Assembly: GCA_031385005.1 (NCBI GenBank)
Contig: JANNBB010000064.1
Location: forward strand, 17,459-81,458
DNA: 64,000 bases
Source: Bacteroidota bacterium
GTDB lineage: Bacteria > Bacteroidota > Bacteroidia > AKYH767-A > 2013-40CM-41-45
Direction of reading: 5' to 3'
Part shown: one piece after another, positions 1 to 64,000 of the stretch
How positions within the stretch are numbered: position 1 is the first letter of the stretch
Layout of the letters: every line of letters begins with the position of its first letter
Notes under the pieces: generated by a model
Told to the model about the DNA's origin: nothing
What the model saw: the letters and a program-made list of their open reading frames with translations, nothing else
Database searches by the model: none
Position numbers and translations under genes: made by a program

Positions 1-152
1 CCGGCAGGATCACTGATTGAGCCATTGCGAAACACAAAACGCAATGTGACTTTCCCTGATTTAGGAATTTTTAATTGAACAATTTCCTCTGCAAAAGCAG
101 AAGAGGACAGGCATATAAACAGGATTGCGAGGGACGCGAATATTTTTTTCAT
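1..152 (-). CDS. M16 family peptidase-like subunit, 5' part only (runs off window edge)
   Basis: Not in the ORF track. ATG at 152 reads MKKIFASLAILFICLSSSAFAEEIVQLKIPKSGKVTLRFVFRNGSISDPAG, a signal peptide followed by an M16-type N-terminus. It starts 11 bp after the stop of the upstream M16 gene. Confidence 0.7.
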   Translation of the reverse strand, partial: MKKIFASLAILFICLSSSAFAEEIVQLKIPKSGKVTLRFVFRNGSISDPA

Positions 153-163
153 GTGAGTTCGGA

Positions 164-1612
164 TTAGAATTTTACGGAGTCTTCAGCGGAAATAGTAGCA
201 ATGGTAAGGCGTTCCGGGTTGAAATATTTTTTAGCTACACGCATAATATCTTCAGCGGTAACTTTTTCATACATGCTATAATACGTATTAATGGATTCGG
301 GATTGTCAGAAACCCAGGTAAAGAAACTCAACGTTTGTGCAATAGAAGAAGGATTATCGTTTTGCATAATCATGGAGTTGAGAAAATTTTCTTTCGTCTC
401 TTTCAAAAGCTTCGGATCGAGTGGCTTTGTTTTGGAAATATCGATCGTACGTTCTATTTCAGATTTTATATATGTAAAGTCGACTGCATCTACGAGTGAA
501 GCATCCATTGAAATGAGGTAAGGATCACGGGTCGTGTAAGAATCACCACTCAACGAACGCAATTTTTTTTCATTGATGACTAGTTTCGTATAGAGATCAG
601 AATTCTCGCCAAAGTATGCGGCACAGAGAATATCCAAGGCAGGAAAATCATTTTCCGTAGCGCTGTAACCGGGGCCTTTGAAATTCAATCCGAGGTAAGG
701 AGGGAAGCCGGGTTTCTTTAGGTTTACAAAGCGTGTAGCTGTTTGCGGTGGCTCGATAGGAACAGCTGCCTGAAAACGGCCACGCTGCCAGTCGCCGAAA
801 TATTTTTCTGAAAGCGTATTAACCATTTCAGGAGTTGCGTCTCCAACGACAAGGATGGTGCAATATTCCGGTCGATAGAAACGGCTAAAGAACTCACGCG
901 AATAATCATACTGATTCGGCATATCTACAACATCATCAAAGAAACCCATCGTGGTGTGTTTGTATGTGTGCACATCGAATGCAGTATTCTGCGTCATCTC
1001 ATTCAGTTTGGTATATGGGTTAGCGGAATTTTTTGTGTACTCACCTTTAACGGCACCTGCTTCAGTTTTGAAGTCCTGTAAAGAGTAAGAAAGGTTTTTA
1101 AAGCGATCGCTTTCCAGTTCAAACATCAACTCCAGCTTGGATGCATCGCCTGTCATGTGATAGAGTGTTCGGTCAAGACTCGTATTTGCATTGGCAGATG
1201 CGCCGATTGATTTCAATGCGGCACTGTATTTTTCTTTTGGATATTTTTCCGTTCCACGGAACATCATGTGTTCGAAAAAATGCGCGAAGCCGGTTTTTCC
1301 TTTTTCGATTTCATTGCGGGATCCTACACGAACGAGGATAAAGAAAGATGCAATTCCGGGAGAGTTATATGGAACGGTTACCACATTCAATCCGTTTCTC
1401 ATTTTCGTCTGATGGATTGTGTATGGAAAAACTTTTGCTAGTGGTTTTTTTGATTCCAAAGACGGTTTTAACCTGGGTTGATCGGATTTCGTTTTGATTT
1501 TATCGTCCACTCTCTGTGGTGATTTTTTTAGTACGGGCTCCTGATCACGGGCCATCAGCGTAATGAATGCGAGAACGAGCATTCCTGCTGCAATAAATCG
1601 TATGTTCTTCAT
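164..1612 (-). CDS. M16 family zinc metallopeptidase (pitrilysin/insulinase family), exported
   Basis: Inverted zinc motif HFFEH (HxxEH) in GFAHFFEHMMFRGT, plus NANTSLDRTLY and an N-terminal signal peptide. Confidence 0.93.
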   Translation of the reverse strand: MKNIRFIAAGMLVLAFITLMARDQEPVLKKSPQRVDDKIKTKSDQPRLKPSLESKKPLAKVFPYTIHQTKMRNGLNVVTVPYNSPGIASFFILVRVGSRNEIEKGKTGFAHFFEHMMFRGTEKYPKEKYSAALKSIGASANANTSLDRTLYHMTGDASKLELMFELESDRFKNLSYSLQDFKTEAGAVKGEYTKNSANPYTKLNEMTQNTAFDVHTYKHTTMGFFDDVVDMPNQYDYSREFFSRFYRPEYCTILVVGDATPEMVNTLSEKYFGDWQRGRFQAAVPIEPPQTATRFVNLKKPGFPPYLGLNFKGPGYSATENDFPALDILCAAYFGENSDLYTKLVINEKKLRSLSGDSYTTRDPYLISMDASLVDAVDFTYIKSEIERTIDISKTKPLDPKLLKETKENFLNSMIMQNDNPSSIAQTLSFFTWVSDNPESINTYYSMYEKVTAEDIMRVAKKYFNPERLTIATISAEDSVKF

Positions 1613-1841
1613 TGATTGATTTTTAGGTGTGACGAAAGTATAGTTTTGTCATGACATAAAAAACATAAAAAACAGAGAAAACATGGAAGCTGATTTTAAT
1701 TTGATCAGTAGGTTAATTACACGTGAAAAATGGTTTTTTCAATTTAATTTTACTGTATAAAATTCATGTTGTAAATGTTAACTTTTTTAGGTTTAAATTT
1801 CTGGAATAGGTCATTTCAGAGCGGTTAAAGAATGCAATACA

Positions 1842-2037
1842 GCCCTAAAGGGCGCCCGGAAACGAAAAGCGTATGTCCTGCCCCGGGTCTCTCGCAAAAA
1901 TATAGAGTCCGGCATTTGATAAAAATACAATAAGTAGAAAAGGATTGAGATTGAAAAAAAATAGCTTGCGCCGGATGGCCATACGGATTCCCTCATTCCC
2001 TGCCGTACGACCATTCATTACAAGCCACTGTAAGAAT
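1842..2037 (-). other. GC-rich multi-hairpin intergenic element, candidate structured ncRNA or leader
   Basis: Several consecutive stems: 1842-1853, 1855-59/1883-87, 1889-92/1904-07, 1908-13/1970-75, 1976-86/2003-13 and 2018-22/2029-33. The mismatches in the 1976-2013 stem become G-U pairs on the minus strand. Confidence 0.35.
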
Positions 2038-2220
2038 CGTCTTTTTTAAATAATCAAAGATTATAATTGCAATTCTTAATGACAACCCATTAAATAAGGT
2101 TCTTTTATTAAAATTGTAAACTTGTAAACTTGAAGTTGTAATCTGATCTTTATAAAATCTGAACTTGCAGAGTATTGTTTAGAAATAAATCGTTATAAGT
2201 GACTAAATTTACACTCGGAT

Positions 2221-2712
2221 ATGAGAACTATTTATTTGCTTTTTTTTGTACTTTTTTTTCAATTGCTGATTGGGGCCACTCCCGATAGCAACAGGGAAGA
2301 GTTATTGGGTTTGTTAAAGGAAAGAAAGGAGCGATTCGGGAATTATTCAGAGTCTTTATCCAAGTCAAGCGGTATTTTCGGAAACCGGACAAAAAATGAT
2401 ATTCGTAATTCCAGCAACCGTCTTGTAGAAATTCTTGAAATGGATAATAGGATCATGAATGCCTTGCAAAGGATGCTCGAATACAAATCTTTTGAAAAGC
2501 AAACCTTAAAGCTCGATCTGAATTCATATGAAAGACGCATTCAAAATTTATCTGTACTGAATGACACGTTGAATAAACAGACACTTTTATTGATTGAAAA
2601 GAATAAGGAGTTGCAAAAGAAATTACGCAGTCATACTCTTTACTTTATTTTGTTAATTGTTTTGTTGATAGCAACCCTCGGTTTGTGGATCAGAAAAATT
2701 GTAAAAAGTTAG
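2221..2712 (+). CDS. Hypothetical protein with signal peptide, coiled coil and C-terminal transmembrane helix
   Basis: 163-aa ORF: hydrophobic N-terminus, heptad-rich middle, hydrophobic C-terminus followed by RKIVKS. Confidence 0.75.
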   Translation: MRTIYLLFFVLFFQLLIGATPDSNREELLGLLKERKERFGNYSESLSKSSGIFGNRTKNDIRNSSNRLVEILEMDNRIMNALQRMLEYKSFEKQTLKLDLNSYERRIQNLSVLNDTLNKQTLLLIEKNKELQKKLRSHTLYFILLIVLLIATLGLWIRKIVKS

Positions 2713-2716
2713 ATCC

Positions 2717-2820
2717 TCTCTGCTATCCCTGTTCAGACCTTTGCTCCCTCTGTGGTTAATAACAAGCGTCGGATTTTTACCACAGAGGCAGCAAAGGTCT
2801 GAACAGAGATAGCAAAGAGA
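2717..2820. repeat. Long imperfect palindrome (REP/MITE-like family A, copy 1), probable bidirectional terminator
   Basis: The arm CTGTTCAGACCTTTGCT..CCTCTGTGGT pairs with ACCACAGAGG..AGCAAAGGTCTGAACAG. It lies between convergent genes, with related copies at 17748-17820 and 26001-26102. Confidence 0.8.
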
Positions 2821-2825
2821 AATGA

Positions 2826-3308
2826 TTATTCCGCTTTCTCAATACGAATGCCCACATCCATTATCTGTGGTAATGGATCGAAGCGCATACCTTGCTCGAG
2901 TTTAAAAGTGTAGGTGCCTTTTTCCGGGAAACGAAAATTATGTTTGAAAGGAAGTCTGTTATCCCAAATGTCGCCCAGTCCTTCGCCCAGCCATTTACCG
3001 GTTTCATCTGCCAACGTAAGTTCAACAGTATCCCTTTCCATTTTACCGGAAGGAGTTTGAGTAGTAAAAAAGATAAACAAGTTGCTGAATTGATATCCCC
3101 CAGCATTTCGAACATTGATGTACAAATTATGAGGCGTAATCGTATCCGTAATTTCTGTTTGAAGTTCTACAATGTTTTTTTGTTCCCAGCGATTATCCGG
3201 AAGCGTTACATTTTTTTCAAAAACAGAATTAGGATCACAGCCCGTGAAAAAGAAAATGGAACCAATGATAAATAATTGTGAGCGAAGCTTCATATAGGAG
3301 TTTTGCAA
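2826..3308 (-). CDS. gldH: Gliding motility lipoprotein GldH
   Basis: Lipobox FTG-C, motifs Y.FSNL..F and G.W.G.GLGD, and the holB-ricT-gldH gene order typical of Bacteroidota. Confidence 0.9.
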   Translation of the reverse strand: MQNSYMKLRSQLFIIGSIFFFTGCDPNSVFEKNVTLPDNRWEQKNIVELQTEITDTITPHNLYINVRNAGGYQFSNLFIFFTTQTPSGKMERDTVELTLADETGKWLGEGLGDIWDNRLPFKHNFRFPEKGTYTFKLEQGMRFDPLPQIMDVGIRIEKAE

Positions 3309-3325
3309 ATCAGAATAAATACAGA

Positions 3326-4906
3326 TTAACTATTGGCATCCGGCGCAGGTCCGTTACCCTGAGGTGGTTTGTCATTATCTCTTCTCGGCTGATTTTGCGG
3401 AGGCCGACGACGGTTATGCTGAGGCCTGTTCTGATTCGGTTGATTCGGTTTGGGTGAATTGGAGTTCGGCGGGCTCACTCTCGGCGGATTCGCACTCGGC
3501 GGATTCGCACTCGGGGGATTCGTTCTCGGTGGATCCGTTCTCGGGGGATTCTGTCTGGGCGGATTCTGGCTTGTAGGGTTTTGCCTTGGTGGATTTGAGT
3601 TCGGCGGGCTCACTCTCGGCGGGTTCACTCTCGGTTGATTCTGTGCGGGAGGATTTCTTCTCTGCTGATCACTCTGTTGAGCGGGAGCATTGGTATTTTG
3701 AGCCGGTTGATTTCCATCAGCAACAGGTCTTTCGCCGGAAGAAGGTTTTTTCTTTTTCTTCTTCTTTTTCTTTTTCAGTCTGTCCATCCTGTCGATGCGA
3801 TCTTGACCGACAACATTTTCATAATCCGGCTCTGCAATTTCAATATCCTCTCCGGGAAGTTTGAGGTCTGTAGGTTTGATTCCTTTTTTATTCAGTTCGA
3901 TAATTTCTTTAACACGATCGACAGATAGCATGACCCAGTTACCGCCATCACCACCGCCATCAGCACCTTCTGATTGTTCTCTTCTTTCTTCACCGGAAAC
4001 AGCATACCAGACGAGTCTTTTGAAGATATCACTCTTGCGGTGAAAAGCTCGTCCTTTTTCTGTTTCTAGGATAGCATTGGTAGAAGGAAAATCGCGCAAA
4101 GCATCGAGGTATGAATCGAGTTCATAGTTGAGGCAACATTTTAACTTGGTGCATTGACCGGCGAGTTTTGCGGGATTCAAGGCGAGGTTTTGATAGCGTG
4201 CAGCAGAAGTAGTAACCGTTTTAAAATCGGTGAGCCAGGTAGAGCAACAGAGTTCGCGACCACAAACACCGATACCACCTAAGCGTCCTGCTTCCTGTCG
4301 CATTCCGATTTGTTTCATTTCGACACGAATCTTGAATTCATCGGCAAGGCGTTTTATGAGTTCGCGAAAATCTACTCGATCATCAGCGGTATAAAAGAAA
4401 GTTGCTTTTTTCCCATCGCCCTGATATTCGATGTCACTTAATTTCATGGAAAGTTTAAGCGACTGAATAATTTTACGGGCACGATGAAGTGTATCTGTTT
4501 CTTTATTTTTTACTTCATTCCACTTTTCTATTTCATTTTCTTTTGCTTTGCGATAAAGCATTTTTAATCCTTCCGGATTATCAGAAACATTTTTTTTGCG
4601 AAGTTGAAAACGCACGAGTTCGCCGATCATAGAAATAATTCCTACATCGTGACCGGGAGAAGCTTCAACGGTAACTACATCACCGGTGCGAACTTCTACA
4701 TTATCTTTATTATAAAAGAATTCTTTTCTGCTTCCTTTGAAACGGACTTCTATTATTGGAAATGGACTTTGCCCGGAAGGCAAAACCATATCTGAAAGCC
4801 AATTGTAAACGTTCAGTTTATTACAGCCATCGGTACCACAAGTACCATTGCTGCGGCAACCTGAAGGTGTTCCGTCTTTACCTGTTCCACAATTACTACA
4901 CGACAT
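3326..4906 (-). CDS. ricT: PSP1 domain protein, RicT/YaaT family, with long low-complexity C-terminal tail
   Basis: Cys-rich N-terminus, KATFFYTADDRVDFRELIK, GGIGVCGRELCC and LAGQCTKLKCCLNYE. Confidence 0.88.
   Translation of the reverse strand: MSCSNCGTGKDGTPSGCRSNGTCGTDGCNKLNVYNWLSDMVLPSGQSPFPIIEVRFKGSRKEFFYNKDNVEVRTGDVVTVEASPGHDVGIISMIGELVRFQLRKKNVSDNPEGLKMLYRKAKENEIEKWNEVKNKETDTLHRARKIIQSLKLSMKLSDIEYQGDGKKATFFYTADDRVDFRELIKRLADEFKIRVEMKQIGMRQEAGRLGGIGVCGRELCCSTWLTDFKTVTTSAARYQNLALNPAKLAGQCTKLKCCLNYELDSYLDALRDFPSTNAILETEKGRAFHRKSDIFKRLVWYAVSGEERREQSEGADGGGDGGNWVMLSVDRVKEIIELNKKGIKPTDLKLPGEDIEIAEPDYENVVGQDRIDRMDRLKKKKKKKKKKPSSGERPVADGNQPAQNTNAPAQQSDQQRRNPPAQNQPRVNPPRVSPPNSNPPRQNPTSQNPPRQNPPRTDPPRTNPPSANPPSANPPRVSPPNSNSPKPNQPNQNRPQHNRRRPPQNQPRRDNDKPPQGNGPAPDANS
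3420..3650 (-). repeat. 15-nt-period coding tandem repeat (NPPxx pentapeptides) in the RicT tail
   Basis: Translation reads NPPRV SPPNS NPPRQ NPTSQ NPPRQ NPPRT DPPRT NPPSA NPPSA NPPRV SPPNS. Confidence 0.85.
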
Positions 4907-4974
4907 CTTTAAGCTGGTTTAATACGAATGATCAAGAAGGTAAAAATACAAAAACTTATGAATGCATTAATTCC

Positions 4975-6105
4975 TCATTTTGAAGCACTTAGGTGTTTGT
5001 GCATACAAAAAGATAAATCTACAAAAAGTAGCTTAGAATTAGCATTTCTTTCTAAATGAAAGTGTGCTTTGTTTAATTCTTCCGAAAAGGAGTGAATGTT
5101 ATTGGCATTCACAAAAGGAGCGAAGCGTTTGATGTCTTCGAATTCTTGTCCATCTATGCGCACGAGAGAGTGGTCGCCATAATTGATGAGCAGGCATTCG
5201 CGTGTGAGCGAAAGAGCGTGACGAAGAAAGTTTTTTTGATATTCTCTGCTTTCGCCGCCGAAGTCCTGCGACATTTGATTTATTCCTTTCACGTTTAAGC
5301 GGAGGCAATACCTCATCCATTCGAGAAATTTTTGATTCATGTCAGCTTCGGTTTCGTCTTTTCCGATGAGCAACAAAGCTTCATTGTAATTTCCGTCGGC
5401 GAGATGAGTTACGCGCCGGGCGACAGATTTATCGACTTCATGTTTATTGACAAGAACATCTGTCATTTCCTCATCATTGATTCTATTAACCTTGATAAGT
5501 TGTGTACGGGAGACGATAGTTGTGAGGAGCAATTCATAGTTTTCTGCGGCGAGAAAAAATAGCGTATTATCAGGCGGCTCTTCGATTATTTTTAAGAGCT
5601 TGTTGGCTGCAGAAGAATTGAGCCGTTCAGGAAGCCAGATGATGACGATCTTATAAGGGGCTTCGACACTTTTCAGTGTTAGCCGGCTGACGATATCTGC
5701 GCTTTCGTGAATGGAGATTACGCCTTGTTTATTGTCGAGCGACAGACTTTCCATCCATTGATTGTAGTTAAGATAAGGATTGGATAAAAATGCATTTCTG
5801 AATGGAGCGATAAAATCTACGCTGCGAGGTTCTTTAATATTATCTTTTGGAGCGACAGGAAAGGAGAAGCTGACATCAGGATGAACGAGCTTTTCCATTT
5901 TTTTGCAACCCGGACACATGCCACAGGAATCGGATTCTGCCGGGTTTTCGCAAACGAGGTATTGAGCGAAGGCGACAGCCATAGGAAGATTACCGCTTCC
6001 TTCCGGCCCTAAAAAAAGCAAAGCATGACTAACTCGCCTGTCTTTGGCAGACTGGATGAGTCTTTGCTTAACATCGTCGTGACCGATTACGGAGGAAAAC
6101 TTCAT
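4975..6105 (-). CDS. holB: DNA polymerase III subunit delta'
   Basis: MKFSSVIGH start (ATG 6105 preferred over 6138), HALLFLGPEGSG, C..C zinc motif, HPDV and AANKLLKIIEEPP. Confidence 0.92.
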   Translation of the reverse strand: MKFSSVIGHDDVKQRLIQSAKDRRVSHALLFLGPEGSGNLPMAVAFAQYLVCENPAESDSCGMCPGCKKMEKLVHPDVSFSFPVAPKDNIKEPRSVDFIAPFRNAFLSNPYLNYNQWMESLSLDNKQGVISIHESADIVSRLTLKSVEAPYKIVIIWLPERLNSSAANKLLKIIEEPPDNTLFFLAAENYELLLTTIVSRTQLIKVNRINDEEMTDVLVNKHEVDKSVARRVTHLADGNYNEALLLIGKDETEADMNQKFLEWMRYCLRLNVKGINQMSQDFGGESREYQKNFLRHALSLTRECLLINYGDHSLVRIDGQEFEDIKRFAPFVNANNIHSFSEELNKAHFHLERNANSKLLFVDLSFCMHKHLSASK

Positions 6106-6226
6106 GGGGTAAAGATACATGGAGAAGTATATGAACAAAAATAAAAAGCAATAATATTTGCTGATTGGTAAAGTATTGATGCAAATTTTTGGAATAGCTA
6201 ATTTTATTTGCTCTGCCTAATATTTA

Positions 6227-7735
6227 TTATTTTAAAACAGTGATTTTAGCTGAGGAATTATAATTTCCATTAACGAAAAATGAAAACGTATATATTCCCT
6301 GATTTAAATCAGAAACATCCACTTCATTCCCCTTCGGCCGGATTTCCATTACCACTTTCCCTGTAAAATCATATACTTTAATTAAAATATTTTCTGCATG
6401 TGTATTGACAAACTCATCAGCAGTAAAATAAATCTTATCGCCTGCCGGGTTCGGAAAAACAGCAATCGTATTTTTCACAAGCTGCTGCACTCCATTAGGT
6501 AAACCCAAGGTATCACAAACCGAACCGCCAAGAGCAGGCATGTCGTAGTAGGGGTTGTTTGGGAGACCGGAATAAGTTCTTTTTCCGCCAAGGTTGAAGC
6601 TGTATGGTTGGTAATTACAACCTATACCTAAAGTATTGGGGTTGTTGATTACACTTAAGTTCATGTTGTATGTATTGTATACTGAATCCGGATATGGAAA
6701 ACCATTTATTACGCCAGAATAATAGAGTATACTTCTGTATATTTTTCCATCAATCCCAATTTTTAAACTGCTTCCCGAATAAGGACGGGAAGTTATAGAA
6801 TCTAATAGAGTTCTTGAATTATAAATGTTTGAGACCTGTAAATTAAATTGATAAAGGTATGCCGGCATGCCTGCTGTAGAAACATACAATAATGTATCAT
6901 TCGGAGAAAACTCAGCACCCCAAAAATAATCCTGAATTGAATTTATTTCGGGATGAATTAATCTCAAATTAGATAAATCGCCGGAGCATCGGTCGAAATT
7001 GTAGAGCTCCATTAGCCCCCCTGTATTATGAAGAAGAAGTTTGTTACCATTATTGTTGAATTTTAATCGTATAAAACCGGCATAGGTTTGGGTTCCAATA
7101 TTCTGATCAGGGTAATGTTGTATTCCATAAGGAGTGATCAAATACTTATGAAAAGCATTATTGGCATTATTTCCATAACTCCTGAATATTATCCACCAGT
7201 CACGTCCATTTCCATGTTTGATAGCTGTCAGTCCATCTGAAACATTTTCGCCATTTAAACTATCAAGCAAAGTGTTTTTTTGAACCACTTTACCCAATCC
7301 GTTATTATATGAGAGATCAATTATAGAATAATATAATTGACCGTTTAAAGAAACACCTGTATGAAATAAATAATATTGATTACTATTTAAGACATTTGGT
7401 ATAATGACCATTTCGTGATACCAGCCGTCACCAACTAAAGAATCACCATTTTCCATCACTTCATTATTTTTATTCCAAACTACCCCCAATTTATCATAAC
7501 CTGTTTGCCATAAAGGAATATATCCTGTATGGCAATAAAATAATAGATTTCCTGAAGAGTCAGCAATTGAACATGCTGTTCCTCGTGACCGTGTCGAACA
7601 CCATGAAACAACCGGTGGCTGCTGGTTAAAGTCGATTTGTGCACTATCCCCGAAACACCAGACTGCATCTCGCCTTGGCTGAGGATAAGCTTCAATGCAA
7701 TTCAGAATAAAAAATAAAATCAATAATTTTTTCAT
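6227..7735 (-). CDS. T9SS type A sorting domain protein, beta-propeller-like body
   Basis: Start MKKLLILFF (ATG 7735), signal peptide ending AYP-Q, W.FG..A..DF N-terminal motif, and CTD beginning VFPNPAGD and ending KITVLK. Confidence 0.85.
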   Translation of the reverse strand: MKKLLILFFILNCIEAYPQPRRDAVWCFGDSAQIDFNQQPPVVSWCSTRSRGTACSIADSSGNLLFYCHTGYIPLWQTGYDKLGVVWNKNNEVMENGDSLVGDGWYHEMVIIPNVLNSNQYYLFHTGVSLNGQLYYSIIDLSYNNGLGKVVQKNTLLDSLNGENVSDGLTAIKHGNGRDWWIIFRSYGNNANNAFHKYLITPYGIQHYPDQNIGTQTYAGFIRLKFNNNGNKLLLHNTGGLMELYNFDRCSGDLSNLRLIHPEINSIQDYFWGAEFSPNDTLLYVSTAGMPAYLYQFNLQVSNIYNSRTLLDSITSRPYSGSSLKIGIDGKIYRSILYYSGVINGFPYPDSVYNTYNMNLSVINNPNTLGIGCNYQPYSFNLGGKRTYSGLPNNPYYDMPALGGSVCDTLGLPNGVQQLVKNTIAVFPNPAGDKIYFTADEFVNTHAENILIKVYDFTGKVVMEIRPKGNEVDVSDLNQGIYTFSFFVNGNYNSSAKITVLK

Positions 7736-7780
7736 AAAAAGTAAGCAGGACATTATCTCTAACGCCCTGCTTTTTATTTA

Positions 7781-10684
7781 TTATTTTAGAACTGTAATTT
7801 TAGCTGAGGAATTATAATTTCCATCTATAAAAAATGAAAACGTATATATTCCCTGATTTAATTTTGAAATATCTACCTTATTGTCTTTAAGAGAAGCTTC
7901 CAAAACAGGTTTCCCCATAAAATCATAGACGATAAGTTTAATTTCACTTTTATCTTCAATATTGTGATAAACAATTAACTTATCTACCACTGGATTCGGA
8001 TATATACTGAAACGTATATCGGCAACTGATTTATCAGTACGGTGACCAATGCGCAAATTTCTCTCTACATCAAAAACCTCTTCATCTAAAATATGGCGTG
8101 CAGTGAAGACTCCGCTGCCTCCTTCCCAGGCACTTGTCCAGGCAATAGTTTGCAGCTCTTCAGTCTCCGCTTCCGTGATTATTGCATCCGGATCTACTAA
8201 AAGCCGCAATGCAATGGCCTTAGTAAAATGTTTGTTGTGCTCAATTACATTATCATCTACGATTAAGTTGAGTAAGGCAATTGCATCGGCTATATTTTCA
8301 TTGTCAACATAATCATCTACTTGCCGGAAGTATTCCCTATTAGTATTTTCCTGCTCGGAAAGAAATTGTATAAATTCATTTTCACTGGCTATTAATGCAG
8401 CATCTTCCATAAGAGTCCTGTAGGCATATTCTTCATTGTTATAGCGCTCTTCATCGGGATAGTTAGGATATGTTATGTTGTTTGATACAATATCCAAAAG
8501 ATGTTCAAGAGTAGCATTATTGCTGCCTCCGCTACCACCTTGACAGGAAATGCCATTGAAGTTTGGGAGGGGATGTGCATAAATAATTTGTGGATCAACG
8601 GGCTCAGGGCTAAAACTATTTACAAAACCCGGAGAATTGGGATTACCTCGATAATACCAATCAATAGGTGGAGCAACCCCATCCACCCTATTATAAGTAT
8701 TGTTAGTAGGCGTAGGAAACCCATCCCATGTATTGTCCCAGGGATCGGAAGCGCTGCCTTGATTAGACATGGAAGCATTGGCAAGTGAAATACCCTGAAT
8801 ACAATTATTCATGGAATTGCAACGCAGTTGAGTGCCGCCATTCGAACTTACATACCTCATGGATGTGCCATACTTTTGGAAGTAATTGGCGGCAATAATG
8901 GAATTGGTGCAATTGACATTGTTCATTCCATACATTTTTGTCTGGAAGTTGGGTGAGGTAGATAAAGGAAGATAGCGGGTAATCCAGTTGCTTTCAACAA
9001 CGGCATTATTTACATTGCTCAAAAACATTCCGAAGTGCGTTCCGGTAAGCAAGTTTTCCGGTATAGTAGAGTTAATGGAATTGAATGCTACATGAAAATC
9101 GGGAGTTATCAGGTTGCTGCCGCTGATGTTGGAGAGATAAATTCCGATGCGGTTATTGTCAATCGTATTGTGCATGATTTCGAGATTCTGTCGAAACTGT
9201 CCGGAATTACTTATTAAAATACCGGTGGAATTAAAGGCAATGGAATTGGAAACTATTTTATGATCGATAATATGATTTTGATTGACTTTTATGGTATTGT
9301 TATTGGCATCGAGCAGCATGATTGCACGACCGGAAGGTTTGGTAGTTGACCCCAGATCATTATGCGTGAAAACATTGTAAAGGATGTTGCTGTTAATATT
9401 ACCTTGACTTCTAACACCAAAATAACAATCCGTAAATTCATTGTGTAAATTCAATTGGTTTGGAATATCGTCGCCACCAACATTCAGTTGTTTAGTACTT
9501 ATTCCCGGTTTAACCAAAGAAGAAATAGCAGCGGTTTTACAGCTTTTATAGTAGCAAGACGTTGCAGGTTGAATATTGTTAAACCGGACGTTGAATACAT
9601 CTATCTGACTGTTGACGCCATAAATTCCAAAAGGCATGTTTCTGATGATACATGAAACACCGGGATTTTCATCGAAGGGGATGGATTTTAAGCCGTTAGT
9701 TGGACTTTGAACAAGATCGTTATAGTACATGGCGGCGAATGGTTTTTGAAAAGCAGGAATACCCCTTTGACCGTTGAAGACAGGCAATGTCATAGGACTT
9801 TGTGAATCAAATACACAATTACGAAAAGTAGAAGGATCGGGACCTAGATTTTGAAATCTGTTTGGTGCTGAACTTAAAATGTGTTGAGTATAAATTGAAA
9901 TATAGTTATTATTAAAGTTGGTTTCATAACAGGTGAGAGCAACATCGCAGCCATCCCATTTGATAGCATATTCAGCATCTTCTATTGTAGAATTAGCAAA
10001 ATAAAGTTTTGTATCCGTAGAAGTGATTATGCCTCGCCACATTCCGCAAGGCGTGCCTAAAAAATGTGTATTTTCTTGTGCAACAAAATCGCCAAGTGAA
10101 CTTGAAGGAATACTGCTATGTCCATGTGGGGTGTATATTACAGCTCCGCTGCCCATATACAAAGTACAATTCTTAAAAGTTACACGAGTTGTGTTTAAGT
10201 TTAACATTCCTTGGATAAAATATGTTCCACCATTTACTAATACCTGTTTGGTCGCAAGATTTAATGAACACGAAGTTGGAACTCCGGGAATTAAAAAAGC
10301 ATCATAAACTTTTTGCGCACCTGTAATTGTCCCAATTTCATCATCTAAATCTCTGACAGAATGTGCACCGGAAGGGGGAGTACAACAGGCCTGAGGCCAT
10401 AAGGTGTCTGAGAAAATATTGGATGAATTCACATCCGTGTATGAATATAAAAGATAGGCATGCTGTGAAACTGCATTCGAATTCCACTGTACTTCGGCAT
10501 TATCATCAAGTGGGTTAATTACGGTTCCGGCAGATGAAGGCACAACTGTCCAGGTTACATTGCTTACTGGATTTGGTAGCCATACATGATATTTGTGTTG
10601 CGTTATTCCGGATCCACAAACAAGTAAAGGACCTCTGACTTTTGCAAAATCACAATCAGGTATTTGCCCATTGATATTATTCAC
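7781..10684 (-). CDS. Large T9SS type A cargo with parallel beta-helix-like Asn-rich repeats. The natural ATG (10773) is currently out of frame, so this ORF is the phase-OFF remainder.
   Basis: CTD IYPNPVVD...KITVLK. The track start is a GTG with no signal peptide after it. The signal-peptide h-region LLFLSFLFV lies in frame immediately upstream. Confidence 0.85.
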   Translation of the reverse strand: MNNINGQIPDCDFAKVRGPLLVCGSGITQHKYHVWLPNPVSNVTWTVVPSSAGTVINPLDDNAEVQWNSNAVSQHAYLLYSYTDVNSSNIFSDTLWPQACCTPPSGAHSVRDLDDEIGTITGAQKVYDAFLIPGVPTSCSLNLATKQVLVNGGTYFIQGMLNLNTTRVTFKNCTLYMGSGAVIYTPHGHSSIPSSSLGDFVAQENTHFLGTPCGMWRGIITSTDTKLYFANSTIEDAEYAIKWDGCDVALTCYETNFNNNYISIYTQHILSSAPNRFQNLGPDPSTFRNCVFDSQSPMTLPVFNGQRGIPAFQKPFAAMYYNDLVQSPTNGLKSIPFDENPGVSCIIRNMPFGIYGVNSQIDVFNVRFNNIQPATSCYYKSCKTAAISSLVKPGISTKQLNVGGDDIPNQLNLHNEFTDCYFGVRSQGNINSNILYNVFTHNDLGSTTKPSGRAIMLLDANNNTIKVNQNHIIDHKIVSNSIAFNSTGILISNSGQFRQNLEIMHNTIDNNRIGIYLSNISGSNLITPDFHVAFNSINSTIPENLLTGTHFGMFLSNVNNAVVESNWITRYLPLSTSPNFQTKMYGMNNVNCTNSIIAANYFQKYGTSMRYVSSNGGTQLRCNSMNNCIQGISLANASMSNQGSASDPWDNTWDGFPTPTNNTYNRVDGVAPPIDWYYRGNPNSPGFVNSFSPEPVDPQIIYAHPLPNFNGISCQGGSGGSNNATLEHLLDIVSNNITYPNYPDEERYNNEEYAYRTLMEDAALIASENEFIQFLSEQENTNREYFRQVDDYVDNENIADAIALLNLIVDDNVIEHNKHFTKAIALRLLVDPDAIITEAETEELQTIAWTSAWEGGSGVFTARHILDEEVFDVERNLRIGHRTDKSVADIRFSIYPNPVVDKLIVYHNIEDKSEIKLIVYDFMGKPVLEASLKDNKVDISKLNQGIYTFSFFIDGNYNSSAKITVLK

Positions 10685-10708
10685 AAATAAAAAGCTCAGG
10701 AATAAAAG

Positions 10709-10760
10709 TTTGAGTTTGAGTTTGAGTGAGTGAGTGAGTGAGTGAGTGAGTGAGTGAGTG
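10709..10760 (-). repeat. Simple sequence repeat: (ACTC)9 followed by three AAACTC-type hexamers, within the signal-peptide coding region
   Basis: Plus strand reads TTTGAG x3 (10709-10726) overlapping GAGT x9 (10724-10759), 11 nt from the ATG at 10773. Confidence 0.97.
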
Positions 10761-10927
10761 TTGCGTTTTTCATATGAATTAATTTTTGGGGTTAGAAAAA
10801 TATTTAAATAAAAAATTAAAATTATATTTTAACTAGGGTAATTTATCAGAAGAAAAAGAACAGTTACTTTCCGCTTTGCAAGCGTATTAAATTGTCAAAC
10901 CAAAAGAGTTTTAAAGAAATTTTATAT

Positions 10928-10935
10928 CAAATATA
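10928..10935 (-). promoter_or_regulatory. Bacteroidota -7 promoter box (TATATTTG) upstream of the SSR-containing gene
   Basis: Matches TAnnTTTG. Candidate -33 TTTG boxes lie 18 and 22 nt upstream (10954-57, 10958-61). Confidence 0.5.
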
Positions 10936-11005
10936 ATAATTCTAATGAATTAACAAACAAAAACTTTTGTCAAGAAAAATAAATAGTCAAAAATTATAAA
11001 TTTTG

Positions 11006-11030
11006 AAAAAATCCTCCATTATTCGAGGAT
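11006..11030 (-). terminator. Putative intrinsic terminator of the FN3/T9SS gene
   Basis: Minus strand ATCCTC-loop-GAGGAT followed by a T run, just after the stop at 11039. Confidence 0.5.
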
Positions 11031-11038
11031 GATTTTCA

Positions 11039-12847
11039 TCAATTTCCCACCACCAACCTCAATCGAGAAACATCACCCTCTGCCGTGAGTTCCACAATAT
11101 AGGTTCCGGTGGCAAAACGGTTTACGTCAATTTCGAAATTGTTTTTTCCTTCTGAAGTTTGAAATTTTTTATTCCAAACAATTCTTCCTGAAATATCAAC
11201 AATGCGAATAAGCGCATTTCCTTTTTCTTTAGCGGAAAAAATCAAATCCGTTTTTTCTGTAGCAGGGTTGGGGAAAATAATTGCTTCGATGTCTGTTTGT
11301 AAATTTGGATTAGCCAATTTAACGGGCGTACTAAATGTATTGGATGGCGAATAAGAGGAAGGTGCTCCGCTACAAAGTGAACGAACTTGCCATTGATAGG
11401 TTGTCACAGGAGTAAGTCCTGTCAGTGTAGTGCTGTTAAGTGTTCCCACAATTTTTTTCCAGAAATAATTCGTTGTTCCGTTAACGGAATAACGAATCAG
11501 GAAACTGTCGGCGCTAACCATATTGGTCCAGCTAACCGTCGCGCTTGCATTATTGATTGGAGAACTTGTGAGTCCGTATGGAATGCCACATAAGACGGGA
11601 GAATTGGTAGTGGTAAAAGTATTGGAAACGGAATAACCGGAACCGACACCGAGACAAACGGAGCTCACCTGATATTGATAGGTAACATTCGCTAACAGTC
11701 CGGTTATTGTTGCAGAATTTCCGGATAGTCCGGGTGAGTTAAAATACAGGTAATTTGTTGTACCGTTGACAGAATAACGAATGCGAAATGTATCCGCGGT
11801 AACATTAGGAGTCCAGTTAATTGTCGCACTCGAATTGGTAATGCCGGTTGCACTTAATCCAAAAGGCAGGGCACAGGCGACGGGCCCGGAAGCTGTAGTA
11901 AACTGCATGGCCGGACTGTATCCGTTTCCAACACCGAGACAAACAGAACTTATCTGCATCACATAGGTTGTACCCGGATTTAAGTTGCTCAATGTAGCGA
12001 GGTGGGGAGAAAGTCCGTTAATATTTACGTATTTAAAATTGGAAGTGCCAAACTCATAGTAGCGGATACGAAAAGTATCGGCGGTAACGAAATTCGACCA
12101 GCTGATAGCGGCAGTGGTATTGGTTAGTGTTCCGACAGCAATACCGAATGGAATTACACAATTAAGTGGAGTTGCCAGCGTGGTAAAGGTGACCAAAGGA
12201 ATGCTATACGTACTGCTAATACCGAGGCATATTGTGCTAACGTCTACGTCGTATGAAATACCTGCTCCGAGATTGGTGATGATGGTAGAGTCGTCTCCCG
12301 TAGATCCGTTAACATCTTTGTAAAAATAATTTGTTGTTCCACTTAGTCGGTATCGAACACGGAAAGTATCGGCAGTAAGTGATGGATCCCAACGAATAAT
12401 TTCTGATGAACCGGTGTTTAAGTCGGCAACGATATTGAATGGAACCGGACAACTTCCCACGGCAGGAACAAGAAATCCATTTGCTAAAACATTGTCAATT
12501 GGATTATTTAAAAGATCGTAAGTGATAACATGAACATCATACCAACCGAGAATGGCATTTAAAGGAATGGTAAATGCCGCAGAAAGGGAATCTGTATAAG
12601 GAGCAAAGCCGGGATAAACCTGTGCGGAGGAAAATGCATTTGTATAAATGCGATTACCATTTTGTTCGAGGTAAACATCCGTTGCGGCGGCAGGTGGATT
12701 TCCTGCCTGCATGATAGTGGGAGCAAGGGTTATTGTAGCTGTAAATGTTTGGTTAGGGTAAGAAGAAACAGGGCTTATAGAGATCACCTGTGCTTGTAAC
12801 CCGAAACCGAATAAAAGCAATGCGAATAGTTGTATTGAAAATTTCAT
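11039..12847 (-). CDS. T9SS type A cargo with four fibronectin type III repeats
   Basis: Signal peptide LQA-Q, four repeats C..P....W......DTFR.RY...GT.N..Y.......L..L.....Y...VS..C, and CTD IFPNPATE...RLVVGN. Confidence 0.9.
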   Translation of the reverse strand: MKFSIQLFALLLFGFGLQAQVISISPVSSYPNQTFTATITLAPTIMQAGNPPAAATDVYLEQNGNRIYTNAFSSAQVYPGFAPYTDSLSAAFTIPLNAILGWYDVHVITYDLLNNPIDNVLANGFLVPAVGSCPVPFNIVADLNTGSSEIIRWDPSLTADTFRVRYRLSGTTNYFYKDVNGSTGDDSTIITNLGAGISYDVDVSTICLGISSTYSIPLVTFTTLATPLNCVIPFGIAVGTLTNTTAAISWSNFVTADTFRIRYYEFGTSNFKYVNINGLSPHLATLSNLNPGTTYVMQISSVCLGVGNGYSPAMQFTTASGPVACALPFGLSATGITNSSATINWTPNVTADTFRIRYSVNGTTNYLYFNSPGLSGNSATITGLLANVTYQYQVSSVCLGVGSGYSVSNTFTTTNSPVLCGIPYGLTSSPINNASATVSWTNMVSADSFLIRYSVNGTTNYFWKKIVGTLNSTTLTGLTPVTTYQWQVRSLCSGAPSSYSPSNTFSTPVKLANPNLQTDIEAIIFPNPATEKTDLIFSAKEKGNALIRIVDISGRIVWNKKFQTSEGKNNFEIDVNRFATGTYIVELTAEGDVSRLRLVVGN

Positions 12848-13081
12848 AAGGAAGATTATAAGTACCGAAAATACTACTATTTCCCTGATTTTTAAAAGGT
12901 GTGATGGAATTTTTTAAAGTAATTTGAATATTTATTAAATGTCTGAAAAGCTGAGGTTTTTGGAGGATTTGCAATGGATTATGCTGTTGATTGGTTAGTA
13001 AGTCAAGGGCGGGAGAGGGATTAAAATAATATTAATACCGTTCTTTACGTTCATCGTAACACGGATTTTGATAAAATAAAT

Positions 13082-14482
13082 ATGCTGACGAAACTGAAAA
13101 ACATTGTCCTTTTATTATTGATAAGTAACTCCCTTTCCGCTCAGGAAATGTGGGGAATAAGCAATAGTAATTTCAGTGGAAACATGGGCATTTTTCTAAA
13201 TCCGACGACAGTAGTCGGTGCTCCTTATCAGTATGAAATCAATCTGGCCGCATTCGATTTGTTTGCAGAAAACGATAACATCTATTTTTTGCAAAGCGAT
13301 AAGATGATCTATCATACGCTTATCGGATATGCGCGCGACGGAAAAAATTTCTACACAAGAAATTCGGGGTTGAACAATTCATTCGGACATACGCTGATAA
13401 TCGGACCATCCTATCTCCGCAATAAAACAACATCGGCATGGGGAATACATTCGGCTTTGCGTTCGGAGGCAAGCGCGTTGAACGTAACAACGCAAACGGC
13501 TTTGTTAATTGGTAACAGGTTTAATGCACCCATACTCAGAGGAGATACAATTACAACAGATCCGTATTCTTCCGCCTATGCATCCTGGATAGAAATCGGA
13601 ATGACGTATGGAAAAATTTTGCGGGAAAGTGAATATCATATTATCAAATGGGCGGCCAATGTAAATCTGCTGGGCGGCATGAATGGTTTTTATCTAAATG
13701 GCCGCAACCTGAAGTTTACATCTTTTGATTCTACGCAGCTCATCGTTCATTCGATGGATCAAACATCGGCACATGCGATTCGTCCGGAAGGTGGTTCCAT
13801 TTTCGGATTTCGCGGATTGGGTTTAAGTACAACGCTTGGTGTAACGTATATCAACCATCCCAATCGCGGCGCTTTTGATTGCAACATGAGTAATGATAAG
13901 CAACGAAAATACAAATACCGCCTCGGCGCTTCTTTGCTGGATCTGGGAACGATTTATTATTTTAACCAGGCCGAAGTGGTGAATATAAAAACAACTGATG
14001 AGAGAGTGTGGAATGGCATTGACTCTTTAGGATTTTCTACTTTTCAACAAATCGACTCCCAGCTTATTCGAAACGTTGGAGGAACGAGAGAGAAGAAAAA
14101 TTTCAACATCTGGTTACCGATGGGACTCAGTCTGCAATTCGATTATCAGATAAGGCCGAACCTCTTTGCCAATTTATCCTGGGTCAACAGAGTTCACTTT
14201 GCAGCGAATGAAATTGCACGCGGCAATCAACTCAATGCATCTGTCCGCTATGAGAGGAGAAGGTATGAGGCCAATCTGAATTTTTCTTTTTTTGAATACA
14301 AGCAACCATCGATGGGAGTTGCATTACGTTACAGGTTTTTAGTAATCGGCTCCGATCGCTTGTTGGAGACGCTTGGGTTAACAGAAGAAAAAAGTTTCGA
14401 TGTTTTCTTTGGTCTTAAATTTCAATTCTGTAAACGGCCATTTAGTCCGGGACCGGATTGTCCGGCTTATTTGAATAATTAG
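13082..14482 (+). CDS. Outer-membrane protein, DUF5723-like
   Basis: Signal peptide LSA-Q, SNFSG..GIFLNP N-terminal motif, amphipathic beta strands and LGASLLDLG.I. Confidence 0.65.
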   Translation: MLTKLKNIVLLLLISNSLSAQEMWGISNSNFSGNMGIFLNPTTVVGAPYQYEINLAAFDLFAENDNIYFLQSDKMIYHTLIGYARDGKNFYTRNSGLNNSFGHTLIIGPSYLRNKTTSAWGIHSALRSEASALNVTTQTALLIGNRFNAPILRGDTITTDPYSSAYASWIEIGMTYGKILRESEYHIIKWAANVNLLGGMNGFYLNGRNLKFTSFDSTQLIVHSMDQTSAHAIRPEGGSIFGFRGLGLSTTLGVTYINHPNRGAFDCNMSNDKQRKYKYRLGASLLDLGTIYYFNQAEVVNIKTTDERVWNGIDSLGFSTFQQIDSQLIRNVGGTREKKNFNIWLPMGLSLQFDYQIRPNLFANLSWVNRVHFAANEIARGNQLNASVRYERRRYEANLNFSFFEYKQPSMGVALRYRFLVIGSDRLLETLGLTEEKSFDVFFGLKFQFCKRPFSPGPDCPAYLNN

Positions 14483-14528
14483 TTTTAAAAGTTGTTTGCA
14501 TTGTTGTTTTTAAAGCAACGATTTTTTT

Positions 14529-14634
14529 AACCATGGACACGGAGATCACGTAGTTGCACAGAGAACGCAATTGAAAATTTAACAAGTTGAATTTATTCAA
14601 CCTCCGTAATGCTCTGTGCTCCGTGTCTCGTGTT
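14529..14634. repeat. Nested palindromic repeat (family A-related, CACGGAG/CACAGAG words)
   Basis: GACACGGAG (14536-44) pairs with CTCCGTGTC (14619-27), GCACAGAG pairs with CTCTGTGC, and there is an inner GTTGAA/TTCAAC hairpin. Confidence 0.6.
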
Positions 14635-14760
14635 AATTTTTAATAAACTCGAAGGCACTGAAATCCAGAAAAGATTTAATATTTCGATTGAAAAATCAAC
14701 GCACTTCAAAGCCGAATTTATTACTTCTTAAATCAAATTTGCAATATCAAACAATTCTAA

Positions 14761-14768
14761 TATTTTTG
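14761..14768 (+). promoter_or_regulatory. -7 promoter box TATTTTTG
   Basis: TAnnTTTG 19 nt before the ATG at 14788. Confidence 0.45.
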
Positions 14769-14787
14769 CATGTAAAGAAAACCAACC

Positions 14788-15192
14788 ATGAAAAATGCAT
14801 TAGCTGTTGTTGCAGGATTGCTTGCCGCATTTGTTGTATTTGCTGCCATAGAAGGATTAAGAAGCATCCTTCATCCGTCTCCTCCCGGCCTGGACATGAA
14901 AAATCCGGAGATGATGAAAGAATATATAGCCACATTGCCTCTGTCAGCAAAAATAATGGTATTGGCGGCCTATTTAATTGGTTCTTTGGTTGCAGGAATG
15001 GTCGTTGCCAAAGTCTCCAAATCTTCTGATAAAAAATTACCGATCATTACCGGATCCATTCTCACCGTAGCTGCAATCGTAAATCTCTATATGATTCCTT
15101 CGCCAATCTGGTTTGTTGTAATCAATTTGCTGATTTATATTCCTTTTGTTTTATTGGGGCATTCGAAAATTATCAAGAGGAATGACAATTAA
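14788..15192 (+). CDS. Hypothetical integral membrane protein (about 4 TM)
   Basis: 134 aa with four hydrophobic segments. Confidence 0.75.
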   Translation: MKNALAVVAGLLAAFVVFAAIEGLRSILHPSPPGLDMKNPEMMKEYIATLPLSAKIMVLAAYLIGSLVAGMVVAKVSKSSDKKLPIITGSILTVAAIVNLYMIPSPIWFVVINLLIYIPFVLLGHSKIIKRNDN

Positions 15193-15240
15193 TTTTACCT
15201 TGGCATTAATAGAAACATAAGTATTCAATACTTAAATGAA

Positions 15241-15888
15241 ATGTTGAAACAATTGCGTTATTTAATGATTTGCCTTTTTTTTGTTTCATGTACTAAAACA
15301 ATTGATGATGTTCATTTTCACGGTAAAATTACTTTAGATTGCAATAATCAGTTACCTGCAAAAAATGTTACAGTAACAATTTACAGGTATTTTGATAGAG
15401 GACTTCATGATGCTGTTTTAATTGGAAAAACTACAACAGATAACAATGGTAATTATTTCATGATTACTGATGTTGAACAAAAAGGGAAATTTGAGTATTA
15501 CGGTTTAAATGTCTTTGCACCGGGGACAATAATTTATCCTGAATATTTTTGTTATGCTCAAACTTATGTTAATTCAACCAATATAGAAATGAATTGCCAA
15601 GCTAAACCTTTAAAAGTATTTGGATTTCACATAAAAAACGCATCACCATTTAATACTTTTGACGTTTTTAATTCTTTAATTATTTATCGGGAATCTACCT
15701 TTTATGTTGACACGGTTTTACATAATATTTTTGGGACTAATGTTGATACAACACTTTATTTATCACGTCAATCTCCTCTCAAGTTTAAATATTCATTTAC
15801 GAAAAACAGCATCCTCACATCAACCCCGGATACCACAATTTCAAATTGGGGTTGTCTTGATACATTAATTGTAAATTTACTTTATTAG
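15241..15888 (+). CDS. Hypothetical lipoprotein
   Basis: Lipobox FVS-C at residue 17, followed by beta-rich sequence. Confidence 0.7.
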   Translation: MLKQLRYLMICLFFVSCTKTIDDVHFHGKITLDCNNQLPAKNVTVTIYRYFDRGLHDAVLIGKTTTDNNGNYFMITDVEQKGKFEYYGLNVFAPGTIIYPEYFCYAQTYVNSTNIEMNCQAKPLKVFGFHIKNASPFNTFDVFNSLIIYRESTFYVDTVLHNIFGTNVDTTLYLSRQSPLKFKYSFTKNSILTSTPDTTISNWGCLDTLIVNLLY

Positions 15889-15978
15889 TTACTTTTTGAA
15901 TAGAGAATTTCGTTCTTATTTATTCTAATTATCCGGAATCGTTTTCTTACCTTTAAAGGAGATATATACCATACAACC

Positions 15979-17004
15979 ATGAAAAGAAAAGATTTTTTAA
16001 AAGGCATTGGCATCGCCGGAATTGGAACAATGATTCCCGTTCGTAAAGCTGATGCAGCAATAAATGCAATATCAAAGTCGCAGGTGCCTTCCAATGTTTG
16101 TATTTTGATTCCACAGGAAACTGCAGGACCTTTCCCTTTTAATCTAAGCAATAATCCTGCAATGTTCAGACAAGATATTACCGAGGGAAATGCCGGTACG
16201 CCTCTGAACCTGACTCTTACCGTTGTCAACATCAACGACAATTGTAATCCTATCACAAATGCAAGGGTAGACATTTGGCATTGTGATAAAGATGGGTACT
16301 ATTCTGAATTCAATACCTCAAGCTGGCTGGGGCCACAGAACCATGTCGGCGATACTTTTTTTCGTGGAATCCAATTAACCGATTTAAACGGACAAGCATT
16401 TTTTACAACGATCTATCCGGGTTGGTATCCCGGTCGTGCCGTACACATACATTTCCAGGTTTTTCTGAATTCTGTTCTTAGTGCTACCTCACAACTGGCA
16501 TTCCCCGACAGCACCAATGTAGCCATAAACAATACACCGCTTTATTCTCCACACGGACAAAATCCAACAACCAATTCGCAGGACAATGTCTTCAGCGATA
16601 TGAATAATACACAATACCAAATAGTGACAATAGCTCCGAATGCATCGGGAGGGTATGATGCGGAATTAACTATCGGACTCAATGTTCCGGTAACGGGAAT
16701 AATAAATCTTGAGCCGGAGACGGGCGGACAATTTAAGTTGCAACAAAACTTTCCGAATCCTGTGGCGGGTTCAACAACAATTCCTTTTACTTTGAAAAAT
16801 CCTTCTGACGTAACCATAGAAATTTTCGACATGAATGGGAAAAAGAAATTGGTTGTTACCAAAGGAAAGTTGCCTGCCGGAGATCAAAAAGTATTGCTCG
16901 ATTTAAAAATGAATAGCCTGTCCGCAGGAAATTATTTATATCAACTCACTGTCGAAAACGAAGCAGGTGCTTATAGTCAGTTTAAAGTATTGACGGTTAA
17001 ATAA
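15979..17004 (+). CDS. Intradiol ring-cleavage dioxygenase family protein with Tat-like signal and T9SS CTD
   Basis: ETAGPFP, VDIWHCD..GYYS, FRGIQLTD..G...FTTIYPGWYPGRAVHIHF (Tyr/Tyr/His/His iron ligands), N-terminal KRKDFLK and C-terminal QNFPNP...KVLTVK. Confidence 0.9.
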   Translation: MKRKDFLKGIGIAGIGTMIPVRKADAAINAISKSQVPSNVCILIPQETAGPFPFNLSNNPAMFRQDITEGNAGTPLNLTLTVVNINDNCNPITNARVDIWHCDKDGYYSEFNTSSWLGPQNHVGDTFFRGIQLTDLNGQAFFTTIYPGWYPGRAVHIHFQVFLNSVLSATSQLAFPDSTNVAINNTPLYSPHGQNPTTNSQDNVFSDMNNTQYQIVTIAPNASGGYDAELTIGLNVPVTGIINLEPETGGQFKLQQNFPNPVAGSTTIPFTLKNPSDVTIEIFDMNGKKKLVVTKGKLPAGDQKVLLDLKMNSLSAGNYLYQLTVENEAGAYSQFKVLTVK

Positions 17005-17025
17005 ATTTTTGTTGTATAAACTTAG

Positions 17026-17195
17026 ATTCCCGCCCTGTACCGTCAAACTCCGTTAACTTTGCGCGTGAACTTTGATATCGTTTAGCTTTGCTGCCGCACA
17101 CGCCCTTCACTTGAATCAAAAATGGTTCTTACTTTACCTGGTAGCAAGGCGATGCTATGTGCGGGCTTACTTAAGCGTTTTGGGATTCTGTCGAT
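17026..17195 (+). ncRNA. Structured ncRNA, 6S RNA-like (boundaries uncertain; could start near 17064)
   Basis: Stem GCTTTGCTGCC/GGTAGCAAGGC with G-U pairs on the plus strand, extended by TATCG/CGATG, encloses a pyrimidine-rich bubble and a GAATCA/TGGTTC hairpin. The segment TTCACTTGAATC..GGTTC resembles the UUCACCUUGAACC..GGUUC segment of E. coli 6S as I recall it. Confidence 0.5.
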
Positions 17196-17466
17196 TGTCA
17201 AAGAGAGTATAAATTCTAATTTCGGATTTGTGGACTGAATAGATTACCGAAATTTGTTTTGCAACTACAGCTTTTCGAAATCCTTTCAGGGCTTGTGATT
17301 GAGGGTAAATTTCCGGAAATCGAGAAACGATTTCTTCAAATCCTTCTAATGCAGCTAGAAAATTCTTGACTTCTTTTTCCGACTAATTTTCTAACAAATA
17401 TTTAATGATCTGATCGGTTCGTAATACAGCCTGATTAGAGTAGGAAATATCAAGCTTGTTTGCCAT
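17167..17466 (-). pseudogene. RelE/ParE family toxin, inactivated by an in-frame TAG
   Basis: Not in the ORF track. Reads MANKLDISYSNQAVLRTDQIIKYLLEN*SEKEVKNF...FPEIYP...FRKAVV.KQISVIY....IRIYTLFDNRQNP. TAG at 17383-85 is codon 28 of 100. The start overlaps the antitoxin 3' end. Confidence 0.8.
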
Positions 17467-17680
17467 ACCGCTCCCAAAACTGTTTACTTGAAACTGTTTT
17501 TCCCTTTTGATGATCTTGGATTCCTTTTTCTAACGATTTTTTCTGAGCAGTTGTCAGACTGTCATACCAATCCCCGGATTCTTCAGAATCTTTTATAGAT
17601 GTCAATGCGCCAATAAGTTTTTTGTCTTTTAGCTTAGTCACCCAGTTAATGAGTTCTAGTTTTAGAACTTGAGAATTCAT
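17450..17680 (-). CDS. Putative antitoxin (addiction module component)
   Basis: 76 aa with LKLELINWV..L.D and DWYDSLT..QK..LEKGI.D...GK, overlapping the toxin gene. Confidence 0.7.
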   Translation of the reverse strand: MNSQVLKLELINWVTKLKDKKLIGALTSIKDSEESGDWYDSLTTAQKKSLEKGIQDHQKGKTVSSKQFWERYGKQA

Positions 17681-17747
17681 ATACCAAAAATAGTAAAATT
17701 ATTTGAAATACAGATTTCAAAATTCGCTGTTTTAGGTGCGTACATAT

Positions 17748-17820
17748 CTCTGTTGTTAAAGACAAGCGTCGGATTTTTACCACAGAGGCAACAAAGGCAT
17801 GAACAGAGAAAGCAAAGAAG
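17748..17820. repeat. Palindrome family A, copy 2 (loop plus right arm; left arm truncated)
   Basis: ACAAGCGTCGGATTTTTACCACAGAGGCA is identical to copy 1, and the rest of the right arm matches copy 3. Confidence 0.8.
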
Positions 17821-17854
17821 ATGAAATTAAAGTACCTGTAAACGCAGGCGATTT

Positions 17855-19615
17855 TTATTTTGCTTCCATTTCTTTTAGCATCAATTCGCGAATGTATTTA
17901 ACAGGCGCACTTCCATAGCTCAGAAACTTTTCATTGAATTCTTTCAGGTTAAATTTATCGCCGAGTTTCTTTTTCATCTCATCGCGGAATTCATAGATTT
18001 CTGTATAGCCGTTAAAATAAGAAGTAAGCTGCACCTGTGTTAACTGAACACGACGCCATTTGTTTTCTGCCTCCGTCTTCTGCTGGAAAGCTTCGTCGAG
18101 TAAAAGTTTCATAGCATCTTCTTTAGAAAGATTTCCGGCATGAACACCATAATCCAAAATGAAATTACAGGTAGCGCGAAGGTTCCACTTGTAATACATC
18201 AGCCACATGGCAGGATCGTTATCGCCGTAACCTTCTTCCAGCATCATTCGCTCTGTATAAACGGCCCAGCCCTCAACCATCGATCCATTTCCTAAAATAG
18301 ATTTGATCATGCTAGGCGATTTATTGCTGTAGATGAGTTGTGTGTAATGTCCGGGAATGGCTTCGTGAATATTCAGAATCTGGAGAATGTAATGGTTGTA
18401 TTCTCTCAGATAACTTTCCGCTTTATCTTTTTCCCAGCCGGAAAGACTGCCGACATTGTAATAAGTATTTCCTGTTTTATCGTAAGGACCCGGAGCATTG
18501 ATGGAAGCACCGGCAACACCTGCCATGTAATCCGGCTCGCGACGAACGACTAATGGACGCGAAGGATCCATGTAGATGAGATTTTTCTTCGTCACGAATT
18601 CCGTCAAATCTTTTAATTGTTTTTCAATAGCAATCTGAAATGAATCCGGCGCAACGTGGTTGGATGAAAGTCTGTCGATTACCAGACGAATAAGTTGTAA
18701 TGTATCTTCCGGATAAGGTCGTTTACCCATCAAGCCATTCCAAAGTTTGGAGGAAATGGCCGCCATTTGTTTATGTAATTCTTTTTTGTGTTCAACGGCT
18801 TTCTGATACATATCCTCCGGAGAATAGGAAGACATGATATCGAATTGAAATTTCTTTGCATACAATTCTTTACCCAGACGGAATGAGCGAGGATTTTCAT
18901 TTTTATAATTCTTCAGCCAGGTGACATAATCCTTAATAGCATTTGCAGCAGCATCTGCGCGCTCAATCATTTTTTTCTTTTCTTCTTCTGAGAGCCCTGA
19001 TTTACTTAATGCTTCTTTCAGATCTCTTTCAAAAACGCCGAGACTTCCCTGATTCTGATCAATAGCTAATTGTGTATGTTCCAATGTTGGATTGGAAATA
19101 TTTTTTTTCGCTGCTTCATAGAAAGCAGGAATGTTTTGCATTCTTAAATAGAAATTGCGAAGACGATTATCTAAACTATCATAGGTGTTGTTGAGCATAT
19201 CGCCAAATGTACTTCCGAGGTTGTAACCGGAAGGATCCCATTCATACGATTTCATTTCTTTCAGGCTCCAGATACCTGATTTTAATTGATTGTCGATTAG
19301 ATAATAATCTGTCCGGTTGTTGTCGTCCAGTTTGGCAGCATCGAATTGTTTCAATGAATCAAGTTCCGATTCGTTGAAGCGCAATTCTTTTTCACGCTGA
19401 GCGGCATCAGGAACAAATATTACACTATCATAATTATGATATCCGACAGAACTGGCCCATGTCGGGTACATTTCCCAAAAGCGAAGGACTAATCTTTCTT
19501 TATATGCAGTAAATGCTGCGTCATTGGATTTGGAATTTTCAGCATTGCTCTTGTTTTCCTGAGAGCAGGAAAATAAAATAGCAACTATAAGCAGAAGTGG
19601 AATATTCGTTTTCAT
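17855..19615 (-). CDS. DUF885 family lipoprotein (putative metallopeptidase)
   Basis: Lipobox LFS-C, HEAIPGHY, EGWAVY.E, Y..GY.EI and F.LKEFNEKFLSYG. Confidence 0.88.
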   Translation of the reverse strand: MKTNIPLLLIVAILFSCSQENKSNAENSKSNDAAFTAYKERLVLRFWEMYPTWASSVGYHNYDSVIFVPDAAQREKELRFNESELDSLKQFDAAKLDDNNRTDYYLIDNQLKSGIWSLKEMKSYEWDPSGYNLGSTFGDMLNNTYDSLDNRLRNFYLRMQNIPAFYEAAKKNISNPTLEHTQLAIDQNQGSLGVFERDLKEALSKSGLSEEEKKKMIERADAAANAIKDYVTWLKNYKNENPRSFRLGKELYAKKFQFDIMSSYSPEDMYQKAVEHKKELHKQMAAISSKLWNGLMGKRPYPEDTLQLIRLVIDRLSSNHVAPDSFQIAIEKQLKDLTEFVTKKNLIYMDPSRPLVVRREPDYMAGVAGASINAPGPYDKTGNTYYNVGSLSGWEKDKAESYLREYNHYILQILNIHEAIPGHYTQLIYSNKSPSMIKSILGNGSMVEGWAVYTERMMLEEGYGDNDPAMWLMYYKWNLRATCNFILDYGVHAGNLSKEDAMKLLLDEAFQQKTEAENKWRRVQLTQVQLTSYFNGYTEIYEFRDEMKKKLGDKFNLKEFNEKFLSYGSAPVKYIRELMLKEMEAK

Positions 19616-19761
19616 GTTTTTTGTTTACCAGCTAAATGTAGAAAAATAAAATTGAGTTTCGAAAAATTCATTGTCAATGGCTGTTTTTAAAAGACATTTT
19701 AACAGCATTTAACAAATCGAAATCATTGAAAAAAGATGCTGTTTAATCAGCTATAACGTCA

Positions 19762-20223
19762 TCAACAGAAAGATTTCGGATTGTGAGTAATCGGAAAATT
19801 GCAGGAGTTAGCAATAAAACACTTCCGATGTGCTTCTTCGTGCAGGGCATTAGCTTTTTCAATCATCCACAGCTCCTTTACTTTTACCAATGGATTTAAG
19901 GTGACAGATGTAAATCGTCCCGCAGTTTTGGGATCTAGAGTTAATACTCCGGTAGCATTATCTGTGTAATCGATTACAATAACTCCGGCATCAGCGCAAA
20001 GGTGGAGATACCAAAGCATATGACAAGCAGAAAGTGAAGCGACGAGCATATCTTCGGGATTGTGTTTGGAGCCATCACCATTAAACGGAACATCAGAAGA
20101 ACAAAGCAATTCAGGTTTACCTTTGATGTTGAGCGTATGACTTCTATCGTATTCTTTGTAACCGGAAGTTCCGCTGCCGCGGTTGCCTGTCCATTTGATT
20201 TCTGTAGTGTAGTGATGAGTCAT
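19762..20223 (-). CDS. OsmC/Ohr family protein
   Basis: Start MTHHYTT preferred. Motifs NPEDMLVASLSACHML and AH.KCFIANS give the two catalytic Cys. Confidence 0.9.
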   Translation of the reverse strand: MTHHYTTEIKWTGNRGSGTSGYKEYDRSHTLNIKGKPELLCSSDVPFNGDGSKHNPEDMLVASLSACHMLWYLHLCADAGVIVIDYTDNATGVLTLDPKTAGRFTSVTLNPLVKVKELWMIEKANALHEEAHRKCFIANSCNFPITHNPKSFC

Positions 20224-20318
20224 TGTCAATATGTATTTGCTAAGAAGCAAGAATATTTATTACTATAACGAACATCAATTTTAAAATCAAATTTTGCATT
20301 TGATAAATACAGTAAACA

Positions 20319-22574
20319 CTAACGCGGCGATATAACCATCTTCATCAAAGAGAAATTCTTCTCACTTGAAATGTTGATGAAATAAACACCTGTATTGAAA
20401 TTTTTCAAATCAAACTGTTTGAAGTTATAACCGGAGTTGACAGTCCATTTTTCAGATAAAACTTTTTTACCGAGTTCATCAAACAAATCAACGGTGAGTG
20501 TTTCGGATGATTTTGCTTCATAGTCGATAGTGAAAGCTCCTTCGTTTGGATTTGGAAACACATTGCAATTCAGCGAACCACCGGCAATTGTTTGCAAGCC
20601 GGTAACAAGTTGCACTACATATTTTACCGAACCATAAGCGTTCACTTTTCCATTTCCCCAAAACTCATTGCCTCCAACCGGGATAGTTCCCGTGAAGCCA
20701 TCTGTGATAGCGGTTTGTGTAAAAATGTCTTTTACGGTTTGCGGATCGAGGTCAGGTTTTACCTGTAACATCAAAGCGGTAATCCCCGAAACAGCAGGGG
20801 ATGACATAGATGTTCCGCTTAACATACCGTAAGGATAATCTCTGTTGTTGCCGGCATTGTGATATTTGTTGATCACAAATAAATAATCGGGACCGGCAGA
20901 ATAGAACGTAGAATCGTAAGAGCTGATTGCAGAACCGACTGTTAATCCCGGACCGGTAATATCCGGCTTTATCCGGTTGTCGGAAGTTGGGCCGTGACTG
21001 GAAAAAGGAACAAGATTTCCCTGAGTCACATAACTGCTATAGCTATAAGTTTGCAGACTGATGTTCGTCCAACTGGTTTTGGAAGCGTAAGCGCCAATTG
21101 AAATAGCGGATTTAGAAGATGCGATATCGGACATCGTCATCACATTGTTTCCGTTAGTCGCCCAGGAATAACCGTAACTCAGGAATGCGCCATAATATCC
21201 TGTCGTATTCGTCACAAATGTGTTCCAGAAATTGATCGTTCCATCTGTTCCTTTAACACGGATGCAGATTGAGTCAATGGTACTTCTATTATCAAAATCG
21301 AGGAAGATGCGAGGACGGTTATTAAATTCAGATGCAGAAGTTGTTATGCTGACAAAGCATGTGTCGTTATTGATGCCTAGGAGTGTGAAATCATGCATGC
21401 TGTCGTCAAGACAAACAAAACCTGTAGAAGCGATTTCGCCATTGTTGAACAAGGCAACTTCCGCGCAGAATGTTTTCGATGAATCACCCCACATGTCAAC
21501 CCATGTTTTTTTACCTTCAGGATTAGGTTCGATGCGTAAAAAAGTTTGAACGATTGTGTCTGTTGATGTGAATGTCTGTTGAATGTGAATGGAATCACCG
21601 CCATTGTTTCCGGCAGAGCAAACGAATATTTTTCCTGCACCGGTAAGGTTGTCAAGTGCCTGGCTGAATAGTCCGGTGCCATCGCGCGGACCAAGTGGGC
21701 TTCCCCAACTCAGGTTGACGACAGCGGGTTTGCTGACAGAAGTAGCATAGTTGAAAATATAGTTGATGCCATCGATCATGTCGGTTGCGCCTGTACTAAC
21801 CCACTGACTTTTATCCGGTGTTATGCCGACAAAAACCATATCAGATTTATAAGCCATGCCTCTGAATTTTTTTCCTCCTGTAGGACTTCCGAAACCACTG
21901 CCTGCACAAATGCCGCCAACGTGTGTTCCATGTGTACCGAGGTTGTCATAGCCAACATTCCAGAGAGTAGTGGAATCTGTAATTTCAGTTCCATAAACAT
22001 ATCCGGCAGGATTCGGACCCGTATTGTTTTTTTGTAACCATGCTTGTTTCACACGGTAAACGGTTCCTGTTGTATCGAAAAAAGAAGGGTGACCGAAATC
22101 AAAACCTGCATCGACAACACCGACTATTACACCGGCACCATTATATGGAATAGGCAGATTGAAACCCCCGTGAACAGAATCTACGCGTGTTGTTCCTCGA
22201 GCAAAATCTAAATGTGGAATAGATGGCTCATCCAATTGAATATAATCGATACCACTTAATTGCGTGAAGGCGTCAACGTTTTGAATAGGAACTTGTACCG
22301 TCCAGATCTTTCCTGCACGCGTGCCAATTTGAATATTTAAGGCATGCAGTTCTGCATCGCTTATAGAATTATTTACCTTGATAAATGCACTTACATAATT
22401 TGTATTGCCTCTTGTTTTGTAGACATAATTATGAAGAAGCTGCTCGTCGCTTAATTTTTTGATTTCTTTTAAATATTTTTTCGTCAATGGCGAAAGTTTG
22501 GGCACAGATGTTTGGGCGATTAAAGTAATCGACAAAAACAAACAGAAAGTGAGTAGGGTAGTAGTTCTTTTCAT
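20319..22574 (-). CDS. S8 (subtilisin-like) serine peptidase with T9SS CTD
   Basis: Catalytic triad VVDAG / HGTHVGG / GTSMSSP, signal peptide LIA-Q and CTD VFPNPNEG. Confidence 0.93.
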   Translation of the reverse strand: MKRTTTLLTFCLFLSITLIAQTSVPKLSPLTKKYLKEIKKLSDEQLLHNYVYKTRGNTNYVSAFIKVNNSISDAELHALNIQIGTRAGKIWTVQVPIQNVDAFTQLSGIDYIQLDEPSIPHLDFARGTTRVDSVHGGFNLPIPYNGAGVIVGVVDAGFDFGHPSFFDTTGTVYRVKQAWLQKNNTGPNPAGYVYGTEITDSTTLWNVGYDNLGTHGTHVGGICAGSGFGSPTGGKKFRGMAYKSDMVFVGITPDKSQWVSTGATDMIDGINYIFNYATSVSKPAVVNLSWGSPLGPRDGTGLFSQALDNLTGAGKIFVCSAGNNGGDSIHIQQTFTSTDTIVQTFLRIEPNPEGKKTWVDMWGDSSKTFCAEVALFNNGEIASTGFVCLDDSMHDFTLLGINNDTCFVSITTSASEFNNRPRIFLDFDNRSTIDSICIRVKGTDGTINFWNTFVTNTTGYYGAFLSYGYSWATNGNNVMTMSDIASSKSAISIGAYASKTSWTNISLQTYSYSSYVTQGNLVPFSSHGPTSDNRIKPDITGPGLTVGSAISSYDSTFYSAGPDYLFVINKYHNAGNNRDYPYGMLSGTSMSSPAVSGITALMLQVKPDLDPQTVKDIFTQTAITDGFTGTIPVGGNEFWGNGKVNAYGSVKYVVQLVTGLQTIAGGSLNCNVFPNPNEGAFTIDYEAKSSETLTVDLFDELGKKVLSEKWTVNSGYNFKQFDLKNFNTGVYFINISSEKNFSLMKMVISPR

Positions 22575-22788
22575 ATTGTAGAATGGATAGGAAGTAAAGT
22601 TAGTAAAATCTTATAGAAATGGAAAAAGGAAGTTGAATAGGTAATTACTGCTTTCAGGTTAAAATTATATAACCTAAAACGATTAAATTTTATTAAAACG
22701 CCAATAAAAATTATCGTTAAAAAAGTAAGCCCCAAGTCAGAGCAACCAAGGAAAACGAAAAAATAATCGAAGAGGTGCGAGGGCCGTC

Positions 22789-22921
22789 CACGCACCGCGC
22801 GGCGAAGGCATCGTCAGAAGCTACAAAGAGCGAGTTAAAATCGAGCCGATGCCGGAGCTGTGCGTGGTGTCTTTTTTCTTTTGCTTACTTTTCTTTTTGG
22901 ACAAGCAAAAAGAAAAGTAAG
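22789..22921. repeat. GC-rich hairpin followed by a perfect 16-bp inverted repeat, MITE/REP-like
   Basis: CACGCAC/GTGCGTG and GGCATCG/CGATGCC stems, then CTTACTTTTCTTTTTG-GACAAG-CAAAAAGAAAAGTAAG (22884-22921). Confidence 0.65.
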
Positions 22922-23025
22922 GATGTTAGTACCGTCCTTTGTTTTAACCGGACAACAGTGAATCGGTAGTAGTAAAGTTAAAAAACAGCCCTATTGACTG
23001 CTTTTTAATTGGTGTTTTATGAAGA

Positions 23026-25248
23026 TCAGTAATGAAATTTTAATGTCGCAAATAAATTTCTACCGGGAGCATTTATTCCTGAAGCGAACGTTCGATATTG
23101 AATATCCATGAGATTGTCAACTCCGGATTGAATTGTCAGCAGCTTATGTATTTTATAAGAGAAGCGCAGGTTTAAAGTGAACCATGCCGGCATGCCTTCG
23201 GGTGTGGCATATTGCTCATTGTCTTCACCGTGTAAATAGTAGTCTTTGAGTCTTTTCCAGCCATTATAATTCGCAAAAATCTCTCCGGAAAACTTTTCAT
23301 GTGTATAGGAGAATTGAAGTCGCATCATGAAAGGTGGAATGTGATCGAGGGGATAATCGCTGCTATCCGTTTTAATTCTTCCATATGTATAGTTCATCAA
23401 AAAGGACATCGTGAATTTTTCATTGAACTGCGTTTTGATGTTCGTTGAAAATCCATATAAATATGCTTTCTGTTTATTCTGATTGGCATAAACCCGGCTC
23501 ATAACACCATCATACAAAATGGAGTCGTTTCCATTATATTGGAATTGATCGGTAACAATTGCATCGAAGAATTGCGTATAGAAGAATGTGTTTTCGAGTC
23601 TGATTTTTTGATTGAATAATTTCGTGATGCCTGCTTCATAGTTAATGGTTTCTTCGGGTTTCAGCTTTGGGTTTGGTACGATGACAGCTCCCTGTTCAGA
23701 TTCAAATATCTTACTTAGGTCGTCCACATTCGGAGTGCGAAATCCGGTTGAAACAAGGAAGGATAATTTCCAGTTGTCATTCGGATTCACGATTATTCCT
23801 AAACTACCGGATATCACTTTATTGTTTTGATCTGCTTTTGTAAAAGGAAATTTAAAAAAGGAAGTATCAACAAATGTTGAGTGAAGGGAATTGTATCCTA
23901 ATCTCAAACCATCTGTCAATATAAATTTTTCAGCGAATAGCCACGTGTGTGAAATATAAACTGCCGCATTTGCCATCGTATTGTCTCCATCTGGGTACCG
24001 GGTGCTCAATTTTGTTTTCTCGCTGGTAACGATATCCGTTTCATTGGCTGTTGAAGTAAGAGTATTAAACTGACCATCAAAACCGAATCGCAAGTTATGC
24101 GACTGGACCGTTCGTTGAAAATCGATATTGGTTCCGATTATATTCACATTCTCGTTTCGATTCTGCAAAGAGTTGTTATTGAATTTTCTTGTATGACGGC
24201 TTTCTTCTATGTGTTGATAATTTATTCCCGCATGTACATGTCTGAAAAAAGTGGAATTGTTTTTATAGTTTAAATCATAAGCGGCAAGCATTCTGATTTG
24301 TGGACCATAATACCATTGTGCATAATTTAATCCTGTTGCAGTCGGGTCGGTCAGGCGATCGTATCGTGGAACATCGGACGAGGAGGAATATTGAAGATTC
24401 AAACCATGCATCAGGTGTTCGTTTTGTTTGTAAGAAAATTTCTGTAAAAAGTCATATTGATTAAATGCACTCTGTATTTGTGAATGAGGATCGTTGTTTT
24501 TAACCAATGAATCTATTCCGTTTATTCTCTCCACATAATAATTTCTTTCCCCGAAAGATTTATCGTAAAAAGGATTTTTAGATGAGCCACTTTTTAAGTC
24601 ACCGAATTTGGAATAGGTAAAAGCGGTGAGTGAAGCAAACTTTTTGCCTCCGATATTGGCATTTATATGACCTGTAATTTCATTGTTTACACTTCCATAA
24701 CGGGTAAAGGCATTTAATTTGAAAACCGACTTTTTTTCCGCGGAGGAGAACACCGGCTTTTTCGTATATAAATTAATTACACCACCCAGTGCATCGCTTC
24801 CATATACAGTAGAGGCGGGACCATACAAAATTTCTATTTGTTCAAGAATGTTGTTATCAAGAGTAATCACATTTTGTAAGTGACCTCCTCTGTAAATAAT
24901 ATTATTCATACGGACGCCATCAACCACCAGAAGAATTCTGTTGGCTTCGAATCCGCGAATCACAGGACTTCCGCCACCCATCTGACTCTTCTGAACAAAC
25001 ACATTTCCGGAATTCGTTAGCAAGTCTGCCGTTGACTGCGCTTGTAAGTTTTGAATTTCTTTAACGGATATTATCCGGATTTCCTGTGCAACAGTTTTCC
25101 GGGTTTCTTCCGTTTTATTTACTGAGATGACGACTTCATTCAGTGTGATATTGCTTTTGAGAAGAGTGTCCGGCGCAGTATTTTGACAGAAAGCATACTG
25201 GGAAAATAAGTACAACAATATGAATGAAACTGTTTTATAAACTTTCAT
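23026..25248 (-). CDS. TonB-dependent receptor
   Basis: TonB box region LNEVVIS, plug motifs GSPVIRGFEANRILLVVDGV and YGSDALGGVIN, C-terminal NL.D..Y...G....PGRN. Confidence 0.93.
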   Translation of the reverse strand: MKVYKTVSFILLYLFSQYAFCQNTAPDTLLKSNITLNEVVISVNKTEETRKTVAQEIRIISVKEIQNLQAQSTADLLTNSGNVFVQKSQMGGGSPVIRGFEANRILLVVDGVRMNNIIYRGGHLQNVITLDNNILEQIEILYGPASTVYGSDALGGVINLYTKKPVFSSAEKKSVFKLNAFTRYGSVNNEITGHINANIGGKKFASLTAFTYSKFGDLKSGSSKNPFYDKSFGERNYYVERINGIDSLVKNNDPHSQIQSAFNQYDFLQKFSYKQNEHLMHGLNLQYSSSSDVPRYDRLTDPTATGLNYAQWYYGPQIRMLAAYDLNYKNNSTFFRHVHAGINYQHIEESRHTRKFNNNSLQNRNENVNIIGTNIDFQRTVQSHNLRFGFDGQFNTLTSTANETDIVTSEKTKLSTRYPDGDNTMANAAVYISHTWLFAEKFILTDGLRLGYNSLHSTFVDTSFFKFPFTKADQNNKVISGSLGIIVNPNDNWKLSFLVSTGFRTPNVDDLSKIFESEQGAVIVPNPKLKPEETINYEAGITKLFNQKIRLENTFFYTQFFDAIVTDQFQYNGNDSILYDGVMSRVYANQNKQKAYLYGFSTNIKTQFNEKFTMSFLMNYTYGRIKTDSSDYPLDHIPPFMMRLQFSYTHEKFSGEIFANYNGWKRLKDYYLHGEDNEQYATPEGMPAWFTLNLRFSYKIHKLLTIQSGVDNLMDIQYRTFASGINAPGRNLFATLKFHY

Positions 25249-25328
25249 TTAGTTCGATTTTCTTTAAAGTAGAATAACATATAAATATTTCAACGACGAA
25301 AAATCTTTCGTTGAAAAAACAAAAAATG

Positions 25329-25841
25329 TTAAACGACCTTTGGGGGTGGAGAAAGAATCTCGGCGTCAGTAGAAAAAGACGATTCGGTGTATGAAGGGAA
25401 ATCCGGTAATATTTTTTCAGAAGGAGAAAAATCAAAATCAGTTATTTCCTGAAAATAAACCATAGAAAGTAAGAGATTAAGTTGCGAAGAAAATGGGTTT
25501 TTGGAAGAGTCGTTGTTGTTTATCAGATTTTTAATAATAGATAAAACACTTTCTTCTTCAGTATCGTGAATGACGAGTAAATGCACTTTATTGCCTTCAA
25601 AGGAGATGGATTTTACATCATACATTTTCCCATCCATAGAAAACTCTTTTCCGGGATCTTTGAATGTTTCGTTTGGTTTTAAGGTAATGGTAATTTCTTC
25701 AAAAGCGGTTTCGCAATCGTTCAGCTTTTTTGTCATTTCATGCTGAACATAGGATTGCTGAATATTACAAATGAGCAGGAGTCCACCGGCCTGTAAAAGG
25801 AGGAGTAAAAACAGAAAAAAAATACCTGTCCGGAGAATCAT
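25329..25841 (-). CDS. Hypothetical protein with N-terminal membrane anchor, upstream of the TonB receptor
   Basis: 170 aa with EF..DGKMYDV motif and C-terminal ..SPPPK. Confidence 0.7.
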   Translation of the reverse strand: MILRTGIFFLFLLLLLQAGGLLLICNIQQSYVQHEMTKKLNDCETAFEEITITLKPNETFKDPGKEFSMDGKMYDVKSISFEGNKVHLLVIHDTEEESVLSIIKNLINNNDSSKNPFSSQLNLLLSMVYFQEITDFDFSPSEKILPDFPSYTESSFSTDAEILSPPPKVV

Positions 25842-26000
25842 AAAATGGGTTCTGACAGCTAATATAAAAAAATAATGGCATTTAATAATTCTTGTACGGA
25901 ATAAAATAAGTTTTTACCTCAACCCTATCACACATTTTTGTTTCTTTAAATATTTATACCGAATTTCTTGCTACCAACTTCACCAATTTGAACCATCAAA

Positions 26001-26102
26001 CTCTGTTTACTTTGCGCGTGACTCCGTTAACTCTGTGGTTAAAAACCGACGTCGGAATTTTACCACAGAGGCAACAAAGGCATGAACAGAGAAAGCAGAG
26101 AG
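26001..26102. repeat. Palindrome family A, copy 3
   Basis: CTCTGTGGTT-loop(ACCGACGTCGGAATTTT)-ACCACAGAGGCAACAAAGGCATGAACAGAGAAAGCA. Confidence 0.8.
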
Positions 26103-26152
26103 TAAACAAAAAAATATTAATCGGAAAAACTTTTGCAGGCAATGGGATAGGA

Positions 26153-26905
26153 TTATCTCCCTTCCTCATCAAATACTTTTGTATACTTTTTTAGATATTT
26201 TAAAATCAAATACAAGACAATGGAGCCAATGCACCCATAAATCCAGAAGGCATTGTCAATTTTTTCATCCTTTACATATTGCCCTGCGGCATAGAAGAAA
26301 AAGAAAAGCATAAACACTGCAGCTAATCCGTTCTTTTCTTTTTTCAATACTTTTTTCCAACTAAAGGGAAGGTTGGGCTTTACAAATTGACTAAAATTGG
26401 GAATAAAAGCCGGAGTACGACTCGCCCAATTGGTATAGATCGTTCCGAATTTCTTTCTGAGAAACTGCTCTTCTGCGAACATGATTCTTTCATAATATAC
26501 CCAATAGATGAAAATGAAAGTAATGATGAACCACGTATTGGCTGTTAACATCGCTACACCCAGCCACATGAAAAAGTTGCCGACATATAATGGATGACGA
26601 ACGGTTGAATAGATTCCCGAAGTGTTCAGTACATCGGCAAGTTGTCCTTCGGTGTTGCGGCCCGATGTATTTGCGGGCGTATGTCCTACTGTATAAATAC
26701 GAATGTACAAACCAAAAAGTGCTACAAGCAAGCAGCCATACATATAAATATTCTGATAGTCTGTCTGGTCGGCTGCAACCGGAGTGCGTTTCATTTCTGT
26801 CTGAAGAAAAACGACAAAACCTAAAACCAATATGATGATTGGAAATGTTCCTCTATGTTTGAAGAGGTAATTTCCCTGCGACTCCATTTCTTCTTGTAAG
26901 GCCAT
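26153..26905 (-). CDS. Membrane SAM-dependent methyltransferase, ICMT/PEMT family (lipid A phosphate methyltransferase-like)
   Basis: G..LFKHRG, L.TSGIYS.VRHPLY.GN, EE.FL..KFG..Y..WA..TPAF.P. Confidence 0.75.
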   Translation of the reverse strand: MALQEEMESQGNYLFKHRGTFPIIILVLGFVVFLQTEMKRTPVAADQTDYQNIYMYGCLLVALFGLYIRIYTVGHTPANTSGRNTEGQLADVLNTSGIYSTVRHPLYVGNFFMWLGVAMLTANTWFIITFIFIYWVYYERIMFAEEQFLRKKFGTIYTNWASRTPAFIPNFSQFVKPNLPFSWKKVLKKEKNGLAAVFMLFFFFYAAGQYVKDEKIDNAFWIYGCIGSIVLYLILKYLKKYTKVFDEEGR

Positions 26906-26956
26906 AGTTTGTTATTTAGAATGCAAAATGCAAGTGAACAAATTAAAAGAAGAAAA

Positions 26957-27502
26957 TTAGAATTTAAATGCAGCACCAATGTTTAGATAAGAAATACCAT
27001 ATCCAAGTTCCGCAAAGACGGCAACATTGGGAGCGAAGTAATAACGTCCTCCAACGTAAAGTGTCAGACTGATATAGCTATTCCATGATCCGTTAGATAA
27101 ATAACCATATGGAAAATTATCGCTATAACTTAGATTATTATAAGAAAGCATTGCACCTCCATAAACATCAAAATCAGAAGACTCAATACCATTGTAATGA
27201 TAAGCAGATCGCAAACCTATTACGGTGTATTTCCATTTTTGCTGATAGACGTTATTGTATTTATAGGATTTAAATCCAACGAAACCACCCAAACTAATTA
27301 CTCCCGGGCCGCCCACATCCCACATGCCACGCTCATATTGTAAGCTGATTCCGGGTGCAGAAGTACTGCTTCCAAATGCTCCTAAAGAGCTACCGAGTCC
27401 GATACCCACACTGGCAACATTGTTACCCAGTGAAAAATTTCCCTGGCCATAAGAAGAATTAACCAGAATAAATGCGAAGAAAAGTACAACGATCTTTTTC
27501 AT
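26957..27502 (-). CDS. Small outer-membrane beta-barrel protein
   Basis: Start MKKIVV preferred, signal peptide SYG-Q, alternating strands and C-terminal Phe (GAAFKF). Confidence 0.8.
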   Translation of the reverse strand: MKKIVVLFFAFILVNSSYGQGNFSLGNNVASVGIGLGSSLGAFGSSTSAPGISLQYERGMWDVGGPGVISLGGFVGFKSYKYNNVYQQKWKYTVIGLRSAYHYNGIESSDFDVYGGAMLSYNNLSYSDNFPYGYLSNGSWNSYISLTLYVGGRYYFAPNVAVFAELGYGISYLNIGAAFKF

Positions 27503-27773
27503 AATATTATGTTTTATGTTCAAGCAACGAATTTAGGAAAAATTACTAAGGGAGAGAATTATGACGCATGGGATAGATGAATAGGACGATAGAAAATAAT
27601 TGGATAAATCCGGATTAGGTAATCTCAACCCAATTTTGTTAAGATTAGTAATTGATTCTTAAACAGTTGAAATCTTTAAGGCATTTTAAATCAAAGAGAT
27701 TTTCAATCCCTAAAACGTTCATTCTTTCGAAGTATGTAATCAATTCGGGAGTTATTATTTACATCCTAACCTT

Positions 27774-27781
27774 TATCTTTG
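27774..27781 (+). promoter_or_regulatory. -7 promoter box TATCTTTG of pgk
   Basis: TAnnTTTG 6 nt before the ATG at 27788. Confidence 0.5.
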
Positions 27782-27787
27782 CGGAAC

Positions 27788-28978
27788 ATGAAAACGATTG
27801 ACAACTTCTCTTTCAAAAACGAAAAGGCACTTATTCGTGTCGACTTTAACGTGCCTTTTGATAAAGAATTCAACATAACAGACGATACACGCATCCGTGC
27901 AGCCATACCGACGATCAAAAAAATATTGAATGACGGCGGATCGGTTATTCTCATGTCGCATCTGGGCCGACCGAAAGAAGGACCGGCTGAAAAATATTCG
28001 CTGCGACATCTTGTTAATCATCTTTCAACTTTATTATCAAAGCCCATTCATTTTGCTGATGATTGTATCGGCGAAAGCGCAGTTAAAATGGCGGCACAAC
28101 TGAAAGCAGGAGAAATTCTTTTACTTGAAAACCTTCGTTTTTATAAAGAAGAAGAAAAAGGAAATAAAGAGTTTGCACAAAAGCTTGCCGCATTGGGAAG
28201 TGTATATGTCAACGATGCATTTGGAACAGCCCATCGTGCTCATGCCTCCACAGCTATCATTGCCGAATTTTTTCCGAACAAAAAATTCTTTGGCTATGTG
28301 ATGGCAGGAGAACTCGAAAATGCCGATCGTGTTTTGTCGAAGTCGGAAAAACCGTTTACGGCCATTATGGGAGGAGCGAAAGTCTCTGATAAAATTCTGA
28401 TCATCGAACAACTGATGAAAAAAGTAAACCACCTCATCATTGGAGGAGGAATGGCCTTCACTTTTGTAAAGGCAACAGGTGGAAAAATTGGATCTTCCTT
28501 AGTAGAAGTAGACAAACTGGATCTCGCTTTACAGATTATTAAAAAAGCGAAAGAGACAGGTGTTCAATTGCATCTTCCTGTCGATGCAATCATCGCCGAT
28601 AAATTTGATGCCGATGCAAATTCCAAAACGTGCGACATCAATTCCATTCCCGATGGTTGGATGGGACTCGACATCGGTCCGCAGTCTGAAAAAATATTCT
28701 CTGAAGTGATAAAGAACTCGAAAACTGTGTTGTGGAATGGTCCGGCCGGTGTTTTTGAATTCGAAAAATTTGCTCATGGAACGAAGACTGTAGCCGAAGC
28801 AATTGCCGAAGCGACTTCACGAGGATGTTTTTCGCTGATTGGCGGAGGCGATTCTGCCGCAGCCATCAATAAATTTCATCTGGCAGAAAAAGTATCCTAT
28901 GTTTCTACCGGTGGGGGCGCCTTGCTGGAATATATAGAAGGAAAAGAATTGCCGGGTGTTGCTGCTATTCTAAACTAA
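27788..28978 (+). CDS. pgk: Phosphoglycerate kinase
   Basis: [38 protein letters not shown] and VSTGGGA. Confidence 0.98.
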
Positions 28979-29002
28979 GATTTCCGGTTATAACTCTTCG
29001 TT

Positions 29003-29482
29003 TTATTTTTTCAGCACAGAAAAAATTGAAGGGGCTATTTTCAAAATCGGATAATATAAATATGATTCTGCTTTTTTGTCGGGAGACCACCAACTCGTTG
29101 TAACATCAACCTTGTTAGCGAAAAATAAAAAAACGCTGATCATAAATGCATATTTCATTGCCCCGAAGAGTGCTCCGGCTATCTTATTGAAAATGCCGAG
29201 TGCGACGATGTTGACCAGACCTTCCAGCAGTTTAGCAATGAAAAAAATACCGATGGAAACGCCTATCCATGCAACAAAAAATGAAGCGTAGTGAATAGTC
29301 GTTGAGCCGGCATCCATGTGTTTTTCCAGAAACCCCGCTAAAAAATCCGCAATTTTAAATCCAAAGAAATAAAGTACAAAAATAATTCCGAGCACAGCGA
29401 TTTCAAAAATAAATCCCTTAATAAATCCGCGTATGAGACCGATTAAGAGCAGAGCGGTGAGTATGATGTCTATTGTTGTCAA
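29003..29482 (-). CDS. cvpA: CvpA family membrane protein
   Basis: IDIIL...L.IG.IRGF.KGFI.E and NKIAGALFG..K; TTG start. Confidence 0.8.
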   Translation of the reverse strand: MTTIDIILTALLLIGLIRGFIKGFIFEIAVLGIIFVLYFFGFKIADFLAGFLEKHMDAGSTTIHYASFFVAWIGVSIGIFFIAKLLEGLVNIVALGIFNKIAGALFGAMKYAFMISVFLFFANKVDVTTSWWSPDKKAESYLYYPILKIAPSIFSVLKK

Positions 29483-29489
29483 CTTTTTT

Positions 29490-29636
29490 TTAATTAGCTG
29501 ATTTATTAATTAGCTGATTAGCTAATTCGTTAATTAGCTAATGATTTACGTGGAGGAGTCAAATTCAATTAATTATGGTGGGTGTAATTTACTAATCTTA
29601 ATTAATAAATTATCGAATAACTAATTAGCGAATTGA
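29490..29636. repeat. 8-nt-period TAATTAGC/TAATTCGT repeat pair (family B), probable empty cassette
   Basis: 29523-29542 is identical to 42688-42707. A degenerate opposite-orientation cluster lies at 29597-29636. Confidence 0.7.
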
Positions 29637-29667
29637 AGAAACGGTATCGAAAAAACCAATCAAAGCC

Positions 29668-30393
29668 CTAAACAATACCACGCTCCTTCTTCACCTTCTC
29701 ATATGCCTCATTGATTTTCTTAAATTTCTCCTGAGCATCTTTCTGGTATTCAGGTCCGAGGTGATGAACTTTATCGGGATGATATTTTACAGCCATTCGT
29801 CTGTATGCTTTTTTAACTTCATCGTTGGTAGCGGAACGTTCAACTTCCAAAATTTTGTAAGCCGAATCGTAGTCTTGTACGAACATCGCTTTCAAACTCT
29901 CAAAATCGCGGGGGTTAACACCGATGAGGTGACTGATTTGGCTGATAACGTTTATCTCCGCCGCTCCCGGATGTCCGTCGGAAGCTGCAAGTCCGAATAA
30001 TAAATGCAATAACTGCAGGCGCGAAGGCGGATCAACATGTTGACGAATTTGTTCGCAGACTTGTCCGATGTGGATTTCTTGTTTTAGAATCTCACGAAAA
30101 AGAAGCATACGTTCACGAGCATGATTTTCGCCAAACTGACGTACAAAAAAATCGCGCACAAATTCAAGTTCAGAACGCATTACTTTCTGATCGGCTTTCA
30201 TTACTGCTGCACAAAGAACAAGAAGAGCAGCGCTGAAATCATTCTGCAATAGCGGTCGCGACGTCCCACCTTGAACTTTAATTTTTACAGCTTCTTCAGA
30301 AATCGAACCCAAAGCGAAACCTAAAATTCCGCCGATAGGTCCACCAAGTGCCCATCCGAGTCCGCCAAAAAGCCATTTATTCCAACCCGACAT
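29668..30393 (-). CDS. djlA: DjlA-like co-chaperone (TerB plus C-terminal J domain)
   Basis: Gly-rich TM N-terminus, VMKAD, AY.ILEV and KYHPDK. Confidence 0.85.
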
Positions 30394-30440
30394 AGTATTG
30401 TATTTTCAATTTACCTGCTAGAGGTGTTTTAATTTTAATC

Positions 30441-31592
30441 TTATTCACTAAACTCAAATGCATTGCAAGCGCAGCCGTTTTCTCGCAGAATGTCGCGAAT
30501 AACTTTCATACTTTGTACATCGAGAGTTGGCATGTTTCGGGGTTGTTCTAAACCTGTTTCTTTGTCAATGGTGTTTTTATTTAAAAGCATTTCATTGATT
30601 AAAGCAGCCAACTTTTTTCTTTCATATTTTTTATAAATAATATATGACTTCAGTTGCTTGTCATTCATCTTACGGCAGGTATCATTTAAGAGTGCCTTGT
30701 CAACTTTCATAAAAGCAACCGGGTTTTTATAATATAAATCTACCAGATCCCAGGAGTGATTTTTTTTCTGAAAGTCTTCAGAAATTTTATACATGACACG
30801 AAAGCGGAATCCCTGCGTGTTGGCTATATATATGTTATTGTCTTCCTCCTTCATCATTCTTAAATTAGCCAACCCATTTTTTCCATAATATAAGTAAGTG
30901 TTATTGAACTTGCGATTCAAAATACGGAAACGCCCCATATCAAAACCATTTAGGTTGTCGAAGTAAATGTTTTTTAGATTGATTGAGGAAATTTTTCCTC
31001 GCCCTCTCATAGCAATACGTTGCCAACCCTGAATGGCTTTTGTTTCACCGGGAGCTGTAATGTATATCGGATAAACAGCAATGTCTTTTTCAATGAGCTT
31101 ATCCATTACCCGGTCGACGTCTTCAGGTCCTGTTGTGACATCACCATTACCGACTAGAAAAATTATTTTTTTAGCACTCGGATCTTTTGACCAGGAGATT
31201 TTTGTCAGACATGTTTTTAAAGCAGACCCTACGTATTGATCTCCCTTTTCAATTCTAGAAGGGATATTGAAAAGCTGGCTACTCATTTTTTCGAAATCAG
31301 TTCCCAAATCTCTAACCACTTTACTGTAACCGTCTTTTTTCCCATTACTGAAACGTGCATAACTGACAACAGCGATACGGTAATTAGGTTGCGGACTGCA
31401 TTGAGAGAATAAATACCAGAAATCCCAGATATGATTTCGCAAATGATCGATAAGTCCGTTCGAACTGCTGCTTAAGTCAAGACAAAAGACAACATCAATA
31501 GGTTGCCCGGTTTTTTCCTGAGCATGATTTTCTTTAATGAAAGGGGGCCACAAAAGAATGAAGCCGATTAATAGGAGTGTTATTTTTCTCAT
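30441..31592 (-). CDS. VWA domain-containing exported protein
   Basis: Start MRKITLL preferred, signal NHA-Q, MIDAS-like DVVFCLDLSSS and IIFLVGN. Confidence 0.75.
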   Translation of the reverse strand: MRKITLLLIGFILLWPPFIKENHAQEKTGQPIDVVFCLDLSSSSNGLIDHLRNHIWDFWYLFSQCSPQPNYRIAVVSYARFSNGKKDGYSKVVRDLGTDFEKMSSQLFNIPSRIEKGDQYVGSALKTCLTKISWSKDPSAKKIIFLVGNGDVTTGPEDVDRVMDKLIEKDIAVYPIYITAPGETKAIQGWQRIAMRGRGKISSINLKNIYFDNLNGFDMGRFRILNRKFNNTYLYYGKNGLANLRMMKEEDNNIYIANTQGFRFRVMYKISEDFQKKNHSWDLVDLYYKNPVAFMKVDKALLNDTCRKMNDKQLKSYIIYKKYERKKLAALINEMLLNKNTIDKETGLEQPRNMPTLDVQSMKVIRDILRENGCACNAFEFSE

Positions 31593-31655
31593 TGTACCGA
31601 ACAAGCGGCCGTAAAGGTAGCAATCCCGCAAAATTCTAAATATCTTTACACATAA

Positions 31656-31994
31656 ATGGATGCGATTGATTTACAAATATTAAAGAACAAATGGCAAGAA
31701 CTCACTGTTCGTTTGGGTAAAGAATACGGCGAAGAACCCGATTTGCAGGTAGTACTTTTTCTAATTGGTGTTCAGGAACTTGGAAAGGGGCCTCAAAAAT
31801 TTTCCAAAGATGAAAAGCAGGATTTGATGCACATCGCTGTCTGCCGGCTCCTAAGCACATTCGGATATTATGAACTTGAAGGGTTGGACCAGGATGGATG
31901 GCCTCATTGGAAACTGATAAAAAAATTGCCGCCACTGACCTTGAAGGAACAAGATTTGCTTTTAAAACAAGCGGCAGTAGAGTATTTTTTATAA
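31656..31994 (+). CDS. Conserved hypothetical protein
   Basis: LFLIGVQELG, FSKDEKQDLMHIAVCRLLS and D.DGWPHW, a family I recognise as common in Bacteroidota. Confidence 0.8.
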   Translation: MDAIDLQILKNKWQELTVRLGKEYGEEPDLQVVLFLIGVQELGKGPQKFSKDEKQDLMHIAVCRLLSTFGYYELEGLDQDGWPHWKLIKKLPPLTLKEQDLLLKQAAVEYFL

Positions 31995-32023
31995 TTAATT
32001 ATATCTATAAGATAGTCAGGCGC

Positions 32024-32389
32024 TTATAAAGAAACAGTCTGCGTAACTGTTTCATGTTCTTTCAATCGAATAAAAGAACGTCCGGTATCTCCGGTTTTAA
32101 CTACTTCTATATTAAGAAAGGCTTCGAGTTCGAAATCGAATTCGGCTCTTCCGGCGGCATCGCTTGGTTTGGTAACACGCAATTCAGATTGAACACCATT
32201 AACGGCATTCACGACAGTATCTTGCCAAAGGGTCACTTTCGCACCCTGAACAGGACGGCTGGTTGAGTCAACCACTGTAATGACGGCACGTGTAGGACCG
32301 CTTTTCTTGCAGGAAAGCGAACACATCGTAATAAAAAAACACAAAACTACCCAGCCCATATAACTGCCGGAACTTCCTTTAATATTCAT
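32024..32389 (-). CDS. Hypothetical lipoprotein (Ig/carboxypeptidase-regulatory-like domain)
   Basis: Lipobox SLS-C-KK, V.D...RPV.GAKVTL and T.SD..G.A.F. Confidence 0.7.
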   Translation of the reverse strand: MNIKGSSGSYMGWVVLCFFITMCSLSCKKSGPTRAVITVVDSTSRPVQGAKVTLWQDTVVNAVNGVQSELRVTKPSDAAGRAEFDFELEAFLNIEVVKTGDTGRSFIRLKEHETVTQTVSL

Positions 32390-32439
32390 TTGATTTTGGT
32401 TAATATTGTAGCAATTAACTTTACAAAAATATAATAAAA

Positions 32440-33144
32440 ATGAAGAAAATCACGCGTATTTTAACGTTATTCTTACTATTTAATGTGCAAGCAGGCGCAC
32501 AAAATACAGAAAAGTCGGTTCCGGCACCTGCAGTTCAGGACAAACCGGTTATTTATACTCCGGAAAAGCTGGTACTTATTACCACGAACTTAGGTGATAT
32601 GAAGGTAAAGCTATACAATGTAACGCCTAAACACAGAGATAATTTTCTCAAATTAGTTGATCAGAAATTTTATGATAGTTTATTGTTTCACCGTGTGATT
32701 CGCAACTTCATGATTCAAGGTGGAGACCCATTATCTAAAAATGCTGCTCCCGGAGTAGGATTGGGAAATGGAGATATCGGTTACACTGTTCCTGCTGAAT
32801 TTGTTGATTCATTGTATCACAAAAAAGGAGCGCTTTGTGCTGCTCGTACAGAAAATCCTGCAAAAGCAAGTAGTGGTTGTCAGTTCTATATAGTACAAGG
32901 ACAAGTAATGACACCCGAGCAGATAAGTATGTTGGAGACTCAACGCGGATTAAAACTTTCCGAAGCACAAAAGAAGGCATACACAACTGTTGGCGGATCT
33001 CCGTGGTTGGATGGAAGCTATACGGTTTATGGTGAAGTAGTAGAAGGATTAGACATTATCGATAAAATTGCCACAGTAAAAACGGCACCGGGAGATCGTC
33101 CGGTTGAAAATGTTTATATATTAAAGATGAAGCTCCTCAACTAA
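32440..33144 (+). CDS. Cyclophilin-type peptidyl-prolyl cis-trans isomerase, exported
   Basis: FHRVIRNFMIQGGDP, HKKGALCAAR, SSGCQFYIVQG, LDGSYTVYGEVVEG. Confidence 0.95.
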   Translation: MKKITRILTLFLLFNVQAGAQNTEKSVPAPAVQDKPVIYTPEKLVLITTNLGDMKVKLYNVTPKHRDNFLKLVDQKFYDSLLFHRVIRNFMIQGGDPLSKNAAPGVGLGNGDIGYTVPAEFVDSLYHKKGALCAARTENPAKASSGCQFYIVQGQVMTPEQISMLETQRGLKLSEAQKKAYTTVGGSPWLDGSYTVYGEVVEGLDIIDKIATVKTAPGDRPVENVYILKMKLLN

Positions 33145-33146
33145 GC

Positions 33147-34181
33147 ATGCAGGATAAGATTAAAGAACATATTCAGGAGATCGAAGGATTTACCGGCGGT
33201 TCTAAAGAACAAGTCGAATCGTTTCGAATAAAATTTTTAGGAAAGAAAGGCATTTTAGCCGATTTATTCGCCGACATGAAAAACATCGAGCCGGCGAAGA
33301 GGAAAGATTACGGCCAGTTGGTAAATGAGTTGAAGATAAAGGCGGAGGAAAAGATAAGTGTTCTGCAGGACGTACTTGCAAACAACGATTCGGATTCATC
33401 GGTGAAGGAATTAGATCTCTCGCTTCCATCCGAGCCCATGCGGTTAGGATCGCGTCATCCGTTATCGATGGTGAGAAATGAAATCATCAGAATTTTTTCA
33501 CGAATTGGATTTACGGTTGCAGATGGGCCGGAAATTGAGGACGACTGGCATAATTTCTCTGCATTGAATTTTCCGGAGAATCATCCTGCGCGTGATATGC
33601 AGGATACTTTTTTTCTTGAACCGATTGAAGGAAAGGATTCCATGTCGCTTCGTACGCATACATCATCCATTCAGGTTCGTGTTATGGAAACGCAAAAGCC
33701 GCCAATACGAATTCTTGCTCCCGGGCGCGTTTATAGAAACGAGGCGATTTCCGCTCGAGCTCATTGCTTTTTTCACCAGGTAGAAGGTTTATATATCGAC
33801 AAGAATGTTTCTTTCGCCGACTTAAAACAAACGTTGTTATATTTTGCTAAACAGATGTTTGGTGAAGATGCCAAAATCCGTTTGCGTCCGTCCTATTTTC
33901 CTTTTACAGAGCCCTCTGCAGAGATGGACGTCTCCTGTAACATCTGCAAGGGTAAAGGTTGCAATGTTTGTAAGTACACCGGATGGCTGGAGATCATGGG
34001 TTGTGGAATGGTGGACCCGAATGTTTTGGAAAATTGTAAAATCGATTCGGAAGTTTATTCCGGTTATGCTTTTGGAATGGGTATCGAACGTATTGCCATG
34101 TTGAAATATGATGTGAAGGATCTGCGATTGTTTTCGGAGAATGATGTGAGATTTCTGAAGCAGTTTAGATCAGAGAGCTAA
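33147..34181 (+). CDS. pheS: Phenylalanine--tRNA ligase alpha subunit
   Basis: HPARDMQDTF, LRTHTS, GRVYRNE, FHQVEGL, RPSYFPFTEPS and GFAFG-like GYAFGMGIER. Confidence 0.98.
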   Translation: MQDKIKEHIQEIEGFTGGSKEQVESFRIKFLGKKGILADLFADMKNIEPAKRKDYGQLVNELKIKAEEKISVLQDVLANNDSDSSVKELDLSLPSEPMRLGSRHPLSMVRNEIIRIFSRIGFTVADGPEIEDDWHNFSALNFPENHPARDMQDTFFLEPIEGKDSMSLRTHTSSIQVRVMETQKPPIRILAPGRVYRNEAISARAHCFFHQVEGLYIDKNVSFADLKQTLLYFAKQMFGEDAKIRLRPSYFPFTEPSAEMDVSCNICKGKGCNVCKYTGWLEIMGCGMVDPNVLENCKIDSEVYSGYAFGMGIERIAMLKYDVKDLRLFSENDVRFLKQFRSES

Positions 34182-34437
34182 GTAGGAAGTCAGAAGTAAA
34201 AAGAAGATGTTATCTGGTTTGTAAGACTATTTTATTACATTTCGCTGTATAATAGCAGGAAATGGTTTTCAGTATTAAATAATGCGCACTTTTTTTCTCA
34301 ACGTTGTCAAAATATTTAGCGCAAAGAATTCATTGATGATTATTCAAAGTAATTTGTTTAATTCAGTTTATTAGTATTATGGATAAGTCTACTTTTTTCT
34401 TTAGGTATAAATCTATTTATATATTTTAGATTATTAT

Positions 34438-35742
34438 ATGGGAATTGTAGGAACAAAAATTAAATCAGTTTTTTATATAATATTGATAGCATGTCTGACT
34501 GTTCCTTTTATTCAACAAAAACTTTCTTTAATACATGAAGCAAAATTAGAAGGTGCATTTGTGTACAAGACAAAGCCCGTATTTAATTGGACTGATTGGT
34601 TTGCCGGGAAGTATCAGACTGCTGCGGAGGAATATATCAATGAATCATTCGGATTCAGGAATAGTTTGGTTAGAGTGAACAATCAACTTGCGTTTAGTTT
34701 TTTCGGGAAAGCGAATGCAGAAAACATTGTTGTTGGGAAAAACAATTATTTATTTCAGCGACCAAGCATAAATGCGTATTTCGGTTTGGATTTTTTAGGT
34801 AAAGAACAGATAGAAGCACGGATGAATCGTTTGAAATTTATCAGCGATACCCTATCTAAATTAAATAAAAATTTGATTCTGATTTTTGGAACCGGGAAGG
34901 GATCTTTTTTTTCGGAATATATTCCTGATATTTTTCAAACAGAAAACAAAAAAACCAACTTTGAATTACAGGCAGAGTATGCTCAAAAAATAGGGCTAAA
35001 CCTCATTGACTTTAATAAATATTTTATCAACTTGAAGAAATCAGTTCCATATCCTCTTTACCCACAATATGGAATTCACTGGAGCAGGTATGGGGGTTGT
35101 CTTGTGACGGATTCTGTTTTACATTACATTGAATCTTTAAGAAATATTGACATGCCTGAATTAATTATTGATACAATTGAAATGCGAAGGCCGGAGAATG
35201 AAGATTATGATATTGCAGGGGGAATGAACCTTTTATTCAGGCTGAAGAGTTTTGATATGGCTTATCCTAAAATTCGGTATGAATCAGATTCAGGAAAAAC
35301 AAAGCCATCTGTTTTGGTTATTGGTGACAGCTTTTATTGGGGAATGTCAAACATGGATATATCTAAAGCATTTTCAAAAAACACTTTTTGGTTTTACAAT
35401 AATAGAGGAACTGCCGGCGCCTTGCATGAATTATCTGTTGCTATGCGACTTAAAATGGCGGAAGAAATAAAAGATTATGATGTTGTTATATTGATCGGTA
35501 CAGAAGCTTCCATGCCGGATTGGGGTTGGGGATTTATTGAAAACAGTTATTGTTATTACAAAGGCATCAGCATGACTGAACTTGAAGAGTTATTGTTTCA
35601 GGATAAAGTTACTTACATGAAAGAGCGATTGAAGAGAGACAAGACTAAAATGGAACGAATAACCGAAATGGCGAAGAGAAATCATATCAGCGTTGATTCC
35701 ATGATTACATTAAGAGTACTACAGCGAATGAAAAAAAGGTAA
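34438..35742 (+). CDS. AlgJ/AlgX-like SGNH O-acetyltransferase, paralog 1
   Basis: N-terminal TM, GKNNYLF, GIHWS and VIGDSFYWG, adjacent to an MBOAT gene. Confidence 0.75.
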   Translation: MGIVGTKIKSVFYIILIACLTVPFIQQKLSLIHEAKLEGAFVYKTKPVFNWTDWFAGKYQTAAEEYINESFGFRNSLVRVNNQLAFSFFGKANAENIVVGKNNYLFQRPSINAYFGLDFLGKEQIEARMNRLKFISDTLSKLNKNLILIFGTGKGSFFSEYIPDIFQTENKKTNFELQAEYAQKIGLNLIDFNKYFINLKKSVPYPLYPQYGIHWSRYGGCLVTDSVLHYIESLRNIDMPELIIDTIEMRRPENEDYDIAGGMNLLFRLKSFDMAYPKIRYESDSGKTKPSVLVIGDSFYWGMSNMDISKAFSKNTFWFYNNRGTAGALHELSVAMRLKMAEEIKDYDVVILIGTEASMPDWGWGFIENSYCYYKGISMTELEELLFQDKVTYMKERLKRDKTKMERITEMAKRNHISVDSMITLRVLQRMKKR

Positions 35743-35907
35743 ATAATTTAAGTAGGTAAAGAGAATTGTCGTATTTCTAAATTAAACATGTTTTGTGTTT
35801 CAAAATAATTTTTACATTTAGAAAATATTATCTAATTCAAAATTCTTTTTTTAAGTAAAAGTTAAAATACTTGCCGTTCTGATTGTTTAATAAGTTATTT
35901 TACATAT

Positions 35908-37332
35908 ATGGTTTTTAGCAGTATTATTTTCCTTCTTTATTTTTTACCGGCATTTTTAATTACCTATTATTTTTCACCTGCTAAACTGAAAAATATTGTC
36001 ATACTTATCTTCAGTATATTTTTTTACAGTTGGGGAGCACCCAAATTCATTTTTGTAATTCTTGGAACCACATTGCTGGACTTCCATCTGGTAAAATGGA
36101 TGGATATGTCAATAACGAGGTTAAAGCGAAGAATTTTACTGACACTTTCTGTTTCCGTTAATTTAGGACTACTTATTTATTTTAAGTACTCTAATTTTTT
36201 TATTGAAAACTTTAATGCAATTCTTCATACGGTTGGTTTCGCGGAGGTTTCATGGGTCAAGTTAATTTTACCAATTGGGATTTCATTTTACACATTCGAA
36301 ACAATTACATATGTAGTTGATGTATATCGAAAGGTTCACAAGCCACTTACGAAATTCTGGGATTATCAACTCTATATTATTTTATTTCCAAAGCTGATTG
36401 CAGGGCCAATTATCAGGTACCATGATTTGGCCGATCAGATAACAGATCGTTCTGCAAATGAAAACGCAGATAACAGATTAATGGGCTTCTATAGATTTGT
36501 TATTGGGCTAGCTAAAAAAGTTTTAATAGCGAATCACATGGGCTTACAGGCCGATTCCATTTTTTATTATGATTTCAATAGTCTGGATACCTATACAGCC
36601 TGGATTGGAATATTAGCATATACATTTCAGATTTATTTTGATTTTTCAGGATATTCTGATATGGCGATTGGAATTGGTAAAATGATCGGATTTAAATTTC
36701 CTGAAAACTTTAATAACCCATATATATCAGGAAGTATTACTGAATTTTGGCGAAGATGGCATATATCATTAGGTGCCTGGATGCGAAATTATTTGTATAT
36801 TCCTTTAGGAGGAAACAGGGTACAGTCGAAAGGGCGATTGTATTTTAATTTATGGCTGGTTTTTCTCGCTTCAGGTTTGTGGCACGGTGCCTCCTGGAAC
36901 TTTGTGATATGGGGCGCTTACCATGGACTGTTTCTTGTGTTGGAAAGAAGTATTTTACTCAGGTTCTATGAAAAAACCGGAAAATTATTCAGTACAATAA
37001 CAACATTTTTTGTTGTAGTAATCGGCTGGGTTTTTTTTCGAATTGAAAATTTTCAAGATGCAATTTTATACATTAATAAAATGTTTTCTTTCAATCTAGT
37101 GAAGGCTATAAATCTTGATCGTGAATTTGTAGTTTTCTTTATTCTAGCAATTGTATTCTCCTTCTTTACTTATTCAAATACCGGAAAGAAAATACACGAC
37201 ACTGTATTTCTTTCAACCAAATTAAACTCAAAACACATTTTATTTTCAATAGTTGCATTTACTTTATTGATTTTATCGATAAGCTCAATCACCTCATTTG
37301 GATTTAACCCGTTTATTTATTTCAGATTCTAA
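35908..37332 (+). CDS. MBOAT family O-acyltransferase (AlgI/DltB-like)
   Basis: LPIGISFYTF, IAGPIIRY, YFDFSGYSDMAIG, ENFNNPY, FWRRWHISL, GLWHGASWNF and NPFIYFRF. Confidence 0.95.
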   Translation: MVFSSIIFLLYFLPAFLITYYFSPAKLKNIVILIFSIFFYSWGAPKFIFVILGTTLLDFHLVKWMDMSITRLKRRILLTLSVSVNLGLLIYFKYSNFFIENFNAILHTVGFAEVSWVKLILPIGISFYTFETITYVVDVYRKVHKPLTKFWDYQLYIILFPKLIAGPIIRYHDLADQITDRSANENADNRLMGFYRFVIGLAKKVLIANHMGLQADSIFYYDFNSLDTYTAWIGILAYTFQIYFDFSGYSDMAIGIGKMIGFKFPENFNNPYISGSITEFWRRWHISLGAWMRNYLYIPLGGNRVQSKGRLYFNLWLVFLASGLWHGASWNFVIWGAYHGLFLVLERSILLRFYEKTGKLFSTITTFFVVVIGWVFFRIENFQDAILYINKMFSFNLVKAINLDREFVVFFILAIVFSFFTYSNTGKKIHDTVFLSTKLNSKHILFSIVAFTLLILSISSITSFGFNPFIYFRF

Positions 37333-37333
37333 A

Positions 37334-38635
37334 ATGAAAAAAAATATTTCAGGAATTATATTTGTGTTTTGTATATTAATATTGATAATTCCATTTCTTC
37401 ATGAAAAAACTAAAATAATCAAAGTCAAACCTCTCAAGGGCGCCATCGTTGCCAAGAAAAAACCCGAGTTCGAATTCAAAAAATGGATGGATGGAGAATT
37501 TCAACCCGCTGAAGAAGAATATGTAAATGAAAATTTTGGATTTAGAAATATTTTTGTCAGACTAAACAATCAGTTGTCATTCTGGTTGTTTAATAAAGTG
37601 AACGTTAGCGATGTAATTATTGGTAAAGAAAATTATCTGTTTGAGCGAATGTATATTGATGCATATAAGGGAGCAGATTTTATTGGAGAAGATAGCATCA
37701 GGAGTAGGATGGAAAAACTTAAATTTATTAATGATACATTAACCAAATTAAATAAGAGCCTTATCCTGGTCTTTGCAGCGGACAAAGCTACTTTTTACCC
37801 TGAATATATACCCGAAAAGTATAATATTAATATTCCCGGAAAGAAGCTAAATTTCGATTATCACGTAATGTTTGCAAAAGAACAGGAACTTAATTATATT
37901 AATTTTAACAAATACTTTAGCTCAATTAAAAATTCTATAAAATATCCATTATATCCGAAATACGGTATTCATTGGAGCAATTACGGAATGTATATTGCTG
38001 CAGATTCGATCATCCATTATATCGAAAAATTGAGACAAGAGGACTTGCCGGAAATGCAGCTGGATACTATACTATGGGAAAAGCCAAAAGGAGATGATTA
38101 CGATGTCGCTGATGCGATGAATCTCTTATTTGTTTTGAAAAGTTTTCCTATGGCCTATCCAATTATTCATTTTGAGTCAACCGATAAAAATAAAAAACCG
38201 AACTTATTGGTAATTTCCGATAGTTTTTATTGGGGTTTATTTAATATGGGGTTTTCAAATGGATTTGAAAAAAGTAATTTTTGGTATTATAACAATCAGG
38301 TATTCCCCGAATCCTATAGCCAGCCAACTTCTGTAAAAGATTTAAATCTTAACAATGAAATTAAAAATCACGACGTATTCATCATTTTAGGCTCAGAAGG
38401 TACAATGTATAATTTTGGATGGGGATTTATTGAAAATGCTTATACATTGTTCAAGGGCGTAAACATTGACCAGGTAGATAATAGGCTATTCGAGAAAGAG
38501 GTAAAAGATAAAATGGATTATATCAAAACAGATAAAAAATGGATGGAACAAGTAGAGCACAAGGCTAAAGAATATAAGATAAGCGTCGATTCAATGTTAA
38601 GAAAGGATGCAATGTGGGTAATAGAAAATAAGTAA
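37334..38635 (+). CDS. AlgJ/AlgX-like SGNH O-acetyltransferase, paralog 2
   Basis: Start MKKNISG preferred; GKENYLFE, GIHWS and VISDSFYWG. Confidence 0.75.
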   Translation: MKKNISGIIFVFCILILIIPFLHEKTKIIKVKPLKGAIVAKKKPEFEFKKWMDGEFQPAEEEYVNENFGFRNIFVRLNNQLSFWLFNKVNVSDVIIGKENYLFERMYIDAYKGADFIGEDSIRSRMEKLKFINDTLTKLNKSLILVFAADKATFYPEYIPEKYNINIPGKKLNFDYHVMFAKEQELNYINFNKYFSSIKNSIKYPLYPKYGIHWSNYGMYIAADSIIHYIEKLRQEDLPEMQLDTILWEKPKGDDYDVADAMNLLFVLKSFPMAYPIIHFESTDKNKKPNLLVISDSFYWGLFNMGFSNGFEKSNFWYYNNQVFPESYSQPTSVKDLNLNNEIKNHDVFIILGSEGTMYNFGWGFIENAYTLFKGVNIDQVDNRLFEKEVKDKMDYIKTDKKWMEQVEHKAKEYKISVDSMLRKDAMWVIENK

Positions 38636-38844
38636 ATAAGTAAATAAGAAAGATAGGATTGCAAATACAATTATTCAGTGCGTCCCAATTTAATCAACAA
38701 CAACTTTAAAACATACAAGGTGTTTTTTTAAAACACAAATTAAAAAAAATTTTGAATCAAAGAGAAATCACCTACTACAATGAACCTGTGTAGAACCATA
38801 TCAACAAGAAATAATAACTTTGATTTGAAATATTAAATGCAGAA

Positions 38845-40638
38845 ATGACCGATAAAATTTGTTATAATAGAATAATTATCCATTTTATCGGGTTTTTATT
38901 TTTTCTTATTCTTACCTATTTATCGCTATTTTTTTTCAAAGAGAGAATTTTACAAAACGACAATGTTTATTATGCATTTAGATTAATTCAAGATGGTAGA
39001 TTTGAAATTGAACACGGGAGAAGGGTAAATGTGTTAACGCAACTATTGCCTCTTTTGGCTTTGAAAATGGGGTACTCTGTAGCAACAGTGGTTAAGCTAT
39101 ATTCATTTTCATTCATTCTATTAATTTATGCCTTCTTTTTATTGATTGTTTTAGTTTTTAAAGATTATAATACCGGACTGGCTTTAATTGGATCCACTTT
39201 TCTTGTCATTCGCTATATTTTCTATTTACCGGTGGCTGAATTTTATCAAGGAATTCTGGTTTCTTTAGTGCTTTGGTCTTATTTATATAACTATAAAGGA
39301 AGACTTAGTAAAAAGTGGCTTTGGTATATTTTCCCGATTGTCTGTATTCTTGTTACTCCTTGGTTTCATTTGCTAAACTATATTACAATTGCATTTGTAC
39401 TTGTACTATTTATGTTAGCCGATAATACATCATTAAAGAAGGCGTTAATTTTATTGCTGTTTTTTTTAATTTTAGGATTTATTAATTATAAATTAATTCC
39501 CTCTGACAGTATTGAGATGAGTAAACTTCCGGCGATGAAGGATCTCTTAAAGCGACAATCACTTCTTTTTAAATCAGAAACGGGAGTTTTCATTATAAAA
39601 TTCATATGCTTCCACATCCCATTTCTTGTTACCCTTGCATTATTGGTTTTTGCAGGTTTATGGAAACGAAAATATGCTATTCTTGCATTTTCATTGTTTA
39701 GTATTGGTGCATTTATTCTTTTCGTTCTTTTTACTTTACCACCATTTGAATCACCTTTCGTGTATGAAAATTATTTATGTTGTATTGGCTTATTTGCCGG
39801 TTTGCCATTGTTTATATTGATCAAAAACGTATCCTGGAAGCTTCAATCAATCGTTGCATGCGGACTATTTCTGCTGTCTATTCAGGTAATTTACAAAGCA
39901 CATTATGCAATTACTGAACGAATAAATTACATAGGCAGACTGTGCAATTATGGAAAGAATTTTCCGGAGAAGAGGTATCTTCTTGAAACTACAAATTATC
40001 CCTGGAAAGTTGCCTGGACGACATTCTCCCTTCCATTTGAAACCCTCCTTTATCAAGCTGTTGAAGACCCGACAAATCCGATTACTTTCACAGTTACAGA
40101 CGGAATTTCGCGATTTGACTCAGTACGTAAAGACGAATCCTTTTTTCTTGCTCCTGAATGGGATATTCAAATGTTTAATCATGAACAAGGAAGGTTGAAT
40201 GAAAAATATTTTAAACTTCCCAATTTAGGATATAGGAGCTTATCTTCTTCTCAAGATGATTCAACTTTTAATGAATCTATGTTTACAAAAGAAAACTTAA
40301 AACTAACTTTACTAAGAAAATCTTTTTGTTCAGGTTCTGAGCCCTTTATTGTCGTGCCGGTAAAAATTGAAATCCGTACTCTTAACATCCTTCATTCACT
40401 TCGTGCTGAAAATAACTCAATAGCATTTGCTTATCATATTAAAAACGATAAAGGAGAAGTCATCGTCGGAGATGGAGAACGCACTCCTTTAGAAGTAGAT
40501 GTTATCAATGAATATACTCAAGGCGTTTTCGTTTGGTATCCTAAAAAAAGGGGGAAGTACATTGTAAATATTGACCTTGTTACAGAAAATAAGAGATGGT
40601 GGGGATATGATTGCGCAATTGAATTAGAAGTAAAATAA
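38845..40638 (+). CDS. Multi-pass membrane protein with soluble C-terminal domain (possible GT-C-type transferase)
   Basis: About 10 hydrophobic segments followed by a polar beta-rich region, inside the glycan locus. Confidence 0.6.
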   Translation: MTDKICYNRIIIHFIGFLFFLILTYLSLFFFKERILQNDNVYYAFRLIQDGRFEIEHGRRVNVLTQLLPLLALKMGYSVATVVKLYSFSFILLIYAFFLLIVLVFKDYNTGLALIGSTFLVIRYIFYLPVAEFYQGILVSLVLWSYLYNYKGRLSKKWLWYIFPIVCILVTPWFHLLNYITIAFVLVLFMLADNTSLKKALILLLFFLILGFINYKLIPSDSIEMSKLPAMKDLLKRQSLLFKSETGVFIIKFICFHIPFLVTLALLVFAGLWKRKYAILAFSLFSIGAFILFVLFTLPPFESPFVYENYLCCIGLFAGLPLFILIKNVSWKLQSIVACGLFLLSIQVIYKAHYAITERINYIGRLCNYGKNFPEKRYLLETTNYPWKVAWTTFSLPFETLLYQAVEDPTNPITFTVTDGISRFDSVRKDESFFLAPEWDIQMFNHEQGRLNEKYFKLPNLGYRSLSSSQDDSTFNESMFTKENLKLTLLRKSFCSGSEPFIVVPVKIEIRTLNILHSLRAENNSIAFAYHIKNDKGEVIVGDGERTPLEVDVINEYTQGVFVWYPKKRGKYIVNIDLVTENKRWWGYDCAIELEVK

Positions 40639-40696
40639 GTTCATCAGAAAATTGTGAAATTAAATTGTGCTGTACTCAAATTATAACAATCGATTT

Positions 40697-41866
40697 ATGG
40701 CGTCAAAAAAAATAAAAAATAAATTTTTACTCGATCCGAAGATTACCTACTTAAATTTCGGATCCTTTGGTGCTTGCCCAAAACCCATTTTTGAAGATTA
40801 TCAAAAGTGGCAACTCGAACTGGAAAGAGAGCCCGTACAATTCATTGCTGTGAATGGGATGGAATACCTGAAGCAATCCCGAATGGCATTGGGGAATTAC
40901 ATTAATTGTAATGCTGATGATGTTGTTTTTGTCGTTAATCCTTCCTATGCCGTAAATATTATCGCAAAAAGTTTGAAGTTAAATCCGGGTGATGAAATAC
41001 TAACCACCAATCTTGAATATGGTGCATGCGATAAAACGTGGAGCTATTATTGTAAAAATAATCAGGCAAAGTATTTCCGACAACCGATTAGTCTGCCAAT
41101 TAAATCAATAGAATCATTCGTCGATGATTTTTTCGAAGGGATAAGTCATCATACAAAAATGATTTTCATCAGCCACATTACCAGTTCAACGGCTCTGATA
41201 TTTCCGGTTAAGGAAATTTGCGAAAGAGCAAGGCAGATGCGAATAATGACATGTGTCGATGGTGCACATGCACCCGGACAAATTCCACTTAATATGCGGG
41301 AGTTGAATGCAGATATTTATATAGGGGCCTGTCATAAATGGATGATGACGCCAAAGGGTTGTTCTTTTCTTTATGTGAGAAAAGAGTTGCAGCCGCTGTT
41401 CGATCCATTGGTAGTTAGCTGGGGTTATGAAAATGAATTTCCTTCACAGTCAAAGTTTCTTGATTACCATCAGATGCAAGGAACAAGAGACTTCTCTGCT
41501 TTTTTAACTATTCCAAAGGCCATTCAATTTATGCAGGAAAATAATTGGGTTTCGGTTGCCAAAGAATGCCGGGAGTTGGTTAGAAATAATGCCATGCGTT
41601 TTTTTGATCTGCTAAAGTCCCAACCCTTATGTCCTTTTTCCGACGAATTTTTAGCTCAGATGATAAGCATTCCAATTCAAACCACAGACCCCGAGAAGTT
41701 GCAGCGACATTTGTTTGAAAACTATAAAATCGAAATTCCTGTCATGCCACATGAAGATAGGGTATTTATCCGCTATTCTATTCAGGCCTATAATACCCAA
41801 CAAGATTTGGATACGCTTTATGATGCGCTGAAAGAGATTTTAAATTCCCCGTTAATAGGGAAGTAG
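40697..41866 (+). CDS. Class V PLP-dependent aminotransferase (isopenicillin N epimerase / cysteine desulfhydrase-like)
   Basis: YLNFGSFGACP, SHITS.TA, VDGAHAPG and PLP-lysine motif GACHKWMMTPKG. Confidence 0.88.
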   Translation: MASKKIKNKFLLDPKITYLNFGSFGACPKPIFEDYQKWQLELEREPVQFIAVNGMEYLKQSRMALGNYINCNADDVVFVVNPSYAVNIIAKSLKLNPGDEILTTNLEYGACDKTWSYYCKNNQAKYFRQPISLPIKSIESFVDDFFEGISHHTKMIFISHITSSTALIFPVKEICERARQMRIMTCVDGAHAPGQIPLNMRELNADIYIGACHKWMMTPKGCSFLYVRKELQPLFDPLVVSWGYENEFPSQSKFLDYHQMQGTRDFSAFLTIPKAIQFMQENNWVSVAKECRELVRNNAMRFFDLLKSQPLCPFSDEFLAQMISIPIQTTDPEKLQRHLFENYKIEIPVMPHEDRVFIRYSIQAYNTQQDLDTLYDALKEILNSPLIGK

Positions 41867-41958
41867 ACTAATTTTTGCACCAGCGATGTCCCTTTTTCAT
41901 CTTTGCGGAAATTCTTACTACCCCCAAAGAAAAATTTTTTATTCACATCTGCAAATCC

Positions 41959-41966
41959 TACTTTTG
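41959..41966 (+). promoter_or_regulatory. -7 promoter box TACTTTTG of scoA
   Basis: TAnnTTTG 25 nt before the ATG at 41992. Confidence 0.45.
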
Positions 41967-41991
41967 AAGCAAGGAATTATAAAATTATCCT

Positions 41992-42690
41992 ATGAATAAA
42001 GTAGTAGCAAATGCCGATGAGGCGCTCAATGGTATCAAAGATAATATGACGCTCATGGTCGGTGGATTTGGTTTGTGCGGTATTCCCGAAAACCTGATCG
42101 CAGCACTTGTAAGAAGCAAGGTAATGGGACTAACATGCATTTCCAACAATGCAGGCGTAGATGATTTTGGATTAGGACTATTGCTTCAGCAAAGAATGAT
42201 TAAGAAAATGATTTCTTCCTACGTTGGCGAAAATGCAGAGTTTGAACGACAGTTACTAAGCGGAGAATTGGAAGTTGACTTAATACCCCAAGGTACTTTG
42301 GCGACGCGTTGCCTGGCAGCCGGTTACGGTATGCCTGCCATATATACCCCTGCAGGTGCGGGAACAGAAGTCGCAGAGGGAAAAGAAACCAGAAATTTCA
42401 ACGGTAAGGAATATTTATTGGAATATGCTTTCGATGCAGATTTCGCACTGGTAAAAGCATGGAAGGGCGATACGCATGGAAATTTAATTTTTCACGAAAC
42501 AGCTCGCAACTTTAATCCACTCATGGCCATGGCAGGAAAAATAACAGTCGTGGAAGTTGAAGAACTCGTCGAAGCCGGAAAACTCAATGCCAATAACATT
42601 CACACACCGGGAATTTATGTGCATCGTATTTTTGAAGGAAAAAATTATGAAAAAAGGATTGAACAGCGCACTGTACGCACGCGGGGGTAA
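41992..42690 (+). CDS. scoA: 3-oxoacid CoA-transferase subunit A
   Basis: [26 protein letters not shown] and TARNFNP. Confidence 0.95.
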
Positions 42691-43260
42691 TTCGTTAATT
42701 AGCTAATTCGTTGACAAGTTAAGTAGATATGTTAATAATCGATAAATAAAAAAATACCTAATATAAGAACTATAATAAATTGATTTGATAAATTAACTCT
42801 GAAAGCTAAAATTTGTATGTTTAAAACATATGAAAATGAGGAGTGAAGAAATTAAAGAAAACCTGATAGTGAGTTTAACTTTTAACTTTGCAATTTTGAT
42901 TACAAACTACTGTGAGCAACTGGATATGCTAAGGAGATACAATATTTCGAATCAATTATTTAGATCAGGTACCAGTATTGGAGCCAATGTTTGGGAAGCT
43001 CAGAATGCAGAAAGTAAAGCAGACTTTATTCATAAGTTTTAAATCGCCGCTAAGGAAATGGAGGAGACTAACTATTGGTTATTGCTTTGTAAAAACATAA
43101 ATACACTTCCAAATCCGGAACCTGTTTTAGAAGAGTTACAAAATATACAGCGTATCATCACAAAAATAATTTCAACAGCGAAGAAAAATTAGCTGATTAG
43201 CTAATTCGCTAATTAATCTTACAATTAACGAATCAGCTAATTAACGAATTAACGAATTAA
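42688..43260. mobile_element. Four-helix-bundle cassette flanked by 25-bp inverted repeats (family B), inserted between scoA and scoB
   Basis: 42688-42712 TAATTCGTTAATTAGCTAATTCGTT matches the reverse complement of 43227-43251 at 24/25 positions. Confidence 0.6.
42830..43192 (+). pseudogene. Four helix bundle protein (23S rRNA IVP family), interrupted by TAA
   Basis: QLFRSGTSIGANVWEAQNAESKADFIHKF*IAAKEMEETNYWL..., TAA at 43040-42 where Lys (AAA) is expected. The frame continues to TAG at 43190-92 (121 codons). Confidence 0.88.
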
Positions 43261-43264
43261 AAAA

Positions 43265-43924
43265 ATGCTTGACAAAAACGGAATCGCAAAAAGAATAGCA
43301 CAAGAAGTAAAAGACGGATATTACGTCAATCTTGGAATTGGAATACCTACACTGGTTGCCAATTATATTCCGCAAGGAATGAATGTGGTTTTACAATCAG
43401 AAAATGGTTTATTGGGAATGGGCCCCTTTCCTTTTGATGGCGAAGAAGACCCGGATCTCATTAATGCAGGTAAGCAAACAATAACTACCGTTCCCGGTTC
43501 GGCTTTTTTTGATTCGGCAATGAGTTTTGGAATGATACGCGCAGGAAAGGTAAACCTGACGATTCTCGGGGCAATGGAAGTAAGCGAAAATGGAGATATA
43601 GCTAATTGGAAAATTCCCGGTAAAATGGTGAAAGGTATGGGTGGCGCAATGGATCTTGTTGCATCCGCCAAACATATCATCGTCGCCATGCAACATGTGA
43701 ATAAAGCAGGAGAGTCGAAATTACTTCCTACTTGCTCACTACCACTTACTGGTAAACGATGCGTAAAAAGAATTGTAACAGAACTCGGTGTGCTGGATGT
43801 TTTACCTCAAGGCGGATTCAAATTACTTGAACTCGCACCGGGTATAAGTGTGGAACAAATCAAAAATGCAACTGCCGGAAAATTAATTATCGAAGGCGAT
43901 GTGAAGGAAATGCAGATTTCGTAA
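43265..43924 (+). CDS. scoB: 3-oxoacid CoA-transferase subunit B
   Basis: VNLGIGIPTLVAN, QSENG (catalytic Glu), ANW.IPGKMVKGMGGAMDLV. Confidence 0.95.
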   Translation: MLDKNGIAKRIAQEVKDGYYVNLGIGIPTLVANYIPQGMNVVLQSENGLLGMGPFPFDGEEDPDLINAGKQTITTVPGSAFFDSAMSFGMIRAGKVNLTILGAMEVSENGDIANWKIPGKMVKGMGGAMDLVASAKHIIVAMQHVNKAGESKLLPTCSLPLTGKRCVKRIVTELGVLDVLPQGGFKLLELAPGISVEQIKNATAGKLIIEGDVKEMQIS

Positions 43925-44018
43925 CCAAAGAAAATAACACAGTAATTTTCTTTTTTTTAGTTTTGCTTTTTTGTAAGTATTAATTGTTTGAAATATTTAT
44001 TATACCGATTGTTTCTAC

Positions 44019-46076
44019 ATGCTAATTTCAACTAAAAATATCTACTCGCATCTTCCTTTTAAGATTTTATTCGTTGCTTTATTAATAACCGGACTTTTCA
44101 TCTTTAAAAACTATGGTATGTCATGGGATGAAGAAGCGTGTCGTACTCATATAGCAATACCCACTTTTAAATATTTATTGAATAACGATTATCAGGCAAT
44201 TCAGGTTAATGAAGCAAAGTATCATGGAGCAGCTTTTGAGCTGATACTTTTTCCTATAGAAAAAATATTGGGACTAAAGGACATGAGAGATATTTTTCTC
44301 ATGCGTCACTTAATGACTTTTTTTCTTTTTGCACTTTCTGTCATTTTCTTTTATCTTCTTTGTTTCAGACACTTAAAATCACAATGGCTGGCACTTACAG
44401 GTGCGGTATTTCTTGTGTTGAGTCCAAGAATTTTTGCTGATTCTTTTTATAACGTTAAAGATGTCGCTTTTTTATCGCTGGTAATAATTGGCATTTATAC
44501 TACTCTGATTTTTCTTGAAAAAAAAACTTATAAAAGTGCAGCTATTAGTGCAATAGCTTCTGCATTTTTGATCGATTTAAGAGTCATGGGTATCATCATT
44601 CCGATTTTTACAATAGTTATGTTGGCAATTGAATTGATTCGAGACTCTGATAATCGTAAGAAGTTAGCAAAAGTTTTCGGTTTTTTCTTCTTAGCACTTA
44701 TTACTTTTACAATTCTATTTTGGCCATTATTGTGGCACGATCCAATCGGGAATTTCATTGGTGCACTCAAGGAAGCAAGTAAGTTTCCCTGGGTAGGATA
44801 TGTGCTTTATAATGGAGGAGATGTTTATGCTGCTAATCTACCTTGGCATTATATTCCTTTTTGGATACTCATTACTACGCCGGTTGTTTATTCATTGCTA
44901 TTTTTAGCGGGAGTTATTGCACTTGCAAATAATTTATTTATCAGAAAAAAAATTAATACCCCTGAAATTTTAAATGCATATATTTTTTTCGGTCCAATCG
45001 GCGCTGTAATAATTCTACATTCTGTTTTATATGATGGATGGAGACACTTGTATTACGTTTACCCTTCATTCATATTTATATCGATATGTGGACTTCAGGC
45101 AATTTTCGGACTTGTTTCAAATCTGAAACTTATCAAATCAATATATTTGGGAATTGCTATATATTGCATTTACATGATAGCTGTTATGTTTAATTTACAT
45201 CCATATCAGAATCTATACTTTAATTTTATTGCAGGAAAATCTCTTGGAGAAATTAAAAACAAGTTTGAATTGGATTATTGGTGCGTGAGCTATAAGGAAG
45301 GAATTGAACATATTCTCAAAACGGACACATCTTCTTGTATAATCGTTTATTGTACAGAACCATCGCGAGGTACGGACAACGCCAAATTACTTCCTGAAAG
45401 CGAAAGGGCACGTTTATCATTCACAGAATCTCCTGAATTGGCAGATTATTTTATTACAGGATTTCGTTACAAACGCGGACCATTCAAAGGTAAGCCCGAT
45501 TTTAATGTTATTCGTGATGGAGGAGTAGTTTTATCTGTCTACGATATAAAAAATAAAAAACTTCAATTGAATACGGGCAAATATCAGATTGCTCGTTTTT
45601 TTAATTCTTACGAGCCGGGAGTGCAATCAGTTATCACCGGTAAGGTTATTGAAATGAAAGATGCTTTTTCCGGAAGTCATGTTGAATTAGTTAATAAGGA
45701 AATTGAATATGCAAGTGGGCTGTTGTACAATCCTGCATATGAATTAACAACTGCAACAAAATCGAATAAATATATTCATGTCTCTTTTCAGATCCGAACA
45801 CCCGAAGAGTATGAATTTAAATTGGTAATTCAAATGGATTCGAAGGATAATATGCAATATCAATGGATCGGATACGACTTGCAATCGTCATTGAAAGATA
45901 AATGGGTAAAAAAGGTTTATAATTTAATTTTGCCTGATATAAATGCAACCGACGACGGAATTAAATTCTATATATGGAATCCAAATAAAAAGGAGTTTTT
46001 CATAGATGATTTGGAAGTGAGTTTTTATGCTGTTCCCGAAAACGAAATTAAGTCTGTCAAGTCCGCACTACCATAG
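44019..46076 (+). CDS. GT-C fold glycosyltransferase (ArnT/PMT-like) with C-terminal carbohydrate-binding-like domain
   Basis: GMSWDE, LSPRIFADSFYN.KD, multiple TMs, LYDGWRH.Y and ELDYW. Confidence 0.75.
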   Translation: MLISTKNIYSHLPFKILFVALLITGLFIFKNYGMSWDEEACRTHIAIPTFKYLLNNDYQAIQVNEAKYHGAAFELILFPIEKILGLKDMRDIFLMRHLMTFFLFALSVIFFYLLCFRHLKSQWLALTGAVFLVLSPRIFADSFYNVKDVAFLSLVIIGIYTTLIFLEKKTYKSAAISAIASAFLIDLRVMGIIIPIFTIVMLAIELIRDSDNRKKLAKVFGFFFLALITFTILFWPLLWHDPIGNFIGALKEASKFPWVGYVLYNGGDVYAANLPWHYIPFWILITTPVVYSLLFLAGVIALANNLFIRKKINTPEILNAYIFFGPIGAVIILHSVLYDGWRHLYYVYPSFIFISICGLQAIFGLVSNLKLIKSIYLGIAIYCIYMIAVMFNLHPYQNLYFNFIAGKSLGEIKNKFELDYWCVSYKEGIEHILKTDTSSCIIVYCTEPSRGTDNAKLLPESERARLSFTESPELADYFITGFRYKRGPFKGKPDFNVIRDGGVVLSVYDIKNKKLQLNTGKYQIARFFNSYEPGVQSVITGKVIEMKDAFSGSHVELVNKEIEYASGLLYNPAYELTTATKSNKYIHVSFQIRTPEEYEFKLVIQMDSKDNMQYQWIGYDLQSSLKDKWVKKVYNLILPDINATDDGIKFYIWNPNKKEFFIDDLEVSFYAVPENEIKSVKSALP

Positions 46077-46291
46077 ATAGTTAGGATGCGCTCGATTAGG
46101 GTATTTCAATCAATTCATTTGTGTTTTTTCATGAGAAAATCTAAACGACTGACTTTAATCAATAATTCGCCAAAACTATAAATGACTGACTTATATTTAG
46201 AGTTTGAAGAATTAATTCAAAGAAGCATCAAATGAAGCTTAATTTGCACTTTATTCTATCATTTTATTATTTTAAAGTAACAGAATGTTTT

Positions 46292-46299
46292 TAAATTTG
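46292..46299 (+). promoter_or_regulatory. -7 promoter box TAAATTTG
   Basis: TAnnTTTG 16 nt before the ATG at 46316. Confidence 0.45.
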
Positions 46300-46315
46300 C
46301 CATTCTTTAGAAGCT

Positions 46316-47038
46316 ATGATTTTCAATAAACTTTCAATCATTATTCCTTGTTATAACGAGGAAAAAACCGTGCATCTGATACTTGAGAAAGTAAGAGGAG
46401 TGGAGTTAATTAATGGCATACAAAAGGAAATTATCATTGTAAACGACTGCTCGCGCGACAATACGGGGTTAGCAGTAGAAAATTATATTCAGCAACATAA
46501 GGAAATTGACTTTAAGGTTTACACTCATGAAGTTAACATGGGTAAAGGTGCAGCCATTCATACCGGCATTAAAAAAGCAACCGGTGATTTTCTCATTATC
46601 CAGGATGCCGATCTCGAATACGATCCAAATGAATTCAATAGTTTAATACGCCCTGTTGTCGATGGTTTCGCTGATATCGTATTTGGTTCCCGATTCATGG
46701 GCGGAAATCCACACCGTATTTTATTCTTCTGGCACTCACTTGGGAATAAATTTTTAACTGCTCTTTCCAATGCATTTACCAATCTGAATCTGACCGACAT
46801 GGAAACATGTTATAAGCTTTTCAGAACAGAAATCATTCAGCAAATTGAATTAAAAGAGAAGCGATTTGGTTTTGAACCCGAAGTAACCGCCAAAATTGCC
46901 AGAGTAAAAAATGCACGAATTTATGAGGTTGGTATTTCTTATTACGGTCGAACCTATGAGGAAGGAAAAAAAATAGGCTGGAAGGATGGCTTCCGAGCTA
47001 TCTGGTGCATATTGAAGTATAATCTCTGGAGCAGATGA
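46316..47038 (+). CDS. GT2 glycosyltransferase (polyprenol-phosphate sugar synthase-like)
   Basis: SIIIPCYNEE, VNDCS.D, NMGKGAA, IQDADLEYDP, DMETCYK and RFGFEPE. Confidence 0.93.
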   Translation: MIFNKLSIIIPCYNEEKTVHLILEKVRGVELINGIQKEIIIVNDCSRDNTGLAVENYIQQHKEIDFKVYTHEVNMGKGAAIHTGIKKATGDFLIIQDADLEYDPNEFNSLIRPVVDGFADIVFGSRFMGGNPHRILFFWHSLGNKFLTALSNAFTNLNLTDMETCYKLFRTEIIQQIELKEKRFGFEPEVTAKIARVKNARIYEVGISYYGRTYEEGKKIGWKDGFRAIWCILKYNLWSR

Positions 47039-48870
47039 AAATTGTAGAGAAAATTCTACGTTATGCAGGAGTATTTTTAATCACCATTTATCTTGCCACA
47101 TGCTTTTTCAAAGTAAATGGATTTTTCAGCAACAAGAAAAGTGAAATTATCAAAAGCGATGGACTCGGATATTATTCCTATCTACCCTCACTTTTTATAT
47201 ACGGTAATTTTACTCAGGATTTTTTGAAGAAAAATTTCGCAGATAATTACTTAGGAACAGGAATTCCGGAATATGTGCAAATGATCGATGGTAAGCCCGT
47301 AGACAAATATTTTTTCGGAACGGCTGTACTCATGTATCCTTTCTTTATGACAGCCCATTTACTTTCATTGTTTTTTCATCAGCCCGCCGATGGCTATTCT
47401 TTTTTATACCAATACTTCATGGGATTGTCTGCCATATTCTATGTGCTAATAGGAATTTTCTTTTGCGATAAACTTCTCCGGCGGTATCAAGCAACAACTT
47501 TTCAATCTATTTTCATTTGTTCCATGATTGTTTTCGCCACAAACATTTACTATTACACAGTTGTAGAACCAACCATGTCTCATGTCTATAGCTTTGCAAT
47601 GATTTCAGCTTTTCTTTATTTTTCTAAATCGTTTTTCTCAACAAAGAAATCCGGATTTATTCTTCCTGCTTTTATAGCCCTTGGTTTCATTATCATCATA
47701 CGACCATTTAATGCATTAATTGTTTTATCTCTTCCCTTCTTAGCAGGAAGTTTTGAAAATCTAAAAAGCGGAGTATTACTGCTTTTGAAAAATCGTATTC
47801 TAACTCTTACAGGGACATTGCTAACGTTTCTTATTATTTCATTACAATTTCTCATCTGGTATAAGCAATCCGGACATTTTATCGTTTATTCTTATACAAC
47901 AGAAAGGTTTTACTTCGATAAACCCAATATTCTGAACGTACTAATCAGTTACCGAAAAGGATTGTTTATTTATACGCCACTTTGTTTTCTCGGACTCTTT
48001 GGATTCATTCAAATGTTCCTTCAAAATAGATTTGCTGCAATATCTCTTTTTCTTTTCTTATTTATGCTGGTTTACATTATGGGTTGCTGGCATCAATGGT
48101 TCTATGGCGCGAGTTTTGGCTTCCGACCAATGATTGACTTCTTTTCACTTTTCACTATACTGCTTTTATTTTCCATGCAACTATTCAAAAAAATATTTTT
48201 TAAAACTATTTTCATAGCTACATGTTTTTTTCTTTTATACGTTAACCAGGTACAAGGCTATCAATACAGAACTTTCATTCTCCACTGGGACAAAATGAGT
48301 AAGTATAAATACTGGAAGGTGTTTTTAAAAACGGATGAGAAATGGATGGGGTATGTGTGGGCAAACCCGGAGCCAACTGAAATCGGAGGAGTTCCAATTC
48401 TGACTTTTGCAAACGATTTTGAAAAACCTTCTGATAATTGGGATGGTCGCTCCATTCTTCAAGTTGGAAAAGAAGCTCACTCGGGTACAACTGTCACTGC
48501 TATAAGCGATACATCTGTTTACAGCAACACATTATTTCTTAATAAAAATAAAAGAGAATTAGCTTCAGGACCGGTGTCTGTGACGGGATTTGGCTATATT
48601 AAATCTTCAGATGATTCTGTCTATGATGAAATGAAATTCACCATTACTTTCAACAATATCAATGGTGAAACATATTTTTACCTTGATCGCCCGATCGATA
48701 ATTATACGGAAAATAAAAACGGCTGGCGAAAATTTGAAATTGGTGCTTATTTAGACAAGCTGCGTTCTGATTCAGATGTAGTAAAAATTTATTTTTGGAA
48801 TCCGAAAAACAGAAAGGCCTGGATTGATGATGTTTCAATTAACATCTTTAATACTGAGCGTCCTTTTTAA
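47035..48870 (+). CDS. GT-C-like membrane glycosyltransferase with C-terminal carbohydrate-binding-like domain
   Basis: SDGLGYYSYLP, TNIYYY...EP.MSH, IIRPFN, W.YG.SFG.R.MID; overlaps the GT2 stop (ATGA). Confidence 0.7.
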   Translation: MKIVEKILRYAGVFLITIYLATCFFKVNGFFSNKKSEIIKSDGLGYYSYLPSLFIYGNFTQDFLKKNFADNYLGTGIPEYVQMIDGKPVDKYFFGTAVLMYPFFMTAHLLSLFFHQPADGYSFLYQYFMGLSAIFYVLIGIFFCDKLLRRYQATTFQSIFICSMIVFATNIYYYTVVEPTMSHVYSFAMISAFLYFSKSFFSTKKSGFILPAFIALGFIIIIRPFNALIVLSLPFLAGSFENLKSGVLLLLKNRILTLTGTLLTFLIISLQFLIWYKQSGHFIVYSYTTERFYFDKPNILNVLISYRKGLFIYTPLCFLGLFGFIQMFLQNRFAAISLFLFLFMLVYIMGCWHQWFYGASFGFRPMIDFFSLFTILLLFSMQLFKKIFFKTIFIATCFFLLYVNQVQGYQYRTFILHWDKMSKYKYWKVFLKTDEKWMGYVWANPEPTEIGGVPILTFANDFEKPSDNWDGRSILQVGKEAHSGTTVTAISDTSVYSNTLFLNKNKRELASGPVSVTGFGYIKSSDDSVYDEMKFTITFNNINGETYFYLDRPIDNYTENKNGWRKFEIGAYLDKLRSDSDVVKIYFWNPKNRKAWIDDVSINIFNTERPF

Positions 48871-48927
48871 TTATTTTTACTCTGAAGGATATTTTTTTAA
48901 CGCAGTGTTAAAATAAGCAAAAAAGAT

Positions 48928-49530
48928 TTATTTATTTATTTTTGCACTATAACCCCAAAAGGAAAGTTTCAAATTATCAACAAAAAGATTTTCTTTGTTT
49001 TTATTCCAGGCGTAAATTTTAAGAGCGTTTTTAGGCAAAAGAAATTCTTGTTGAATTTTAATGTGAAAGTTGAAGTTCTCCCAGTTTTCTGAAATTGGCA
49101 ACACTCCACTCGACTCCCAACTAAGTACCTTACCACTATCAGAAACAATTTCAACCACCCACAAAACAGGGCTGCTCATTTTCTTTTTTCTTAGGCCCAT
49201 CAAATTTATTTCAACTTCACGGAAATAAGAAAAATTTGGAATGGAAGAAATATTGACAAGGTATTCGGAATCATATTCTTTTTTCGGAGTTATTTTTAAA
49301 CTTCTCTTTCCTGAAAAGGCAATTTCTTCAGTTGTATTAAAGCTTCCTGATTCAAAGTCAAAGGTGTTTTGTTTAATGATTACTAATTTTGTTGTATCTA
49401 TTTCCCGAATTTCTTCAATAGGTTGAAACGTTATTTTTCCCGAAAAACTTTTTTTGTAAAAGTGATAGCCGGAGTAAACATAGAAAAGAGCTAACCCGAC
49501 TAAAAAAAGAAGTAGTATTCGTTTTACCAT
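48928..49530 (-). CDS. Membrane-anchored stand-alone carbohydrate-binding-like domain protein
   Basis: N-terminal TM, then FDFE...AFSG and LKIYAWN......VDNL, matching the C-terminal domains of the two GT-C genes. Confidence 0.65.
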   Translation of the reverse strand: MVKRILLLFLVGLALFYVYSGYHFYKKSFSGKITFQPIEEIREIDTTKLVIIKQNTFDFESGSFNTTEEIAFSGKRSLKITPKKEYDSEYLVNISSIPNFSYFREVEINLMGLRKKKMSSPVLWVVEIVSDSGKVLSWESSGVLPISENWENFNFHIKIQQEFLLPKNALKIYAWNKNKENLFVDNLKLSFWGYSAKINK

Positions 49531-49549
49531 TGAGAATCAGGGAGTATTA

Positions 49550-50548
49550 TTAAATGCTGTTTAAATCTTTTAGCCATGCTTCAACCAAGGGCATTTCTTG
49601 TTTGCCGATAAAATTATTATCAGTCAACATTTTGTAACAACGAATAATATTCTCAGCCATATTGCTTTCTCCGTTCTTTAAGTCCAGATTCTCAAGCATG
49701 CTGCAGATGTTAAAATTATTCAAATAGCCGGGAACTTCGTCTTCGAAATCTTTTATTAAAGAATGCTCATTCCTTTCTTGCCAAACAGTAGCATTGTGAA
49801 AAAGAACAGGCCAGTCGCAAGTCCAGGCAATGCGTTGTGCAATAAAACTTCTCCAAATGTCTGTCATGCGAAAACTGCAAAAGGAGGGAAGGTATAACAA
49901 AGGAAAAGCAACTTTGAACCACGTTGTATTCTGACTGTTAAACGGACACCACGAATTTTTTCCAAGGGCAATAGGCATCCTTCTGTTAAAATCGATAGGC
50001 AACTTCATTGTCATACGGTAAACGGCATCCACATCCGGATTTTCGTCTGCCAGTCCTTGCTGAATAGGCGAAAACAATTCTTCTACCGGATTTTGCAGAG
50101 GAGTTAAGGGAAGCGACAAATGTTCAAGTGGAAATCCGCGGGGCCATATTTTCTCTTCGGAAAAATATCCGTAAACATTAGTCCAGCCATTGTTTTGTAT
50201 AGAATCAGAAACAGCAAGCTGAGAACGTGGCTGCCAAAACTCTTCTCTTGGAAAATTATCATCGTCACTTTCCAAAATCACATCTTGATTGGCAGCGAGT
50301 AAGTATCCTATATTTTTTCTCGAGTAATGCTTTTCGGGAAGAATTCGGGCAAGGGAAAAATTTAGCTTTCTCTGCTCTTCGATGGAATAAAATTTGCATC
50401 CTTCCAGTTTAAAACCGGTTGGAGATTTGGTGTCCCCGATAACAATAAAGTCGATGTTTCTTTTTAGGCATCCATCAGCAAACATTTTCATCGCTGCATT
50501 GGGCGAAGAGATGGATGTAATAATTAAAGAGGTTTTTAAAAATGTCAT
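49550..50548 (-). CDS. STELLO / DUF288 family putative glycosyltransferase
   Basis: VIGDTKSP, YSRKNIGYL, ESDDDN, WPRGFPL, QQGLADENPDVDA.YR, NSQNT and FRMTDIWR. Confidence 0.85.
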   Translation of the reverse strand: MTFLKTSLIITSISSPNAAMKMFADGCLKRNIDFIVIGDTKSPTGFKLEGCKFYSIEEQRKLNFSLARILPEKHYSRKNIGYLLAANQDVILESDDDNFPREEFWQPRSQLAVSDSIQNNGWTNVYGYFSEEKIWPRGFPLEHLSLPLTPLQNPVEELFSPIQQGLADENPDVDAVYRMTMKLPIDFNRRMPIALGKNSWCPFNSQNTTWFKVAFPLLYLPSFCSFRMTDIWRSFIAQRIAWTCDWPVLFHNATVWQERNEHSLIKDFEDEVPGYLNNFNICSMLENLDLKNGESNMAENIIRCYKMLTDNNFIGKQEMPLVEAWLKDLNSI

Positions 50549-51279
50549 TAGAGTGAGATTGGTCGAAAAGTTATTCTACGCCAAAAATAATACAATAAAC
50601 ATTCAATCGAATTAATAATTGCATTTTTGGAGACTCGAGGAGATGGTGCTTTATAATGAATAGGAATTTCAATGCTTTTATATTTCCTTAAAAGGTATTT
50701 TATTTCAGTCTGATAAAAATGTGCTTTTGAACGTAGGGGTTTAGCAGTAAACAATTCAACAATATTTCGGTGAAATCCCTGATATCCGGATGTCATATCG
50801 TGCAAACTGCTACCCAGTAGAATATTCGACAGAATAGTACCGATTTTAGATAGGGATTGCCGCTTAGCAGGAGAGTCACCCATCGATCCACCTTTGATAA
50901 AACGGCTTCCATAAACGCAAGAATAACCCTGCGAAAGAAATTTCAAAAACTTGGGAAGTTCTACCGGATCGTGCGACATGCCCGCATCCATTTCAATAAT
51001 ATATTGTGCATTCGTCTTCAACGCTTCTTTATAACCACGAATATATGCATCGACAACATTTTTATTCTCAGGAGCCCAAACGTTATGAAATCGTTTGTCG
51101 CTCTCGCTCAACGACTGACACAATTGTAGTGTTTTGTCTCTTGATGCATTATCAACAACAAGGAATACAGAAACACCGGGTAAATTATCGATTGAGTTTT
51201 TTAATGCATGAATGAAGATATCGAAATCGGTTTCTTCATTAGCCATTGGAATTAATAAAGCCCAGGGTTGCTGTGACAT
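50548..51279 (-). CDS. GT2 glycosyltransferase (polyprenol monophosphomannose synthase-like)
   Basis: Start MSQQPW preferred; LLIPMANEE, VDNASRD, EMDAGMSHDP, GSRFIKGG and DMTSGY. Confidence 0.88.
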   Translation of the reverse strand: MSQQPWALLIPMANEETDFDIFIHALKNSIDNLPGVSVFLVVDNASRDKTLQLCQSLSESDKRFHNVWAPENKNVVDAYIRGYKEALKTNAQYIIEMDAGMSHDPVELPKFLKFLSQGYSCVYGSRFIKGGSMGDSPAKRQSLSKIGTILSNILLGSSLHDMTSGYQGFHRNIVELFTAKPLRSKAHFYQTEIKYLLRKYKSIEIPIHYKAPSPRVSKNAIINSIECLLYYFWRRITFRPISL

Positions 51280-51418
51280 ATCAATATAAAAAATTGGATT
51301 GCAAGGTAATAAAATGAGCATGAAAGTCCATTGTTATTAGCTGCAAAAACAGAATAATCTGACAGTGAACGTCAAATATTTAAGGTTGTTTATGCTTCCA
51401 AAAATAGCGAATTAAAAC

Positions 51419-53149
51419 TCAGGCAATCACCGGAATGGCATCAATAAGCCGTTTTGTATAATCTGATTTGGGAGAAGCATAAATTTCATCGGGATCGCCC
51501 ATCTCTTCGATCTTACCTTTGTTCATTACAATCATTCGATCGCTCATAAATTTTACGACTGAAAGATCGTGTGAAATAAAAATGCTGGTGAAATTTAAAT
51601 CGCGCTTCAACGTATTGAGTAGATTTAATATTTGTGCCTGAATGGAGACATCAAGAGCGGAAACGGATTCATCGCAGATAATAAATTCAGGTTGCAATGC
51701 TAATGCTCTTGCAATACATATGCGTTGACGTTGTCCACCGCTGAATTCATGCGGATACCGGTTGAAATGTTCCGCTTTCATGTTTACACGTTCAAGCAAT
51801 TCAAAAACTTTTTGTTTGCGATTACCGGGAAATAGGCCATGCACTTTCATCGGTTCCAAAATAGCGTTTCCGATTGTCATTCGCGGATTGAGTGAAGAGT
51901 AAGGGTCCTGAAAAATAATCTGAATGTGTTTACGCATGTGGCGGAGTTCACTGCCATATAAAGATGAAAAATCCTGTCCTTTGAAAACAACTTTTCCTGC
52001 AGTGGGTTCAATCAACCGAATGATGGCTCGGCCAAGTGTCGTCTTTCCGCAACCTGATTCCCCGACCAGTCCCAATGTTTCACCCGGATAAACATCAAAG
52101 CTGACATCATCCACAGCGCGAACATGGTCTTTTACTTTACTGAAGATTCCTTTGCGTATCGGGAAATGTACCTGGACATTCTTCACCTGAAGTATGGGAC
52201 TTTTTGCGAAAAGAATTTTGTGATGAGCTTGTGTTTCATCTCTATGAATTTCATTTGAAAGATTGACAACGGAACTTTTGATTTCGGTAATGGCACCATC
52301 CTCATTTTCCTGCATGAAGTCGCGTACGGTTGGTAATATGCGCAAGCGTTTATTCAACGGTGGACGGCAAGCGAGGAGGCCTTTCGTATAAGGGTGTTCC
52401 GGACGTTGGAAAATATCATTCACTTTTCCCGACTCCACAATTTTTCCTTTATACATGACAACAACGTGATCGGCAATTTCGGCAACGACACCTAAATCAT
52501 GTGTGATGAAGAGCATGCCTGTATTATTTTCCTGTTGAAGTTTTCGCATCAACTCTAAAATGGTGGATTGCACAGTAACATCGAGAGCTGTTGTCGGTTC
52601 GTCGGCGATGAGAATGGAGGGATTGCAGCTCATGGCCATGGCAATCATGACCCGCTGTTTTTGTCCGCCCGATATCTGATGTGGAAAAGCATCATACATC
52701 TGATCCGGTCGTGGCAGTTTTACTTTTTCGAAAAGTGCGATTGTTTTTTCTTTAGCTTCGCGCTTGCTAAGTTTTTTGTGAAGTATGAGTGCTTCGGCGA
52801 CCTGATTGCCGCAGGAGAAAACAGGATTCAGAGACGTCATCGGCTCCTGAAAGATCATGGCGATTTCATTGCCGCGGTAACGGCGCATTTCTTTCAAGGG
52901 AAGATTGGTGAGGTTGACGGGAGCATTTCCTGTGGGGTCAAAAATTACATCTCCCGAAATTTTTCCGGCGGATGCAAGGAGTCGCATGATGGAAAGGGAG
53001 GTGACAGATTTTCCGGAACCGGATTCTCCTACGATGCCGACGGTTTCACCTTTGTTCAGTGAAAAATTGATGCCATTGACGGCATGCACAGGACCGTCTT
53101 CTGTATCGAAGGATACGTTCAGGTTTTTTACTTCAAGCAGCGATGACAT
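51419..53149 (-). CDS. Peptide-type ABC transporter ATP-binding protein with two fused ATPase domains
   Basis: Two GESG.GK Walker A motifs, SGGQKQR and SGGQRQR signatures, and DEPTT/DESVS Walker B motifs. Confidence 0.95.
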   Translation of the reverse strand: MSSLLEVKNLNVSFDTEDGPVHAVNGINFSLNKGETVGIVGESGSGKSVTSLSIMRLLASAGKISGDVIFDPTGNAPVNLTNLPLKEMRRYRGNEIAMIFQEPMTSLNPVFSCGNQVAEALILHKKLSKREAKEKTIALFEKVKLPRPDQMYDAFPHQISGGQKQRVMIAMAMSCNPSILIADEPTTALDVTVQSTILELMRKLQQENNTGMLFITHDLGVVAEIADHVVVMYKGKIVESGKVNDIFQRPEHPYTKGLLACRPPLNKRLRILPTVRDFMQENEDGAITEIKSSVVNLSNEIHRDETQAHHKILFAKSPILQVKNVQVHFPIRKGIFSKVKDHVRAVDDVSFDVYPGETLGLVGESGCGKTTLGRAIIRLIEPTAGKVVFKGQDFSSLYGSELRHMRKHIQIIFQDPYSSLNPRMTIGNAILEPMKVHGLFPGNRKQKVFELLERVNMKAEHFNRYPHEFSGGQRQRICIARALALQPEFIICDESVSALDVSIQAQILNLLNTLKRDLNFTSIFISHDLSVVKFMSDRMIVMNKGKIEEMGDPDEIYASPKSDYTKRLIDAIPVIA

Positions 53150-53243
53150 GGTGGTAAAGATAAAAGGAGAATTGAGATGGAGAAATCTATTCTATCTTTT
53201 TTCATTAACATTCGATGGTTTACCTTTTCTCTCCGCTAGAGAC

Positions 53244-53954
53244 CTATACAATTTCGATTTCTTCGTCGGAGATTAGCGGTTCGCAGCGGAATTTTCGTAA
53301 AATCTGAGCAACAGTGAGTACATCTTTCTGGCAATAGGTAACGATACGTTCGATGTTTTTATCTTCCCAGTATACCTGCCACACCCTGCTTCCATCTATG
53401 TCGTCTTTCGGGGTTGGAATGCCGAGGATAAGGGCGAGCAGATTTAAGGACGTATAGGATTTATAATCGCCAAACTTCCACAGTTCCATTGTATCGAGGT
53501 GCGATACTTCCCACGGTTTCTTTCCAGCCGTATCCAGGATTGCCGGCATGGGAAGCTGGTTGATAATGATCCTGCGGCTCAGATAAGGAAAATCAAATTC
53601 TTTTCCATTGTGTGCGCAAAGAAATTTATCGGGAGTAGAGAATGATTTTTTCAAGACGACAGAGAAATCACTCAACAGTTGTTTTTCATCGTGACCGAAA
53701 AAAGATTTTATCCGAAAAACATTTTCTGCATTGAAATATCCGCACGAAATGCAAATTATTTTCCCGAATTCAGCATAGATTCCCGCACGGTGGTAGCTAT
53801 CGTTTACAGATTCTTCAGGATCTTTACGTAAGGTTCCAAACTTTTTCTCCCACAATTCCGCAAAAGCAGCAGGAACTTCTTCGAATGTTGAATACTGCGG
53901 AACAGTCTCTATATCGAGAAAGAGTATGTTTTTTAGGTTTAAGTTTTCAAGCAT
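53244..53954 (-). CDS. Predicted 3'-5' exonuclease (PolB/DnaQ-like)
   Basis: FLDIETVP, HNGKEFDFP, HLDTMELW and YCQKDV. Confidence 0.88.
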   Translation of the reverse strand: MLENLNLKNILFLDIETVPQYSTFEEVPAAFAELWEKKFGTLRKDPEESVNDSYHRAGIYAEFGKIICISCGYFNAENVFRIKSFFGHDEKQLLSDFSVVLKKSFSTPDKFLCAHNGKEFDFPYLSRRIIINQLPMPAILDTAGKKPWEVSHLDTMELWKFGDYKSYTSLNLLALILGIPTPKDDIDGSRVWQVYWEDKNIERIVTYCQKDVLTVAQILRKFRCEPLISDEEIEIV

Positions 53955-54184
53955 ATAAATAATTATTGTGTACTCAGTTCATACCTTCGACATCTCTGTG
54001 GTTTAAAACTATTAGTTGTACAAATATCGAGAGAGGTGTTTCACCCCAGAGTACAAAAGGACAAGATAACAATTAACGATATTTTTAATAAAGATAAATA
54101 AAACTGTCGTTCACTTATGCTAATATAATAGGGGAAATAAATTGTCAAGATAAAATATTTTTAAGCTAACGCTGAATTACATCC

Positions 54185-54225
54185 ATTAACAAATTAACGA
54201 ATCAGCTAATTAACAAATTAAGCAA
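54185..54225 (-). repeat. Family B repeat, solo copy just after a stop codon
   Basis: 54196-54220 matches 43227-43251 at 24/25 positions. Confidence 0.75.
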
Positions 54226-54642
54226 TCAGCGTATCATCACCCCGCGCTTTTTAAGCACAGGTATCAGTGTCAGGTTTTCTTCTTTAATCGTTTCGGGCAA
54301 GAAGACATATTTTTTGTCGTAAATATTTTTACCGATGTAAAAACTGACCCAGAATTCATTGCTCAATCCAAAAAGGTTATCCATGATCGGTTCAATCTTC
54401 GCATAATCCTGTGCATCGATATTACCGATTAGGTGACGCAGCACACTCGTCTTTACTTCGCGCCCTTCAAAACTGCCATAACCTTTTGAACTCACAAGGA
54501 CATTGTGAATCTGCTGATCATAAAGATTGATCACATAAGCATTCCAAATCGGTTCGCCTTCTTCATTCAGTTCACGAACGATGGCTACTGCCAGATTCTC
54601 TACTTCAAGTTTTGGAATATCTTTTAGCATAATTGTTAGCAA
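54226..54642 (-). CDS. Conserved hypothetical protein
   Basis: MLKDIP..EVE..A.AIV, W..Y.IN, VLVSSKGYG, TS.LRH, NE.WVSF...IYDKKY.FLP, a family I recognise as common in Bacteroidota. Confidence 0.8.
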   Translation of the reverse strand: MLTIMLKDIPKLEVENLAVAIVRELNEEGEPIWNAYVINLYDQQIHNVLVSSKGYGSFEGREVKTSVLRHLIGNIDAQDYAKIEPIMDNLFGLSNEFWVSFYIGKNIYDKKYVFLPETIKEENLTLIPVLKKRGVMIR

Positions 54643-54666
54643 AGATAATGGAAATACAATTTGAAA

Positions 54667-55857
54667 TTATTGATCTTTTCCAAAAGCACTTAATACTCCT
54701 TCTGTATAGGCGATCATATCTGTATAATGATTACCCGATGTCTTTTCGCCCCGCTGTTTCCCGAGCCGCACAATTACAATCCTTTCATCCGGAATAACAA
54801 TTATATACTGTCCGTAAATCCCTCGGGCATAAAAGATTGAATGCGTTCCAAGGGTCATCAGCCACCAGTGAAATCCATAATAATCAACCTGCTTGCCTGA
54901 GTCGTCTATGCAGTTAATTGGCGAAAGCGATTCTTTTACGAATTCATAAGGAACCAGATTTTTACCATTCCATCTTCCTGTGTCCATATATAACTTGCCG
55001 ACTTTCGCAAAGTCCCTGGCAGAAGAATAAAAACAGCAATAAGATTTTTCCAGCCCTTCAAAATGATCGAGCGACCAATAGGCGGGTTGAGTAGCTCCCA
55101 GAGGCGTCCAGAGTTTTTGTGCGGCATAATCTGAAATACTCATTCCTGATGTTTCTGCAATAATCATTGAAAGAAGAACGGTATTGCAACTCATGTAGCG
55201 GAAAGTTTTTCCCGGTTCTTCGACAACTTTTAAGTGCGTAACAAGGTTTTTTAGTTTATTACCATAATAGGCCTCTGTTGTTTGAGAAAATAAACTGGAG
55301 TAACTCTCATTCCAGTTCAATCCGGAACTCATCATCAGCAGATGACGCACTTTTAATTTCCCATTCTCACCTTCATTAAACTCAGGAATAAATTTTCCAA
55401 CAGAATCGTCTAATGAAAGCAATCCATCACCTATGGCAATTCCTGTAAGAATACCGACGATGCTTTTCGCAACAGAAAACGAATTACTGAATGACTGATC
55501 ATTGTAACTGTCACTATAACGCTCGTATGCAATTGAGTCATCTTTGATAACGAGAAAAGCAACGGTCTCGTATTTTATTATTGCACTATCCAATTTAGCC
55601 GGAATAATTGTTTTGTTGTAATTAACAGATAAAGGCCACGGCCGGGGATCGCTATCTTTTACAATGCGTGTGTCGAAAATATTTATGTCGTCTATATCCG
55701 GATACGTATAGATTAGTGTTTTATAGATGTAGCTATATCCGGAAATCCAGATGGCTATCATCGAGCTGATGATCATTATTATGACCGTCCACAATAATTT
55801 TAACCAGAATCTGTTTGCCGAAATGGGTTGTTTTTCTGACATGTTTGCAAAATACAA
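54667..55857 (-). CDS. Serine hydrolase, class C beta-lactamase / NylB-like
   Basis: SFSVAKS (SxxK), HLLMMSSGL, F.Y.S.NT and YGFHWW. Confidence 0.88.
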   Translation of the reverse strand: MYFANMSEKQPISANRFWLKLLWTVIIMIISSMIAIWISGYSYIYKTLIYTYPDIDDINIFDTRIVKDSDPRPWPLSVNYNKTIIPAKLDSAIIKYETVAFLVIKDDSIAYERYSDSYNDQSFSNSFSVAKSIVGILTGIAIGDGLLSLDDSVGKFIPEFNEGENGKLKVRHLLMMSSGLNWNESYSSLFSQTTEAYYGNKLKNLVTHLKVVEEPGKTFRYMSCNTVLLSMIIAETSGMSISDYAAQKLWTPLGATQPAYWSLDHFEGLEKSYCCFYSSARDFAKVGKLYMDTGRWNGKNLVPYEFVKESLSPINCIDDSGKQVDYYGFHWWLMTLGTHSIFYARGIYGQYIIVIPDERIVIVRLGKQRGEKTSGNHYTDMIAYTEGVLSAFGKDQ

Positions 55858-56024
55858 TGAATTGTGAAATTAAAGACAGTTATGAAAACATCTTATGAAT
55901 AGAGGAAAGTGAAAAACACTCGCAAACAAGTTGTAAAGGAATGCTTAATTTTTTACCTTTTAGTATAATACCATTTAGTATAATATTATGTGACCGCATC
56001 ATCAGAAAATAAATTTTCATTAAA

Positions 56025-56245
56025 ATGAAGGACTCACCGTTTATTTATGGGACAACAGTAAGTGCCCACTCATTTACAAACAGGGAAACAGAAGTCGCTA
56101 AACTGAATGGTAATTTGCTGAACGGTATCAACACGACCATTATATCTCTCAGAGGGTAGAGAAAATCATCGTGGGTGGAGAAGGTAATAGCGGAAATTAA
56201 TAAACAAGAAAAGAAAACGAAGACGGTACTAATCGACCCGTATAC
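56025..56245 (+). pseudogene. Fragment of an ATP-binding (AAA/archaeal ATPase-like) protein gene
   Basis: Not in the ORF track. Reads MKDSPFIYGTTVSAHSFTNRETEVAKLNGNLLNGINTTIISLRG*RKSSWVEKV. TAG at 56157-59 falls in a degraded Walker A (expected SPRRxGKSS). No intact continuation. Confidence 0.7.
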
Positions 56246-56511
56246 AGATTTCTGTCATCTAAATTGAACTTTGTGGCTTGTTCGGCGATGCACTCCAGTT
56301 GCGAAGAAATTCAATTTAACCTTTCCTGATATGTTGGGCATTCTTATCTTCAACCTTTAAAATCAATTCTCGATTTTTATTGAAAAAAATTATTAATTCG
56401 ATTATTCAGATTTTTGTAAGATTTCGACGGTCATATTACTTTTACTTTATTAATATACGGTATCTTTGAGAAAACTTTCACAAATACAATTCACCGGTTA
56501 AACGCAACGAA

Positions 56512-57045
56512 ATGATAAAAAGCAGCAAGAAAATTGTAAAATTGATTTTTTCTTTTTTTATATGTGTCGGTATTTTTTCATGCAATAAAGATTCGGTTCA
56601 GCTTTCCGAAATGTCAGTTTATCTGCAAGATGCTCCGGCTCCAAGCTATGAAAAAATTAAAATTGAAGTGAAAGGAGTTTCAGTTTACTCTCAAGCTTTC
56701 GGTTCTTGGGTTACTCTTACCGTGAACAATGGGGTATTCGATTTGTTAACGTTGGATAGTCTTCATCAGGCATTTCTTGGCAAAATCAAATTATCAGGTG
56801 GTGATATTTCGCAGGTTCAGCTCTTAGTTGGAAGTAATAATAGCGTCACTGTAAATGGCATCGATTATCCCCTTTTACTTGATTCGTCCGATTTGGATAA
56901 ATTAAAAATAAAAATTGATAATGTGTCAAATAATGGCTCTTTCTATAAGATGACAATTGATTTTAAAGCATCTGAATCAATAGATTCAAATGGAAATATA
57001 TTTAAACTAAAAGCATCATTAAAAATTACTGTTAAGTCGGTCTGA
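56512..57045 (+). CDS. DUF4382 domain lipoprotein
   Basis: Lipobox IFS-C, VYLQDAP, FDLL.L, SQV.L.VG.NN and IDF.ASESI; TATCTTTG box at 56461-68. Confidence 0.8.
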   Translation: MIKSSKKIVKLIFSFFICVGIFSCNKDSVQLSEMSVYLQDAPAPSYEKIKIEVKGVSVYSQAFGSWVTLTVNNGVFDLLTLDSLHQAFLGKIKLSGGDISQVQLLVGSNNSVTVNGIDYPLLLDSSDLDKLKIKIDNVSNNGSFYKMTIDFKASESIDSNGNIFKLKASLKITVKSV

Positions 57046-57192
57046 GAAAAGTGAGATTTTATAAACTAATGTATCCCTTGGTGTAACATTTGTTTGTAAA
57101 AATCCAAACACAATTAAACTTGCGATTTACTTAGAGCTAACCGGTCGCTTTGCTATTGTCGTCTAAGTTATAAGTAGTTAAATCTAAATTAT

Positions 57193-57924
57193 TTATTGCA
57201 ATAAATTCATTGAAAAAATTTCGCAGAGGTAACCTTTTAGCTTTTTCTTAACTTCATCAATATCTACTTTTTTTCCCAATTCTTTTTCCAGAGAAGTAAC
57301 AGATTTATCGCGAATGCCGCAAGGAATGATGTTATTGAAGTACTCAAGATTCGTATTCACATTAAAAGCAAAACCATGCATGGTTACCCAGCGTGAGCAA
57401 CGCACTCCGAAAGCACAAATTTTTCTCGCTCGTTTCGGTTCATTTTCGTCGAGCCATACACCTGTGCAACCGGGAATTCGCCCTGCATTTATGCCGTAAT
57501 CTTTCAGGGTTAGAATAATTGCTTCTTCGAGAAAGCGGAGGTATTTATGGATATCCGTAAAAAATAAATCGAGGTCGAGTATGGGATAGCCGACGATTTG
57601 TCCGGGCCCGTGATAGGTAATATCGCCGCCTCTGTTGTTGCGGTAAAAAGTAGCATGAATTTTTGGAAGATCTTTTTCCGGAACGATTAAGTTTTTTTCA
57701 TCGCCGCTACGTCCGAGTGTATATACATGAGGGTGTTCGCAGAAGAGTAAAAAATGTTGTTGCGGAAGCTTATCTTCTTCGGTGGCCGTCCGGTTAATTA
57801 ATTTACGATCCACAACTTCATTGAAAAGTTTTTCCTGTAACTCCCATGCTTCGGCATAATCAATTAATCCGAGGTCACGGAAGAGGACATTTTGTTTTTC
57901 AATAATAGTTCTCTCCTGAATCAT
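57193..57924 (-). CDS. lipB: Lipoyl(octanoyl) transferase
   Basis: CEHPHVYTLG, RGGDITYHGPGQ.VGYP, RKICAFGV, TMHGFAFN and I.PCG. Confidence 0.96.
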   Translation of the reverse strand: MIQERTIIEKQNVLFRDLGLIDYAEAWELQEKLFNEVVDRKLINRTATEEDKLPQQHFLLFCEHPHVYTLGRSGDEKNLIVPEKDLPKIHATFYRNNRGGDITYHGPGQIVGYPILDLDLFFTDIHKYLRFLEEAIILTLKDYGINAGRIPGCTGVWLDENEPKRARKICAFGVRCSRWVTMHGFAFNVNTNLEYFNNIIPCGIRDKSVTSLEKELGKKVDIDEVKKKLKGYLCEIFSMNLLQ

Positions 57925-57975
57925 AATAATTAAAATTGTTTCTCTCCGGGATTTTAGGCCGTAGTTTATAAAATA

Positions 57976-58968
57976 TTAAATTTTTGAGAGTTCACCTTTT
58001 AAGTGGTTGATGATATTTACTTCCATTGCATCGATCTTGCGTTTGTCTGCAATCATTACAGAAATATAATCTGTCAGATGGATGAGGTAAAGTGCACGTT
58101 CAAGATGAGAGTTACCTTTCGACCACACTTCTAAGCAATGCGGAGTATATTTTTTGAAAACTTCTGTACTGATAGCAAGTCGTGCCTGAGTACGAGAGTA
58201 GTCGGTCTTGTTGCGAAGAATGATCACAGCGAGGTTTTCATATTTTGAAGCCCAGCCGACAAGTTCATTGTGATTCATCTCCGGTAAAATATTGTGCCAG
58301 CAAAGCATCTTTGAATTCTCATTGATCTGTTGACGGAATCGTGTCGCAACGCCATTGTATCCATCCACTGCATAGATCACCGGAATTTTTCCTGAGAGAA
58401 AATCACTTGCTTGTTGAGCTTCGTTTAAAATAGTTTTCTTCTCACTTTCGAGTAAGGCGATAGAGTCAGAAAGTTGTTTCCGAAAATCACCGCTAATCAG
58501 TCCGAAACTATTTAATACATAAAAGAGCTGAACCATCGAATAACCCAGACAAGCACGAGGCGGCATTCCGCCGGGAATCAGAATCAAATCTAGATTTTTA
58601 GACTTTGCTATATCAGCGATTTTTCCTCCGGAAGTAATGCAAACAATCGTCGCATTTTTTGAAATCGCCGCTTCCAGAGCTTGCAAAGTTTCCTCTGTAT
58701 TTCCCGAATAGGAACAAACGATCACCAGCGTGTCTGTATCCACAAAAGCAGGAATAAAATAATCTTTATTTACAGATACAGGGACCGGACATTCTCCTGA
58801 AATTATTTCTGCAACGATCGTCCCTCCAATACCCGATCCACCGAGTCCGGTAATCAGTACATTTTTTATCGTTGTTTTTGATTTATTAAGCCGTATTTTT
58901 TCTCCTATTCCAATTGCTTCTTTCAATTGTTCAGGGAAATTTTCAACCAAACGCGTCATTTCATTCAT
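57976..58968 (-). CDS. Bifunctional phosphoglucose/phosphomannose isomerase (SIS family)
   Basis: GLGGSGIGG, SYSGNTEET, PPRACL, QINENSK and PEMNHNE.VGW. Confidence 0.92.
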   Translation of the reverse strand: MNEMTRLVENFPEQLKEAIGIGEKIRLNKSKTTIKNVLITGLGGSGIGGTIVAEIISGECPVPVSVNKDYFIPAFVDTDTLVIVCSYSGNTEETLQALEAAISKNATIVCITSGGKIADIAKSKNLDLILIPGGMPPRACLGYSMVQLFYVLNSFGLISGDFRKQLSDSIALLESEKKTILNEAQQASDFLSGKIPVIYAVDGYNGVATRFRQQINENSKMLCWHNILPEMNHNELVGWASKYENLAVIILRNKTDYSRTQARLAISTEVFKKYTPHCLEVWSKGNSHLERALYLIHLTDYISVMIADKRKIDAMEVNIINHLKGELSKI

Positions 58969-59167
58969 AGATAGGGGTTTTCAGCAACAAAAATAGTTAA
59001 ATTTTAATGGTAAATGATAAGTCGAAAGCCATAAGTTGACCGTTGAAAGGCACCTAATAATTTAAAAAGCAAAAGGGTAAAAAACGAACCAATTTATCCA
59101 CTCCTTTCGATGGTCGATTTCTGACTTTTAACTTTAGTTTTTGACTTTTTACTTCGCTCAACAGTCT

Positions 59168-59175
59168 TATCTTTG
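59168..59175 (+). promoter_or_regulatory. -7 promoter box TATCTTTG of lysS
   Basis: TAnnTTTG 18 nt before the ATG at 59194. Confidence 0.5.
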
Positions 59176-59193
59176 CACCACAATCTAAAAAAA

Positions 59194-60717
59194 ATGGAAT
59201 TAAGCGAGCAGGAACTTATACGTCGTCAAAAGCTGGATGATTTGTTGGAGCATGGAATAAATCCCTATCCTGCTGAACTTTGGGATATTACCCATTCCTC
59301 TAAAGACATTTTAGCCAATTTCCCTTCCAATCCGGATAATTTCAAAAACGTTCAAATTGCCGGCAGGGTTATGAGCGTTCGCGATATGGGAAAAGCATCC
59401 TTTGCTGTTTTGCAGGATTCCGCAGGCCGTATTCAGGTTTATGTTAGACGCGATGATATTTGTCCGGGCGAAGATAAATCAGCTTATGATTTTGTATTTA
59501 AAAAAGGCCTAGACATTGGCGACATCATAGGCGTAAAAGGATATGTATTTGTAACAAAAGTAGGTGAGACGAGCATTCATGTTACTGAATTTAAATTATT
59601 GAGTAAAGGATTGAGGCCGTTGCCAATCGTTAAGAAAGATGCGGATGGAAATGTGCACGATGCATTTACCGATCCGGAAATGCGTTATCGTCAGCGTTAT
59701 GTTGATCTCATCGTGAATCCGGAGGTGAAAGAAGCATTTATCAAACGTACAGCGCTCACGAATTCAATGAGAAAATTTCTCAATGAAAAAGAATATTTAG
59801 AAGTAGAAACACCAATCCTTCAGCCCTTATACGGTGGTGCAGCAGCTCGTCCTTTCAAGACACATCACAACACATTGGACATGACACTTTATTTGCGAAT
59901 TGCAAATGAATTGTATTTGAAACGCCTCATCGTTGGTGGCTTTGATGGAGTGTATGAATTTGCGAAGGACTTCCGCAATGAAGGGATGTCGCGTTTTCAT
60001 AATCCTGAATTTACACAGATGGAATTATACGTAGCATACAAAGACTACGAATGGATGATGAATCTGGTAGAAGAAATGGTTGAGCGTATTGCATTGGACA
60101 TTCACGGAAAAACAGAAATTCAGGTTGGTGACCATACGATAAATTTCAAACGACCATGGAAACGTTATACGATGTATGGAGCGATTGCTCATTACACAGG
60201 AGTGGATATAACTGAAATGACTGAAGCTGAAATTGCAAACGTCGCAAAGGATTTGGGAATTCATATTGATAAGTCAATGGGACGAGGAAAATTGATTGAT
60301 GAAATATTCGGAGAGAAATGTGAGCCGAATCTTATTCAGCCAACCTTTATCACCGACTATCCGGTGGAGATGAGTCCGCTCGCAAAGAAACACCGCAGCA
60401 AACCCGGACTCGTTGAACGATTTGAAGCAATATGCAACGGAAAAGAAATTTGCAATGCATTCTCCGAGCTCAACGACCCAATCGATCAGCGTAAGCGTTT
60501 TGAAGATCAATTGGAATTAGGAAAGCGCGGAGACGAAGAAGCGATGCAGCTCGACGAAGATTTTCTACGTGCATTGGAATTCGGGATGCCACCAACAGCA
60601 GGATTGGGTATTGGCATCGATCGACTTTCAATGATCATGACGAATTCTCCTTCGATACAGGATGTATTATTCTTCCCTCAAATGAGACCGGAGAAAATTA
60701 GTCAATTAGCTGATTAG
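59194..60717 (+). CDS. lysS: Lysine--tRNA ligase (class II)
   Basis: Start MELSEQE preferred; [32 protein letters not shown] and GMPPTAG.GIGIDR. Confidence 0.98.
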
Positions 60718-60745
60718 TTAATTCGTTAATTAGCTAATTAATAAT
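60703..60745 (+). repeat. Family B repeat, solo copy spanning the lysS stop
   Basis: 60719-60739 is identical to 42688-42708. Confidence 0.75.
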
Positions 60746-60802
60746 TATAAAATTATTTGTCACACAGTAATTAACAAAAGTCTGATTTAAAAAAGAAATA
60801 AA

Positions 60803-61204
60803 ATGAACAACAACAAAGTATCGACTTTATTCTGTTTCTTATTTTTGGTTTTAACTTTCAGTTCTTCCTGTCAGCAACCATCTCCTTATATAAAATTGGT
60901 AACTCCTGATTCGCTGAACCAGATTCTTCAGGGAAAACACGGCATATTGCTTGACGTGCGTACTCCCGGAGAATTTAAGAAAGGTCATATTCCCGGAGCT
61001 GTCAACATCGATTTTTTTAACGACGGATTTACTGCGGCGCTTGATACTTTGGATAAGAATGTTCAGTATGAAGTGTATTGTCATTCCGGCGGACGCAGCG
61101 GTGAAGCTACGGAGTTAATGAAGAATAAGGGCTTCACAAAACTGATTGATTTAGATGGTGGTTATTCCAAATGGCAATCAAAGGGTTTTCCAACTGTTAA
61201 ATAG
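60803..61204 (+). CDS. Rhodanese-like domain lipoprotein
   Basis: SSS-C lipobox, LLDVRTP.EF..GHIPGA.NI and VYCHSGGRS. Confidence 0.9.
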   Translation: MNNNKVSTLFCFLFLVLTFSSSCQQPSPYIKLVTPDSLNQILQGKHGILLDVRTPGEFKKGHIPGAVNIDFFNDGFTAALDTLDKNVQYEVYCHSGGRSGEATELMKNKGFTKLIDLDGGYSKWQSKGFPTVK

Positions 61205-61282
61205 ATGTTGATTTTGATTATTGAATTCAATGATCATCCTTTTTTGCTGTAGCATCAATTCAAATTCTGATTACTTTTTTTA

Positions 61283-62449
61283 TTATTTACCGGAAGGAAC
61301 AGGAGTCACTGTATCGGATTTAGACACCTTGTTTTCCCATATTTTTTTCATAAGGAAAAAAGCTAAAAGCAAACATAATAACGTTCCTCCAATACCAACA
61401 ATAAAGGCCAAAAACTCATTACCATTACAAGAAAGGCTACAGGTTATACCTAAAATAATAAATTCTAATAATAGAACAAATGAAAGAGCCAGTATTGTCA
61501 AAAGTATTTTGCCGATAATTTGCCAAGTTCGTTTACTCTGCTTTTCATTCGTTGATTTATCATCAGCGAAATTACTTTTTTGATAATTATTGAAATCACT
61601 GTTGACGTCTGCGGAAGTAAATATTACCGGTACGGAAGGGATTCCAGTTTCATAAACCGAATTGAGGAGCGGAAAATATTCTCTATTACCGAGAGCTTGA
61701 TTTCCGATACTGGCCATCAGAAAGAATCCACCCATAGATAAAATTAGGTCATGCGTTTTTTGTCTGATGTAGTTGCGTTTTTCTGAGTTGCCCGATTTCT
61801 TCAATGATGGATACAAAGTAGCACTAAGTAAAGAAGCGCCAATCAATGAATAGGTTGTTGTATTTGTAAGTAGTAAATCATTTTCGAAAAGAAGTTTACC
61901 GGCGTACAATCCAAGACCGGCTAAAACTACTTTCAATCCGGCCAATACCATTCGGGAAGTTCGTTTGTTGTTTTTTGCCCAGTAGGAAATATTTTTTGCC
62001 TGATCTGTTTTGGTTTTTAACAATCCGAAAGTCAGCAGTCCAATTAGTCCGCCAAAGAGAAGATACCATCCATCGGTTGATTGTTTTACTGGTGTTTTTT
62101 TCTCTTCGCTGACTGATGGAGGGACATGTATATTTACTTCACCTACTTTTTTATTTTTCTCGAATTGATTGTACTGGATGTGTTTAGTTGAATTTATTTC
62201 TCCTGATGCAATTGTTTCAAGAGAAACGTTTTTTAGTTTCGGAAAAAGGGAATCCCCGTTGGTTTTTAATATGTTGATTTTTTTATGCGGAATTAGATGA
62301 ACATATTCTTCTTTGTTTATTTGCGTCGATTTCTTTTTACTTCCGACCCAATCAATGTGATAACCGGCTTGATAGTGTCGTTTTTCGATGGAACACGATA
62401 GGAGCAAGAATATTAAATCAAGAAAAAATAAAAGCTTTAATATTTTCAT
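61283..62449 (-). CDS. Hypothetical membrane protein with lipoprotein-like N-terminus
   Basis: Start MKILK preferred; LLS-CSIEKRHY..GYHIDW, a charged linker, several TMs and a Cys-containing C-terminal hairpin (CSLSCNG). Confidence 0.7.
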   Translation of the reverse strand: MKILKLLFFLDLIFLLLSCSIEKRHYQAGYHIDWVGSKKKSTQINKEEYVHLIPHKKINILKTNGDSLFPKLKNVSLETIASGEINSTKHIQYNQFEKNKKVGEVNIHVPPSVSEEKKTPVKQSTDGWYLLFGGLIGLLTFGLLKTKTDQAKNISYWAKNNKRTSRMVLAGLKVVLAGLGLYAGKLLFENDLLLTNTTTYSLIGASLLSATLYPSLKKSGNSEKRNYIRQKTHDLILSMGGFFLMASIGNQALGNREYFPLLNSVYETGIPSVPVIFTSADVNSDFNNYQKSNFADDKSTNEKQSKRTWQIIGKILLTILALSFVLLLEFIILGITCSLSCNGNEFLAFIVGIGGTLLCLLLAFFLMKKIWENKVSKSDTVTPVPSGK

Positions 62450-62816
62450 TGTGTACAGTAATAAAAAAATGTGACAGAGAATCAATTCAAACATATTCTT
62501 TATTTAAGAAGATTCCAAATGAATTGAAGTTTCTTGTAAATAATTGGATTTTCAAAAAGAGCAATAAAGCATGACTTTTAGGTTTAATTTGTTTCAGGAG
62601 GTAGTAAAAACAATTGATATCAACGAATTTGAATGATGTCTACATTTTAGTTTTATCTTAACAGTCAGATTTCAGTTATTCAACCTTCAAAAGCCGGAAT
62701 TCACCAAATTCGTATTTGAGGTATTAAATTATGTTGCCTACCTTCATTCTAAGTGGAAAATTTGCATTGCAGCAAAGGATGATTAATTAATTTTTTTATT
62801 TCGTAAACTCTAGGCT

Positions 62817-64000
62817 ATGAAGAAAATATTTACTTTAATAATTGGAATCACACTTACCTTATCGGTTAAATCTCAGTTCACGGTAAATTATGAAAACAGT
62901 TTTCGAAACTGGATGCCCGGACAAGGTTGGGTGATGATTAATAACGATACTATTCCAACATCACCCGGACTCATTACTCAGAGCTACAATACGGAAGTTT
63001 TGGAATATATGTTGGGCGTAAACACATTAACAGGACTGGCAGACAAAATTATATTTAGTCCGGCAATTATTTTGGGAAGTAACCCACATTTACTTTTTTA
63101 TTCCAGTCATAATGCAGCAGCGGAGTTTACTGCCTGGGTTGGAAGAGACGAAAACGACACCACGCTTTCGGGATTGACCGATAGTTTGGCTCTCTGTAAG
63201 TCCAATGGCTTCAATGCAGTTAACCTGAATGCTTTTGCAAACGATACCGTTAGAATTGTTTTTCGTTTAAAAGGTGTGGATGTAAGAGGGCACATCGATA
63301 ACATTCGCATAATGAATAAATATTCGCTCGGATATATTCCTGATAATTGTTTCAGAAGCTATGCAATGGCATTAATTCCAAATGCATTTGCCGGTGACAG
63401 CATTGATTACTTACACGAAGATGTTTTGAATACAACACAAATTATTCATACCAATAGCTGTATTCAATCGCTCGAAGGACTTCAATATTTCGTTTTTTTG
63501 AAATATCTGAATGTCTCTGATAATTTTATTTCGGACATGCCTTCAAACCCACTTTACTATCTCGATTCAATAGATGTAAGTGTGAACCAATTGCCATTTG
63601 TTCCCAACATGCCAATTTGTACACGATTGAATCTTAACAATAATCTCATCAGAAAAATCCCTGACATCTATAACCAGGCCGTAAGTAAATTTCATGCAAG
63701 AAATAATTTAATTTACGATTGCCTTCCGGGGTCAAACCGCTTTGTGAGTGGGGATTTCTACGGCAATATTCAAGTTGATCTAGGCACTTATTATTATTAC
63801 AGTAACCCAAACTATTATATTAATATGCCACCTATAACACAATGTTCGCAAGCATTGGGTTATTTAAGAGGAAGTGTATATTTCGATATGAATCAGAATG
63901 GAATGAGAGATCCCTCTGATATACTAATTACAAACCAAAGAATAAATTTTACTCAAGGGCCGGATATCTATACAAACCTTCAGGGAAATTATTCAATTAC
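62817..64000 (+). CDS. Exported protein with leucine-rich repeats and an SdrD-B-like domain start, 3' end beyond the window (probable T9SS cargo)
   Basis: Not in the ORF track. MKKIFTLIIGITLTLSVKS-Q signal, LRR units LEGLQYF..LKYLNVSDNFISDMP / IDVSVNQLPFVP / LNLNNNLIRKIP, and GSVYFDMNQNG.RD. Confidence 0.85.
   Translation, partial: MKKIFTLIIGITLTLSVKSQFTVNYENSFRNWMPGQGWVMINNDTIPTSPGLITQSYNTEVLEYMLGVNTLTGLADKIIFSPAIILGSNPHLLFYSSHNAAAEFTAWVGRDENDTTLSGLTDSLALCKSNGFNAVNLNAFANDTVRIVFRLKGVDVRGHIDNIRIMNKYSLGYIPDNCFRSYAMALIPNAFAGDSIDYLHEDVLNTTQIIHTNSCIQSLEGLQYFVFLKYLNVSDNFISDMPSNPLYYLDSIDVSVNQLPFVPNMPICTRLNLNNNLIRKIPDIYNQAVSKFHARNNLIYDCLPGSNRFVSGDFYGNIQVDLGTYYYYSNPNYYINMPPITQCSQALGYLRGSVYFDMNQNGMRDPSDILITNQRINFTQGPDIYTNLQGNYSI

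What the first reader, a model, noticed from the sequence alone, without database searches (positions are those of the whole stretch)
15979..17004. Intradiol dioxygenase with a Tat-like signal and a T9SS sorting domain
The iron ligands (GYYS; GWYPGRAVHIH) are intact. The N-terminus KRKDFLK followed by a Gly-rich weakly hydrophobic segment resembles a twin-arginine motif (RK variant). T9SS cargo are generally described as Sec-exported, and classical intradiol dioxygenases are cytoplasmic. This implies a folded Fe enzyme routed Tat then T9SS, for extracellular cleavage or detoxification of catechols or polyphenols. No beta-ketoadipate pathway genes are adjacent.
Basis: partly seen in the sequence, partly recalled or inferred. 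Interest (0 to 1): 0.62.

Follow-up and report, generated by a model that had tools for sequence, protein, structure and literature searches.

The report
Tat-like, T9SS-tailed secreted catechol dioxygenase
This gene encodes a secreted-type, iron-dependent enzyme that cuts catechol rings, and it pairs a type IX secretion tail with a leader derived from the folded-protein (Tat) export signal, a combination that the T9SS papers found here do not describe and that has not been tested.

Summary
ORF 15979-17004 (+) encodes a 341-aa protein. It has an intradiol dioxygenase core with all four Fe ligands (Y108, Y150, H156, H158), a type A T9SS C-terminal domain, and the N-terminus MKRKDFLKGIGIAGIGTMIPVRKADA.

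The core belongs to the known extracellular intradiol dioxygenase clade (Streptomyces SACTE_2871, spider-mite DOGs), not to the cytoplasmic CatA/PcaGH enzymes. The genome lacks a beta-ketoadipate pathway.

The leader is homologous, position for position, to true twin-arginine signals:
- 88 of 150 diverse family representatives carry RR and 22 carry RK.
- Among the closest T9SS-tailed relatives the count is 45 RR against 45 RK, with at least 15 switches on the tree.
- Loss of the second Arg brings no shift towards Sec-like features.
- R3 is invariant, the h-region lies in the lowest 4% of hydrophobicity among 283 T9SS cargo signals of this genome, and the c-region is basic.

The genome has tatC, two tatA copies and sprA. 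It also holds a second cargo, DUF1501, with a canonical RR leader plus a CTD.

The likeliest route is Tat export followed by T9SS secretion (about 0.55). A Sec-routed RK leader remains possible (about 0.3). Reviews, and the predictor T9GPred, treat T9SS cargo as Sec-only. This scan has already flagged the same architecture in at least eight other genomes.

The parts
15979..17004 (+). Complete gene for the 341-aa exported intradiol dioxygenase with T9SS tail. The stop codon is at 17002-17004.
   Evidence: ORF list. 2908 homologs, and nearly all of the top 120 share the same architecture.
15979..16056 (+). Predicted signal peptide, residues 1-26: n-region MKRKDFLK, h-region GIGIAGIGTMIPV, c-region RK-ADA. 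The putative cleavage is A26|A27. An alternative site, S34|Q35, cannot be excluded.
   Evidence: Read directly from the sequence. Residues 1-37 have low confidence in the AF2 model. H-region hydrophobicity is 1.98, rank 12 of 283 among this genome's T9SS cargo signals (median 2.79).
15982..16002 (+). Tat-like motif K-R-K-D-F-L-K (consensus S/T-R-R-x-F-L-K), with Lys in place of the second Arg.
   Evidence: R3 is invariant in 72 homologs while position 4 varies. At the same position homologs carry RR 45, RK 45, RS 9, RG 7 and RN 3 times. Among 150 representatives, 88 are RR and 22 are RK.
16057..16098 (+). Low-confidence linker, residues 27-40, between the signal and the catalytic core.
   Evidence: AF2 pLDDT is below 50 for residues 22-37. 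This stretch is variable in the alignment.
16099..16686 (+). Intradiol ring-cleavage dioxygenase core, residues 41-236. It starts at the invariant C41 in the motif C-x-L-I-P-x-E-T-x-G-P.
   Evidence: phmmer against the PDB: 6bdj/5vg2 at E about 1e-24 and 4ilt/4ilv at about 1e-8. Foldseek TM-score relative to target is 0.82 (5vg2) and 0.86 (4ilt). Pfam PF00775.
16300..16302 (+). Tyr108, predicted Fe(III) ligand.
   Evidence: Invariant column. Aligns to the conserved Tyr of 5vg2/4ilt.
16426..16452 (+). Y150-P-G-R153-A-V-H156-I-H158, holding the second Tyr ligand, a conserved Arg and both His ligands.
   Evidence: Y150, R153, H156 and H158 are invariant in 72 sequences. Aligned.
16732..17001 (+). 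Type A T9SS C-terminal sorting domain, residues 252-341. The HMM match covers residues 258-328.
   Evidence: TIGR04183 at E 1.4e-10, 41 bits against a cut-off of 23. PF18962. AF2 predicts a beta-sandwich with pLDDT about 90.

Best explanation
The gene encodes an extracellular-type intradiol (ortho-cleaving) catechol dioxygenase. It uses a non-haem Fe(III) centre held by Tyr108, Tyr150, His156 and His158.

Proposed route:
1. The protein folds and probably takes up iron in the cytoplasm.
2. The TatA/TatC translocase exports it across the inner membrane. Recognition is through a leader that is a natural RK variant of the twin-arginine motif (KRKDFLK), followed by a weakly hydrophobic Gly-rich h-region and a basic c-region.
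3. Signal peptidase removes the leader.
4. The folded enzyme is recognised in the periplasm through its type A C-terminal domain.
5. It passes through the SprA translocon of the type IX secretion system to the cell surface or the medium.

Outside the cell it opens catecholic rings, for example catechol, hydroxyquinol, protocatechuate or caffeate-type plant, algal or humic phenolics. This would serve as detoxification or conditioning of the surroundings, not as the first step of a catabolic funnel, because the genome has no beta-ketoadipate pathway.

What is shown here: the domain architecture, intact ligands, the fold, homology of the leader to RR leaders, and presence of the Tat and T9SS genes. 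What is inferred: actual Tat dependence of the RK leader, T9SS dependence, the site of iron loading, and the substrates.
For: Enzyme:
- PF00775 is above its cut-off.
- The best solved relatives are secreted enzymes, the spider-mite DOG 5vg2/6bdj and Streptomyces SACTE_2871 4ilt/4ilv, by sequence and by fold (model pLDDT 85).
- The ligand residues are invariant.
- SACTE_2871 cleaves catechol, protocatechuate, caffeate and hydroxyquinol, and defines a clade of extracellular enzymes (PMC12420386).
- The mite enzymes detoxify plant catechols (PMC9167512).

Tat:
- The R of the motif is invariant, and FLK is the consensus at the same positions.
- RR occupies that position in 45 of 112 close homologs and in 88 of 150 50%-identity representatives.
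- There are at least 15 RR/non-RR switches on the tree of mature domains.
- H-region length, hydrophobicity and c-region charge are the same in the RR, RK, RS and RG classes, so there is no drift towards a Sec-type signal.
- Within this genome the h-region ranks 12th lowest of 283 T9SS cargo signals. The lowest is the other Tat-type cargo.
- 84% of the other cargo signals are about 20 aa long and end in small-residue-Gln. This leader has no such junction in that range (residues 13-32); its only one, S34-Q35, lies beyond it.
- A basic c-region is the known Sec-avoidance feature (PMC7317946).
- tatC and two tatA copies are present.

T9SS:
- TIGR04183 is above its cut-off.
- sprA is present, and the genome holds 323 CTD-bearing ORFs.
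- SprA transports folded proteins (PMC9251779).

Generality: a second, unrelated cargo of the same genome (DUF1501 plus CTD) starts MKRRDFLR. Of its 120 closest homologs, 101 are RR and 14 are RK.
Against: - The second arginine is Lys, so programs that demand RR would reject this leader.
- The leader gives no hit to TIGR01409 or PF10518. RR relatives score only sub-threshold.
- In E. coli even conservative R-to-K changes are 'poorly tolerated' (PMC7317946).
- Eukaryotic homologs (fungi, mites) are secreted through a Sec-type route, so cytoplasmic folding is not obligatory for this fold.
- Two of the 150 representatives have plain Sec-lipoprotein leaders.
- None of the 102 experimentally verified T9SS cargos has a Tat signal (PMC10515386).
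- No experiment bears on this protein. SignalP and TatP could not be run.
Confidence: 0.55

Rival explanations
1. Same enzyme and same T9SS secretion, but the RK leader is now used by the Sec pathway, or by both pathways. The protein would cross the inner membrane unfolded, fold and acquire iron in the periplasm, and then be handed to the T9SS like ordinary cargo. The Tat-like motif would be an evolutionary leftover.
For: - RK instead of RR, with no match to the curated Tat-signal HMMs.
- R-to-K is poorly tolerated in E. coli, and Sec and Tat signals overlap functionally.
- Fungal and mite homologs fold after Sec-type translocation.
- Rare bacterial homologs have Sec-lipoprotein leaders.
- All verified T9SS cargos are Sec-type.
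- In one-per-species Bacteroidota genomes RK clearly outnumbers RR in this family.
Against: - A relic would decay. Instead R3 is invariant, and x-F-L-K, the short Gly-rich h-region and the basic c-region are kept across homologs that are only 35-75% identical in the mature part.
- RK and RR classes do not differ in hydrophobicity.
- The h-region is in the lowest 4% of this genome's cargo signals.
- Sec n-regions in this genome prefer Lys 4:1 and have no fixed motif.
Confidence: 0.3
2. The protein reaches the periplasm and stays there or at the outer membrane. The C-terminal beta-sandwich would act as an Ig-like binding or anchoring module, not as a functional T9SS signal.
For: - The CTD also gives weak sub-threshold hits to FlgD_ig and PKD folds.
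- Many family members outside T9SS phyla lack the domain, and many Bacteroidota homologs are lipoproteins instead.
Against: - TIGR04183 and PF18962 are above their curated cut-offs.
- The domain sits at the extreme C-terminus, as in 323 other ORFs of this genome.
- Full-length homologs with the CTD come from T9SS-bearing lineages: Bacteroidota, Ignavibacteria/Kapabacteria and Fibrobacteria.
Confidence: 0.08
3. The protein is not a catechol-cleaving enzyme. It would have another role, for example metal binding or a different oxygenation.
For: - No activity data exist for this subfamily.
- It scores far below the equivalog cut-offs for CatA and PcaH.
- The genome encodes no downstream pathway.
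Against: - All four Fe ligands and R153 are invariant.
- The nearest solved relatives are active intradiol dioxygenases.
Confidence: 0.07

Closest known systems
SACTE_2871 of Streptomyces sp. SirexAA-E (PDB 4ILT/4ILV), the reference extracellular intradiol dioxygenase (EID)
   Same: Same minimal dioxygenase fold (TM-score relative to target 0.86) with a 2-His/2-Tyr Fe(III) site. It is secreted and carries a C-terminal non-catalytic module. [quoted passage not shown] From my own recollection of Bianchetti et al. 2013 (paper not held), it is exported by Tat.
   Different: It comes from a Gram-positive host, so no outer membrane has to be crossed. Its C-terminal module is a lignin/carbohydrate-binding domain, not a T9SS sorting domain. 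Identity is only about 24%.
Spider-mite intradiol ring-cleavage dioxygenases (DOGs; Tetur07g02040, PDB 5VG2/6BDJ) and their fungal relatives
   Same: They are the closest solved sequences (E about 1e-24, about 30% identity). They are secreted and act as broad-spectrum detoxifiers of catecholic plant metabolites.
   Different: They are eukaryotic. They use an ER-type signal peptide and have no sorting tail.
Ordinary type A T9SS cargo (gingipains, Flavobacterium ChiA and others)
   Same: They carry a TIGR04183 C-terminal beta-sandwich and undergo two-step secretion through the periplasm and SprA.
   Different: All verified cargos use Sec leaders, and T9GPred excludes Tat leaders by rule. This protein has a Tat-derived leader.
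Tat-exported proteins secreted onward by the type II system in Pseudomonas aeruginosa (PMC4899797, abstract)
   Same: The logic is the same: a folded Tat substrate in the periplasm is picked up by an outer-membrane secretion system that accepts folded proteins.
   Different: The outer-membrane machine is different (T2SS secretin against T9SS SprA), and so is the recognition signal.
Cytoplasmic CatA / PcaGH of the beta-ketoadipate pathway
   Same: Same superfamily and the same metal ligands.
   Different: They have no signal peptide, are larger and have oligomerisation domains. Their equivalog HMM scores here are far below the cut-offs (34.5 against 296, and 31.8 against 404). The genome holds no pathway partners.

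Membership tests
Extracellular intradiol dioxygenases (EID clade; SACTE_2871 / DOG-like) | Dioxygenase_C domain above the Pfam gathering score | tested here: met
   45.2 bits against a cut-off of 27.3.
Extracellular intradiol dioxygenases (EID clade; SACTE_2871 / DOG-like) | Two Tyr and two His Fe(III) ligands | tested here: met
   Y108, Y150, H156 and H158 are invariant in 72 homologs and align to the solved relatives.
Extracellular intradiol dioxygenases (EID clade; SACTE_2871 / DOG-like) | Closest in fold to solved secreted members, not to CatA/PcaGH | tested here: met
   TM-score relative to target is 0.82 for 5vg2 and 0.86 for 4ilt. It is 0.4-0.5 for most CatA/PcaH chains.
Extracellular intradiol dioxygenases (EID clade; SACTE_2871 / DOG-like) | N-terminal export signal | tested here: met
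   A leader is present here and in nearly all full-length homologs.
Extracellular intradiol dioxygenases (EID clade; SACTE_2871 / DOG-like) | Intradiol cleavage of catechols | not testable with these tools
   Needs an enzyme assay.
Type A T9SS cargo | C-terminal TIGR04183/PF18962 domain above cut-off at the extreme C-terminus | tested here: met
   41 bits against 23, and 34.6 against 27. The domain ends 13 residues from the stop. AF2 predicts a beta-sandwich.
Type A T9SS cargo | Host genome encodes the T9SS | tested here: met
   SprA_N at E 4e-159 in a 2428-aa ORF. The genome has 323 CTD-bearing ORFs. Other core genes were not searched individually.
Type A T9SS cargo | Sec-type N-terminal signal and no Tat signal (the rule used by T9GPred) | tested here: inconclusive
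   The leader is Tat-derived but RK, so whether a predictor calls it Sec or Tat could not be run. Its features are atypical for the genome's Sec-type cargo.
Type A T9SS cargo | Secretion depends on T9SS genes and the CTD is removed | not testable with these tools
   Needs mutants and proteomics.
Tat (twin-arginine) substrates | Consecutive arginines in S/T-R-R-x-F-L-K | tested here: not met
   The sequence is K-R-K-D-F-L-K, so only the first Arg is present.
Tat (twin-arginine) substrates | Rest of the signal: x-F-L-K, weakly hydrophobic h-region, basic c-region, AxA site | tested here: met
   D-F-L-K is present. The h-region scores 1.98 against a genome median of 2.79. R22-K23 precede A-D-A (sequence). 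These criteria are listed in PMC7317946.
Tat (twin-arginine) substrates | Match to curated Tat-signal HMMs (TIGR01409, PF10518) | tested here: not met
   There is no hit for this leader. RR homologs reach only 14.3 bits against a cut-off of 16.7 and 21 against 22.7, so the models are barely informative here.
Tat (twin-arginine) substrates | Leader homologous to bona fide RR leaders in orthologs | tested here: met
   45 RR against 45 RK among close homologs, 88 RR among 150 representatives, and at least 15 switches on the tree.
Tat (twin-arginine) substrates | Tat machinery present | tested here: met
   TatC at E 1e-64 and two TatA-family genes.
Tat (twin-arginine) substrates | Export depends on tatC | not testable with these tools
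   Needs genetics.
Beta-ketoadipate pathway dioxygenases (CatA, PcaGH) | Equivalog HMM above cut-off and pathway partners in the genome | tested here: not met
   TIGR02422 scores 34.5 against 296, and TIGR02438 scores 31.8 against 404. No muconate cycloisomerase is above its cut-off and there is no MIase.

The most novel reading that the evidence does not exclude
Handover of folded, metal-loaded Tat substrates to the type IX secretion system would be a real, widespread and so far unrecognised branch of T9SS secretion. It would be used by at least two unrelated cargo families, the extracellular intradiol dioxygenases and DUF1501 proteins. The Tat receptor of Bacteroidota and their relatives would also naturally accept R-K (and perhaps R-S, R-G or R-N) in place of R-R, so current predictors would miss or deliberately discard these cargos.
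Probability: 0.5. Interest if true: 0.65.

Novelty: new variant of a known kind. Interest (0 to 1): 0.5.

Why it matters
T9SS cargo is defined in reviews and in the prediction tool T9GPred as Sec-exported. A cargo class that arrives through Tat would have three consequences:
- It would show that the T9SS can take proteins that were folded and cofactor-loaded in the cytoplasm.
- It would enlarge the predicted secretomes of environmental Bacteroidota.
- It would offer a route for surface display or secretion of metalloenzymes.

The RK/RR interchange, which is frequent here and also present in the DUF1501 family, is a natural experiment on how strict the twin-arginine rule is outside E. coli.

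Ecologically, a secreted catechol-opening enzyme in a genome with no downstream pathway points to extracellular detoxification or processing of polyphenols and humic matter, not to catabolism.

Tried and rejected
1. Co-occurrence of the dioxygenase with tatC across 401 Bacteroidota genomes. The dioxygenase is in 36 genomes but TatC is in 399, so the test cannot discriminate.
2. Conserved gene neighbourhood in 21 loci. Nothing recurs except antisense shadow ORFs. A DUF1501 gene lies nearby in only 3 loci, so context gives no functional partner.
3. Curated Tat-signal HMMs. They are too short to decide, because even RR relatives fall below the cut-offs.
4. A shift towards Sec-like features in non-RR homologs (longer or more hydrophobic h-region, loss of c-region charge). 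None was found.
5. Literature searches for Tat combined with T9SS, and for intradiol dioxygenases as T9SS cargo. No report was found in the held library. Absence from this library is not proof of absence.
6. Bianchetti et al. 2013 on SACTE_2871 is not held. Its Tat claim therefore rests on my memory and on the RR prevalence measured here.
7. A lipoprotein reading was rejected for this copy. There is no Cys in the leader, and C41 is not preceded by a lipobox, although many CTD-less Bacteroidota homologs do look like lipoproteins.
8. A classical catabolic CatA/PcaH reading was rejected.

Full report
**What is there.** ORF 15979..17004 (+) encodes 341 residues (DNA). The start codon is supported by a near-invariant Met in 72 aligned homologs.

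Pfam finds Dioxygenase_C at residues 63-176 (45.2 bits, cut-off 27.3) and Por_Secre_tail at residues 258-328 (34.6 bits, cut-off 27). NCBIfam finds the type A T9SS sorting domain TIGR04183 (41 bits, cut-off 23). The equivalogs for protocatechuate and catechol dioxygenases score far below their cut-offs (34.5 against 296, and 31.8 against 404).

**The enzyme.** By sequence, the nearest solved structures are the secreted spider-mite intradiol dioxygenase (6bdj/5vg2, E about 1e-24) and the secreted Streptomyces enzyme SACTE_2871 (4ilt/4ilv, about 1e-8). The classical cytoplasmic enzymes follow far behind.

An AlphaFold2 model built on 72 homologs has mean pLDDT 85. Residues 1-37 are disordered, the core is confident, and residues 252-340 form a confident beta-sandwich. 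Foldseek against the PDB gives the same two relatives, with TM-scores relative to the target of 0.82 and 0.86.

Y108, Y150, R153, H156 and H158 are invariant in the alignment, as are C41 and C89. The two Tyr and two His residues align to the ligand positions of the solved relatives.

A 2025 study defines this clade as extracellular intradiol dioxygenases. It reports signal peptides in 97% of bacterial members, and it shows SACTE_2871 cleaving catechol, protocatechuate, caffeate and hydroxyquinol (PMC12420386). The mite enzymes detoxify a wide range of plant catechols (PMC9167512).

The contrast with 'classical cytoplasmic' enzymes is therefore true but beside the point, because this protein belongs to a known exported clade.

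The genome has a single PF00775 gene. It has no muconolactone isomerase and no muconate cycloisomerase above the cut-off. No neighbour is conserved across 21 related loci. The immediate neighbours are a DUF5723 protein, a small membrane protein, a lipoprotein, DUF885 and OsmC. The enzyme is thus not the head of a beta-ketoadipate funnel.

**The leader.** The question specific to this window is whether KRKDFLK is a Tat signal.

- *Homology.* Of the 120 closest homologs, nearly all with the same dioxygenase-plus-CTD architecture, 112 show the motif at the same position. Counts are RR 45, RK 45, RS 9, RG 7, RN 3 and others 3.
- *Wider family.* A search of 1.84 billion cluster representatives with the catalytic domain alone found 5165 relatives. 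Of the best 150, 88 have RR (79 without and 9 with a CTD), 22 have RK, 8 have R plus another residue, and 2 have plain Sec-lipoprotein leaders. The family as a whole is Tat-targeted, and this leader descends from such signals.
- *Lability of the second position.* On a tree of the mature domains, built with the leader excluded, the state changes at least 26 times. RR against non-RR changes at least 15 times. Both states occur within Saprospiraceae and Chitinophagales.
- *No drift to Sec.* The RR, RK, RS and RG classes have the same h-region length (about 14), the same hydrophobicity (maximum 10-residue Kyte-Doolittle score about 1.95-2.04) and about two basic residues in the c-region.
- *Selection on the motif.* R3 is invariant in 72 sequences and F-L-K is the consensus.
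- *Comparison within the genome.* I found 323 ORFs ending in a T9SS CTD, and 283 have a recognisable signal. Their h-region median is 2.79, and this leader scores 1.98 (rank 12 from the bottom). Their n-regions prefer Lys over Arg by 423 to 103 and show no fixed motif. 84% end in a small-residue-Gln junction at about residue 20, whereas this leader's only such junction is S34-Q35, outside the scanned range of residues 13-32.
- *Machinery.* tatC and two tatA-family genes are present, and so is sprA.

**Evidence against Tat routing.**
- The strict RR rule is not met.
- The curated Tat-signal HMMs do not hit this leader. They also leave RR relatives below threshold, so they are weak judges.
- A review of Tat targeting states that even conservative Lys substitutions are poorly tolerated in E. 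coli, although a natural variant lacking one Arg exists and Sec and Tat signals overlap functionally (PMC7317946).
- Fungal and mite homologs fold after Sec-type translocation, so Tat is not structurally obligatory.
- In one-genome-per-species Bacteroidota, RK clearly outnumbers RR in this family. Many CTD-less copies there look like lipoproteins with an RK leader.

**A second family.** Only one other CTD-bearing ORF in this genome has a Tat-type leader. It is a DUF1501 protein at G000:C42:51287-52873 that begins MKRRDFLR. Of its 120 closest homologs, almost all carrying the CTD, 101 have RR and 14 have RK.

This independent family shows two things. The Tat-leader plus T9SS-tail pairing is not an accident of one gene. 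RK also recurs as a minority state in an otherwise canonical Tat family of the same phylum.

**Literature.** Reviews describe T9SS substrates as Sec-dependent (PMC9251779; PMC13721041). T9GPred requires a Sec signal and 'no Tat signal', based on 102 verified cargos (PMC10515386).

Searches for Tat combined with T9SS, or for intradiol dioxygenases as T9SS cargo, found no report in the held library. SprA is described as transporting folded proteins, so the handover is mechanistically plausible. It parallels Tat substrates that P. aeruginosa secretes onward (PMC4899797, abstract).

**Earlier notes of this scan.** The same architecture, usually with true RR, has been flagged in at least eight other genomes. 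One follow-up reached the same reading, and a Tat-Rieske protein with a T9SS tail was also noted. I treat these as leads only. The counts above are my own.

**Verdict.** The protein is a new member of the known extracellular intradiol dioxygenase clade and a bona fide type A T9SS cargo candidate.

Its leader is a Tat-derived RK variant under evident purifying selection. Tat export followed by T9SS secretion is the best-supported route (about 0.55), and a Sec-routed leader is the main rival (about 0.3).

The combination of routes is a new variant of known systems. It is undemonstrated, and it is not unique to this window. A tatC co-occurrence test was uninformative, because TatC is present in 399 of 401 sampled genomes.

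Noticed in passing
G000:C42:51287-52873 (-), outside the window: A DUF1501 protein of 528 aa has a canonical Tat leader (MKRRDFLR) and a T9SS CTD. Of its 120 closest homologs, 101 are RR and 14 are RK. This is a second, independent family combining a Tat leader with a T9SS tail.
   Followed up: yes
G000:C57:6678-7553 (-), about 26 kb upstream of the window start: A LigB-type extradiol ring-opening dioxygenase of 291 aa carries a Tat-like RK leader (MNRKTFIQTLALLPLATSA...). This is a second exported aromatic ring-cleaving enzyme in the same genome. It has no CTD.
   Followed up: partly
G000:C16:9560-10282 (-); C31:3449-4444 (-); C40:296426-296851 (+); C40:345417-346352 (+); C10:28209-29555 (-): The genome's small set of RR-leader proteins consists of an Fe/Mn superoxide dismutase, a pirin (quercetinase-like cupin), a Rieske protein, a metallophosphoesterase and a phosphodiesterase-like protein that resembles the DUF1501 leader type. 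Most are metalloproteins. The SOD, the pirin and the two dioxygenases suggest an exported oxygen/polyphenol-handling set.
   Followed up: partly
Whole genome G000: 323 stop-to-stop ORFs end in a T9SS type A CTD in a 3.97-Mb genome. This is an unusually heavy T9SS cargo load. 84% of the recognisable signals end with a small-residue-Gln junction.
   Followed up: partly
Window 16072-16083 (residues 32-35, S-K-S-Q): Close homologs share an [AS]-K-[AST]-Q-[LV]-P motif about six residues before the invariant Cys41. It resembles a second signal-peptidase site followed by Gln, so the mature N-terminus (A27 or Q35) is uncertain.
   Followed up: no
Window 16714-16737 (residues 246-253, P-E-T-G-G-Q-F-K): The junction motif L-E-P-E-T-G-G-Q-F between the catalytic domain and the CTD has invariant P246, G249, G250 and F252 in 72 homologs. 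This is more conserved than most of the CTD, and its role is unknown.
   Followed up: no
L095-L109 (loci from Bacteroidota genomes): CTD-less Bacteroidota homologs of 220-270 aa combine the same M-x-R-K-x-F-L-K start with a lipobox-like Cys (for example ...LLESCSK...LSACGK). They look like Tat-type lipoproteins and would be an alternative way of anchoring the same enzyme.
   Followed up: no
Window 13082-14482 (+), 15241-15888 (+), 17855-19615 (-), 19762-20250 (-): The neighbours are a DUF5723 protein with a Sec signal, a small lipoprotein with a weak transthyretin-like hit, a DUF885 lipoprotein and an OsmC-like protein. None is conserved next to the dioxygenase in other genomes.
   Followed up: yes
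L013, L014 and L016 region: In three related loci a Tat-leader DUF1501 gene lies within about 2 kb upstream of the dioxygenase. This may be chance or a loose association of the two Tat-type cargos.
   Followed up: no
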